The notes below the pieces were generated by a model. It saw nothing but the letters and a program-made list of their open reading frames with translations, made no database searches and was not told the origin of the DNA. Positions 1 through 32,000 of a DNA stretch of 32,000 nt are shown piece after piece. The DNA is from Desulfospira joergensenii DSM 10085 (GTDB lineage: Bacteria > Desulfobacterota > Desulfobacteria > Desulfobacterales > Desulfobacteraceae). Positions within the stretch are counted from its first letter, which is position 1. Each line of letters begins with the position of its first letter. Position numbers and translations under genes: made by a program. The stretch covers positions 1,479,223 to 1,511,222 of the forward strand of contig NZ_ATUG01000001.1 of NCBI RefSeq assembly GCF_000420085.1, in the 5' to 3' direction.

Positions 1-50
1 CTTTAAGGATGTTAAGTCGTATAAAAGAAGAAAACGCTGGATGTAAAGAT

Positions 51-111
51 GTTTGGTCTAAAATTCACCCATCTGCGGCGTTGCCGCAGATGGGCAAAGT
101 TTAGACCAAAC
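51..111. other. Long compound hairpin (two perfect 12-bp arm pairs)
   Basis: GTTTGGTCTAAA (51-62) is the reverse complement of TTTAGACCAAAC (100-111). CCCATCTGCGGC (68-79) is the reverse complement of GCCGCAGATGGG (83-94). The apex is 3 nt and there is a small asymmetric internal loop. No U-tract follows on the + strand. Confidence 0.6.
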
Positions 112-158
112 AGAGAAAACCGATCAATGAACGGGAAAACTATATTCTGGAGTAAGCT

Positions 159-1061
159 ATGAAAATTTTGGTTGGATATGACGGCGGAGAAGAGGGCAGG
201 ATGGCCTTGTCCCTGGCAAGGGATATTGCGGGATTTCATCTCGCCTTTGTCTATGTGGTCACCTCCATGCAGGGGGGATCCTCTGAAAAGCAGGCCGACA
301 TTGAAAAGGCTGAGAAAGGTCTGGACTTTGCCCGGCGGCTCATGGAGAACTCCGGGATTCAATGTGAATGCCTCCAAAGCGTCCGGGGGCTTTCCGCCGG
401 AGAAGACCTGGTCAAATTTGCCCGGGAAAACGATATTGACCATATTTTCCTGGGGATCCGGAAAAAATCCCGCGCCCAGAAAGCCCTCCTGGGCTCCACG
501 GCCCGGTACGTGATCCTCAAGGCTCACTGCCCGGTGACCTCGGTAAAATTTGATGTGGATGCCGTGCCTTCCGACAAGCTCTTGAGGGATCGCAGGATCC
601 TGGTGGTGGATGACGAACCCGACATCCTGGAAACCATTGAAGAGCTTCTGGACATGTGCACCCTGGAAATGGCCTCATCCTTTGAAGAGGCCAGAAAGCT
701 TCTTGAGAAAAACATCTACGACACGGCCATCCTGGACATCATGGGGGTCAGCGGATATGACATCCTCACCCTGGCCCGGGAAAAAGAGGTTCCGGCCCTC
801 ATGCTCACGGCCCATGCCCTGACCCCGGAAAATTTAAAAGAATCCATTTCCAAGGGGGCGGACGCCTATATTCCCAAGGATGAACTGGCCAATCTCTCCG
901 ACCATGTGGCCGACGTCATCCGGACAAGGATCCAGGGCAAACAGGGATACGGAGCCTGGTTTTCCAAGCTCAAGCCCTTTTTTGACAAGTCCTTTGGCAA
1001 GGGATGGCAGGACAAGGACCGGCAGTTCTGGAACAGCTTCAACGATAAATACGGGAAATAG
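159..1061 (+). CDS. Universal stress protein (UspA) domain fused to a CheY-like receiver domain; no recognisable output domain
   Basis: The N-terminal ~135 aa look USP-like (KILVGYDGGEEG..., LLGSTARYVILKAHCPV). The receiver follows (RILVVDDEPDILE, acceptor Asp in AILDIMG, LTAH, IPKD). GGAG lies 8 nt upstream of the ATG. Confidence 0.85.
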   Translation: MKILVGYDGGEEGRMALSLARDIAGFHLAFVYVVTSMQGGSSEKQADIEKAEKGLDFARRLMENSGIQCECLQSVRGLSAGEDLVKFARENDIDHIFLGIRKKSRAQKALLGSTARYVILKAHCPVTSVKFDVDAVPSDKLLRDRRILVVDDEPDILETIEELLDMCTLEMASSFEEARKLLEKNIYDTAILDIMGVSGYDILTLAREKEVPALMLTAHALTPENLKESISKGADAYIPKDELANLSDHVADVIRTRIQGKQGYGAWFSKLKPFFDKSFGKGWQDKDRQFWNSFNDKYGK

Positions 1062-1314
1062 GGCAGAAAAACTTCACCTAAACCCGGGACTTCGATGGTT
1101 CGACGGCATTTTGGGCAGGCTAAGCTGTCGATTTTGTAATTGGGCTTGTCCACTACAAAAGAAATCAACACAATTCCGGTTGATCCCTAAAAGTCAACAA
1201 AATAGACGGAATCAAGACCAAGCATGCGCTTTTTTTTCAGCAACCTTTCTGAAATAAGATCTATCCTTTAATCACTCTTTTCTTCACGGTTTCTTCATAA
1301 TAGTGGTGCTATTT

Positions 1315-1334
1315 TGTCCACTAATGTCCACTAA
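1315..1334 (+). promoter_or_regulatory. Perfect tandem 10-bp direct repeat TGTCCACTAA x2; candidate OmpR/PhoB-family response-regulator box
   Basis: TGTCCACTAA occurs at 1315-1324 and 1325-1334. A third near-copy, TGTCCACTAC, is at 1147-1156, and an inverted partial copy TAGTGG is at 1301-1306. The tandem sits about 12 nt upstream of a weak -10-like TATGAA (1347-1352) and 45 nt upstream of the ATG at 1379. Confidence 0.45.
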
Positions 1335-1378
1335 AATGTGTACCCATATGAAGAGAAGGCTTGAGAGTGAAGTATTAT

Positions 1379-2152
1379 ATGACCGGCCAACATCCGGCAA
1401 AGGGATTTTATCCAAAAACAGATCCCTCTTTATCCATGCGATTCCGATTTTTTCCATCCACAGGTCTATGGATGACGGTGCTCCCTGTATCTATTCTTGC
1501 TGTTGCAATTATTCTTGAATACAGCGGACTGGATATCTGGTGGGAGTCAATCTTTTTTGATGCCTCAAGCAGTTCCTGGCCCTATCGTGATCAATGGCTC
1601 TTTGAGAAGGTGATTCATGAAGGGGGAAGGTTTTTCAATATCCTTACCGCCGGGATCTGGGTCATGGGTTTTGTTGCTGCTTTTCTGCATAAGCCTTCCA
1701 AAAAATATCGAAGACCCTTACTCTATTTTCTGATCGCCGCTGCCGCAGGTCCGGTTATCGTCGGCATCATCAAACAGACAACCCATATTTACACCCCATG
1801 GGATATCATCCCTTTTTCCGGTTCTCTTCCCTATATCCGTTTGTTTGACCCTGTCCCAAACGGTCTTCCTGTGGGACAGGCTTTCCCCGCAGGGCATGCC
1901 TCCGGCGGGTATGCTTTTTTCAGCCTTTATTTTTTATTTTATCACCTAGGATTTCCCCCTAAAAAATACGGTCTTGCTGTCGGATTGTTCCTGGGGACCA
2001 TTTACGGATTCGGCCAGCAGGCCAGAGGTGCCCATTTTCCCAGTCACGACCTGTTTTCCTTGGTCATCTGCTGGTATTCCGCATTTTTTATCTATTATTT
2101 GTTTTATCCCAAACAATGGAGAGGATTGTTCAATGATTCCTGCAATTTTTAA
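1379..2152 (+). CDS. PAP2-family (type 2 phosphatidic acid/lipid phosphatase) membrane protein
   Basis: Multi-TM protein with PAP2 motifs PAGHASGG and ARGAHFPSHD. The track starts at a TTG (1361). I prefer the ATG at 1379, which has GAGAGTGAAG upstream; the ATG at 1436 is also possible. The stop overlaps the next gene's start by 20 nt. Confidence 0.8.
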   Translation: MTGQHPAKGFYPKTDPSLSMRFRFFPSTGLWMTVLPVSILAVAIILEYSGLDIWWESIFFDASSSSWPYRDQWLFEKVIHEGGRFFNILTAGIWVMGFVAAFLHKPSKKYRRPLLYFLIAAAAGPVIVGIIKQTTHIYTPWDIIPFSGSLPYIRLFDPVPNGLPVGQAFPAGHASGGYAFFSLYFLFYHLGFPPKKYGLAVGLFLGTIYGFGQQARGAHFPSHDLFSLVICWYSAFFIYYLFYPKQWRGLFNDSCNF

Positions 2153-4184
2153 AACTCCCAAGACACGGTTTACCCTAATATTCATGCTGTCCGCGATCAC
2201 CCTTATCGGTTTTGCCTTGATGAGGGGTGTTCTGCTGATTCGGGCCCGGCCTTTTATCGATGACCTGACATCCGACTGGGTTTATATTTTCGGCCAGGGA
2301 TTGATCTATGACATCTCCTTTATCAGTTATTTTTTTATCCCTTTTGTCCTTTTCTTTCTGATCCTGCCCAATAAATGGCTGAGCAGTAAAATAATCAAGT
2401 ATCTGGTCCAGGCCGGATCCTTCCTGGTTCTCTACGGGCTTGGATTCTGCATGGTTGCTGAATGGTGCTTCTGGAGCGAATTTGGTGTCAGGTTCAATTT
2501 TATCTCCGTGGACTACCTGGTCTACAGGAGAGAAGTCACAGACAATATATTGCAATCCTACCCGGTGTTTTTTATCCTGCCGTGTCTTCTCATTCTCACG
2601 GGCTTTGTATTCTATCTTATCCGTCCTGCAATCTTAGGGTCTCTTACCCTAGAGGAGTCCTTTAAAAAACGAACGATAATTGCCGGATTGCTCCTGACGC
2701 TTCCGTTGATCTCCTTTTTCGGAATCAATCAGTCCCAGAGACGCTTTTCCGACAACAACTATGTGAATGAACTGGCATCCAACGGCCCTTACCAGCTCTT
2801 TGCCGCTTTCCGGAACAATCGGCTGGATTACCGGCAATTCTACGCAACTGAGAACGATTATGACCTTTCAAAATGCCTAAAAAAACAGGTCCAAGAGGAA
2901 GGCAGAATGTCCGGCGAGGATACCTATAATATCGGCAGATACATCAAGGCTCCAGGCCCCGCCAAAAAACTGAATGTGATGCTGATTTCCGTGGAAAGTT
3001 TGAGCGCAAAATTTTTGACCCGGTTCGGACAACAAGAAGACATCACCCCGTTCATGGATCGATGGTTCAGGCAGGGACTACTTTTTACCAATTTTTATGC
3101 CACCGGGACCCGGACCACCAGAGGCCTTGAAGCTATCACCCTGTCCATCCCGCCCACACCGGGCCGATCCATTGTCAAGCGCCCGGACAACAATCGGATG
3201 TACAGCCTGGGCAAAGTATTCAAAGACTTGGGATACGACACGGCCTTCCTATACGGGGGAAGAGGTTTTTTCGACAACATGAATGCTTTTTTCTCGGGAA
3301 ACGGCTATCGGATTGTGGATCAGTCCCGCTTGAGCAGCAGGGAGACCACATTTAAGAATGCATGGGGCGTGTGCGACGAGGATATATATAACCGGGCCAT
3401 CCGTGAGGCCAACCGTGCACACAGGACCCAAAAACCCTTTTTCTTTCACATCATGACGACCAGCAACCACCAGCCTTTTACCTTTCCTGGGGGCAAAATA
3501 GATCTGGCACCCGGAGAAGGCAAGGGAGGCAGCGGACGTTCCGGCGGGGTAAAATATACCGATTATGCCCTAAAGCAGTTGATAAAGCAGGCAAAGAAGC
3601 AACCCTGGTTTGAGGATACGGTATTTGTGGTCGTGGCGGATCATTGCGCTGGCAGCGCCGGGAAATTAGGCCTGCCGGTTGAAAAATACCATATCCCGCT
3701 GTTTATCTATTCGCCAAAACATATACTTCCCAAAGAGGCACAGGCCCTTTCCAGCCAAATTGACCTTGCCCCCACTCTGCTGGCCTTGTTGAACTTCTCC
3801 TATGAAAGCTTCTTTTTCGGTAAGGATATTCTCTCTCCTGACTTTAAAGGCCGGGCCCTGATCGCCAACTACCAGAAGCTGGGACTGTTAAAAAAAAAGG
3901 AGCTGCTCTTTTTATCTCCTGGAAAGGAAATTACCCGGATGGTGCTGGGTGATCCGGTCCTTGAAAGGGTATCCGGGGATTATCCCGGAGTCAGGGAACT
4001 GATGGCATATTACCAGGGGGCGGACTATGTATTCACCCATCGGTTAAACCGGTGGGCCGAGTCTTCAGGCCATTTGGTTCAAAACAAGGCTTCTTCCCCG
4101 AACCGATATATGAAAAAGAAGACCGGTATAGAGAACATTCTCAAGGCGGCCGGATATTTTATTTTATTCTCTGACAGGACTTAA
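2133..4184 (+). CDS. LTA synthase / phosphoglycerol-transferase-like sulfatase-domain membrane protein (alkaline phosphatase superfamily)
   Basis: Five N-terminal TM helices are followed by a sulfatase-type domain (MLISVESLSAKF, GTRTTRGLEAITLS, MTTSNHQPF, VVVADHCAGS). The track ORF (1974) includes an N-terminal extension that reads through the PAP2 gene. The ATG at 2133 (MIPAIFKTPK...) begins the first TM helix. Confidence 0.85.
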   Translation: MIPAIFKTPKTRFTLIFMLSAITLIGFALMRGVLLIRARPFIDDLTSDWVYIFGQGLIYDISFISYFFIPFVLFFLILPNKWLSSKIIKYLVQAGSFLVLYGLGFCMVAEWCFWSEFGVRFNFISVDYLVYRREVTDNILQSYPVFFILPCLLILTGFVFYLIRPAILGSLTLEESFKKRTIIAGLLLTLPLISFFGINQSQRRFSDNNYVNELASNGPYQLFAAFRNNRLDYRQFYATENDYDLSKCLKKQVQEEGRMSGEDTYNIGRYIKAPGPAKKLNVMLISVESLSAKFLTRFGQQEDITPFMDRWFRQGLLFTNFYATGTRTTRGLEAITLSIPPTPGRSIVKRPDNNRMYSLGKVFKDLGYDTAFLYGGRGFFDNMNAFFSGNGYRIVDQSRLSSRETTFKNAWGVCDEDIYNRAIREANRAHRTQKPFFFHIMTTSNHQPFTFPGGKIDLAPGEGKGGSGRSGGVKYTDYALKQLIKQAKKQPWFEDTVFVVVADHCAGSAGKLGLPVEKYHIPLFIYSPKHILPKEAQALSSQIDLAPTLLALLNFSYESFFFGKDILSPDFKGRALIANYQKLGLLKKKELLFLSPGKEITRMVLGDPVLERVSGDYPGVRELMAYYQGADYVFTHRLNRWAESSGHLVQNKASSPNRYMKKKTGIENILKAAGYFILFSDRT

Positions 4185-4334
4185 GGGCGCTTGAATTCCA
4201 GAATCGGCCTTCCGGCAGGAGATGATGGGTTTTCTATTGTAATGGTATGGCCCCTTATTCTTATATAAAATTTGTTATTTGGCCGATATCCGGGTATTCT
4301 CAAACCAGAATACCGCATATGGAAAAATCTTGAG

Positions 4335-5006
4335 ATGAACATATTAATCGTTGATGATGATACAGGGCTGCTGGATCAATTGAGAACTGCCCTGAAAAGA
4401 AAGCATTATGGGGTGGACACTGCTGAAAACGGAGAGCAGGCCCTGGACAAGATATTTGACCTGCCCTATGACCTGATCCTCTTGGATATCATGCTTCCCC
4501 GCATGGACGGGTTGACTGTCCTCAAAGAGGTCCGTGACGCCGGGATGGATATGCCCATACTCATGCTCACGGCAAGAAGTGATGTCCAGGATAGGGTCAA
4601 AGGCCTGGACCATGGTGCGGACGACTATCTTGCCAAGCCCTTTTCCATGGCCGAGCTGATGGCTCGAATCCGGGCGATGCTGAGAAGAAAAGGGAACCGG
4701 AATCCAATTCTCGAAGCCGGGCCGGTCTGTCTGGATACGGTTAAGCGAAAAGTAACCCTGAATGGAGAGGAAGTCCATCTGACAGCGAAAGAATTTTCAA
4801 TCCTTGAATTTCTTTTACATAACAGGGGCAGTGCCGTATCACGGTTCAACCTGGCCGAACATATATGGGGAGAGGAGTTCGACCCTTTTTCAATGTCCAA
4901 CTATGTGGATGTTCATATCAAAAACCTGAGAAAAAAAATGACACCCCATGGAGATGCCCCCATTATTAAAACCATCCGGGGCATTGGGTTTATCATTGAA
5001 GAATAG
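4335..5006 (+). CDS. OmpR/PhoB-family DNA-binding response regulator
   Basis: MNILIVDDD..., acceptor Asp in LILLDIMLPRMDG, LMLTAR, and a winged-helix C-terminus (LTAKEFSILEFLL..., IKTIRGIGF). The track start at 4272 is a TTG; the ATG at 4335 gives the canonical N-terminus. Confidence 0.9.
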   Translation: MNILIVDDDTGLLDQLRTALKRKHYGVDTAENGEQALDKIFDLPYDLILLDIMLPRMDGLTVLKEVRDAGMDMPILMLTARSDVQDRVKGLDHGADDYLAKPFSMAELMARIRAMLRRKGNRNPILEAGPVCLDTVKRKVTLNGEEVHLTAKEFSILEFLLHNRGSAVSRFNLAEHIWGEEFDPFSMSNYVDVHIKNLRKKMTPHGDAPIIKTIRGIGFIIEE

Positions 5007-5008
5007 GC

Positions 5009-6400
5009 ATGAAAATCCGTAAAAAAATAACCCTCTGGATTTCCGGAACAGCCCTTTTGTCAACCATTGTATTCTCATCCATTATTTTCTGGGAATTGAC
5101 GGAAGAGCCTTTCAAACTGATCGACAAGGAAATCCAGCATATGGCACTTGTTCTGGCTGGCAGGATAAAGGATGCCGGGAGTTTGGGAGATACTTTTGAC
5201 TTGAACGGCATGCCCTATGACCCGGACGATTACTGGATCAGGGTCAAAAATGATCAGGGTCAGGTGCTCTACCAATCCAAACTTACGGAGTTTGCCGATC
5301 TTTTTGTCCCCAATGGTAAATCCAGGTACCTGATCGAAAAACATATTCCAAGATCCAGAATTTGGTTAAGACAGGACAGCAAGGATGACGTATTGTTTAG
5401 AGTCATGGTCGTACGTGAGCAGGTCAGCGGCCGTCCTGTAGAAATCCGTATTGCAAAACCCATTGAAGACCTTGAAGAAGAATTGATAGATCTTGCTGTT
5501 TATATTGGGATCAGCCTTTCTTTTTGTGCGCTGACCATTTTTATTCTGAGCTATGCTCTGGCCGGACGGATATTAAGGCCGATTTCATCCATTATCAATC
5601 AATCAAAGGAAATCAGCGAAAAATCCCTGGATAAACGAATCCCCCTGGAAAAAACCCAGGATGAACTCTATGATCTCTCTGTTGCTTTGAACAGGATGTT
5701 TGACAGAATCCAGCATTCCTTTAATCAACAGAAAGAATTTATCGGGAATGCATCCCATGAATTAAAAAGCCCGATCACCCTCTTAATGCTGGCCCAGGAA
5801 GATATGTTGATGAGTGAAAATTTATCCTCTTCCGCAGAAGACAGTTTGATGAAGCAGCTCGAGACAAGCCGCCGTATGAGCCATTTGGTGAAAAACCTGC
5901 TGGATCTTTCAAGGCTGGAACAGCGGGATGTTTTATACACAGATCGGGTGGACCTGGCCGCACTGGCTGAAAGGGTTCTCAAGGATTATAGCGATGTGAT
6001 GGCCGAAAAACAGATTTCCGTCCAAAATCAGATGAATGAGCCCTGTCCTGTTATCGGTGATCCGGAAAAACTATTTCGCCTCTTTGTCAATCTCATTGAT
6101 AATGCCATCCGGTACAACCTTCCCACCCAGGGGACTATAAAAATCATGGCAATGAAATCCGAAACAGAGGTCTGTGTTGAAATTTTAAATTCAGGTCATG
6201 AAATTCCGGAGCAAGACCTCTCCCGTTTGTTCGAGCAGTTTTACCGGGTTGAGAAATCCAGGGCCCAAGCTTTTGGAGGATCAGGGCTGGGTCTGGCGAT
6301 TGCTCAAAAAATCGTCCGTCTTCATCATGGCAGAATCGCCATTACCAATGGGCCGGGTCAGATGATACAAACAACGGTTTGGCTTCCGGTAAAGGGCTGA
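5009..6400 (+). CDS. Sensor histidine kinase (two TM helices, periplasmic loop, HAMP, HisKA, HATPase_c)
   Basis: H-box GNASHELKSPIT, N-box NLIDNAIRY, G-box GGSGLGLAIA. The ATG lies 2 nt after the response-regulator stop, which indicates translational coupling. Confidence 0.9.
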   Translation: MKIRKKITLWISGTALLSTIVFSSIIFWELTEEPFKLIDKEIQHMALVLAGRIKDAGSLGDTFDLNGMPYDPDDYWIRVKNDQGQVLYQSKLTEFADLFVPNGKSRYLIEKHIPRSRIWLRQDSKDDVLFRVMVVREQVSGRPVEIRIAKPIEDLEEELIDLAVYIGISLSFCALTIFILSYALAGRILRPISSIINQSKEISEKSLDKRIPLEKTQDELYDLSVALNRMFDRIQHSFNQQKEFIGNASHELKSPITLLMLAQEDMLMSENLSSSAEDSLMKQLETSRRMSHLVKNLLDLSRLEQRDVLYTDRVDLAALAERVLKDYSDVMAEKQISVQNQMNEPCPVIGDPEKLFRLFVNLIDNAIRYNLPTQGTIKIMAMKSETEVCVEILNSGHEIPEQDLSRLFEQFYRVEKSRAQAFGGSGLGLAIAQKIVRLHHGRIAITNGPGQMIQTTVWLPVKG

Positions 6401-6417
6401 TCAACTTCAAAAAGCAC

Positions 6418-7053
6418 TCAATAAACCGCCCATGAAGCAGTGAAAAATCCTGTTTCTCTCAGGCCTTCTATGACTTCAAGAATTCCCACGATCCATACAA
6501 ACCACAGCGCGCTGAATATGTGAATCCGATACACAACCGGGTTTACCTGATAGGTTTCAGGTTCTTCAAATATTGAAATATCAGGGAAAAAAGCAGGGAC
6601 CTTTTGAGTATATTTTTCAAATACCGATCCAAAAATCGATCGGAGTCTTTTTTCTTCACTTTTTATCACAAATGGATAATAACTTGAGAATAATGCGACA
6701 AAGAGAATGGGGAAGGTTAGGGTTTCTGTACAAAAACCAATCCCCAGAACCCCTACCATACTGAAAAGATAAAGGGGATTTCTGCACAGAGAATACGGGC
6801 CTTTGGTAATCAATTGTTCATCTTTGTACCCGGCGACGTAAAGAGAACACCACATCCGTCCCAAAGAGGCAATCCCAACCAAGACGATGCCGGTAACAAA
6901 CAAAATGAAGGTGAATATTTCATTTTCATTTTCCCAGTGACTTTTGCATTCGCAGATAAAGAACAAAACCATGACAGCCACCATTCTTGAGATCATTATC
7001 CTGTGTTTTTCAACGTTAAAAGGCATTTTATAATTTATTCCGAATACAGCCAT
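6418..7053 (-). CDS. Isoprenylcysteine carboxyl methyltransferase (ICMT)/phospholipid methyltransferase-family membrane protein
   Basis: Polytopic membrane protein with the family motif GPYSLCRNPLYLFSMVGVLG and EEKRL. The start is uncertain, as several in-frame Met codons exist. Confidence 0.7.
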   Translation of the reverse strand: MAVFGINYKMPFNVEKHRIMISRMVAVMVLFFICECKSHWENENEIFTFILFVTGIVLVGIASLGRMWCSLYVAGYKDEQLITKGPYSLCRNPLYLFSMVGVLGIGFCTETLTFPILFVALFSSYYPFVIKSEEKRLRSIFGSVFEKYTQKVPAFFPDISIFEEPETYQVNPVVYRIHIFSALWFVWIVGILEVIEGLRETGFFTASWAVY

Positions 7054-7599
7054 GTGAAATTATCCTATGTGCTTGGAAGCATTTTCCCTTTTTGGTATTT
7101 TTCAACGAGATCCTATCGCACATAATATGAAGAAACCATGAAGAGGATAAAACAATCAAAACTTGACTAAACTGAGTTATATAAAAATAAGGGATTGGGA
7201 CGAATTGCTCATGAGAGGTATTATCGATCATAAGAGTCTGCTTGGAAATAAACTTCAATCACAAAACCAAGCTTGGGAGATCAGATTTTAAAAATTCTCC
7301 GGTATTCGCGAAGGAAATGGGACCAAGCCTTGATTTTATACTTTCTATATCCGGGGAAAAATTATTCTATAACTCAAAAATTAAGGATCCCCGTCCTTCA
7401 CTCGAAATAATTCATGCCGGCCATGGGATGCTTCCAGGCCTTCAGGCAATGGTCCGATATTAAATTAATCCATCCCGGCAATTGATTATTTCAGCCGAAA
7501 TTTTCTGCTTTCCAATGGTCTTGTTTTGGGCAGGGCGACAAGGATCACAGATCATAAAAAAGTTGTGAAACCCATTAAAATATTGTAGTTAACCTTCTC

Positions 7600-10479
7600 A
7601 TGAAAAATTCTCCCAAAAAACAGCCGGAATCCGTTTTCGTGTTTAAATGGTTTCTGGTCGCGGCTTTTTTTATTTCAGGAGCCACCTCTTTATCACTCGA
7701 AGTGGCATGGTCCAAAGAGCTTTCTTATCTTCTGGGTGTGGATATTTTTTCCACGACAACCGTGGTAACGGTTTATATGCTGGGGCTGGGATTGGGGGCC
7801 TTGTGTGCCGCCCGGATAAAATGGGAAGCAGGCCTTTCCATAAAGGTATACGGATATCTCCAATTGGGCATCGGCTTTCTCGGGTTGATTTCCATTCCCT
7901 TGTTCAGGAGCACAACCCCGCTGTTTACCTTTCTTCACACCCAATTGGCCTATGACAGCGGATGGTTTCTGGCCGCCCGTTTTTTCATTGTCTTTTTAAT
8001 GATGCTTCTGCCGGTATTTCTCATGGGGATGACCCTGCCGGTGGTCGTGGGGGCATCCTATGACAAAATCAAGGACAGGTATGCCTATCTGACAGGCCTG
8101 CTTTATGGCGCCAATACCCTGGGGGCCCTTTTCGGTACGCTTGCTGCAGGCTTCTATTTTGTTCCCCTGCTGGGAATTCTTAAAACCTGTCTCTATACCG
8201 GTGCAGCAGATCTCATGGTGGGTATCGCCGTATGCCTTTTTCCCAAATGGAAGCCGGCTCTCTTTTTATCCCCTCCGGTAAAATCCCTGAAAAAAAAGAA
8301 AAAAGAACCTGCTGTTACAGAGTCTTCCCGTAAAGATTCTTTTTTTACCCCGAATAAAATTGCATGGGTATTTTTTTTCTCAGGCATCAGTGCCCTGGCA
8401 TATGAGATAATCTGGTTCAGGCTTCTGGCCAGGATTATCGGCCCCTCTGTCCACTCCTTTTCCATCATGCTGGCGACCTACCTTGCCGGCATCGGCCTGG
8501 GGAGCACTTTCGGATCACGTTTGATCCGGCGTTTCGGGGACAGAAAAATGCTCATCACCGTCCTGCTGGGGTTCATTGGCTTTGGCGGCCTTTTTTCGCT
8601 GTTTTTCATAAATGAACTGCCCCTGTGGTACGGGAAAATGTTCATCCAATATACCAGTGATGTCTTTACCTATCGCAACCTTCTGGTGCAGGCGGGCCTG
8701 GCATCCCTGCTCATTCTTCCCGTTACGATTCCTTTGGGCATTTTCTTTCCCACCATTGTCCACTTTTATCGAAAGGAGCAATTGCCCCAAAGATCTCAGC
8801 AAAATACCGAAGTGGGCCATTTATATTTTTTCAACACTATAGGAGGGGTTATCGGCAGTCTTGCGGCAGGCTTCTGGATGCTGCCGGTTTTGGGGATACA
8901 AACTTCATTGATGCTTTCCGCCGGCTTAAGTATTTTCCTGTCCCTGCTTTGGTATCTGAAGAATTCCGATGCCGGCCGGACATCTAAAACCGGTGTCGCC
9001 GCCGGTGTGATTCTCCTGTTCCTGATCGGATGTTTTGCGCACCCGGGAGCGGATCAGGCCGTTCTCAACTCCGGGGTGTATATTGAGATGATCCAAAAGG
9101 AATCCTTTAAAAAAGACATGGACAAAGGACGCCTGGAGCAAGGCCGCTTATTGTACTTTGAGGAAGGCATTAACAACAGCGTTGCTGTTGTGGGGAACAA
9201 ATTCAACGACGGAAACCTGACCCTTCACCTGAGCGGCGGGTGGGTTTCATCAACAGAATTTCATGGCCGGATGCATCTGGAATTTCTGGGCCACCTCCCC
9301 ATGCTGTTTGCCAAAAAAACAGAAACCGTCGGTATTATCGGATTCGGTACCGGCGTGACCGCAGGGAATGTACTATTGTATCCTGATGTTAAACAGGTCA
9401 ATATTTTCGAGCTGGAACAGGGTGTGGTTAATGCCAGCAGATATTTTAATCACATCAACGATCACCCCATGAAAGACCCCCGGGCCAATGTGATGATGAT
9501 TGACGGCAGGAGCCATATCACCTACAGCGGCATAAAATACGATATTATAACCACGGATCCGATCCACCCCTTTGTTGCCGGAGCGGCAAATCTGTACACA
9601 AGAGATTTCTACCAAACGGTTTCAGCCCATTTGAATCCCGGCGGTGTTTTCTGTCAATGGATCCCTTTATCCGGTATTTCGGAAGACTCCTATAATGTTA
9701 TCTTAAACACGGTACATGATGTGTTTCCCCATCTTGCCCTGTTTACCTTTTTCGGGGAGTCTGTGGTCATCGGTTCCGCGACCCCGTTTCAAACACCGTG
9801 GTCAACCGTGGAAAAACGGTTCTATTCAAAACGCGTACATGAAGATTTTAAAAAAATGGATTTTCTCACGCCCTACAATCTGGCGGCATTCTTCCTGGGC
9901 GCTGAAAAAGAACTCAATGACTATCTCTCTCCATTTGCCAAGCTCAGCACAGATGATAATGTTTGGCTTGAACATCAAATTCCCATGGATATGATGAATC
10001 CGTCCCGGGCCAACCTCTATTTCAAGCTCAGTAAAACCTTCCAAAAGAACAACACAACCGGTTTTATATCTCTTTTCCCGGGAATATCTCCGGAAAAACT
10101 GTCCAAAGAGATGGCCGGGGTTGCAAGGAACGGGGCCCTGGATTATCAAATTGCGATGAAGGAAAAAGCAGATAATAAATTTGAGCAAATGGAAACCCAT
10201 TTAAAGAGTGCCATTTCCGACCGGAACAACATCCATGCTTACGGGGCAGGAATCGAACTGGTCAATTTCCTGGCCAAATCCGGGCGCGACAGGGAAGTAT
10301 TGCCAGTCACCGCTTTTCTCCAGAGGAACTTTCCGACTTACCCCGAGGCGTATCAGGCACGGATAGAGGCGTTACATGCCCTTGGAGAAAAAAAAGAGGC
10401 CGAGGACACCCTTACCCAGGCCCTGCTCTACCTTCCGGATAATCCGGATTTACTTAAAATGAAGTCCATAAAAGAGTAA
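7600..10479 (+). CDS. Fused polytopic membrane (MFS-like) / spermidine-synthase-like methyltransferase-fold / C-terminal TPR-like protein
   Basis: About 480 aa of repeated TM helices come first. A SpeE-like core follows (IGFGTGVTAGN, YDIITTDPIHPF, LNPGGVFCQW), then a helical repeat tail (AYQARIEALHALGEKKEAEDTLTQALLYLPDNPDL). Confidence 0.8.
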   Translation: MKNSPKKQPESVFVFKWFLVAAFFISGATSLSLEVAWSKELSYLLGVDIFSTTTVVTVYMLGLGLGALCAARIKWEAGLSIKVYGYLQLGIGFLGLISIPLFRSTTPLFTFLHTQLAYDSGWFLAARFFIVFLMMLLPVFLMGMTLPVVVGASYDKIKDRYAYLTGLLYGANTLGALFGTLAAGFYFVPLLGILKTCLYTGAADLMVGIAVCLFPKWKPALFLSPPVKSLKKKKKEPAVTESSRKDSFFTPNKIAWVFFFSGISALAYEIIWFRLLARIIGPSVHSFSIMLATYLAGIGLGSTFGSRLIRRFGDRKMLITVLLGFIGFGGLFSLFFINELPLWYGKMFIQYTSDVFTYRNLLVQAGLASLLILPVTIPLGIFFPTIVHFYRKEQLPQRSQQNTEVGHLYFFNTIGGVIGSLAAGFWMLPVLGIQTSLMLSAGLSIFLSLLWYLKNSDAGRTSKTGVAAGVILLFLIGCFAHPGADQAVLNSGVYIEMIQKESFKKDMDKGRLEQGRLLYFEEGINNSVAVVGNKFNDGNLTLHLSGGWVSSTEFHGRMHLEFLGHLPMLFAKKTETVGIIGFGTGVTAGNVLLYPDVKQVNIFELEQGVVNASRYFNHINDHPMKDPRANVMMIDGRSHITYSGIKYDIITTDPIHPFVAGAANLYTRDFYQTVSAHLNPGGVFCQWIPLSGISEDSYNVILNTVHDVFPHLALFTFFGESVVIGSATPFQTPWSTVEKRFYSKRVHEDFKKMDFLTPYNLAAFFLGAEKELNDYLSPFAKLSTDDNVWLEHQIPMDMMNPSRANLYFKLSKTFQKNNTTGFISLFPGISPEKLSKEMAGVARNGALDYQIAMKEKADNKFEQMETHLKSAISDRNNIHAYGAGIELVNFLAKSGRDREVLPVTAFLQRNFPTYPEAYQARIEALHALGEKKEAEDTLTQALLYLPDNPDLLKMKSIKE

Positions 10480-10825
10480 ATGGGCGATACGGATGAAAAT
10501 GGATCCCGGAATGAAATTGCCTTTAAACCTCCGTCCATGGACTGTCAAACCCCGTTGGACCTTGGAAACGGGAAAAGAACGCCATATATCCGAAAAACAG
10601 GCAACACTGTTGAATATACCCGTTAAAAAGTGTATATATCAGCGTTAAAAGATCCGCCTGAAGATCGGGCAGGTCTTTGGTCATTTTGGCAGTTTGGGTC
10701 TGAATGAACCGAAAAAATTGGACGGATTTACAAATGCGGCCAATTATCATCCCCAACTCAATTTCCCGGGTTAAAATGGTTTTATTCCGGGGTTTATTTA
10801 ATCGACACAAGAGGAGGCAGTTTAA

Positions 10826-11800
10826 ATGAAAAAAATCGCATTGATCATTTCCACCCTATTTCTGGCAGCAGGTCTGTTCTCAGGCCAGGCCCTGGCCGCC
10901 GACAGAATCTTTTTCGGTATTGCCACCGGCGGTACCGGTGGTACTTACTATCCCCTGGGCGGAATGCTGGCCCAGATGATCTCCAACAAGGTGGTCATTG
11001 ACGGAAAAAAACTATCCGCAACAGCAGAAACCGGGAATGCCTCGGTTGCCAACGCCACCCTCCTGAGCCGGGGGGGGATTGAGTCTGCCTTTGTGGCAGC
11101 CGATATCCTGGATGCCGCCTATAAGGGAATCAAGCAGTTTAAGGGCAAGAACCTGAAAAACATCAGGGCCCTGGGCGCCCTCTATCCGGAAACCGTTCAG
11201 CTGGTGGTCCGGGCCAATGCCGGGGTGAAAACCTTTACCGATCTCAAGGGCAAATCCATTTCCTCCGGTTCCCCGGGATCCGGCCAGTGGCAGCTGCTGG
11301 GCGATCTTCTGGCCTCCTATGGAATGGACCGGAAAACCGATATTTCAGAAGACTACTCTTCCTTTTCCCAGTCTGTTGAAAAAATCAAGGACGGCAACCT
11401 GGACGCCTCTCTGATCACCGCCGGTACTCCCACGGCCTCCGTGCTTGAGCTGGCCAACCACCATGACATCCTGATCCTTCCTTTGACCGGCGCTCCCATT
11501 AAAGCTCTCCAGAAGGTTCAGCCTTACTATGCCAATGCCGTACTGCCGGCAAACACCTACAAGGGTCAGACCAGCGATGTGAATACCATTGCCGTCAGGG
11601 CCATCTGGGCCACCCATGATAAACTGGACGACGAGACTGCCTACAATGTGGTCAAGGCCCTGTATGAAAATACCGATACCCTGGCCAAGGTCCATGTAAA
11701 AGGAAAGGAGATTTCCCTTGAAAAGGCCCTTGAGTCTGTTTCCATTCCCCTCCATCCCGGTGCGGAACGCTACTATCGTGAAAAAGGCCTCATAAAATAG
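10826..11800 (+). CDS. TAXI-family TRAP transporter solute-binding protein
   Basis: Signal peptide (MKKIALIISTLFLAAGLFSGQALA) and the TAXI signature GTGGTGGTYYPLGGMLA. A strong RBS, AAGAGGAGG, lies upstream. Confidence 0.85.
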   Translation: MKKIALIISTLFLAAGLFSGQALAADRIFFGIATGGTGGTYYPLGGMLAQMISNKVVIDGKKLSATAETGNASVANATLLSRGGIESAFVAADILDAAYKGIKQFKGKNLKNIRALGALYPETVQLVVRANAGVKTFTDLKGKSISSGSPGSGQWQLLGDLLASYGMDRKTDISEDYSSFSQSVEKIKDGNLDASLITAGTPTASVLELANHHDILILPLTGAPIKALQKVQPYYANAVLPANTYKGQTSDVNTIAVRAIWATHDKLDDETAYNVVKALYENTDTLAKVHVKGKEISLEKALESVSIPLHPGAERYYREKGLIK

Positions 11801-11801
11801 G

Positions 11802-12269
11802 ATGAGACCCCTGGTTTCAGGCGTGCTGGTATGCCTATTGGGCATACTGGCCGCCTGCAGTTCCCTGGTATCCTTTGGGACAGCCGGGCAGATCGTTATT
11901 TCACGGTTTCCGGAAAAAGGGGAACTCTTCAGGATCCCCCTGGGGCCGGAAAAGCAATTCTCCCTCTCATTCATCCACTCCGTATCCAAAACAGAGGTGA
12001 TTGATGTCTATGAGATCCGGGGCCGGGAGATTATCCAGACCCGGGAAATCTTTTCCGCCCATGGGGCAGGACTGCCCTCCAGCCCGGAAGAGCCGGGCGG
12101 GCTTTTCTGGGAACAGAAGGACCAGCACTTTGTTCTTCATATGGAAAGGCCCATGCCGCGGCTGGTGGTCCGGACGGATAAAAACTACAAAAACCGTCTC
12201 ACGGTTCAGGGCCGGACCGTCAACCTGAACCAGTGGGAAGACCAGGCCCTGTTATTGACCACAGAGTAA
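11802..12269 (+). CDS. DUF1850-type small protein typical of TAXI-TRAP operons
   Basis: It sits between the TAXI receptor and the fused permease, has an N-terminal lipoprotein-like signal (LLGILAAC), and starts 1 nt after the upstream stop. The family call rests on position and size, recalled from memory. Confidence 0.6.
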   Translation: MRPLVSGVLVCLLGILAACSSLVSFGTAGQIVISRFPEKGELFRIPLGPEKQFSLSFIHSVSKTEVIDVYEIRGREIIQTREIFSAHGAGLPSSPEEPGGLFWEQKDQHFVLHMERPMPRLVVRTDKNYKNRLTVQGRTVNLNQWEDQALLLTTE

Positions 12270-12287
12270 CCTTAAGAAGGATGTAAA

Positions 12288-14543
12288 ATGAGCGTTGAGG
12301 AAATCAAAAACAACCCAGAGCCGCCGGGAAGCGGACTTTCCCAGGGAGAAGTGGACGAATCCCAGATCGAGGCCATTGTAAAAAAATATGATGCAGAGTC
12401 CAATTTCAGAAATCTGGGCGGAATTACCGCCAAGATCACTGCTCTTCTCTGTATTGTTCTAAGTCTTTTCCATGTCTATACGGCCGGGTTCGGCCTTCTC
12501 AACGAGGTCATGCACAGGACCGTCCATCTGACCCTGGTGCTGGGTCTGGTCTTTCTTGTCTTCCCCAGGCGAAAACCCAAAAAGATCGTCTCGGACTGGA
12601 TTTTCAGCCTCTGTTTTGCCGGGTTTTATCTTTTCCTGGCATGGCAGTTGAGTTCCCGTTTTGCAGACGAGCTTCCCCTCATCGGCGAGATCGGGCTCAT
12701 TGCATTTATCTTTTTCGTTGCCCTGACCGCCCTGCCCATCCGGCAGTTCAAGGGAGAGGGGGATGAACTCTCCTTTACAGACTGGCCCCTGGCCATTGCC
12801 GCAGGGGGCATCTCCCTCTACCTGATTGTTTTCTTCAAGAAAATCTTCATCGTCAACATTGGTTTCCCGGGGCTGCCCGACTATCTCATGGGGCTTCTGG
12901 CCGTTATCATGGTCACGGAGGCCTGCAGGCGGGTCATGGGCAACACCCTGCCTTCCATCGGCGCCCTCTCCCTTTTATATGCGGTGTTGGGTCCCCATCT
13001 TCCCGGGGTCCTGGCCCACAGGGGATATGATATCATCCGCATTGTGGAGCACCTCTATCTGGGTACGGAAGGCATTTACGGTGTGGCCGTGGGGGTTGTG
13101 GCCACCTATGTTTTCCACTTTGTTCTCTTCGGCGTCATGGCCCAGGCATCCGGACTAGGGCAGCTCTTCATTGACCTTGCCATGATTCTGGCCGGGAAAT
13201 ACTCCGGCGGGCCGGCCAAGGTTTCAGTGGTCTCTTCCGGATTTTTCGGGATGATCTCCGGTTCTCCCATTGCCAATACCGCCACCACGGGATCCTTCAC
13301 CATTCCCATGATGAAAAAAAACGGGTTCACGCCAAGATTTGCCTCTGCTGTTGAGGCCTCGGCCTCCTGCGGCGGACAGGTCACCCCGCCCATCATGGGG
13401 GCATCGGCCTTTGTGATGACGGAGATGCTCGGGGTTCCCTACAACGAGATCATCCTCATCGCCATCATCCCGGCTCTGTTCCACTACCTGGCCATTTTTT
13501 CCATGGTCCACCTGGAAGCCAAACGCCTGGGCCTTAAGGGCATGGCCAAAGAACAGATCCCCCAGATCATGCAGGTGCTCAAGACATCCTGGCACCTGGT
13601 GATTCCCCTCACCGTCATGGTCACCCTGCTGCTCATGCAGTTTACCCCCTATCTGGCCGCCTTCTGGGGCATCATCCTCACCGTGGTCTGTTCCTATATT
13701 CCCCCCATTACCAAAAAACTGGGGCTCGGTGAGCTGGACGACACCAAGACCCTGACCCCCAGACGGATTGCAAAGGGCCTGGATGAAGGGGCCAAGTATG
13801 CCCTGGCCATCGGAGCTGCCTGCGCCTGCGTGGGATTTATCCTGGGCGTCCTGACCCTTACGGGCATGGGATTTAAATTTTCCGGGGCGGTTCTGGAGCT
13901 TTCGTCCGCAGCCGGTCAGTTCATCTCCGGGATCATTCCATTCGGACTGGTTTCCCTAGGCGGATCCACCCTTTTCTTTGGTCTGATCATGGTGGCCGTT
14001 GCCTGCATCATCATGGGAGCCGGAATTCCCACCACCCCCTGCTATATCATTCTGGCCTCCATTGCCGGGCCCGCCCTGAACAACCTGGGGGTCCCCCTGA
14101 TCGCCACCCATTTTTTCGTATTTTATTACGGGGTCCTGGCGGATGTAACACCGCCCGTTGCCCTGGCCGCCTATGCCGGTGCAGGCATTGGCGGGGCAGA
14201 TCCCATGCGGACCGGTACCACGGCATTCCGGCTCTCCATGGGCAAGGCCCTGGTGCCTTTTATGTTTGTCTATGCCCCCAGCATGCTCTTCATTAATTTT
14301 ACGATCACTGAATTTTCCCTGGCCATTGTCAGCGGCATCCTGGGAGTCATTGCCCTGTCTGCGGCCTATATCGGCTATTTTCGATTCCCGGTCCGCCCCC
14401 TGGGCAAGGTCCTTTTAACCATCGGGGGACTCTTTCTGGTATCCAGCGAACTCACCGTGATCCTGGTGGGTGCGGCCCTTGTCTTTGCCGTACTTTTGCC
14501 CCAGTTTTTCAAAACACCGGCACAGGCCCCGGCCAATGCCTGA
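12288..14543 (+). CDS. TRAP transporter fused permease (4TM/12TM fusion, TAXI type)
   Basis: A 751-aa, very hydrophobic protein in the operon position after the TAXI and DUF1850 genes. RBS is AAGAAGGA. Confidence 0.85.
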   Translation: MSVEEIKNNPEPPGSGLSQGEVDESQIEAIVKKYDAESNFRNLGGITAKITALLCIVLSLFHVYTAGFGLLNEVMHRTVHLTLVLGLVFLVFPRRKPKKIVSDWIFSLCFAGFYLFLAWQLSSRFADELPLIGEIGLIAFIFFVALTALPIRQFKGEGDELSFTDWPLAIAAGGISLYLIVFFKKIFIVNIGFPGLPDYLMGLLAVIMVTEACRRVMGNTLPSIGALSLLYAVLGPHLPGVLAHRGYDIIRIVEHLYLGTEGIYGVAVGVVATYVFHFVLFGVMAQASGLGQLFIDLAMILAGKYSGGPAKVSVVSSGFFGMISGSPIANTATTGSFTIPMMKKNGFTPRFASAVEASASCGGQVTPPIMGASAFVMTEMLGVPYNEIILIAIIPALFHYLAIFSMVHLEAKRLGLKGMAKEQIPQIMQVLKTSWHLVIPLTVMVTLLLMQFTPYLAAFWGIILTVVCSYIPPITKKLGLGELDDTKTLTPRRIAKGLDEGAKYALAIGAACACVGFILGVLTLTGMGFKFSGAVLELSSAAGQFISGIIPFGLVSLGGSTLFFGLIMVAVACIIMGAGIPTTPCYIILASIAGPALNNLGVPLIATHFFVFYYGVLADVTPPVALAAYAGAGIGGADPMRTGTTAFRLSMGKALVPFMFVYAPSMLFINFTITEFSLAIVSGILGVIALSAAYIGYFRFPVRPLGKVLLTIGGLFLVSSELTVILVGAALVFAVLLPQFFKTPAQAPANA

Positions 14544-14569
14544 CCCAAACCGACCGGATTGAATCAGCC

Positions 14570-14599
14570 CCCTGCCCAGGGCATCTGCCCTGGGCAGGG
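14570..14599 (+). terminator. Stem-loop terminator candidate after the TRAP operon
   Basis: CCCTGCCCAGGGCA (14570-14583) is the reverse complement of TGCCCTGGGCAGGG (14586-14599). It begins 27 nt after the stop codon and is followed by TGTTGTT, a weak U-tract. Confidence 0.6.
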
Positions 14600-14999
14600 A
14601 TGTTGTTCCCGGATTCCATTCACTATACCGTGATCACGCCATCTTTCTCGGTGATTTTTTCAATCATGACGGCGAAGCCGGCGCAAAGCGTCAACACTGA
14701 ATCAATGGACAGGTTGGCAACAATGGATCGATCTAAAAATAAATTCAATGTGGACGGCAGACCCTCTTCCGCTTCCATAATATAGCAGATCACTGGTACT
14801 TTGGGCAGTGGGCTGAGTACAACGGAAATGTCCGCCTGGAACCTCTTATCCGGCGATAAAGAATTGACCCGATTTTCACTTGAACAAAGCGGCTATTTGG
14901 ATTTTTCCTTCTGGAAAAACCAGTTTTGGATCGGATTTGGAATGATTCGGGACAAACCCGGCAGCCCGGTGGTTCCGATTGAAGATTCCGGCTGGTTTT

Positions 15000-15249
15000 T
15001 TATTTAAAGATAGAGGAGGGACTCAGACCGAACATCTGCTTAAAGGTACGGCTCAAATGGGCAGAGTCTGAAAAACCGGCCATAGGGCTGCTTCCGTCAG
15101 GTTGCTGTCGGCAATACAGGCATATTTTACCGCTTCCATTGTTTGAGCCATTTGAGGTATCGTTTGAAAGAGAGGCCTGTCTCTTCTTTAAAAAGGTGAC
15201 GGACCCGGCTCTTTTGATTTGGGTCACTATACCGCACAAGGGCTGTCAT
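15000..15249 (-). pseudogene. AraC/XylS-family regulator remnant: HTH region only, with two frameshifts
   Basis: Three consecutive minus-strand reading frames together spell an AraC HTH: SRVRHLFKEETGLSFKRYLKWLK (stop), then MEAVKYACIADSNLTEAAL (frame change), then MAGFSDSAHLSRTFKQMFGLSPSSIFK (stop). There is no room for an N-terminal effector domain, because the TetR gene ends at 15278. Confidence 0.75.
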
Positions 15250-15277
15250 TTTAAGTGCGGGCCGGATAAAGGCAGAA

Positions 15278-15946
15278 TCAGACGGGCCTGTCCGGTCCCT
15301 TTTGCAAAGCCCCGTTGAGAAAAGTCGTTACAGACTCGATCACGCTCTCGCTGAAATCGGGTTCAAATATGTCGATTTGAGCTTCCTGAAGCAGCTTCTT
15401 TACCTGCCTGGGGCTGTAAAACATCTGCCACAGACCGAATATAAGGGCATAGATCCTCAGATGGACTTTTACCCACTGGTCCGCGCTCAGACCCGGGAAA
15501 AGTCTGCAGGTCATCTGGCTGCGGGCATCCAATAACCCGGCAAGCTGAATCTTGAATTTCAGAAACATCCCCTCGTCATCATCTCCTTCGAAAAGGCTGT
15601 TGGCAATGCTTCCCATTTTCAAGACCAGGGTATTTTCAATGATGTACTGACTTGACAGCCTGGCATACCCGGATACACTTATCTTCCCGGGATGGTTTTC
15701 CAAAGTCTCGGCAACGGAGTCATGCCACAATTTGAGCTGATGCATGTAAAGAGAAAGAAAAATCTCATTCTTTGTTTTAAAGTAAAGATAGACACTTCCC
15801 TTGGACAGTCCGGCCTTCCGGGCGATCTCGGAAACCGTGGGGAGGGTCCCTTCACTTTTTTCATAAAGCAGCCAGGCGGTTTTTAAAATTTTTTCCCTGC
15901 GTCTGAGTTTGTCTTTTTCATTGATGGCTCGTTTCCGGACTGCCAT
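15278..15946 (-). CDS. TetR/AcrR-family transcriptional regulator
   Basis: N-terminal HTH TVSEIARKAGLSKGSVYLYFKTKNEIF. RBS AAAGGAAG lies 7 nt upstream of the ATG. Confidence 0.9.
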   Translation of the reverse strand: MAVRKRAINEKDKLRRREKILKTAWLLYEKSEGTLPTVSEIARKAGLSKGSVYLYFKTKNEIFLSLYMHQLKLWHDSVAETLENHPGKISVSGYARLSSQYIIENTLVLKMGSIANSLFEGDDDEGMFLKFKIQLAGLLDARSQMTCRLFPGLSADQWVKVHLRIYALIFGLWQMFYSPRQVKKLLQEAQIDIFEPDFSESVIESVTTFLNGALQKGPDRPV

Positions 15947-16029
15947 GGCCGAGGCTTCCTTTTCTGTTGCGGATCAGTATCATTTTCCGGACAGTATCAA
16001 ATACCCGTTTTTAAAACAATAAAAATAAT

Positions 16030-16101
16030 TGACTATCGGTCATTTGTTCCTTGACAACTGACCATCGGTCAATTATATTTTAAACAAATGACCACGGGTC
16101 A
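16030..16101. promoter_or_regulatory. Three phased palindromic operators (TGACC-N3-GGTCA); candidate TetR binding array
   Basis: aatTGACTATCGGTCAttt (16030-16042), aacTGACCATCGGTCAatt (16059-16071) and aaaTGACCACGGGTCAgtt (16089-16101). Starts are spaced 29 and 30 bp apart. The flanks extend the dyad (AAn...nTT). Confidence 0.7.
16051..16079 (+). promoter_or_regulatory. Near-consensus sigma-70 promoter: TTGACA, 17-nt spacer, TATATT
   Basis: TTGACA is at 16051-16056 and TATATT at 16074-16079. The spacer is exactly 17 nt and consists almost entirely of operator 2. Operator 3 covers the predicted transcription start. The promoter faces the small ORF at 16175. Confidence 0.65.
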
Positions 16102-16174
16102 GTTATGCCGGCTGTTGATCCGTATGTCATGATTCTATCCATGTTTTTTAAAAAAGAAAAAGGAGAAACAGATA

Positions 16175-16456
16175 ATGAAAAAAAAACTTATCACCTTTAT
16201 CGCCATACTCAACCTGATATTTTTTAGTTCAATATCTTCGGCCCAGGCGTTTATTGATCCCGCATCTTTGACCCTGATCTTTGGTGCGGCCTTTGTCACA
16301 GTGGTGACCGGGTCTGAACTGATCAGAGATTCCCAGGCAGAGCCTGCCCAGGCGCAAATCCAAAAGGAGGACCCGGTCAAAGGCCAGGCCCGGGAAAAAA
16401 CGGACAAGATCACGGAAACTCAAATTGGGACCGACCCGTCCCCTTCCGGGTCCTGA
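16175..16456 (+). CDS. Small secreted or membrane-anchored protein of unknown function (93 aa)
   Basis: RBS AAAGGAGAA lies 7 nt upstream. The signal peptide MKKKLITFIAILNLIFFSSISSAQA has an AQA-F cleavage-type site. A second hydrophobic stretch (LTLIFGAAFVTVVTG) follows, then a Q/E/K/P-rich tail. The gene is bracketed by its own promoter and terminator. Confidence 0.65.
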   Translation: MKKKLITFIAILNLIFFSSISSAQAFIDPASLTLIFGAAFVTVVTGSELIRDSQAEPAQAQIQKEDPVKGQAREKTDKITETQIGTDPSPSGS

Positions 16457-16477
16457 TGCAGCACAAAGATCCATCCA

Positions 16478-16508
16478 GGGGTTTGGTCCGGCTTCCGGAC
16501 CGAACCCC
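16478..16508 (+). terminator. Stem-loop terminator candidate after the 93-aa ORF
   Basis: GGGGTTTGGTCCG (16478-16490) pairs with CGGACCGAACCCC (16496-16508), giving a 13-bp stem with one G-U pair and a 5-nt loop. A T-run (ATTTTT) follows after about 12 nt. Confidence 0.55.
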
Positions 16509-16656
16509 TGCCAAAGGTATTTTTGAGAATGCCGAGTTGCAAATATGTGGAAAAGACAACAAGAATAGTTACATTTTCGCACATTCCACCGTGCCGAATA
16601 TCCATCTCGTCCCCGGAACCCATTGTTATTTCAATTCATTTTTCACCCAGACATCC

Positions 16657-16672
16657 TGGCACAAAAATTGCT
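16657..16672 (+). promoter_or_regulatory. Sigma-54 (-24/-12) promoter
   Basis: TGGCAC-AAAAA-TTGCT matches TGGCAC-N5-TTGCW exactly. It lies 68 nt upstream of the EAL gene ATG. Confidence 0.7.
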
Positions 16673-16739
16673 TTTCTCTACCCCGTTATGAATTTTAATT
16701 TTGTGAACCGGGCAGTGAGCTTTTAGAAAAAAGAATCAA

Positions 16740-17993
16740 ATGAAATCAGACATCCGTTTAGACCTGCCGTTTATCCGGGAATGGGCCGTCAAAAAGAGAC
16801 CCTACCTGACCGGACAGATGAATGGTCTTGACCTGTATACAGCGCTGCAGCCCATTTTCAGCCTTGCCCACAAACGGGTGGTCGGGCATGAAGCCCTGGT
16901 AAGGGTCAAAGACACGGTAAAGGATCGCTGGGTGAGCCCTGTCTCCCTGTTTGACACCAACAAAGGTTCTGCTGAACTGATTCATCTGGACCGGCTCTGC
17001 CGCTATATTCACATCAACAACTTCAAAAGCCTGGACAATCCGGTCAACTGGCTGTTTTTAAATGTTTCCCCGACAACCATCATCAACGGCATGGAATATG
17101 GCTCCTATTTCAGAGAACTGCTTGAATTGTTTGATTTTCCGCCCCACAGGATCGTCATTGAAGTTGTGGAGCACCCCATTTCAGACAATTATCTCTTGAT
17201 GGAAAATATAGAGTTTTACAAAAGCCTTGGGTGTCTGGTGGCCATTGACGACTTCGGGGCAGGCCATTCAAATTTCAACCGCATCTGGAACCTGAAACCC
17301 GACATCGTAAAGCTGGACCGGTCATTTCTGGTAAAGGCTTCCCAGCAGAAAAACATCCGGGCTCTGCTGCCGGGGATCATTGCCCTCCTTCACCAGGCAG
17401 GCTCCCTGGTTCTGGTTGAGGGAATTGAGACCCGGGACCAGGCCATCATCGCCATTGAAAGCGATGCAGATTTTGTCCAGGGATTTTATTTTGGAAGACC
17501 TTTCACAAACCTGTCAGATCCCCCCAGGGGGTTTGATCAGTTTGGGGACCTCTTTAAGCAGTATAAGGACTTTTCCAACAGGGATGATTTACGATTTCAA
17601 AAAAGAATCGATAAGTACTCCTGCCTGTTCACCCGATCGGTGGAGGGATTAAAAAGCGGCTTGACCACGGAAGAGGCGGTAACGGGCCTGATGTCCGATC
17701 CCTCGGTTGCCAGGTGTTATCTGATCGGAACCGACGGCATCCAGATCGGCAGAACCCTGTTTTCAAAGTCCTGTGCCCTGGACAAGGATCAGCGGTTTAA
17801 GCCCATAGAAGATGCCAGAAATGCCGACTGGTTCAGGCGCCATTATTTAAAACGGGCCATTCTCCATCCGGATCAGCTCCAAATCACAAGGCCCTATCTC
17901 TCCATTACCGGTGCCCATATGTGCATTACCCTTTCCATGAAATTCAAAGGGCCGGAAAAAGACAGTGTGTTGTGCTGCGATCTTGTCCTGTAA
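16740..17993 (+). CDS. EAL-domain c-di-GMP phosphodiesterase with a C-terminal PAS/Cache-like sensory domain (YkuI-like architecture)
   Basis: EAL catalytic motifs appear intact: GHEALVR, FLNVS, IEVVEH, AIDDFGAGHSN, VKLDRSF, LVEGIET, QGFYFGRP. The C-terminal ~140 aa has a Cache/PAS-like pattern (CYLIGTDGIQIG..., ADWFRRHYL..., ITRPYLSITGAHMCITLS). No TM helices. Confidence 0.85.
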   Translation: MKSDIRLDLPFIREWAVKKRPYLTGQMNGLDLYTALQPIFSLAHKRVVGHEALVRVKDTVKDRWVSPVSLFDTNKGSAELIHLDRLCRYIHINNFKSLDNPVNWLFLNVSPTTIINGMEYGSYFRELLELFDFPPHRIVIEVVEHPISDNYLLMENIEFYKSLGCLVAIDDFGAGHSNFNRIWNLKPDIVKLDRSFLVKASQQKNIRALLPGIIALLHQAGSLVLVEGIETRDQAIIAIESDADFVQGFYFGRPFTNLSDPPRGFDQFGDLFKQYKDFSNRDDLRFQKRIDKYSCLFTRSVEGLKSGLTTEEAVTGLMSDPSVARCYLIGTDGIQIGRTLFSKSCALDKDQRFKPIEDARNADWFRRHYLKRAILHPDQLQITRPYLSITGAHMCITLSMKFKGPEKDSVLCCDLVL

Positions 17994-18051
17994 GCAGGAG
18001 AAAAGAACAACTCATCCGTTTTTATGAGCAATGGAAGCAAATGACAGCATA

Positions 18052-18366
18052 TCAAAGGACAAGGTACCTGTCGCACTCGACGGCCATCTCTGCATTCCTG
18101 GCCTGGGTGGCAAAATCCTTGAACCCGACTCCGGGAACCTCGTCTTCCCTGCCATGGAATCCACTGGCCCGGAAACTCACGTCACATACGGAGAGCCTTG
18201 CCTTGCCGACGAGTTTTTTAAAGTCAGGTTCAAAACCCAGGCTTACCGAGTTACCCGTAAAAAAAATCTGGATCTTTTTCCCCTTGGCGTATGCCGCCTC
18301 GGTCAGGTTGACCACGTATTCAAGATGCCGGTTGGATGTAACAAGGATTCCCAATGAATCAGACAT
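18052..18366 (-). CDS. DsrE/DsrF-like (TusD-type fold) small protein with a conserved-position Cys
   Basis: LGILVTSNRHLEYVVNLTEAAYAKGKKIQIFFTGNSV is a DsrE-like beta-alpha-beta N-terminus. LSVCDVSFRASGF resembles the DsrE/TusD active-site Cys-x6-R-G context. RBS AAGGAGA; the gene starts 14 nt after the upstream stop. Confidence 0.7.
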   Translation of the reverse strand: MSDSLGILVTSNRHLEYVVNLTEAAYAKGKKIQIFFTGNSVSLGFEPDFKKLVGKARLSVCDVSFRASGFHGREDEVPGVGFKDFATQARNAEMAVECDRYLVL

Positions 18367-18380
18367 ATTATCTCCTTAAA

Positions 18381-18860
18381 TCAATCTTTTCTAATCACTT
18401 TTTCTAGTTTTTTAAACAGTTTTTCCCTGACATCTTTGTCAGATGCGTGCTCCAGAATCAGAAGATAGACCGCCTCCCTGAGAAGCTCGGATTCACTTTT
18501 GGACGCATTACATCGGCTCTGATTCACTGTCTGAAACAATTCAAATACATCCTGGCTCACAGAGGTCTTGAGGTCCATGCTATTGGGCCCCAGGTTATGA
18601 AATGCCTCCATTTCCTCTTTGCCGGGGCATTCTTCCTGTGGGAAGGCTGCTTCTGTAAGAAGCTGGTAACACTCCATGGCCCTGTCCATAAACCGTTGTT
18701 TCAGAAACTCCTCGCCCAGTGACTTTACAATTTTCCTTGCCCAGAACGCATCGTCAGAGGCGGGTTCGTTCTTGGCAAGAACACGTTTGGCAGCTTCAAG
18801 GGATCTGTCATAGCAGCTGCATCTTTCAAGCATGATGGCTGAGGCAAGATCTTTATCCAT
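18381..18860 (-). CDS. Hypothetical 159-aa, predicted-helical, Cys-containing protein with no family recognised
   Basis: RBS ACAGGAGGAC lies upstream. The gene is embedded in the operon between neighbours with 14-21 nt gaps. It has five Cys residues (CSC, MECY, ECPG, RCN). Confidence 0.65.
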   Translation of the reverse strand: MDKDLASAIMLERCSCYDRSLEAAKRVLAKNEPASDDAFWARKIVKSLGEEFLKQRFMDRAMECYQLLTEAAFPQEECPGKEEMEAFHNLGPNSMDLKTSVSQDVFELFQTVNQSRCNASKSESELLREAVYLLILEHASDKDVREKLFKKLEKVIRKD

Positions 18861-18881
18861 AAATAGTCCTCCTGTAAACCA

Positions 18882-19052
18882 TTACCACCAAGAGATCACC
18901 TTATCTGCCGAAAAGATGTCCTCAACCAGGGCTTCCCAGTCGAGGTCCGGCTCATACAGGGCAACCTCTTTGTCTTCCCGGTCGGCAGTTGCCGGCAACA
19001 GGGTCTTAACGGTTTCATCCGGCTCTGTTCGATAGATATGAAGCGTTTTCAT
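18882..19052 (-). CDS. Unlisted 56-aa ORF (MKTLHIYRTEPDETVKTLLPATADREDKEVALYEPDLDWEALVEDIFSADKVISWW)
   Basis: Below the 60-aa cutoff of the ORF track. My own translation found no internal stop. A strong RBS, AAGGAGGA, lies 5 nt upstream of the ATG at 19052. The ORF fills an otherwise unexplained 200-nt gap in the operon. The MKTLHI... start is reminiscent of DsrH/TusB-type proteins, but that resemblance is weak. Confidence 0.6.
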   Translation of the reverse strand: MKTLHIYRTEPDETVKTLLPATADREDKEVALYEPDLDWEALVEDIFSADKVISWW

Positions 19053-19062
19053 GGAATCCTCC

Positions 19063-19353
19063 TTAAAACGGAATAACGACCGAGGCCTCTTTTAACAAGG
19101 CTCCGATCTCGCTGAAAGAAACAAATTTAAATCCGTATTTTTCTGCATTTTCCTCGTTGTTTGTGAAACGCTCACCCTCCATTTCATCTAAAAATTCCAT
19201 ATTTTCACTATAGGCTTCATCCATATTCGCAATTTCATGGTTTAGAACAAACATCTGGACTTCGGCCATCTCCAGCAGCAGGCCCAGACTCGTCCGAAGT
19301 GCCTCATACTGCTGTTCCACATCCTTAACCACAACCGCTATTTTTTGAGCCAT
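19063..19353 (-). CDS. Hypothetical 96-aa acidic protein; DsrE/F/H-fold-like N-terminus, no Cys
   Basis: KIAVVVKDVEQQYEALRTSLGLLLEMAEVQMFVL resembles the first beta-alpha-beta of DsrEFH-type proteins. It starts 3 nt after the tusA-like stop. Confidence 0.65.
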   Translation of the reverse strand: MAQKIAVVVKDVEQQYEALRTSLGLLLEMAEVQMFVLNHEIANMDEAYSENMEFLDEMEGERFTNNEENAEKYGFKFVSFSEIGALLKEASVVIPF

Positions 19354-19356
19354 GTT

Positions 19357-19602
19357 TTACCCCTTTTTCACGAAATATCGGGTATAGCCTTCCGCCGAAT
19401 CCTCCATGCCGAGGAACTCATTGCCTCCTTTGCCGGACCAGCCAGGGATGTCGTTCTTTGATCCCGGGTCATCTCCCAGGATCTCAAGGACCTGGCCGGA
19501 GTCCATCCCTTTCAGAGTTTTTTTTGTTTTCAAGAGGGGCATGGGGCAGGCCAGCCCCCTTGTGTCAAGCTGCAGATCCGCTGTTATTTCATTAAGCTCC
19601 AT
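19357..19602 (-). CDS. tusA: TusA/SirA-family sulfur carrier protein
   Basis: DTRGLACPMPLLKTKKTLKGM carries the CPxP active-site motif. Size is 81 aa. RBS AAGGAGA. Confidence 0.85.
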   Translation of the reverse strand: MELNEITADLQLDTRGLACPMPLLKTKKTLKGMDSGQVLEILGDDPGSKNDIPGWSGKGGNEFLGMEDSAEGYTRYFVKKG

Positions 19603-19625
19603 TTCATAATCTCCTTGGTTACAGG

Positions 19626-20819
19626 TTAAAATATGACAAATTTCTCTGATTCTTCATTCCAGATGGCAAGAAAGGCCCAGAAAACGAAAAACAGGAGAAA
19701 TAAGGGAATGGTGAGTTGCCAGGAAAAGACATCCGGCATAAATACCCCCTTTCCCAATATCTCGTTAAGATTAAGCCGGGTTATCATCTTTGATACCAGG
19801 GCATTGGAAAGGGAAAATCCCACAAGGGCCATTGCCAGTTTGAGATGCCCTTCACCGACTCGCCACAGGGTGGAACTGGCGCATCCTCCGGCCAGGATCA
19901 TACCCACGCCGAAAATAAGCCCGCCCACAAGACTGCCCAGGAAAAAGGGATGGTAAACCCCCATCATGGGCTCCTTGACCCAGGACCATTTGATTACGGC
20001 ACTGCCCATGCCGTAAATCATGAGGCTCATGGCGACCACCTTGACCATCTCGGATTCGCCGGTCATAAAGGGACACCTGAAGGCACGCACAAAACAGAAC
20101 CTTGATCGGTGCATCACAAGACCAATGAGGAATCCGAAAAAAAGGAGGCCTCCAAGAACGGCCTCATCAACGGCTGAAAAAAGATAGAATGCTCCCACGA
20201 TAAAAATCAGCAAACCGCTTCCCACATAGGGCTGAACTTTGTCCCAGCCGGCTCCGAAAATCTTGCCTCCGGATTTCTTTGCCGCCATGGGCCTGACCGG
20301 AATGTTCTCCATCTCCCAGAGAAGATATTTGAGACCTATCCATGCCCCGGCGCCAAGGCCCACCATCATGGCAATGCCTCCCATGGAGAGCATGCCGGCG
20401 GCAGTATAGAATCCCCCCACATTACATCCCTTTGAAAATGCGGCTCCTGTTCCCATGAGCAGACCGCCGATGATTCCTTTTGCGTACTCCAGCGGGGGAG
20501 CCTTTCGTATCATAAACTGGCGGCTCATGAGAGCCGAAAAAAAAGCACCGGCAAATATCCCGAAATTGGATAGAGACATGGGATGAAGCCAGGGAACAAA
20601 AGGTTTTTTATCGGTAAGGCCTGCACCATATAAGATCCAGTTTCCCCAATTTTTATACCCTCCGGCTATTCCCCAGGGCGTGTCCCAAAGAAAGAGCAAC
20701 AGGGCAATGACAGCGATAAAAATGCCGGCCAACCAGGAGGGCCAGTCCTGCTCAAAGACAGCAATATAATTTTTGCGGATTTCTTCTTTAATGCTTGAAT
20801 AAAAGGTTCCAGAGATCAT
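19626..20819 (-). CDS. YeeE/YedE-family inner-membrane transporter (thiosulfate / sulfur- or selenium-compound uptake family)
   Basis: Polytopic protein with the two family Cys loops, SKGCNVGG and AGGCASSTLW. RBS AAGGGGTG. Confidence 0.85.
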   Translation of the reverse strand: MISGTFYSSIKEEIRKNYIAVFEQDWPSWLAGIFIAVIALLLFLWDTPWGIAGGYKNWGNWILYGAGLTDKKPFVPWLHPMSLSNFGIFAGAFFSALMSRQFMIRKAPPLEYAKGIIGGLLMGTGAAFSKGCNVGGFYTAAGMLSMGGIAMMVGLGAGAWIGLKYLLWEMENIPVRPMAAKKSGGKIFGAGWDKVQPYVGSGLLIFIVGAFYLFSAVDEAVLGGLLFFGFLIGLVMHRSRFCFVRAFRCPFMTGESEMVKVVAMSLMIYGMGSAVIKWSWVKEPMMGVYHPFFLGSLVGGLIFGVGMILAGGCASSTLWRVGEGHLKLAMALVGFSLSNALVSKMITRLNLNEILGKGVFMPDVFSWQLTIPLFLLFFVFWAFLAIWNEESEKFVIF

Positions 20820-20878
20820 GTTACACCCCTTATCTATAAATCCATAATCCAGGTCGGTGTGAAGATTGAAATTTAATT

Positions 20879-20894
20879 TGCAAACTTGATACCA
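20879..20894 (-). promoter_or_regulatory. Sigma-54 (-24/-12) promoter candidate for the YeeE operon
   Basis: The minus strand reads TGGTAT-CAAGT-TTGCA. The GG and GC dinucleotides have correct 10-nt spacing. The -12 element ends 59 nt upstream of the yeeE ATG. Confidence 0.55.
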
Positions 20895-20947
20895 CTTTAA
20901 AAATCTCTATAAAATCGGTAGTTTAATTATTCACGTGCTGGTTTTTG

Positions 20948-20999
20948 TGTTAATTATTCGCTAACCGATTAACATATGATTAACATGTGTTAATCATAT
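20948..20999. promoter_or_regulatory. Palindrome array built from TGTTAAT half-sites; candidate enhancer (UAS) or operator
   Basis: A perfect 26-bp palindrome, ATATGATTAACA-TG-TGTTAATCATAT, spans 20974-20999. A second dyad, TGTTAAT-N13-ATTAACA, spans 20948-20974. A 10-bp direct repeat TTAATTATTC occurs at 20923-20932 and 20950-20959. Confidence 0.55.
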
Positions 21000-21339
21000 A
21001 CAGAACCGGAGAAGGGGTCAGAGCGGTATCAAGAATTTTATCGGGATCGATTTAGAATTTAATCAGACAGAGACGTGAACATATGGATGTCTTTTTCAAA
21101 AGAAGAAGTTCAGACCATATTATTCATTTTTTCCCGCTTAATCAACTCTATTTTATGGAAGGTCGTTTTTAAATCACACCATCGCTGCCGGGGAAGAATG
21201 GAACCGGGACTGGATAATTGACAACCTGGTAAACAGAATATCAAAAAAATTAAAACCTGGTAAAACAAAATCCTACCATTTCAAAACGCCAGGAAAGGGA
21301 TCCAAAAATATCTTATTCTGGATGTAAAGAGAATCCGGT

Positions 21340-22104
21340 TTAACCCGATTTTTTTTCCCTGAGGGGCCCCTGGCCGCCAAGAAAGCGCAGAATCCAGTCA
21401 AAGCCCAGCAGCATCAGGGCCGAGTCGTCATTTTTCACCTCATCCGCACGATCCGGCGAAACATCAAATCTCTGCAAAAAGCTGCTCTCAAAAACAAATC
21501 TGCGAAAGGTGTCCACGTTGTAACTTGCCATGTAGGCCATGTTCATGGCAGGGTTGTCCCCTCCTTTTTCACCAAAGGAATTTTTTAAGGAGAGAAGTGC
21601 GGCAACCCTTGCCCAGGAGCTGTTGTATTGATTATAAACCTCCATGCCCTGATCTTTCATCCACTGGCCGGATGTCCATTTTTTTCCATGGTCATGGCCG
21701 AGGCAGTGGCCGTGGCGGACCCGGTAGGCGGTGATGGCAAATCCCCCCTGGGGATCCCCGTGCATGGCAGGTTCCAGGGGATATGCCCGGCATGAATAGG
21801 GTCTGTCTTCATATACCCCGCAGCCCTTTTCAGATAAAAAGGGACAGGGATGGCCCTTGGCATCCCCCATTTTCAGCATCACACTGGGAAAATACGGATT
21901 GTCCCGGAAGGCGGTGAAGGTGTGTTTGACGAGAAACTCTTCCGAAGTCATGCCAAGGAAGTGTTTCAAACGGATGATGTCGTAAGGGTAAAGCAGCATG
22001 TCCGCATCCCGGCAGCACCGGGTAAAACAGGGAACGGTCTCATTGCAGGCAAATTGGAATGTGCCGCTGCCCAGAAGGTCTCTATGGGTTTCATTGTTCT
22101 TCAT
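21340..22104 (-). CDS. YkgJ-family cysteine-cluster (putative Fe-S/Zn) protein
   Basis: CNETVPCFTRCCRD and CPFLSEKGCGVYEDRPYSCRAYP are the YkgJ/UPF0153 signatures. The ATG at 22104 (MKNNETH...) has GGGTGGGAGAAG upstream and is preferred to the track start at 22188. Confidence 0.75.
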   Translation of the reverse strand: MKNNETHRDLLGSGTFQFACNETVPCFTRCCRDADMLLYPYDIIRLKHFLGMTSEEFLVKHTFTAFRDNPYFPSVMLKMGDAKGHPCPFLSEKGCGVYEDRPYSCRAYPLEPAMHGDPQGGFAITAYRVRHGHCLGHDHGKKWTSGQWMKDQGMEVYNQYNSSWARVAALLSLKNSFGEKGGDNPAMNMAYMASYNVDTFRRFVFESSFLQRFDVSPDRADEVKNDDSALMLLGFDWILRFLGGQGPLREKKSG

Positions 22105-22211
22105 TTGTCTTCTCCCACCCTTGATAGTCTCTTTTCTCTTCCAGACGAAAAATCCCCCTTCATTCCGTTTGGACCCTATCAAAATCAAATCTTTTATTTA
22201 CCTCTCATCAA

Positions 22212-22229
22212 TTCAAATGTCCATTTGAA
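22212..22229. promoter_or_regulatory. Perfect palindrome TTCAAATG-TC-CATTTGAA in the ykgJ/yvcK divergent region
   Basis: Arms are at 22212-22219 and 22222-22229. Nearby direct repeats are TTTCCCCAT (22232-22240 and 22259-22267) and TCAATT(C/G)AA (22208-22216 and 22248-22256). Confidence 0.4.
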
Positions 22230-22382
22230 AATTTCCCCATATGATTCTCAATTGAATTTTTCCCCATGGAAAACATATTTTTTTACATTTGAAGACTTAT
22301 CTGGTATAGGCTTTTCCAGCATCCTTGATATCGACCCGGCAGTTTTCGACCACGCGAATGATGAACGGAGAAGGGAAGGCCA

Positions 22383-23354
22383 GTGGAAAATGAAAAAAAA
22401 ATCGTCACCATCGGCGGAGGCAGCGGACAATTTGTCCTGTTGTCCGGTGTAAGGGACCTGGAGGACACCCAAACCACTGCCATTGTCTCCATGATGGACT
22501 CGGGCGGGAGTACGGGCAGATTAAGGGATGAACTGGGTATTCTTCCCCCAGGCGATATTTTAAAATGCATTCTGGCATTATCCCCTTACCAGAACACCTG
22601 CCGGTCCATTCTGCTCAAGCGGTTCCGGAAAGACCGGAGGCTGGCCGGCCACAGCGCCGGAAACATGCTTCTGACCATGCTGTCAAGGTATACGGGCAAT
22701 TTCCCGGCCGGTGTGGCCGCCCTTGGCGAAATCCTGGAAGTGGACGGAACCATTCTGCCGGTGACCATTGACCGGGCCACCCTGGTGGCCGAACTCACCG
22801 ACGGCAGCAGGATCTACGGAGAAGAGGCCATTGACCTGCCCAGGGGAACCCAGAGGGAGAGAATAAAAGATGTCTTTCTGGTGCCCCATCACCATGACTC
22901 GGTTTCGGTTTATCCCCCGGTTCTGGAGGCCATTGAAAAGGCTGACTTTGTTTTTATCGGGCCCGGGGATTTATTCACCAGCATCATTCCCAACCTCATT
23001 GTTCCCGGGGTAAAAGAAGCCCTGCAGAAAACCCGGGCCAAAATCTATTATATCATCAACATCATGACCAAATTCGGAGAGACCCAGAACTTTTCAGGAA
23101 AAGACTTTGTTCTCAAACTGGAGAGCCGTTTGGGGCGGCAGGTGGACGGCATCATCGGGAATCAGACCCTGCCCTCCCAAAAAGCCCTGGACACCTATCG
23201 TGAACAGAAATCCGATTTCGTTGACATGGAACGGGAGGATCCCTTCTGGGAAAACCGGGATGTCCACCTGACCGATCTTCTGGACAGCAACGCCCTTATC
23301 GTCCGCCACGAGGCCGGGAAACTGACCCGGGTCATCCGGGACATCCTCGGTTAA
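22383..23354 (+). CDS. YvcK/UPF0052 (CofD-like) family protein
   Basis: KIVTIGGGSGQFVLLSG..., AIVSMMDSGGSTGRLRDELGILPPGDILKC. GTG start, preceded by GGAGAAGGGAAGG. Confidence 0.8.
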   Translation: MENEKKIVTIGGGSGQFVLLSGVRDLEDTQTTAIVSMMDSGGSTGRLRDELGILPPGDILKCILALSPYQNTCRSILLKRFRKDRRLAGHSAGNMLLTMLSRYTGNFPAGVAALGEILEVDGTILPVTIDRATLVAELTDGSRIYGEEAIDLPRGTQRERIKDVFLVPHHHDSVSVYPPVLEAIEKADFVFIGPGDLFTSIIPNLIVPGVKEALQKTRAKIYYIINIMTKFGETQNFSGKDFVLKLESRLGRQVDGIIGNQTLPSQKALDTYREQKSDFVDMEREDPFWENRDVHLTDLLDSNALIVRHEAGKLTRVIRDILG

Positions 23355-23368
23355 CATCAAATGAATCC

Positions 23369-24334
23369 ATGATCTGTATTGTCAGCCCGACCACAGACCC
23401 CGCTGTCAACCTGGCCACGGAAGAACATCTTCTGATCAACCGGACCCAATCGATGTTCATGCTCTGGAGAAGCCGGCCGGTTGTGGTGGTCGGCCGGAAC
23501 CAAAACGCCCTGTCCCAAATCAACCATGATCTTATCCTAGATCAAAAGCTTACCGTGATCCGGCGTATCAGCGGCGGCGGAGCCGTGTACCAGGATTTGG
23601 GAAACCTTAATTTCTCTTTTATCGGCCCCCGCAATCTGTCCGTTTCCACAGACTACCTGCCCTATCTTACTCCCATTATGGAGGCCTTGGCAGGTTTGGG
23701 TGTAAATGCCTGCCCGGACGGGCAAAGCGATATCTCAGTGGACGGATTCAAGGTATCGGGCAATGCCCAGCATATACACAGAAACCGGGTGCTTCACCAC
23801 GGCACCCTTTTGTTTGACTCGGACCTTCCGGCGCTGACAGACGCCCTTACAGCCCCTTTAAACCGCTACAGGGACAACTCCGTGGATTCGGTCCGGAAAA
23901 CCGTTTCCAACTTGAAGCCCCGGCTAAAAACAGATATGGGGGTGGAATCCTTTGTGGAAAAAATGGCTGCAGCCATGACGGCCCGGCTCAATGCCGTGCG
24001 GACCGCCCTGACTATGGCGGATCACATGGCCATCCAGCAGCTGGCCCAAAAAAGGTATCGGACATGGGAATGGAATTTCGCAAGATCTCCGAAATACGAT
24101 TTTGCCCGTCACATCCAGACGCCGGCCGGTCCGGTTTCCGTGAAATTCCATGTAGCAAAGGGGATCATCGGCCAGGTCCGGATAGAAGCAAATTTCCTTA
24201 AAAAACCGGGCCGGGCCGGGCTGGAAAAAGCAGTCCGGGGAAACCGGCACCGGTACAAAGATCTTTTGGAAATTTTCCATGACCATCCCGGTTTTAAAGG
24301 TTTTGCACAGGCCTTTGTCCGGAAGCTGTTCTAA
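23369..24334 (+). CDS. lplA: Lipoate-protein ligase A
   Basis: DPAVNLATEEHLL, VVVGRNQN, RRISGGGAVYQDLGNLNFSFI and KVSGNAQHIHRNRVLHHGTLLFDSDL. It starts 14 nt after the yvcK-like stop. Confidence 0.85.
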   Translation: MICIVSPTTDPAVNLATEEHLLINRTQSMFMLWRSRPVVVVGRNQNALSQINHDLILDQKLTVIRRISGGGAVYQDLGNLNFSFIGPRNLSVSTDYLPYLTPIMEALAGLGVNACPDGQSDISVDGFKVSGNAQHIHRNRVLHHGTLLFDSDLPALTDALTAPLNRYRDNSVDSVRKTVSNLKPRLKTDMGVESFVEKMAAAMTARLNAVRTALTMADHMAIQQLAQKRYRTWEWNFARSPKYDFARHIQTPAGPVSVKFHVAKGIIGQVRIEANFLKKPGRAGLEKAVRGNRHRYKDLLEIFHDHPGFKGFAQAFVRKLF

Positions 24335-24443
24335 ATTTTAACATCCCTTCAAAACCTGCTCGATTTTTGAACACCTCTCGGATTAAATTCCTATGTTCCC
24401 CTGATCCATCTGTTGAATTTAAAGGCTTTTTTACCTTTATTTT

Positions 24444-24459
24444 CGGCACAGGACTTGCA
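24444..24459 (+). promoter_or_regulatory. Sigma-54 (-24/-12) promoter candidate
   Basis: CGGCAC-AGGAC-TTGCA, against the consensus TGGCAC-N5-TTGCA. It lies 125 nt upstream of the AhpD-like ATG. An inverted repeat, TTCAAAA-N10-TTTTGAA (24348-24371), lies about 75-95 bp further upstream. Confidence 0.6.
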
Positions 24460-24583
24460 GAAAAAAATTAAAGAATTAAGAACACTGACGGCAGGGAACC
24501 AAGTTGGGCAGGGGAAAAGCAGGCACCAAATTTACACATTGCCTGCCCGTTATCAATCTTTGGATATGGATAAGGAGAACTGA

Positions 24584-24913
24584 ATGAGCACAGCACCGGA
24601 AAAAGCAGCCCAGGCCATGGCCTATTTACAAGAATACGCTCCCGAGGAATACGAGAAATACCTTGAATTCACGGCCAGATTAGGGACAAGCGGGGGATTG
24701 TCTCCCATGACCCAGGAGTTGATCCTCATCGGCTGTGCAGTCATGTCCCAATGTGAAATGTGCATCACCATTCATGTGGAAAATGCGGCTTCCATGGGCG
24801 CCTCCCGGGAAGACATCCTCCAGGCCGCCCTGATGTCAGTTGCCATGGGCGGTTCCCCCAAACTCATGTACATGTCCTATGTATTTGAAGCACTGGAGGA
24901 TCTGTTTGATTAA
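24584..24913 (+). CDS. Carboxymuconolactone decarboxylase (AhpD-like) family protein
   Basis: SQCEMCITIH (CxxC...H) is the AhpD-like redox motif. Size is 109 aa. RBS TAAGGAGAA. Confidence 0.8.
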   Translation: MSTAPEKAAQAMAYLQEYAPEEYEKYLEFTARLGTSGGLSPMTQELILIGCAVMSQCEMCITIHVENAASMGASREDILQAALMSVAMGGSPKLMYMSYVFEALEDLFD

Positions 24914-24986
24914 AGGATATCTCTCAACTGCCGGGCCATGTTGGCCGGAGAAGAGTTAAGCCGGCATAACCGGCAGTTTAGAAATG

Positions 24987-25021
24987 AAGAGGCCGGCACC
25001 CGGATAAGGTGCCGGCCTCTT
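24987..25021. terminator. Bidirectional stem-loop terminator between convergent genes
   Basis: AAGAGGCCGGCACC (24987-25000) pairs with GGTGCCGGCCTCTT (25008-25021) around a 7-nt loop. GGTTTTGTT follows on the + strand. The element sits between the + gene ending at 24913 and the - gene ending at 25039. Confidence 0.75.
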
Positions 25022-25038
25022 GGTTTTGTTGTGCCCGA

Positions 25039-25350
25039 TTAGGCGAACAGGCCGTCCCCCGAAGCATTGCCCAGTCCAGGGTGGATGTCGAAGCGGACAA
25101 CCCCTACGGGAATCTTTCCTTCCACCGCGTCGGTGACCACTGCCGCGCCCCGGTTACCGAACCCGCCGCACAGTTCAATGGCCGCGACTCCTTCAGCCAG
25201 AAGCTGTTTTGCAATTTCTGCAGCCTGGGCGTAATCTTTCACCCCCACGGCCAGCAGTTTCACTTTCGGAGTTTCGATCCACTGCCGGTGGGTTTTTGGA
25301 TCCGCTTCCGGGGCCACAAATATGAAGGCTGCTTTCAGAACGTCTGACAT
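25039..25350 (-). CDS. Small (103 aa) conserved hypothetical alpha/beta protein; last gene of the aco operon (possibly the DUF6506 family, recalled from memory only)
   Basis: RBS AAAAAGGAGGAAGAA lies directly upstream. Sequence: KAAFIFVAPEADP..., AAIELCGGFGNRGAAVV. There is an 80-nt gap after acoX and it is on the same strand. Confidence 0.6.
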   Translation of the reverse strand: MSDVLKAAFIFVAPEADPKTHRQWIETPKVKLLAVGVKDYAQAAEIAKQLLAEGVAAIELCGGFGNRGAAVVTDAVEGKIPVGVVRFDIHPGLGNASGDGLFA

Positions 25351-25429
25351 TTCTTCCTCCTTTTTTTAAAAAAAATCGATACAGGGTAAAATTCTTTCTT
25401 TTATATTCAACAGAACCAGCCAAACCGGA

Positions 25430-26425
25430 TCAATCCTCTTGGGATACCATGATCCGGTTTTTCCGGGCCCAGGACATGGTCCTGTGAACGTCAATGACCA
25501 GCGGTCCTTTGCCGGAGAGACGCACCATGGCTGTCTGCCCCTGCTTTAGGCTTGTCTCCCGCTCGCCGTCCAGGGCCAGGACACACCGGGGGGATTCTAC
25601 CGCCACTAAAATATCCTCCTCCAGAAAATCCCATTGCCGCACCCGGACCTCCCTGAGCAGCCCCGGCGCGATGGCCGCCGTGACCTTTTGTTTTCCGCCC
25701 CTCCCAAGGCGCAGATGCAGGCCCCGGTGCTCTTCGGGTAAAACCTCGGCCAGCTGCCCGCCCACGGCGGACAGGCCGATGGAATCCGGTCGGCACCGGG
25801 TCAAAAAAAGTTGAGACACCTTTTCCATATCCCAGATTGCCCGGGATGCGATGAACCGGTCATTGTATACGGCCACATCCACCAGCGCCATATCCACCGG
25901 GATTCCATCCACCAGCACATCCAGCTGGCACGATCGGTAGACCCCGCCGGATTGGGGAACCTTCCCGGTGGCGATGAGCCCGGCTGCAATTCCGCCGATG
26001 GTCGCTTCGATCATGTAGGGGAACACATTGTTGGTTCCCGTGGAAATCGGCAGCATGGGCGTTTTTCCATTGTTCTTTTTGGCCACGGCCCGGCAGGTGC
26101 CGTCACCGCCGAGGACGATCACGGCATCGGCTCCGTTCTGACCGACCCATTGGCCTGCGGCAACGGAATCGTTCTGGTTCCCCTTGGGCTGAATGGGGAT
26201 TTCCGCCAGGTCCATGGAAATGTCCAGTCCCTGGACCGCCCGGGGAACAATGGCGTACTCATCCGGCATATACCTGACCCGTGTGACCCCGACAGCCTCC
26301 AGGCCCGTCAGCAACCGCCGGACAATACGAACCTTTTCCTGATTGTCAAAAACACTGCCGTGGGCCACCAGCCGGCGGATATCTTTTCCGGATACGGGAT
26401 TGGCTATGATACCAACCGTTGACAA
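25430..26425 (-). CDS. acoX: AcoX-type ATP-NAD kinase-family protein (acetoin catabolism protein X)
   Basis: VGIIANPVSGKD, VIVLGGDGTCRAV and ISTGTNNVFP are NAD-kinase/diacylglycerol-kinase-like motifs. I propose the TTG start at 26425 (RBS GAAGGGGGA, 6-nt spacer), because the track start at 26497 would place a 13-bp hairpin inside the coding region. Confidence 0.7.
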   Translation of the reverse strand: MSTVGIIANPVSGKDIRRLVAHGSVFDNQEKVRIVRRLLTGLEAVGVTRVRYMPDEYAIVPRAVQGLDISMDLAEIPIQPKGNQNDSVAAGQWVGQNGADAVIVLGGDGTCRAVAKKNNGKTPMLPISTGTNNVFPYMIEATIGGIAAGLIATGKVPQSGGVYRSCQLDVLVDGIPVDMALVDVAVYNDRFIASRAIWDMEKVSQLFLTRCRPDSIGLSAVGGQLAEVLPEEHRGLHLRLGRGGKQKVTAAIAPGLLREVRVRQWDFLEEDILVAVESPRCVLALDGERETSLKQGQTAMVRLSGKGPLVIDVHRTMSWARKNRIMVSQED

Positions 26426-26448
26426 AGCAATTCCCCCTTCCGCGAATG

Positions 26449-26482
26449 CCGATCTGCCCGGATGTAAAACCGGGCAGATCGG
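26449..26482 (-). other. Perfect 13-bp stem / 8-nt loop intercistronic hairpin between acoB and acoX
   Basis: CCGATCTGCCCGG (26449-26461) is the reverse complement of CCGGGCAGATCGG (26470-26482). No U-tract follows on the transcribed strand. Confidence 0.65.
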
Positions 26483-26511
26483 GCTGAAAATTCGCATGCA
26501 TGTGTTCTGAT

Positions 26512-27486
26512 TTATTCCCTCATCTTTTTGGCTGCTGCCACAATATCATCCACCCCCGGAATAAAGGCCTGCTCCAGGGGAGGAGAAAAGGGGACCGGTG
26601 TGAACGGCGCGCCGACCCGGACAATGGGAGCATCCAGCAGGTCAAAGCCGTCTTCAGCCACCTGGGCGGCGATTTCAGCCCCGGCTCCTGCGGTCCTTAC
26701 GGCTTCATGGGCAATAAGAAGCCCATGGGTTTTGCCTACGGAATTCAAAATGGTGTCCATATCCAGGGGGGAAAGGGTCCGGGGATCCACCACTTCGGCC
26801 TTGAGTCCCTCTTCGGCCAGTTTATCCGCGGCTTCAAAGGCGGTGAGCAGCATGTTAGAGAAGGCCACAATGGTCAGATCCTCCCCTTCCCTGACGACGT
26901 TGGCCTTGCCGAAATCAATGGTATAAGATTCCTCGGGAACCTCTCCCTCTGTTCCGTAAAGCATTTTATGCTCCAGAAAGACCACGGGGTTGTCATCCCT
27001 GATCGCGGAGATGAGAAGCCCCTTGGCGTCATACGGGGTAGCCGGGATGACCACCTTCAGACCCGGCACATGCATGAACCAGGCCTCCAGGGACTGGGAA
27101 TGCTGGGCCGCGGCACCGAGCCCCGCTCCCTGGGGCATTCTGAGCACCATGGGGATTTTGGCCTTTCCCCCAAACATATACCGCATTTTGGCGGCCTGGT
27201 TGAAAAGCTGATCCAGGGCCACGCCGATGAAATCCACAAACATGAGTTCCGCGACCGGGCGAAGCCCTGCGGCTGCCGCACCGGTGGCTGCACCGACAAT
27301 GGCGCTCTCGGTGATGGGGGTGTCTTTGACCCGGTCTTCCCCGAACTGATCAAGAAGACCCTGGGTCACCCCGAAACAGCCGCCGAACTGCCCCACGTCC
27401 TCTCCGAAAATCAATACATTGGAGTCCCTTTCCATTTCCTGCCTGAGCGCTTCATTTATGGCCTCTAAATATGTTTTGGTTGCCAT
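26512..27486 (-). CDS. acoB: Acetoin:acceptor oxidoreductase / 2-oxoacid dehydrogenase E1 beta subunit
   Basis: MATKTYLEAINEALRQEMERDSNVLIFGEDVG is a canonical E1-beta N-terminus. The ATG at 27486 is preceded by AAAGGAGGAATC. The track start at 27528 adds 14 aa and has no RBS. Confidence 0.9.
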   Translation of the reverse strand: MATKTYLEAINEALRQEMERDSNVLIFGEDVGQFGGCFGVTQGLLDQFGEDRVKDTPITESAIVGAATGAAAAGLRPVAELMFVDFIGVALDQLFNQAAKMRYMFGGKAKIPMVLRMPQGAGLGAAAQHSQSLEAWFMHVPGLKVVIPATPYDAKGLLISAIRDDNPVVFLEHKMLYGTEGEVPEESYTIDFGKANVVREGEDLTIVAFSNMLLTAFEAADKLAEEGLKAEVVDPRTLSPLDMDTILNSVGKTHGLLIAHEAVRTAGAGAEIAAQVAEDGFDLLDAPIVRVGAPFTPVPFSPPLEQAFIPGVDDIVAAAKKMRE

Positions 27487-27550
27487 GATTCCTCCTTTGG
27501 TATCTTTTTTGACATTTTGCAAAAGCATAAAATTAATTATTCAAAGTCAC

Positions 27551-28510
27551 TCAGGCATAGACATCGTGGGTGAGATCGGACGCATCAGGCAGGGGGCTTT
27601 CCAAAGCGAAAGCAACCGCTGCCTCAAGATCGGCTTCCACTTTCTTGCTGAGTTCCGCCACCTGTTCAGCGGTCATGATTTCTTCTTCAACCAGCTTTTT
27701 CTCATACAGGGCGACCGGATCTTTTTCTTTCCAGGCTTCCAGTTCTTTGTCGTCCCGGTATACGCAGGCGTCCCCTTCAAAGTGTCCCCGCCACCGGTAG
27801 GTCTTGCATTCGATCAAAGAGGGTCCCTGCCCGCTGCGGGCCCGCTTCACGCCCTCGGAAACCGCTTCATACACGGCCAGGACATCGTTTCCATCCACCA
27901 CCACACCAGGCATGTCATAGGCCGAGGCCCGGTCGGCAATATCGGTAATGGCCATGGACTTGCTGGTGGGACATGAAATTCCGTATCCGTTGTTTTCATT
28001 GACAAACACAACCGGAAGCTTCCAGGCGCTGGCCAGATTGAGGGCTTCCTGGGTGGTACCCTGGTTGGAGGCGCCGTCTCCGAAAAAACAGACCGCCACA
28101 TGATCTTCCCCCCGGTATTTAATGGCCAGGGCCGCGCCGTTGGCCAATGGTCCGCCCCCGCCCACGATACCGTTGGCACCCAGGATGCCGAGATCCACAT
28201 CGGCAATGTGCATGGAACCGCCCTTGCCCTTGCAATATCCCGTGGTCCGGCCGAAAATTTCCGACATCATCTGGTTCAGGTTTCCCCCCTTGGCAATCAC
28301 GTGGCCGTGGCCCCGGTGGGTGCTGGTGATGTAGTCCTTGTCCCGCAGGCTGGCGCAGGCTCCTGCGGCAATGGCTTCTTCCCCAAGGTAGAGATGAACG
28401 AATCCGGGGATCTTTCCGTCTGCGAAAAATCCCTGGACCCGGTTTTCAAAATGCCGGATTTTGAGCATGGTGTGAAGCATCTCAACCATTTGTTCATTGG
28501 AAAGACTCAT
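27551..28510 (-). CDS. acoA: Acetoin:acceptor oxidoreductase / TPP-dependent E1 alpha subunit
   Basis: YLGEEAIAAG, STHRGHGH and the TPP motif FFGDGASNQG...NNGYG. RBS CAAGGAGG. Confidence 0.9.
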   Translation of the reverse strand: MSLSNEQMVEMLHTMLKIRHFENRVQGFFADGKIPGFVHLYLGEEAIAAGACASLRDKDYITSTHRGHGHVIAKGGNLNQMMSEIFGRTTGYCKGKGGSMHIADVDLGILGANGIVGGGGPLANGAALAIKYRGEDHVAVCFFGDGASNQGTTQEALNLASAWKLPVVFVNENNGYGISCPTSKSMAITDIADRASAYDMPGVVVDGNDVLAVYEAVSEGVKRARSGQGPSLIECKTYRWRGHFEGDACVYRDDKELEAWKEKDPVALYEKKLVEEEIMTAEQVAELSKKVEADLEAAVAFALESPLPDASDLTHDVYA

Positions 28511-28591
28511 TTGGATACCTCCTTGACTTTTCCTGTCTTACTGCCCCGTTCAAACGAAGCACAGCAGGATGATGTTAATGTTTTTAGATCT

Positions 28592-28972
28592 TTATCCCCG
28601 ATACTCGGAATCAATATCGATCCAGACGGTTACCGCCGTATTGGCCACCATTATGGTGTCACAGCCTTCCGCGAACGTGCTCACGCAGATTCCCCGGGCA
28701 CACATCCCACCGGCGGTGGTTGACACCGATGGGGTGCCGATGGGAATCTGTGCCTTTACCGCCTCGACGTCCACCTGATCGGGCCGGGGGCAGGCCACCA
28801 GGACCTCCACATGAACCCCCTGGAACTGCTTTCGATTCAAAATCTCAAGGATCCCGCACAGGCAGCTCCTGGAAACCGCGTCTTTCACCGCCCGGCAGGC
28901 CGCTTTCGTGACATCGTTTCCATGAAGATCCGCCCCGGTTCCCAATTCCACAATAAAGCGTTTTTTGGCCAT
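28592..28972 (-). CDS. Lin0512-family conserved hypothetical protein (126 aa)
   Basis: FIVELGTGADLHGNDVTKAACRAVKDAV matches my recollection of the Lin0512/TIGR02058-type N-terminus. RBS GGGGGAGA. The gene is embedded between acoC and acoA. Confidence 0.6.
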   Translation of the reverse strand: MAKKRFIVELGTGADLHGNDVTKAACRAVKDAVSRSCLCGILEILNRKQFQGVHVEVLVACPRPDQVDVEAVKAQIPIGTPSVSTTAGGMCARGICVSTFAEGCDTIMVANTAVTVWIDIDSEYRG

Positions 28973-29081
28973 GTTATCTCCCCCTGTTGTATTTCAAACT
29001 CTCGAGCCAGCCGGGGCGTTCCGTTTCCCTGTTTGACGCAGGCGGATCAGGGACGGGCATCCCCGGGGCCGTCCGTACCGG

Positions 29082-30431
29082 TTACCCCAGAAGCGTGAGA
29101 GGGTCTTCCAGGTAATTGGCCAGTGTCCTGAGGAATGTCATGGCCGGCACCCCGTCCACGACCCGGTGGTCAAAGGTCAGACTCAGGGTCATATGGGTCC
29201 TGGCGCAGATTTCCCCCTTGTATACGGCGGCCGTTTCTTTGGCCCGGCCCACGCCGAGGATCCCGGTTTCCGGCGGATTGAGGATAGGGGTAAACCCATC
29301 CACCCCGATCATGGATACATTGGTGATGGTAAAGGTGCCGCCCTGGATTTCATCCATGGTCAATTCGTTGTTCCTGGCCTTTTTGGCCAGTTCCCGGATC
29401 CGGACCGCCATCTCTATCAGGCCTAAGGTGTCGGCCATCTTGACATTGGGCACCACCAGGCCTTCTTCCAGGGCCACGGCAATGCCCAGGTTCACGTTTC
29501 TGCCCAGCTCGATCCCCTGGTCTGTGAGGCAGGAATTCATGATGGGATGGTCCTTCAATGCCCGGCACACTGCATAGGCCACGATGTCGTTAAAAGATAC
29601 CCTGGGGAGATCCGTATTTTCGTATTTTTTCCTTAGTTTATTCTTCAACTCGACCATGGGGGTCACATCTGCGTCCACGAACACGGAAAGCTGGGCAGCA
29701 TTGTGCAGGCTGGCCATCATATTGTCGGCAATGACCTGGCGCAGTCCCTCCATGGGAATGACGGTACCTGGAACCGGCCCGGCCGCCTTTAACTGGGATG
29801 CCGAGGGCTTGACGGCCCGGAGGACGTCTGCCTTGGTGATTTTCCCGCCCGCTCCGGTTCCTGGTACCAGGCGGATGTCGATACCTGCCATTTTGGCGGC
29901 TGCCACGGCGCTCTCGCTGGCATAAACGGATGCCGGCTCCGGCGCAGGGGGAGCCGCGTCCAGTTTTTCCTTAAAGTCCTTCACATCCTGCTCCACCACC
30001 CGCCCCTTGGGGCCTGAACCTGGGACCTCTGCCAGATCAATCCCCCAGTCCTTGGCCTGGCGCCTGGCCAGGGGAGAGGCAGGGATAAATCCGGATTTTT
30101 TTGGTTTCCCTTCATCTGCCGCCGGTGATTCCTCCCGGGGTTCGCCGTCTTTTTCCTCTTTTACAACGGCCTCCCTTGGTTCCGGAGTTTCACCTTCCCG
30201 GGCCAGGACCGCCAGCACCGTCATGACCGGAACGGTCTCCCCCTCGGGCACCACGATTTGAAATAAAATGCCGTCATCGGGAGATTCCACAGTATTGGTA
30301 ATTTTGCTGGTTTCCACCTCAAGCAAATTCTCGCCTTTTGATACCGTGTCCCCTTGGGCTTTCAGCCATTTGGACACCTTTCCCTCTTTCATGGTCAGCC
30401 CCCATTTGGGCATCAGAACTTCAACAGCCAC
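29082..30431 (-). CDS. acoC: Dihydrolipoamide acetyltransferase (E2) of the acetoin dehydrogenase complex, with one lipoyl domain and two PSBD-like segments
   Basis: Lipoyl domain VLMPKWGLTMKEGKVSKWL...EVETSKITN and catalytic LTFDHRVVDG. The GTG start at 30431 is preceded by AAAGGAGGGAAATT. The track start at 30518 would place the sigma-54 promoter almost entirely inside the ORF. Confidence 0.9.
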   Translation of the reverse strand: MAVEVLMPKWGLTMKEGKVSKWLKAQGDTVSKGENLLEVETSKITNTVESPDDGILFQIVVPEGETVPVMTVLAVLAREGETPEPREAVVKEEKDGEPREESPAADEGKPKKSGFIPASPLARRQAKDWGIDLAEVPGSGPKGRVVEQDVKDFKEKLDAAPPAPEPASVYASESAVAAAKMAGIDIRLVPGTGAGGKITKADVLRAVKPSASQLKAAGPVPGTVIPMEGLRQVIADNMMASLHNAAQLSVFVDADVTPMVELKNKLRKKYENTDLPRVSFNDIVAYAVCRALKDHPIMNSCLTDQGIELGRNVNLGIAVALEEGLVVPNVKMADTLGLIEMAVRIRELAKKARNNELTMDEIQGGTFTITNVSMIGVDGFTPILNPPETGILGVGRAKETAAVYKGEICARTHMTLSLTFDHRVVDGVPAMTFLRTLANYLEDPLTLLG

Positions 30432-30513
30432 AATTTCCCTCCTTTCAAAACCCAATCTCGGATCGAATTCGACTGGAAAATCCACTTTCCCGGACAATTT
30501 AAGGAAAACAATA

Positions 30514-30529
30514 AGCAAGACAAGTGCCA
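30514..30529 (-). promoter_or_regulatory. Sigma-54 (-24/-12) promoter of the aco operon
   Basis: The minus strand reads CTGGCAC-TTGTC-TTGCTT, an exact TGGCAC-N5-TTGCT. It lies about 83 nt upstream of the acoC GTG and is divergent from the sigma-54 activator gene. Confidence 0.8.
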
Positions 30530-30679
30530 GCCAATATTTGCTTATAAATCCAGAAGGATAAAAAACAATCGATTTCCAGTGTCCTGAATTCGAACAGGAG
30601 AAAAATAAAATTTGATTCAGAAACTCAATTATTATAGGATGCCTTAATTATTTCCACTGATACCAGACAGGGTTCTGCC

Positions 30680-32000
30680 ATGTATGAATTCATCAGAAGG
30701 GAAAACGGCTACCGGATTGTCAAGATAGACCCGCCTGAAAACCGGGGAACTTCATTGCCTCCCCAATTGCCGGACATTAGGAATCCTTCACCGGTGGATT
30801 TCAAATCCTGGCGGAATTTTGTGGATAAAGGAACCGTAGACACGGGCCGGATCCATACACCCATTTTAAATTCATGGCAGAGATGCCGCAGCATGGGGGT
30901 GGACCCGACCCTGGGCAAATGCGAAGACATCCGCTCCATGGGAGAGCTGTCCTCGGAACTGTTCAGTTTAAAGGATATTGTATCCGATACCATCGGGTTT
31001 ATCTATGAAACGGTCAAGGACCGGGGGTTACTGGTAACCATTTCCGATGCCGGCGGGTACCTGATCTCCATGTTCGGGGACCACCGGACCCTTCTGGGGG
31101 CAGATCACCTCAACTTCGGTCCCGGAGCCAACTGGTCCGAAGGCAGCGTCGGCACCAATGCCATTGGCACGGCCCTGGCTGAAGGGCAGATGCTGCAGGT
31201 TTCCGGCAGGGAGCACTTTTGTGAAAGCCACCACTCCTGGATCTGCTCTGCAGCACCGATATTCAACCTGGACAGCCGGGTCATGGGATGCGTCGACATC
31301 TCCGGCCCCATGACTTCCGACCACAGCGACGCCTTAACCCTGGCCGTTAAAGGGGCAAGGATTCTGGAAAGCCGGCTCATCCGGTGCCAAAGCATGGAAC
31401 TGCGCCGTCAGTCCTCCCGGATCATCTCCTCGGCCTTCAACACGGTCATGACCGGTCTGATTTTCCTGGACCTTGCCGGCAGGATCCAGGTGGCCAACCC
31501 CATTGCCGCATCCCTGCTCGGGAAACAAAGCCATGAACTCATCGGATGTCCCATGGACACCTGGTGCCGGACGGCATCGGCCCTGGAAAAGATAAAGGCC
31601 GCGCCCCGTCTCTATGCGGAAAAAGGATTTTCCCTGAAATGGCGTCTGTCCAACCCCATGGATGTCCGCCTGTACCCGGTCACCACATCAAACGACGTGG
31701 TCATGGGCTTTATCCTGGTGCTCAAGGAACTTCAAGGGATCCGCCGGGCTCCCCCATTCCCGGCAAAGCCCGACCTGAACCGGGATCCCTTCCAAAGCAT
31801 CATCGGCCAGAGCAGCGCCATAAACAAGGCCCTGGAAACGGCCAGGCGTGTGGCCGACACCTCCACCACGGTTCTGATCACCGGAGACAGCGGCACGGGA
31901 AAGGAAATTCTGGCTCAGTCCCTTCACTGTTCCAGCTCCCGGTCCAAGGGCCCCTTTGTGGCGGTGAACTGCGGGGCCATCCCCCGGGAACTCATCCAGA
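30680..32000 (+). CDS. acoR: Sigma-54-dependent transcriptional activator, AcoR type (GAF-like sensor, PAS, AAA+); 3' end lies outside the window
   Basis: Absent from the ORF track because there is no in-window stop. I translated 30680-31999 codon by codon and found no stop. Motifs: SWQRCRSMGVDP, GTNAIGTALAEG, SHHSWICSAAPI, CVDISGP (AcoR-type N-terminal sensor), then FQSIIGQSSAI and Walker A VLITGDSGTGKE. Confidence 0.85.
   Translation, partial: MYEFIRRENGYRIVKIDPPENRGTSLPPQLPDIRNPSPVDFKSWRNFVDKGTVDTGRIHTPILNSWQRCRSMGVDPTLGKCEDIRSMGELSSELFSLKDIVSDTIGFIYETVKDRGLLVTISDAGGYLISMFGDHRTLLGADHLNFGPGANWSEGSVGTNAIGTALAEGQMLQVSGREHFCESHHSWICSAAPIFNLDSRVMGCVDISGPMTSDHSDALTLAVKGARILESRLIRCQSMELRRQSSRIISSAFNTVMTGLIFLDLAGRIQVANPIAASLLGKQSHELIGCPMDTWCRTASALEKIKAAPRLYAEKGFSLKWRLSNPMDVRLYPVTTSNDVVMGFILVLKELQGIRRAPPFPAKPDLNRDPFQSIIGQSSAINKALETARRVADTSTTVLITGDSGTGKEILAQSLHCSSSRSKGPFVAVNCGAIPRELIQ

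Follow-up and report, generated by a model that had tools for sequence, protein, structure and literature searches.

The window, that is, the whole stretch of 32,000 nucleotides of Desulfospira joergensenii DSM 10085 that was analysed, carries genes for a PAP2 phosphatase, an LtaS-superfamily membrane transferase, a response regulator (RR) of the OmpR/PhoB family and a sensor histidine kinase (HK), followed on the opposite strand by a membrane methyltransferase gene (Table 1). Read directly from the sequence, the PAP2 stop codon lies inside the transferase gene with a 20-nt overlap, and 2 nt separate the RR stop (5004–5006) from the HK ATG, both as described in the initial annotation. The translational coupling claimed there for all four genes does not hold, since 150 nt lie between the transferase stop and the RR start, and the arrangement is one of two coupled pairs, PAP2–transferase and RR–HK, split by this spacer. 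Likewise, the limits first given for the module (1147–6400) take in the four genes but have to be extended to 7145, given a dgkA remnant and the methyltransferase gene with its own conserved box. The only PAP2 gene and the only sulfatase-fold (PF00884) protein of the whole genome are both found in this module. The host is a sulfate reducer.

Table 1. Features of the module and of its promoter regions (positions in the window).
Feature	Position	Strand	Remarks
Isolated third repeat copy, TTGTCCACTAC	1146..1156	+	Stretch without counterpart in relatives
Box 1, TTCTTCACGGTTTCTTCA, TTCTTCA-N4-TTCTTCA direct repeat, 11-bp period	1280..1297	+	Invariant in six aligned promoters
Preferred -10 candidate TATTTT	1310..1315	+	12 nt after box 1
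TGTCCACTAA x2, 10-bp tandem duplication, promoter-proximal / 5'-UTR region	1315..1334	+	
Alternative -10 candidate TAAAAT	1332..1337	+	~34 nt after box 1
PAP2 phosphatase, 257 aa, predicted LpxE-like subfamily	1379..2152	+	ATG 1379, stop 2150-2152
LtaS-superfamily membrane transferase, VP1736 family, 683 aa	2133..4184	+	
dgkA pseudogene remnant	4110..4268	+	Matched to intact dgkA in locus L027 (tblastn, blastn)
Sigma-70-like element TTGTTA-17 nt-TATTCT	4272..4300	+	Upstream of RR gene
OmpR/PhoB-family response regulator (RR), 223 aa	4335..5006	+	Response_reg, Trans_reg_C
Sensor histidine kinase (HK), 463 aa	5009..6400	+	HAMP, HisKA, HATPase_c domains
ICMT/PEMT-like polytopic membrane methyltransferase	6418..7053	-	Pfam PEMT and ICMT
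Box 2, CTCTTCATGGTTTCTTCA	7128..7145	-	74 nt upstream of methyltransferase ORF

The PAP2 product matches the Pfam PAP2 family (E 4e-11) and has the PAP2 lipid A phosphatase family as its best NCBIfam match, at 63.6 bits against an equivalog cut-off of 275, which it therefore misses. All three catalytic motifs are kept, Lys...Pro (C1), PxGH (C2) and His (C3), for which LpxE has the same residue classes (PMC8306577), and the motifs Kx6(T/C)PW, PxGH and (R/Q)GAHFxSH(D/N) are common to this protein and the colR-adjacent Pap2 of Pseudomonas. From the best match and the motifs, the protein is predicted to belong to the LpxE-like / lipid A phosphatase subfamily.

The transferase combines five hydrophobic N-terminal segments with a sulfatase domain (E 5e-45), and thus resembles LtaS and OpgB in its five membrane segments, its extracytoplasmic sulfatase-fold domain, its Thr nucleophile and its Glu/Asp/His metal site, the metal and nucleophile residues E288, T328, H446, D503 and H504 being invariant. 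To set it apart from LtaS, OpgB and EptA we relied on curated HMM scores and on the ranking of PDB matches. It scored 80.5 bits with the LtaS equivalog model (cut-off 970), 61.9 and 47.7 with those for OpgB/MdoB (572 and 574), and neither an EptA N-terminal domain nor an EptA family match was found in Pfam or NCBIfam. By contrast with the LtaS structures, matched at 5e-17 or weaker, the structure 3LXQ (VP1736 of Vibrio parahaemolyticus) was matched at E 1.4e-73 over residues 199–603, juxtamembrane segment included. All scores lie far under the equivalog cut-offs, and the original assignment is sustained in so far as the protein is neither an OpgB nor an EptA equivalog. Full-length similarity places the protein in a VP1736-like clade, with 593 related loci at 43–72% identity, and it belongs to an uncharacterised family, being no equivalog of LtaS, OpgB or EptA.

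No paper on VP1736 was found in our literature search, 3LXQ being a structural-genomics entry without assigned function, nor any that combines LtaS, PAP2 and a two-component system in Gram-negatives, and nothing relevant on an LTA synthase family protein in Pseudomonas. The initial annotation had suggested glycerol-phosphate or a similar head group as the decoration. The residues which we take to be the glycerol-phosphate pocket of LtaS (H347, W354 and R356) are not conserved in the transferase and align with Y374, D381 and M383, other residues which are themselves invariant; with the pocket residues replaced, the head group is not fixed as glycerol-phosphate and that part of the proposal is not secure. 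Judging from the invariant metal and nucleophile residues and the kept PAP2 motifs, both transferase and phosphatase look active.

The last ~22 residues of the transferase derive from the dgkA remnant, which consists, in order, of the N-terminus fused to the transferase frame, a 10-nt insertion, a stop codon, a deletion of ~210 nt and the C-terminal end. No DAGK_prokar gene was detected anywhere in the genome, a total loss of dgkA that could mean a decaying module. The sigma-70-like element downstream is kept in five other loci (L026, L027, L030, L018 and L019), and its stretch (4272–4300) is 84% identical to L027 versus 67% in the flanking coding DNA, which makes it a candidate for a separate RR–HK promoter. 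The RR, with a receiver and a winged-helix Trans_reg_C domain, and the HK, with HAMP, HisKA and HATPase_c, have the domains of an OmpR/PhoB-family two-component system, and the regulator tree places the RR within a clade, supported at 100%, of Desulfobacterales RRs encoded next to LtaS genes. The HK has a periplasmic domain of ~134 aa and an ExxE motif, EDLEEE, at residues 153–158, just before TM2 (162–180).

Among 57 well-flanked loci of the transferase family, a PAP2 gene was adjacent in 20, an OmpR-type RR gene in 25 and both in 16. The linkage spans several phyla with variable gene order, and this recurrence backs the original view that PAP2, the LtaS-type transferase and the OmpR/HK pair form a real functional module. 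Locus L027, for instance, reads PAP2-LtaS-DgkA-RR-HK with a methyltransferase gene downstream on the minus strand, while in Methylobacter (L028) RR-HK come before PAP2-LtaS. At the ColRS locus of P. corrugata a gene of the same LtaS family lies between colR and pap2. Both it and pap2 are transcribed divergently to colR, and the intervening DNA has a repeat, TTTTTCAC-N6-TTCAC. A linked dgkA is seen in L027, L031 and L045. Close relatives that retain the transferase have lost PAP2 and dgkA, so neither is strictly required; an IS insertion and a PAP2 deletion were seen among relatives.

The methyltransferase matches Pfam PEMT (E 1.6e-10) as well as ICMT, and resembles LmtA, the lipid A 1-phosphate methyltransferase, only weakly (41.9 bits, under the cut-off of 325). 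Translation probably begins at the second ATG (7026). L026 and L027 have the gene at the corresponding place, and no orthologue was found at E 1e-10 in genomes G001, G002, G006 and G039, so its link with the module is limited to the subclade of the window. Box 2 is invariant in the window, L026 and L027. When the upstream intergenic region of the operon was searched for repeats and traces of mobile elements, box 2 was the sole other genomic match, agreeing with the box 1 region in 20 of 22 nt. The geometry of the methyltransferase promoter is also like that of the box 1 promoter, with a hexamer 10 nt after box 2.

The initial annotation described a promoter of the OmpR/PhoB type, with a direct-repeat box of 10-bp period at the -35 position, and identified this box with TGTCCACTAA x2. 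The look of the promoter was rightly recognised, but not the box or its period, as the conserved element is box 1, an 11-bp repeat that lies 18 nt upstream of the tandem. Box 1 is kept in all six aligned promoters, those of loci with PAP2 and those of loci lacking it alike, and was also found in L045, L046 and L021, making nine related loci in total. In the 6.1-Mb genome TTCTTCA-N4-TTCTTCA occurs at nine sites (two exact and seven with one mismatch), two of which flank the PAP2-transferase-RR-HK-methyltransferase module; a paralogous LtaS-family gene is preceded by the box as well in two genomes of the same genus, G001 and G002. Box 1 is therefore, by virtue of its conservation, a candidate binding site of the response regulator of the module. 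A TAnnTT hexamer is kept at 12-nt spacing from the box in the six promoters, and this spacing, together with the geometry of the methyltransferase promoter, makes TATTTT our preferred -10 candidate. In four loci (L018, L019, L027 and L030) the distance from the box to a downstream TATAAT, TATGAT or TAAAAT hexamer is 25 nt; for TAAAAT in the window it has grown to ~34 nt through the duplication.

The perfect tandem of TGTCCACTAA is nonetheless there, read directly from the sequence. The further copy reported at 1147–1156 is present with a match of only 9/10, the exact 10-mer copy being that of 1314–1323, shifted by one base, TTGTCCACTA at 1146–1155. It lies 168 nt upstream of the tandem in a stretch for which relatives have nothing comparable, homology to L027 beginning only near 1252. 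The inverted copy reported at 1301–1306 (TAGTGG) is indeed the reverse complement of CCACTA, but is trivial as a 6-mer and not conserved. The 10-mer has four copies in the 6.1-Mb genome and the 20-mer is unique; with the 10-mer so rare, three copies within 190 nt are a real local feature, explained by local duplication. As a genome-wide motif TGTCCACTAA was rejected, its four copies having no sensible targets. A regulator box replacing the -35 element would fit a perfect tandem of near-helical period upstream of an operon, with a further copy upstream and a sequence rare in the genome. Yet in the promoter alignment the position of the tandem is an 8-10-nt gap in five orthologous promoters, whose regulators are 83–92% identical, which is the very check on orthologous loci set beforehand; L027 has a single diverged copy of the repeat, the genome search gave no further site at the methyltransferase promoter or another sensible target, and a different, invariant direct repeat stands just upstream. 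We consider this role for the tandem very improbable. It is a lineage-specific, recent 10-bp duplication and not a conserved operator, which would lie either in the first part of the transcript or between box 1 and the alternative -10.

The closest analogues appear to be the ColRS, RaxRH and CarRS regulons of lipid A remodelling. ColR targets comprise pap2, dgkA, a methyltransferase and eptA (PMC2689224; bioRxiv 10.1101/2021.12.14.472530), the Pseudomonas regulon including pap2 (PA4382/PP0900), dgkA, the methyltransferase warA, eptA, eptC and pagL. Common to ColRS and the window is an OmpR-type two-component system flanked by PAP2 and methyltransferase genes, and the ColRS targets include dgkA and alkaline-phosphatase-fold transferases, as does this module, where dgkA is a remnant. 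The methyltransferase is of the membrane ICMT/PEMT type in the window and a class I SAM enzyme in ColRS. An ExxE motif before TM2 and a short periplasmic domain are found in both kinases (the ExxE also in the Methylobacter HK), although the periplasmic domain of the window HK is ~30 residues longer than that of ColS. The ColR box is a T-rich direct repeat of the form ...TTCAC with an 11-bp period (PMC2689224). Set against its consensus, (T/C)(T/C)NA(C/G)NN(T/C)TTTTT(C/G)AC, the window box, TTCTTCAC-N3-TTCTTCAT, has the same period and a like TTCA(C) core, with C replacing T in the tract, so that the half-site is TTCTTCA where ColR has TTTTTCAC. The RR itself was rejected as a ColR orthologue, as it falls outside the ColR clade, in its own fully supported one, and is not a reciprocal best match, its best P. 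corrugata matches lying outside the colR locus; the signal of ColS is therefore not transferable to the window HK. Another RR of the genome (C1:583164) does belong to the ColR clade and represents a separate system elsewhere.

The overlap of a PAP2 lipid A phosphatase gene with a head-group transferase gene is shared with RaxRH-eptA-lpxE-arnT of Xanthomonas and eptA-lpxE of Helicobacter pylori, pairs that adjoin or are controlled by a two-component system (PMC8306577); the window differs from them in having a transferase of the LtaS/VP1736 type instead of EptA and in having no arnT. In Vibrio vulnificus, CarRS directly activates a dgkA-eptA-mdoB operon, and only with the entire operon is tolerance of polymyxin B complete (PMC10433830). 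That operon likewise pairs DgkA and alkaline-phosphatase-fold transferases, one of them MdoB-like by annotation, with a two-component system, but contains EptA, absent from the window module, and the CarR motif, GACA-N6-TACA (PMC10433830), differs from the window box.

On balance we favour, with moderate confidence, a compact, signal-controlled regulon for envelope remodelling. The HK, probably responding to a cationic or metal signal, would phosphorylate the RR, which would bind TTCTTCA-N4-TTCTTCA where it overlaps the -35 position in each of two promoters. PAP2 and the transferase (formerly also dgkA) would be expressed from one of these and the divergently placed ICMT-like methyltransferase from the other, while RR–HK would have a promoter of their own at the conserved sigma-70-like element between the two gene pairs. 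In the most likely reaction a glycerophospholipid serves as donor and the transferase passes its phospho-head-group to an acceptor at the periplasmic face, for which we favour lipid A or the LPS core, and the LpxE-like PAP2 may trim phosphate on the same acceptor. The diacylglycerol that would be released as by-product is supported by the dgkA genes linked in three related loci and by the remnant in the window.

The same regulation could serve a different substrate, namely periplasmic glucans (OpgB-like), another surface glycan (GacH-like) or phospholipid turnover, PAP2 and DgkA then merely balancing phosphatidic acid and diacylglycerol. By score, the curated families that come nearest are indeed LtaS and OpgB, close relatives do without PAP2, and a role of Pap2 and DgkA in keeping PA and DAG in balance is also discussed in the ColR literature (PMC2689224). 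Against this, the scores are all far under the equivalog cut-offs, the PAP2 falls by best match and motifs in the lipid A phosphatase subfamily, its overlap with the transferase gene mirrors the eptA-lpxE pairs (PMC8306577) and no second sulfatase-fold enzyme that might act as EptA is encoded in the genome, so that we regard a substrate other than lipid A/LPS as rather unlikely. A decaying remnant without useful function in this genome seems more doubtful still, and in our judgement quite unlikely: the dgkA pseudogene with no other copy in the genome, the fresh duplication in the promoter and the IS insertion and PAP2 deletion in relatives point that way, but the five ORFs, from PAP2 to the methyltransferase, are intact with catalytic residues kept, and so are both boxes.

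That two-component systems control the remodelling of lipid A in enterics and pseudomonads is textbook knowledge. The transferase family described here is large and widespread, its structure is solved and it has no known reaction, and it occupies the genomic slot of EptA in well-studied systems, including beside colR in some pseudomonads. Tentatively, we suggest that lipid A/LPS head-group transferases may include an as yet unrecognised class, the VP1736-like clade, which would replace EptA where it is absent, as may be the case here with a single sulfatase-fold protein. Its members would work together with DgkA and an LpxE-like phosphatase, joined in some lineages by a membrane methyltransferase, and would have been recruited repeatedly by different OmpR-type systems that sense metals or cations, ColRS of fluorescent pseudomonads among them. 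A wrong operator assignment is now replaced by a testable one, with two conserved boxes and a small regulon, and knowing the reaction of the transferase would close a gap in the biochemistry of the envelope and give a function to several hundred related genes.

The module is real and reaches to position 7145. The initial annotation had described it largely correctly, but had placed the operator of the response regulator (RR) on a tandem 10-bp repeat, in whose place we put a conserved pair of direct repeats (box 1 and box 2). Read directly from the window, the PAP2 and transferase genes overlap by 20 nt and the RR and kinase (HK) genes are 2 nt apart, as had been noted. However, 150 nt separate the transferase and RR genes, so that there are two coupled pairs and not the four translationally coupled genes that had been proposed. 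The methyltransferase probably starts at its second ATG (7026) rather than at 7053, giving 202 aa, as called in Desulfobacter sp. CP054837 (L026) and in a relative with the order PAP2-LtaS-DgkA-RR-HK (L027).

Genes in and around the module, from ORF and domain scans
Gene product	Coordinates	Strand	Remark
USP-receiver fusion	159-1061	+	outside module
PAP2 phosphatase, 257 aa	1379-2152	+	
Sulfatase-fold membrane transferase, 683 aa	2133-4184	+	
OmpR-family response regulator	4335-5006	+	
HAMP/HisKA/HATPase kinase	5009-6400	+	
ICMT/PEMT-like membrane methyltransferase	6418-7053	-	
MFS/spermidine-synthase fusion	7600-10479	+	

The tandem, two copies of TGTCCACTAA at 1315-1334, and an additional copy at 1146-1156 are indeed present; genome-wide, the 10-mer is rare (four copies) and the 20-mer occurs once. 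Orthologous loci were drawn from the same genus (G001 and G002), other Desulfobacteraceae and metagenome contigs. In the six-promoter alignment all five relatives have a gap of 8-10 nt at the exact site of the second copy, the closest PAP2-bearing one (L027) having a single diverged copy of the unit, and the third copy at 1146-1156 sits in DNA without counterpart in the relatives. The RRs of the compared loci are 83-92% identical to that of the window and would be expected to bind the same sequence; even so, the relatives' promoters lack the tandem, an absence that the initial annotation had itself named as speaking against an operator. By this comparison, the tandem is a recent duplication, not the operator. 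The sequence TTGTCCACTACAA at 1146-1158 resembles the tandem unit plus flank (11/13 against 1324-1336).

Box 1, TTCTTCACGGTTTCTTCA at 1280-1297, 18 nt upstream of the tandem, is a direct repeat whose period is 11 bp; it is invariant in 6/6 aligned promoters, both of operons that start with PAP2 and of those that have lost it and start with the transferase. Three further loci (L045, L046, and L021) carry the box as well, some 100-130 nt ahead of the operon. Across the 6.1-Mb genome the box has only two exact matches plus seven with one mismatch, and the same search with the reversed box returned none. Box 2, CTCTTCATGGTTTCTTCA at 7128-7145 (minus strand), is one of these sites and precedes the methyltransferase ORF by 74 nt; it is invariant across the window, L026, and L027, and a search of the genome with the box 1 region matched box 2 alone. 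In both same-genus genomes the box also lies ahead of a paralogous LtaS-family gene, and a triple version of it ahead of a DsbA-like gene. From this conservation we infer that the box would be the RR binding site. At the G001 site (L132, G001:C1 ~4,607,278-4,607,306, minus strand) three successive half-sites with 11-bp spacing precede, by 81-92 nt, the gene of a secreted DsbA-like thiol-disulfide oxidoreductase, which may belong to the same regulon.

A TAnnTT hexamer (TATTTT, 1310-1315, in the window) follows box 1 after 12 nt in the six promoters, and TATAAG or GATAGG lies 10 nt downstream of box 2; this is a PhoB-like layout, with the box taking the place of a -35 element. Four relatives have another good hexamer (TATAAT, TATGAT, or TAAAAT) at a distance of 25 nt from box 1, and in the window the duplication has shifted TAAAAT to about 34 nt after box 1 and created TAATGT at the ancestral distance. 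We lean slightly towards the hexamer 12 nt after box 1 over the TAAAAT alternative, because the box 1 and box 2 promoters share that layout. With the hexamer at 12 nt, the tandem would lie around the transcription start and only lengthen the 5'-UTR.

In L027 an intact dgkA separates the transferase and RR genes, and recognisable pieces of it remain in the window at 4110-4268: the N-terminus (in frame, now the transferase tail), a 10-nt insertion, a stop codon, a deletion of about 210 nt, and the C-terminal end. No DAGK_prokar gene was detected anywhere in the genome. The last 109 nt ahead of the RR start are conserved above the flanking coding DNA and hold TTGTTA-17 nt-TATTCT, conserved in five relatives, a candidate separate promoter for RR and HK. 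A perfect 8-bp inverted repeat, GGTATTCT/AGAATACC at 4293-4314, overlaps the candidate -10 of this promoter. The inverted repeat is preserved in L027, almost preserved in L026 and not preserved in G001 or G002, and may act as an operator or form an RNA hairpin.

The transferase has five hydrophobic N-terminal segments and an extracytoplasmic sulfatase-fold domain, in which E288, T328, H446, D503, and H504 align with the LtaS nucleophile and metal site and do not vary across the family. Among solved structures the uncharacterised VP1736 (3LXQ, E 1.4e-73) is much the nearest, against 5e-17 or weaker for LtaS structures; the transferase falls far below the curated cut-offs for LtaS and OpgB, and domain and curated-family profile searches gave no match to EptA models. 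At the positions that we take to form the glycerol-phosphate pocket of LtaS, the transferase has other residues, themselves invariant, so that glycerol-phosphate is no more than a candidate for the transferred group. The PAP2 motifs (Lys...Pro, PxGH, His) are present, and the genome's only PAP2 and only sulfatase-fold protein both lie within the module. By motif this PAP2 groups with the Pap2 adjoining colR in Pseudomonas, which is predicted to be LpxE (PMC8306577).

The transferase family comprises at least 593 loci, spanning Desulfobacterota, Methylococcales, Pseudomonas, Betaproteobacteria, Campylobacterota, Bacteroidia, Magnetococcales, and a Pirellulales bin. Among the 57 loci whose flanks reach at least 3.5 kb each way, PAP2 was a neighbour in 20, an OmpR-type RR in 25, and both in 16, with PAP2 upstream or downstream depending on the locus. 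PAP2 has been lost in close relatives (L026, G001, and G002) and dgkA in several; in L026 the PAP2 leader and last codons persist ahead of the transferase. All relatives keep the transferase and most the RR-HK pair (none was found within about 5 kb of the transferase in G006), so the core is the transferase plus the two-component system, the other genes being accessory. In the tree, the RRs that adjoin the family are spread over at least five OmpR-family clades, which suggests repeated recruitment. Just upstream of the L026 module, where PAP2 is deleted, lies an IS3-family element (L026:4452-5620). In an uncultured Desulfobacter (L030:5219-10000) one operon, placed before RR-HK, holds PAP2 together with both an LtaS-family paralogue (31% identity) and the orthologue, which points to transferase diversification.

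ColRS shares the functional cast of the Desulfobacteraceae module and has a similar box. ColR targets include pap2, dgkA, warA, eptA, and eptC (PMC2689224; bioRxiv 10.1101/2021.12.14.472530). The P. corrugata locus (LPS kinase, methyltransferase, kinase, and regulator, with an LtaS-family gene, PAP2, and groEL divergently) has the ColRS gene order given in the same two sources, and its intergenic TTTTTCAC-N6-TTCAC agrees with the ColR box of PMC2689224. Best-match ranking and the tree rule out the window RR as a ColR orthologue. A true ColR-clade system lies elsewhere in the genome (G000:C1 ~580.5-583.2 kb; L161:3569-6192, minus strand); its operon also holds, downstream, a paralogous ICMT/PEMT-like methyltransferase 46% identical to that of the window, four 11-bp repeats of TTTTTCAC type stand upstream (L161:6290-6360) and match the Pseudomonas ColR box, and the divergent side carries an IS110 transposase. 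Further analogues are Xanthomonas RaxRH-eptA-lpxE-arnT and H. pylori eptA-lpxE (PMC8306577), and V. vulnificus CarRS-dgkA-eptA-mdoB (PMC10433830). The module belongs with known two-component-controlled remodelling of lipid A or envelope head groups, with acceptor, donor, and signal presumptive; what is new is that this known type is built around an uncharacterised transferase family.

Follow-up and report, generated by a model that had tools for sequence, protein, structure and literature searches.

Gene arrangement and promoter of the locus

The window, a 32,000-nt stretch of the Desulfospira joergensenii DSM 10085 genome, contains a gene for a TetR-family repressor and, divergent from it, a small gene encoding a 93-residue protein. 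The intergenic region between them comprises 228 bp and contains all three of the 23-bp palindromes designated operators O1, O2, and O3, whose role as operators is predicted. The features of the locus are as follows.

15278–15946, minus strand: TetR-family repressor gene (222 aa; Pfam TetR_N and TetR_C_34)
15993–16022, minus strand: candidate weak tetR promoter, low confidence (-35 TTATTG at 16022–16017, 18 nt, -10 GATACT at 15998–15993)
16025–16047, no strand: operator O1 (core dyad 16030–16042; centre at about -50 from the predicted start)
16051–16056, plus strand: -35 hexamer TTGACA of the small-gene promoter (consensus promoter scan)
16054–16076, no strand: operator O2 (core dyad 16059–16071, inside the 17-nt spacer)
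16074–16079, plus strand: -10 hexamer TATATT (consensus promoter scan)
16084–16106, no strand: operator O3 (core dyad 16089–16101; predicted start, about 16086, within the extended site)
16160–16165, plus strand: Shine-Dalgarno sequence AAGGAG, 9 nt before the ATG
16175–16456, plus strand: small protein gene (93 aa; predicted signal peptide 1–25, transmembrane helix at about 29–48, polar disordered tail 49–93)
16476–16510, plus strand: hairpin (16-bp stem) 20 nt past the stop codon, probably the 3' end or a non-canonical terminator
16657–16671, plus strand: sigma-54-type promoter of the EAL gene (TGGCAC-N5-TTGC, pattern match), a boundary marker outside the unit
16740–17993, plus strand: EAL gene (EAL domain by Pfam), 283 nt downstream of the small gene

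The core dyads read TGACTATCGGTCA (O1), TGACCATCGGTCA (O2), and TGACCACGGGTCA (O3), with start-to-start spacings of 29 and 30 bp. All three TGACC-N3-GGTCA dyads described in an earlier note on this DNA, at 16030, 16059, and 16089, are thus present. The small-gene promoter (TTGACA-17-TATATT, 16051–16079) matches 11 of the 12 consensus positions, and its -35 hexamer begins 8 nt past the end of the O1 dyad. The O2 dyad falls entirely inside the 17-nt spacer between the -35 and -10 hexamers, with two spare bases on either side, just as had been claimed. The O3 dyad lies 9 nt beyond the -10 hexamer, so that this operator in its extended form spans the start predicted near 16086; the earlier placement of the third dyad over the predicted transcription start holds for the extended site.

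A further claim, that the operators lie on roughly the same face of the DNA, turned out to be loose. At 10.5 bp per turn, 29–30 bp corresponds to approximately 2.8 turns, which rotates adjacent operators by about 70 degrees relative to each other and O3 by about 140 degrees relative to O1. The O2–O3 spacing was 30 bp in 12/12 loci measured, and the O1–O2 spacing was 29, 30, or 31 bp among orthologous loci, a 1-bp wobble that argues against a strict same-face requirement. The spacing of the predicted operators looks to be set by the anatomy of the promoter, not by helical phasing.

The TetR protein matched TetR_N (PF00440; 36.9 bits against a cut-off of 24, 3.1e-09) and TetR_C_34 (PF17929; 58.9 bits against a cut-off of 26.3, 7e-16, residues 95–212) in Pfam. 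The NCBIfam search gave no equivalog at cut-off, the best matches spanning the HTH alone and scoring far under cut-off, and the sequence matches in the PDB were generic TetR regulators aligned mostly via the HTH. This HTH segment (residues 36–59) is almost invariant across orthologues. Metal sensing was considered for TetR and rejected, as the protein has no conserved cysteine (C147 of the window's copy is not conserved) and the small protein has no Cys/His/Met motif. Searches of the literature on PF17929 and on D. joergensenii transcriptomes returned nothing useful.

A promoter scan of the minus strand of the window found no site with at least 9/12 matches, and the tetR promoter candidate listed above was placed by positional analogy with other loci (L021–L029 and L041). 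These carry a clear tetR promoter (TTGCAT-17-TATACT with an upstream TG) that starts 6 nt beyond O1, so that O1 is flanked by back-to-back promoters and sits at about -50 relative to either one. This arrangement could allow tetR to be autoregulated through O1. In L006 and L008, 120–200 bp are inserted between the tetR promoter and O1, and such autoregulation is therefore not a conserved feature; the conserved job of O1–O3, as judged from the loci compared, is control of the small gene.

Conservation of the locus and rarity of its operators

A TetR orthologue (51–62% identity) and a divergent small gene of 81–93 aa were paired in 14/14 distinct Desulfobacterales loci from genomes and metagenomes. 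These loci comprise the window, L006–L009, L021, L022/L023 (near-identical and counted as one), L024–L029, and L041. Four of them, at 55–62% identity, came from a search of species-representative genomes with TetR and belong to MAGs of Desulfospira (two), Desulfobacteraceae (one), and Desulfobacula (one). Nine full-length orthologues at 51–58% identity came from metagenomes scanned with the TetR alignment, and the look-up of one small-protein homologue gave one further locus (L041).

The O1/TTGACA/O2/TATATT/O3 layout is kept in 13 of the 14 loci. O1 is present in all 14 TetR-linked loci, including L027, where TetR, O1, and the small gene remain but O2, O3, and the promoter core are gone, which shows that the full layout is not indispensable. 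Across loci the half-sites and the -35 and -10 hexamers are invariant or nearly so, whereas the three bases at the dyad centre and the 5' untranslated region vary freely. The -35 hexamer is identical (TTGACA) in every locus retaining the promoter core, and the -10 hexamer is TATATT in most loci, TATCAT in L009, and TATACT or TATAAT in unlinked paralogue copies. Constant half-sites with variable centres form the pattern expected for half-sites contacted by a protein, and the nearly invariant HTH of TetR matches the invariant half-sites of the predicted operators.

Neighbouring ORFs were compared all-against-all across loci, and no third conserved gene was found. In the window, alone among the loci compared, the small gene is followed by an EAL gene; L006 has an unknown 900-aa ORF at this position, L007 an MFS transporter, L008 a convergent gene, and L041 a UbiA-family gene. 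The conserved unit therefore consists of TetR, the operators, the promoter, and the small gene. The earlier note had proposed looking for homologues and for conservation of a TetR-operator-small-gene unit, and such a unit is indeed conserved in 14 loci, 13 of them with the full layout.

Of 161 Desulfobacteraceae genomes, 6 have the small gene, among them all three Desulfospira genomes; in the order, it is present in 11 of 401 genomes. In each of the other two Desulfospira genomes, a second paralogue of the small gene lies at another chromosomal site (L049, L050), with the same promoter and three operators and with no TetR within 1.5 kb, which indicates that the operator module follows the small gene. 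These unlinked copies are in genomes that hold TetR, and they lend independent support to the assignment of the dyads to TetR, and one TetR presumably serves two promoters in each of these genomes.

The rarity of the operators was assessed in the 6.1-Mb genome. The pattern TGACYNNNGGTCA occurs in 7 places, 3 of them within 72 bp at this locus, and its reversed control pattern occurs in 4–6 places. A 23-bp weight matrix was constructed from 36 operators of 12 loci, with 33 of the sites coming from other genomes, and has the consensus A-N-AA-N-TGACC-NNN-GGTCA-N-TT-N-T. The three sites of the window scored 27–32 bits, and the genome scan with this matrix returned no operator-like site beyond O1–O3: the next best site in the genome (17.3) is under the weakest training site (19.8), and the predicted regulon is therefore this one promoter. 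The remaining exact dyad matches in the genome (e.g., C1:178405 and C2:93482) were dismissed as chance matches, having the wrong flanks and scores under the operator model. The operator sites at this locus are far beyond chance and strongly non-random.

The small protein, its transcript, and its relatives

The small ORF, which the earlier note had treated as a genuine gene, behaves as one. Pairwise dN/dS among orthologues was 0.15–0.58, with lower values in residues 1–55 (0.15–0.44) than in the tail, the 81–93 codons are open in all loci, and AAGGAGG or GGAGG precedes the ATG by 5–9 nt in 13/13 orthologous small genes. By these measures of constraint, it is a real coding gene. A word-based search with the small protein matched only itself, and its relatives came from an exhaustive HMMER search of 1.84 billion representatives, which gave a family of 17 representatives at 50% identity (70–103 aa). 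The profile search gave 64 clusters at 90% identity, all of which are “hypothetical” or mislabelled and none of which has a Pfam domain; the named sources among them are Desulfobacter or Desulfobacterales. The small protein had no match in Pfam, NCBIfam, PADLOC, or PHROGs, its profile gave against PDB sequences only chance-level matches to transmembrane helices, and the Rfam search gave nothing near the gathering score.

The earlier description of the product as a signal peptide, one further hydrophobic segment, and a polar tail agrees with the predictions made here. Hydropathy shows two equal peaks (residues 4–18 and 31–45) followed by a polar tail. The features of the putative signal peptide are MKKK, a 13-residue hydrophobic core, and A23-Q24-A25 followed by F26, and among 18 family members A25 is invariant and A23 nearly so. 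The family pattern consists of a basic M-K/R-K-K start, a hydrophobic core, F-G-T/S-x-x-S-A-x-A, and then F-I/V-D-P, in which the A-x-A before F is a predicted signal peptidase I site. The second hydrophobic helix ends in V-T-G-x-E and leads into a variable tail with many K, E, and Q residues. Conservation is focused on F17, G18, A23, A25, F26, and this second helix, and the tail is variable, predicted to be disordered, and free of cysteine. With 6 basic and 8 acidic residues, the tail gives no clear positive-inside signal. AlphaFold2 with 13 orthologues modelled, at low confidence, helices at 2–23 and 29–64, broken at the predicted cleavage site, and a disordered tail (pLDDT 59.5, tail <50). 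The parsimonious reading that we infer from these features is a cleaved Sec preprotein whose 68-residue mature form would be anchored by one helix and would leave its tail in the cytoplasm; a non-cleaved two-helix hairpin is a possible alternative topology.

Type IV or Flp pilins, T4SS pilins, and filamentous-phage coat proteins were also considered for the small protein and rejected. It has no G|F-x-x-x-E or Flp motif, its hydrophobic segment precedes rather than follows the conserved Gly-x-Glu, and the locus has no pilus, T4SS, or phage context.

The closing hairpin reported for the transcript is in part borne out. The stem at 16476–16510 is real, with 16 bp and a fold z-score of -4.3, and is unique in the genome, but it is not a canonical terminator: a U5 run starts 11 nt past the stem with none directly adjacent, and the hairpin was not listed in a terminator scan of the window. 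Some read-through towards the EAL gene is therefore possible. The orthologous and more distant small genes also have hairpins past the stop codon, followed in several or many cases by U-runs. The small gene is probably monocistronic, because the EAL gene has its own sigma-54-type promoter. The earlier idea of a TetR-guarded unit with a single small exported protein is thus supported across the 14 loci, which have no other neighbour in common, with the transcript probably monocistronic.

More distant homologues of the small gene appear under other regulators. Four loci (L011–L014) have a TTGACA/TATCTT-type promoter whose spacer contains another dyad, TACCAC-N3-GTGGYA, and a search of the 9–14 kb around them found no adjacent regulator. 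In L020, a sigma-54 promoter precedes the small gene by 84 nt, and the copy in a Desulfobacter genome lies 12 nt behind a Usp gene with a sigma-54 promoter and an adjacent enhancer-binding protein. Further neighbours of distant homologues are ecotin, a CpxP-like Metal_resist protein, an M48 peptidase, an ECF sigma factor, and OsmC. These homologues show the family to be generally under strong, gated control by different regulators, and the contexts lean, weakly and anecdotally, towards an inducible role in envelope or membrane stress.

Proposed function, alternatives, and known systems

We propose that the locus is probably a self-contained two-gene cassette, found in marine sulfate reducers, in which a TetR switch controls a single-pass membrane protein acting in the membrane. 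TetR dimers would bind the three 23-bp palindromes, and with O1 upstream of the -35 hexamer, O2 in the spacer, and O3 on the start, RNA polymerase would be blocked from the near-consensus sigma-70 promoter. A small-molecule ligand in the TetR_C_34 domain would release the repressor, and the derepressed promoter, together with the consensus ribosome site, would yield a burst of one monocistronic 93-aa preprotein. Sec would export this preprotein, signal peptidase I would cleave it after A-Q-A25, and the product would be a 68-residue single-pass inner-membrane protein with a very short periplasmic N-terminus, a conserved transmembrane helix, and a variable disordered tail that is probably cytoplasmic. 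A ligand-released TetR switch is very probable, and residence of the product in the membrane is likely. The small protein would work in the membrane; as its most likely role we tentatively put forward that of an inducible stress or membrane modulator.

The earlier note had suggested a toxin, a bacteriocin-like or signalling peptide, or a membrane modulator, of which the last is the most plausible candidate. A secreted toxin, bacteriocin-like, or signalling peptide, repressed threefold since the product is harmful or a costly signal, would account for the very strong expression signals under three operators, the predicted Sec-type signal peptide, and the patchy distribution (6/161 genomes of the family, 11/401 of the order). 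It is nevertheless a poor fit. What is conserved is the end of the signal peptide and the transmembrane helix, whereas the tail that would be released is variable, disordered, and without cysteines, and the neighbourhood shows no conserved gene for immunity, export, processing, or a receptor, which makes a secreted toxin, bacteriocin, or pheromone unlikely. Bacteriocins, microcins, and pheromones also find no counterpart in the neighbourhood, where TetR is the only conserved partner, or in PADLOC (defence) and PHROGs (phage), which gave no matches, and homologues in a Usp operon or behind sigma-54 promoters point to stress rather than bacteriocin regulation. In type I toxin-antitoxin systems, an overlapping antisense RNA controls a small hydrophobic toxin; at this locus the controlling factor appears to be a protein repressor. 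It is hardly credible that the ORF has no functional product and that the transcript is a regulatory RNA. The small size of the product and its lack of a known family speak for this, but dN/dS is well below 1 over a frame kept open in all loci, a consensus ribosome site precedes every copy, nothing in Rfam approaches the gathering score, and the 5' untranslated region is not conserved.

The boundaries of the unit and the identity of its regulator could also be read otherwise. If the repressed promoter read through the hairpin into the EAL phosphodiesterase gene, the TetR ligand would control c-di-GMP turnover, and the missing adjacent U-run, the absence of the hairpin from the terminator scan, and the same-strand position of the EAL gene 283 nt downstream are compatible with this. 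We regard it as quite improbable, given that the EAL gene is preceded at 16657 by an exact TGGCAC-N5-TTGC promoter of its own, that an MFS transporter, an unknown 900-aa protein, or a convergent gene lies downstream in other loci instead of an EAL gene, and that orthologous small genes end in their own hairpins. The dyads might alternatively be bound by another regulator, or TetR might chiefly control distant targets, its adjacency being incidental. Unlinked copies of the operators, promoter, and small gene without a neighbouring TetR would suit this explanation, as would the TACCAC-N3-GTGGYA dyad found in this promoter spacer in distant homologues that have no adjacent regulator. It is very unlikely, however: TetR and the dyads are found together in 14 loci with flanks that all differ, small-gene loci without a TetR orthologue are also without the dyads, the unlinked copies sit in genomes that also hold TetR, and no other site in this genome fits the operator model.

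Returning to the TetR-gated membrane protein, we offer as a broader conjecture, to be taken with reserve, that the small protein founds an undescribed Desulfobacterales family of repressor-gated single-pass membrane micro-proteins, acting as a general membrane-stress effector or as a modulator of a larger membrane complex, with lineages wired to different sensors (TetR, another spacer-binding repressor, and sigma-54/Usp operons). If so, the dedicated TetR would sense an envelope-active compound. The identity of the ligand would show which stress these sediment bacteria answer with the small protein. The cassette gives a testable regulatory circuit to an unannotated family in sulfate-reducing bacteria, in which small membrane proteins and inducible promoters have barely been studied. 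It is also a compact natural switch, with near-consensus -35 and -10 hexamers, three operators, and a consensus ribosome site in approximately 150 bp and a predicted single-gene regulon, and knowledge of its ligand could turn it into a tightly controlled inducible part for expression in Desulfobacterota. In its regulatory logic the cassette follows conventional TetR biology.

Several known systems resemble parts of this locus. The operator of E. coli RutR is TTGACCA-NN-TGGTCAA and shares the TGACC/GGTCA half-site, with a half-site spacing that differs by one base pair; the RutR models of NCBIfam scored 23 and 17 bits against TetR (cut-offs 368 and 230), and TetR is therefore not RutR. In Tn10, two tetO sites lie about 30 bp apart centre to centre, with the tetO palindromes on or between the promoter hexamers, and tight synthetic promoters such as PLtetO-1 have an operator in the spacer and another in front of the -35 hexamer. 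The likeness to Tn10 TetR/tetO lies in palindromic operators of about 19–23 bp on and between promoter hexamers. The locus differs in having three sites rather than two, one of them over the start, in its TGACC half-site, and in its target, a small membrane protein (as predicted) instead of an efflux pump, and autoregulation of tetR through these sites is not conserved, as the L006 and L008 insertions indicate. AcrZ, MgrB, and MgtS are stress-induced enterobacterial proteins of fewer than 100 residues that modulate larger membrane proteins through a conserved functional transmembrane helix, and share with the predicted product the form of a small single-pass inner-membrane protein with a conserved transmembrane helix. 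To our knowledge, they have neither a cleavable signal peptide nor a dedicated TetR.

The closest precedent, going by what is said of it in PMC6790063, is the ComR (YcfQ)–ComC (YcfR/BhsA) pair of E. coli (Mermod et al. 2012, BioMetals 25:33, as cited in PMC6790063). There, ComR is described as a TetR repressor with a single known local target, a small exported envelope protein, and with copper as inducer, and the title of Mermod et al. links ComC to outer-membrane permeability. The likeness is that one repressor guards one small envelope protein. In contrast to ComR–ComC, there are three predicted operators here and the product keeps a predicted transmembrane helix, and there is no sequence relationship: the small protein had no match in Pfam or NCBIfam, TetR matched no ComR equivalog, and the absence of a Pfam match means that the small protein is not of the DUF1471/YhcN type. 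With TetR_N, TetR_C_34, and palindromes predicted to be operators in the shared intergenic region, the locus fits type I of the TetR family, in which the local target is divergent. It would thus be an ordinary TetR type I switch in an unusually tight three-operator form, whose sole predicted target belongs to an undescribed family of small membrane proteins.

Flanks of the cassette in the window

The 3' side of tetR is directly adjoined by a 79-aa ORF whose AraC-type HTH end matches HTH_18 and HTH_AraC, each under the gathering score. The ORF is a truncated AraC remnant, and its position just 3' of tetR suggests a rearrangement at the cassette edge. The EAL gene is an independent transcription unit, marked by a predicted sigma-54-type promoter.

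15000-15239, minus strand: 79-aa ORF, AraC remnant; the last 25 residues match an AraC-type HTH
16657-16671: exact sigma-54-type promoter, TGGCAC-N5-TTGC, 68 nt upstream of the EAL gene (16740-17993)

Operator-like sites outside the cassette

Two other Desulfospira genomes (loci L049 and L050) also contain a second small-gene paralogue, unlinked, under the same TTGACA promoter with three TGACC-N3-GGTCA operators; no TetR gene was found within 1.5 kb of it. The predicted TetR regulon would therefore comprise two promoters in these genomes and one in the window genome. The window genome (G000, contig C1) also holds a perfect stray dyad, which is probably a chance occurrence, because its flanks (G...C) are mismatched to the extended operator and it scores <12 bits against the 23-bp weight-matrix model.

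L049:1763-1834 and L050:1754-1825: promoter and operators of the unlinked paralogue
G000:C1:178405-178417 (L001:1501-1513): perfect dyad TGACCAATGGTCA, 74 nt upstream of an ORF of >479 aa

Variation among orthologous loci

The orthologous locus L027 (2444-2777) keeps tetR, O1 (the first of the three predicted TetR operators) and the small gene, which is intact and still has its ribosome site; unrelated sequence stands in place of O2, O3 and the TTGACA/TATATT core. This locus is a natural variant, rewired or decaying. Both Desulfospira MAGs have 120-200 bp inserted between the tetR promoter and O1 (L006:3700-4000 and L008:3780-4000), with short GGAGACCGG-type repeats within the L008 insertions; the insertions uncouple tetR from O1. 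L006 also carries a 900-aa ORF (480-3182, minus strand), in which no Pfam domain was found, flanked on one side by the small gene and on the other by a gene that, in the sister genome L008, directly adjoins the small gene in convergent orientation. This ORF is a lineage-specific insertion.

The C-termini of the small proteins bear end motifs specific to sub-clades (alignments A1 and A4): S/T-P-G(-S) in the clade of the window protein, L006-L008 and family members P0002, P0011 and P0012, and D-D-S/F-D/E-K/N/R in the L024-L029 clade.

Regulatory wiring of distant homologues

More distant homologues of the small protein (L011-L014) have a TTGACA/TATCTT-type promoter ~90-150 nt before the ATG, whose spacer holds a TACCAC-N3-GTGGYA dyad, unlike the TGACC-N3-GGTCA of the cassette. 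No regulator gene was found near them in the 9-14 kb inspected, and the dyad looks like a putative operator of a trans-encoded repressor. On a Desulfobacter sp. chromosome (CP054837.1; L039:2077-3258), a small-protein homologue begins 12 nt behind a universal-stress-protein (Usp) gene, which itself has a sigma-54-type promoter and a histidine kinase and sigma-54 activator pair ahead of it; here the small-protein family is under different regulatory wiring.

Follow-up and report, generated by a model that had tools for sequence, protein, structure and literature searches.

The window analysed here, a stretch of 32,000 nucleotides (G000:C1:1479223-1511222), probably encodes an acetoin-dehydrogenase-type lipoyl system that is controlled by AcoR and sigma-54 and that receives its dihydrolipoyl dehydrogenase (E3) from elsewhere in the genome; a probability of roughly 0.7 is assigned to this reading. 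The gene order is common to many anaerobes and the acetoin-dehydrogenase-type operon is real. Moreover, three or four conserved partner genes without an assigned role belong to the operon neighbourhood.

Pfam and NCBIfam searches of the window revealed six co-directional minus-strand genes for E2, a Lin0512-family protein, E1-alpha, E1-beta, an AcoX-like protein and a DUF6506 protein. The initial annotation had proposed that a sigma-54 promoter reads exactly this series, ending in a 103-aa gene, and both the domain searches and an exact match to the -24/-12 motif TGGCAC-N5-TTGC at 30515-30529 on the minus strand confirmed this. Only 0.08 matches to the motif are expected by chance across the window, and a matching element is located 37-139 nt 5′ of the E2 gene in 12 of the 13 orthologous loci, the window included. 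The divergent gene (plus strand, from 30680 to G000:C1:1511968) encodes an AcoR-like sigma-54 enhancer-binding activator of 688 aa with Sigma54_activat, AAA_lid_14 and HTH_8 domains, so that both the promoter type and the activator type expected of acetoin dehydrogenase clusters are present. This gene extends 969 nt past the end of the window, and its full ORF corresponds to L011:903-2969. The divergent regulators of all orthologous clusters share 41-51% identity with this protein; the precomputed Pfam matches in those clusters are MimR_N and GAF. At the other end of the operon a hairpin of 14 pairs, found by reading the sequence and carrying no strand assignment, is located at 24987-25021, 3′ of the DUF6506 gene and between this gene and the convergent AhpD-like gene. 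It had been described as a strong bidirectional terminator, which the terminator scan bore out for the plus strand only. With regard to horizontal transfer, the GC content is 56.2% as compared to 50.6% for the genome, which ranks in the top 2.4% of 7-kb windows; high GC persists for about 10 kb beyond acoR, so that the composition is no clear sign of transfer.

The two thiamine-diphosphate-dependent E1 genes expected of an acetoin dehydrogenase were both found. The acoA-type E1-alpha (319 aa; 27551-28510, minus strand) matched PF00676 with 306 bits, and the acoB-type E1-beta (26512-27486, minus strand; PF02779 and PF02780) comprises 324 aa when read from the second ATG, in comparison to orthologues of 323-324 aa and a start at 27528 in the ORF list. 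The likewise expected lipoylated-type E2 acetyltransferase was recognized by domain search and motif in the acoC-type dihydrolipoyl acetyltransferase (449 aa; 29082-30431, minus strand), which contains one lipoyl domain (PF00364), two E3_binding, that is subunit-binding, domains (PF02817 in two stretches) and the 2-oxoacid_dh catalytic domain (PF00198), with DHRVVDG in the translation. The start was assigned to the GTG at 30431, which has GGAGG ahead of it, and the TTG at 30518 was dropped in its favour.

As stated in the initial annotation, the 32 kb are free of E3 genes: a whole-genome TIGR01350 search gave no match inside the window, and a hidden or divergent E3 there is excluded by this search together with Pfam scans of the remaining genes. 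An E3 gene immediately past acoR, which had been named as a finding that would overturn this picture, was also excluded by reading and annotating 14 kb on that side; these encode an M24 peptidase, a two-component system, a VWA protein, a 3-hydroxyacyl-CoA dehydrogenase, a thiolase and a fused mutase. The search for further E3 copies in the genome, as had been suggested, returned two genes over the TIGR01350 cut-off (484 and 480 bits), one being part of a PDH-like E1a-E1b-E2-E3 operon at a distance of 198 kb from the cluster and the other adjoining the glycine-cleavage genes gcvTHP. The E3 expected of an acetoin dehydrogenase is therefore available outside the cluster, and there is good support for the proposal that the complex borrows its E3 from another locus. 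Both of these E3s were compared with the E3s encoded inside the clusters of relatives and gave generic matches only (33-34% identity); due to the fact that neither genomic E3 is close to them the partner cannot be named. Across the phylum sample an E3 over the cut-off was detected in 28 of 30 Lin0512-bearing genomes as compared to 230 of 401 genomes overall, and the two Lin0512 genomes without E3 are MAG-grade incomplete assemblies (93% and 87% complete). Since the genome encodes two E3 genes elsewhere, and well-studied bacteria also supply a shared E3 in trans, the absence of E3 from the operon is ordinary and of small import by itself. The classification of the cluster as non-canonical for this reason was not upheld, because the gene is also lacking from the acoXABC clusters characterised in Pseudomonas putida and Alcaligenes eutrophus, in which the E3-less form is the norm (PMC10107126).

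For the reaction itself a scheme is proposed in which we infer the substrate, the identity of the E3 used and all protein contacts. E1 (alpha2beta2, thiamine diphosphate) would split acetoin or a close alpha-hydroxyketone with release of acetaldehyde and would load the acetyl group onto the lipoyl arm of E2, which would make acetyl-CoA; an NAD-dependent dihydrolipoyl dehydrogenase from elsewhere would dock on the subunit-binding domains of E2 and re-oxidise the dihydrolipoyl arm. Lipoylation of E2 is likely performed by the neighbouring lipoate-protein ligase LplA (321 aa; 23369-24334, plus strand; TIGR00545 with 304 bits, cut-off 280), the gene of which is a conserved neighbour in loci L014, L015 and L058-L060. 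With regard to the substrate, E1-alpha reached 366 bits with TIGR03182, which is under the 394-bit PDH cut-off, and 269 bits with TIGR03181 (cut-off 411), and hence fell short of the equivalog score by which a pyruvate dehydrogenase complex is recognized. [quoted passage not shown]

An activity other than that of an acetoin dehydrogenase, with pyruvate, a different 2-oxoacid, methylacetoin or a different alpha-hydroxyketone as the substrate of the complex, appears distinctly unlikely. E1-beta does pass the PDH-E1-beta-named subfamily model NF006667 (400 bits versus a 321-bit cut-off), Pfam scans of the window found neither a butanediol dehydrogenase nor an acetaldehyde dehydrogenase gene, and the Pseudodesulfovibrio mercurii operon discussed below reacted to arsenate and not to a tested carbon source (10.1101/2022.10.17.512643). 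However, in addition to the low E1-alpha score and the alcohol dehydrogenase genes of the related clusters, the genome contains a separate PDH-type operon, and three features of the window, namely AcoX, the sigma-54 promoter and the activator of the AcoR type, are hallmarks of aco clusters (PMC3543383, PMC10107126).

The remaining three genes of the operon encode accessory proteins that are conserved among the aco clusters of anaerobes. The Lin0512-family protein (126 aa; 28592-28972, minus strand; PF09585 with 131 bits, TIGR02058) is homologous to PDB 3c8l, titled 'FtsZ-like protein of unknown function'; a fold search equated it with this structure and otherwise returned weak likeness to FtsZ C-domain, RidA, chorismate mutase and IspF folds. 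Its gene adjoins aco-type E1/E2 genes in four distinct gene orders. The AcoX-like protein (330 aa; 25430-26422, minus strand), the gene of which is frequent but not universal in aco clusters, has a NAD-kinase/diacylglycerol-kinase fold (NAD_kinase, PF01513; DAGK_cat, PF00781) with a GGDGT motif and starts with TTG; the ORF-list start is 26497 and orthologues have 328-329 aa. For the DUF6506 protein (103 aa; 25039-25350, minus strand; PF20116 with 132 bits) an alignment of 50 sequences showed no variation at Cys61, which is part of the ELCGGFG motif. Its structure model is confident (pLDDT 93) and had no significant neighbour in the PDB, the best weak match being the N-domain of the diacylglycerol kinase DgkB (E 6e-3, TM 0.56). 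A profile comparison of DUF6506 with AcoX aligned only ELCGGFG with VLGGDGT and failed to reach significance (probability 0.12%, E 0.49). A literature search returned nothing on either Lin0512 or DUF6506.

Synteny comparison revealed the same module in Desulfosarcina, Desulfosoma, Desulfobulbus and Desulfovibrio, and variants of it in one Thermoanaerobacteraceae genome and one Thermococcaceae archaeon. In one related family of five genomes (f49), Lin0512, AcoX and DUF6506 are clustered with a second E2, an E3 and an LplA-LipA fusion, and in genome G279 AcoX and Lin0512 are located on either side of a classical E1a-E1b-E2-E3 set. These arrangements speak against the initial suggestion that the accessory genes stand in for E3 in the re-oxidation of dihydrolipoamide: as all three accompany an in-cluster E3 in f49, and two of them do so in G279, they are unlikely E3 substitutes. 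The stricter version, in which Lin0512, AcoX or DUF6506 performs the re-oxidation and the complex runs without any E3, is very improbable. The three proteins are conserved and co-transcribed with E1 and E2, the literature gives no function for any of them and DUF6506 carries one invariant cysteine, but domain searches and translations gave a flavin, NAD-disulfide-reductase or CxxC signature in none of them, the fold searches with DUF6506 and Lin0512 found no redox-enzyme neighbour, and AcoX is also present in aerobes whose complex relies on a shared E3 (PMC10107126).

A different candidate for contact with the lipoyl arm is encoded beside the operon. The convergent plus-strand gene at 24584-24913 codes for an AhpD-like CMD-family protein of 109 aa (PF02627, TIGR00778), which combines the CMD fold with the CxxCxxxH motif (C57, C60, H64) that together define the AhpD family and matches the AhpD structure PDB 5dik at 1e-12. 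It is adjacent in eight of eight E3-less (type-A) loci from at least five families, and among 401 phylum genomes its close orthologues are confined to the four type-A genomes and G145, where the CMD gene lies inside an E1a-E1b-LplA-CMD-E2 operon; a search of the other contigs did not recover the remainder of this E2 gene. The five complete f49 genomes, which hold E2′-E3 in the cluster instead, contain no orthologue. In the archaeal variant the position is occupied by OsmC, which like Ohr is a lipoyl-dependent peroxidase (PMC5384416). As the AhpD-like gene tracks the E3-less form, this distribution hints that re-oxidation may perhaps not proceed through E3 only.

Accordingly worded, the alternative states that the AhpD-like CxxC protein might accept electrons from the dihydrolipoyl arm of E2, beside or instead of E3, and might hand them to a peroxiredoxin or another disulfide acceptor by analogy with AhpD and lipoyl-DlaT of Mycobacterium tuberculosis, in which E1-reduced lipoyl-E2 is able to drive AhpD (PMC12995895). 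Motif, resemblance to a solved AhpD and distribution argue for such a role, which is still judged unlikely. The contrast between forms with and without an in-cluster E3 amounts to about two lineages, E3 genes are still present in all type-A genomes tested, and a stoichiometric catabolic flux needs a large downstream acceptor, of which none is encoded nearby. The gene is convergent in the window and not co-transcribed, and lipoylation genes are invariably found close to it as well, so that lipoate handling may be its job. A sigma-54-like element read from the sequence in front of it (CGGCAC-N5-TTGCA; 24444-24459, plus strand), the use of which is uncertain, is absent before the orthologous CMD genes at seven other loci, and sigma-54 co-regulation of the AhpD-like gene was consequently rejected as a general feature. 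A more far-reaching version remains speculative and is regarded as doubtful: strict anaerobes might possess a distinct form of acetoin dehydrogenase with Lin0512, AcoX and DUF6506 as subunits or assembly factors, and in its E3-less version the AhpD-like protein (OsmC in the archaeon) might tap the lipoyl arm, whereby substrate oxidation would drive peroxide or disulfide reduction and bypass NADH.

The main interest is in the comparative findings, which provide leads for annotation and simple biochemistry and represent no new kind of system. In Desulfobacterota, in a genome of the Thermoanaerobacteraceae and in an archaeon of the Thermococcaceae, Lin0512 and DUF6506 are linked, together with AcoX, to E1/E2 genes of the aco type, which gives both families a concrete biochemical context. 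What may be new is the recurrence of Lin0512 and DUF6506 as aco partners and the constant position of the AhpD-like CxxC gene beside the E3-less form. If the AhpD-like protein were a redox partner of the lipoyl arm, the mycobacterial mechanism would extend to anaerobes.

Among known systems, the AhpC/AhpD/DlaT/Lpd peroxidase of M. tuberculosis, in which the lipoyl arm is reduced through E1 or E3 and reduces AhpD (PMC12995895), likewise ties a small CxxC protein of the AhpD family to a lipoylated E2, whereas the link here is one of gene neighbourhood only, no AhpC gene is adjacent and the CMD protein is short (109 aa). The operon DND132_3102-3107 of P. mercurii ND132 resembles the window in its activator, E2, E1-alpha, E1-beta and AcoX-like genes and was annotated as an acetoin dehydrogenase homologue (predicted AoDH ES operon) in a preprint that knows it from annotation and transcriptomes only and is silent on Lin0512, DUF6506, the AhpD-like gene and the missing E3 (10.1101/2022.10.17.512643). 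The possibility that the same gene order had already been characterised with a known E3 partner thus applies as far as the description of the order is concerned, but not to its biochemistry. The acoXABC clusters of Pseudomonas putida and Alcaligenes eutrophus share the sigma-54 promoter with AcoR, an AcoX of unknown function and the lack of an in-cluster E3 (PMC10107126); their order is acoX-A-B-C, no Lin0512 or DUF6506 gene is listed for them while both are present here, and the window E2 matches the acoXABC-type E2 model NF011457 over the lipoyl and linker parts only, having a full 2-oxoacid_dh catalytic domain instead. The acetoin dehydrogenase system of Pelobacter carbinolicus, an anaerobe of the same phylum, consists of acoABCSL with acoX and acoR in a larger cluster, and shares with the window E1-alpha and E1-beta, a true 2-oxoacid_dh-type E2, an activator of the AcoR type and AcoX, along with a gene for lipoylation within or next to the cluster (PMC3543383). 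Its order is E1a-E1b-E2-(AcoS)-E3 with E3 and lipoyl synthase in the cluster, whereas here E2 is first, E3 is absent, Lin0512 and DUF6506 are present, and the LplA and AhpD-like genes are convergent to the operon.

Six closely packed genes on the minus strand (25039-30431) were identified with Pfam and NCBIfam. The first encodes E2 (dihydrolipoyl acetyltransferase), which has a single lipoyl domain, a catalytic domain of the 2-oxoacid_dh type and two E3_binding (peripheral-subunit-binding) stretches; these stretches form a tandem pair of subunit-binding domains (29811-30086). The other five encode a member of the Lin0512 family (PF09585, 131 bits), E1-alpha (PF00676), E1-beta (PF02779 and PF02780), an AcoX-type protein with weak NAD-kinase and diacylglycerol-kinase matches, and a DUF6506 protein (25039-25350, 132 bits). 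After inspection of the DNA three gene starts were shifted: E2 to a GTG at 30431 with GGAGG upstream (MAVEVLMPKWG), E1-beta to the second ATG at 27486 (orthologue length 323-324 aa) and AcoX to a TTG at 26422 (orthologue length 328-329 aa). A motif scan located an exact TGGCAC-N5-TTGC on the minus strand at 30515-30529, with two sigma-54 motif matches in the window versus 0.08 expected. The divergent gene acoR starts at 30680 and encodes a sigma-54 activator (688 aa), its 3′ end lying 969 nt outside the window. The strong bidirectional terminator initially annotated at the operon end was retained as a 14-pair hairpin (24987-25021); its bidirectionality is half supported, the terminator scan accepting the plus strand only. 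The GC content of 25039-32000 and about 10 kb beyond is 56% versus a genome mean of 50.6%, within the top 2.4% of 7-kb windows.

A search of the whole 6.1-Mb genome with TIGR01350, the profile used to call genes for E3 (dihydrolipoamide dehydrogenase), gave no match inside the window coordinates, and no E3 is encoded in the 14 kb annotated beyond acoR, where an E3 gene immediately past the window would have lain. Thus, the observation in the initial annotation that E3 is missing was confirmed. The 14 kb encode an M24 peptidase, a two-component pair, a VWA protein, a 3-hydroxyacyl-CoA dehydrogenase, a thiolase and a fused B12 mutase; the last carries a MeaB GTPase domain (1092 aa) and lies together with the thiolase and 3-hydroxyacyl-CoA dehydrogenase genes 5-11 kb past acoR (L011:8293-13883 on contig C1). 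Elsewhere in the genome two E3 genes exceed the curated cut-off of 408.8 bits, with 484 and 480 bits. One (C1:1281023-1282399), 198 kb upstream of the window, comes last in an operon of four genes, E1a(x-type)-E1b-E2-E3, behind which lies an LplA-like gene, and the other (C3:341311-342732) adjoins gcvT, gcvH, gcvPA, gcvPB and LipA-like and LipB-like genes. Two further reading frames that resemble E3, each 720-730 aa long (C3:1028098-1029453 and C2:748198-749550), score 376 and 368 bits, just under the lipoamide dehydrogenase cut-off. With two E3 genes available and the E3-docking domains kept in E2, the proposal that the complex borrows an E3 encoded elsewhere is well supported: the absence of an in-cluster E3 is ordinary and most simply explained by the use of one of these two genes.

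The initial annotation had also put forward the three accessory genes (Lin0512, AcoX and DUF6506) for re-oxidation of dihydrolipoamide, and the gene orders of relatives speak against this. Lin0512 is carried by 30 of the 401 phylum genomes sampled; every other sampled genome from the order of the window's organism lacks it, and its distribution is therefore patchy. E3 above the cut-off occurs in 28 of these 30 versus 230 of 401 overall, a comparison among related, non-independent genomes that is supportive only; the two without it are 93% and 87% complete. From the 30 genomes 20 loci were retrieved and mapped by tblastn, yielding four arrangements. The window's E3-less arrangement (type A) was found in three genomes of family f85. 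In five genomes of family f49 (type B; e.g. L063:8541-19107, also L062 and L064-L066) the window's six genes come first, and behind them lie an SDR dehydrogenase, a paralogous second E2, E3 and an LplA-LipA fusion (529 aa). A classical-plus arrangement in one genome (G279) reads Zn-ADH, AcoX, E1a, E1b, E2, E3, LplA-LipA fusion and Lin0512, and four genomes of family f53 have E1a-E1b-E2-Lin0512, Zn-ADH and AcoX. A more distant Lin0512 paralogue (about 40% identity) has no aco genes around it and occurs mostly in family f46. All three accessory genes thus stand beside an in-cluster E3 in type B and two of them in G279, which argues against a role as E3 substitutes; they are poor candidates for replacing E3.

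The accessory proteins themselves gave few functional clues. The names Lin0512 and DUF6506 occur in no searchable paper. Among solved structures, Lin0512 has a homologue in PDB 3c8l, a structural-genomics entry with no function assigned, and the invariant residues of Lin0512 include G11, G13, D15, H17 and G18; its fold weakly resembles the FtsZ C-domain, RidA, chorismate mutase and IspF, likenesses that indicate no function. DUF6506 is a small family (516 representatives at 50% identity), many members being tandem duplications of about 200 aa, and single-domain members have one invariant cysteine, within ELCGGFG. The confident predicted DUF6506 model (pLDDT 93) has no significant neighbour in the PDB; its closest, though weak, resemblance is to the N-domain of the diacylglycerol kinase DgkB, which belongs to the same fold family as AcoX. 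When the profiles of DUF6506 and AcoX were compared, the alignment covered the glycine-rich motif alone and was not significant.

The sole cluster element that might be tied to lipoyl re-oxidation is the neighbouring gene for an AhpD-like CMD protein (24584-24913, 109 aa), which has a CxxCxxxH motif and is similar to an AhpD of known structure. In all eight type-A loci this gene and the DUF6506 gene are arranged tail-to-tail. Close orthologues were found in the 401-genome sample only in G145 and the four genomes of type A. G145 comes from the order of the window's organism and has no Lin0512; its CMD gene (75% protein identity to that of the window) is co-directional inside E1a-E1b-LplA-CMD-E2 (L074:7993-11899, contig C68, which stops inside the E2 gene). 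The five complete genomes of type B, in which the cluster includes an E3, contain no orthologue anywhere. In M. tuberculosis the lipoyl arm of DlaT, loadable via E1 or E3, reduces AhpD (PMC12995895), and the peroxidases Ohr and OsmC are lipoyl-dependent (PMC5384416). Based on this distribution, neighbourhood and analogy, a redox link between the CMD protein and the lipoyl-E2 is a reasonable lead. However, the contrast between clusters with and without E3 comes from about two lineages, lipoylation genes are also always near the CMD gene, no acceptor gene is nearby, and the sigma-54-like element before the window's CMD gene is not conserved: seven other loci have no such element ahead of the orthologous gene. 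This element, CGGCAC-N5-TTGCA, lies at 24444-24459, 125 nt before the gene.

Look-ups of Lin0512 and DUF6506 homologues revealed the same block, i.e. activator, divergent E2-Lin0512-E1a-E1b-AcoX-DUF6506 and convergent CMD gene, in Desulfosarcina cetonica, Desulfosoma caldarium, a Desulfobulbus MAG and a Desulfovibrio MAG. In Desulfosarcina and Desulfosoma the convergent LplA gene of the window is present too; no LplA adjoins the Desulfovibrio block, and the Desulfobulbus locus, whose contig stops short of any activator gene, lacks the window-type LplA and has LipA-like and LipB-like genes close by. Beyond the phylum, a Thermoanaerobacteraceae genome carries DUF6506, an AcoR-like gene, Zn-ADH and LplA, then Lin0512-E1a-E1b-AcoX. 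A 12.9-kb contig of a Thermococcaceae archaeon MAG (L068:1-12816) carries two E1 alpha/beta pairs, LplA, AcoX, Lin0512, DUF6506 and OsmC and no E3; its lipoyl and E2 genes are split into free-standing lipoyl proteins and an E2 without lipoyl domain. The accessory genes are a consistent, unstudied component of anaerobe aco clusters.

Acetoin as the substrate is a putative assignment that rests on context, namely the type of regulator, the presence of AcoX, genes of the butanediol-dehydrogenase type within related clusters, an E1-alpha scoring under the PDH equivalog cut-offs, and the existence of a separate operon of PDH type in this genome. In a preprint on P. mercurii ND132 the same operon was given as activator, E2, E1a, E1b and AcoX-like protein, called an AoDH ES homologue and found to be induced in arsenate-washed cells, acetoin use being untested there (10.1101/2022.10.17.512643). 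As a whole, the cluster represents a variant of the acetoin dehydrogenase system that is widespread in anaerobes; acoXABC clusters characterised in P. putida and A. eutrophus likewise have a sigma-54 promoter, AcoR, an AcoX of unknown function and no E3 gene (PMC10107126).
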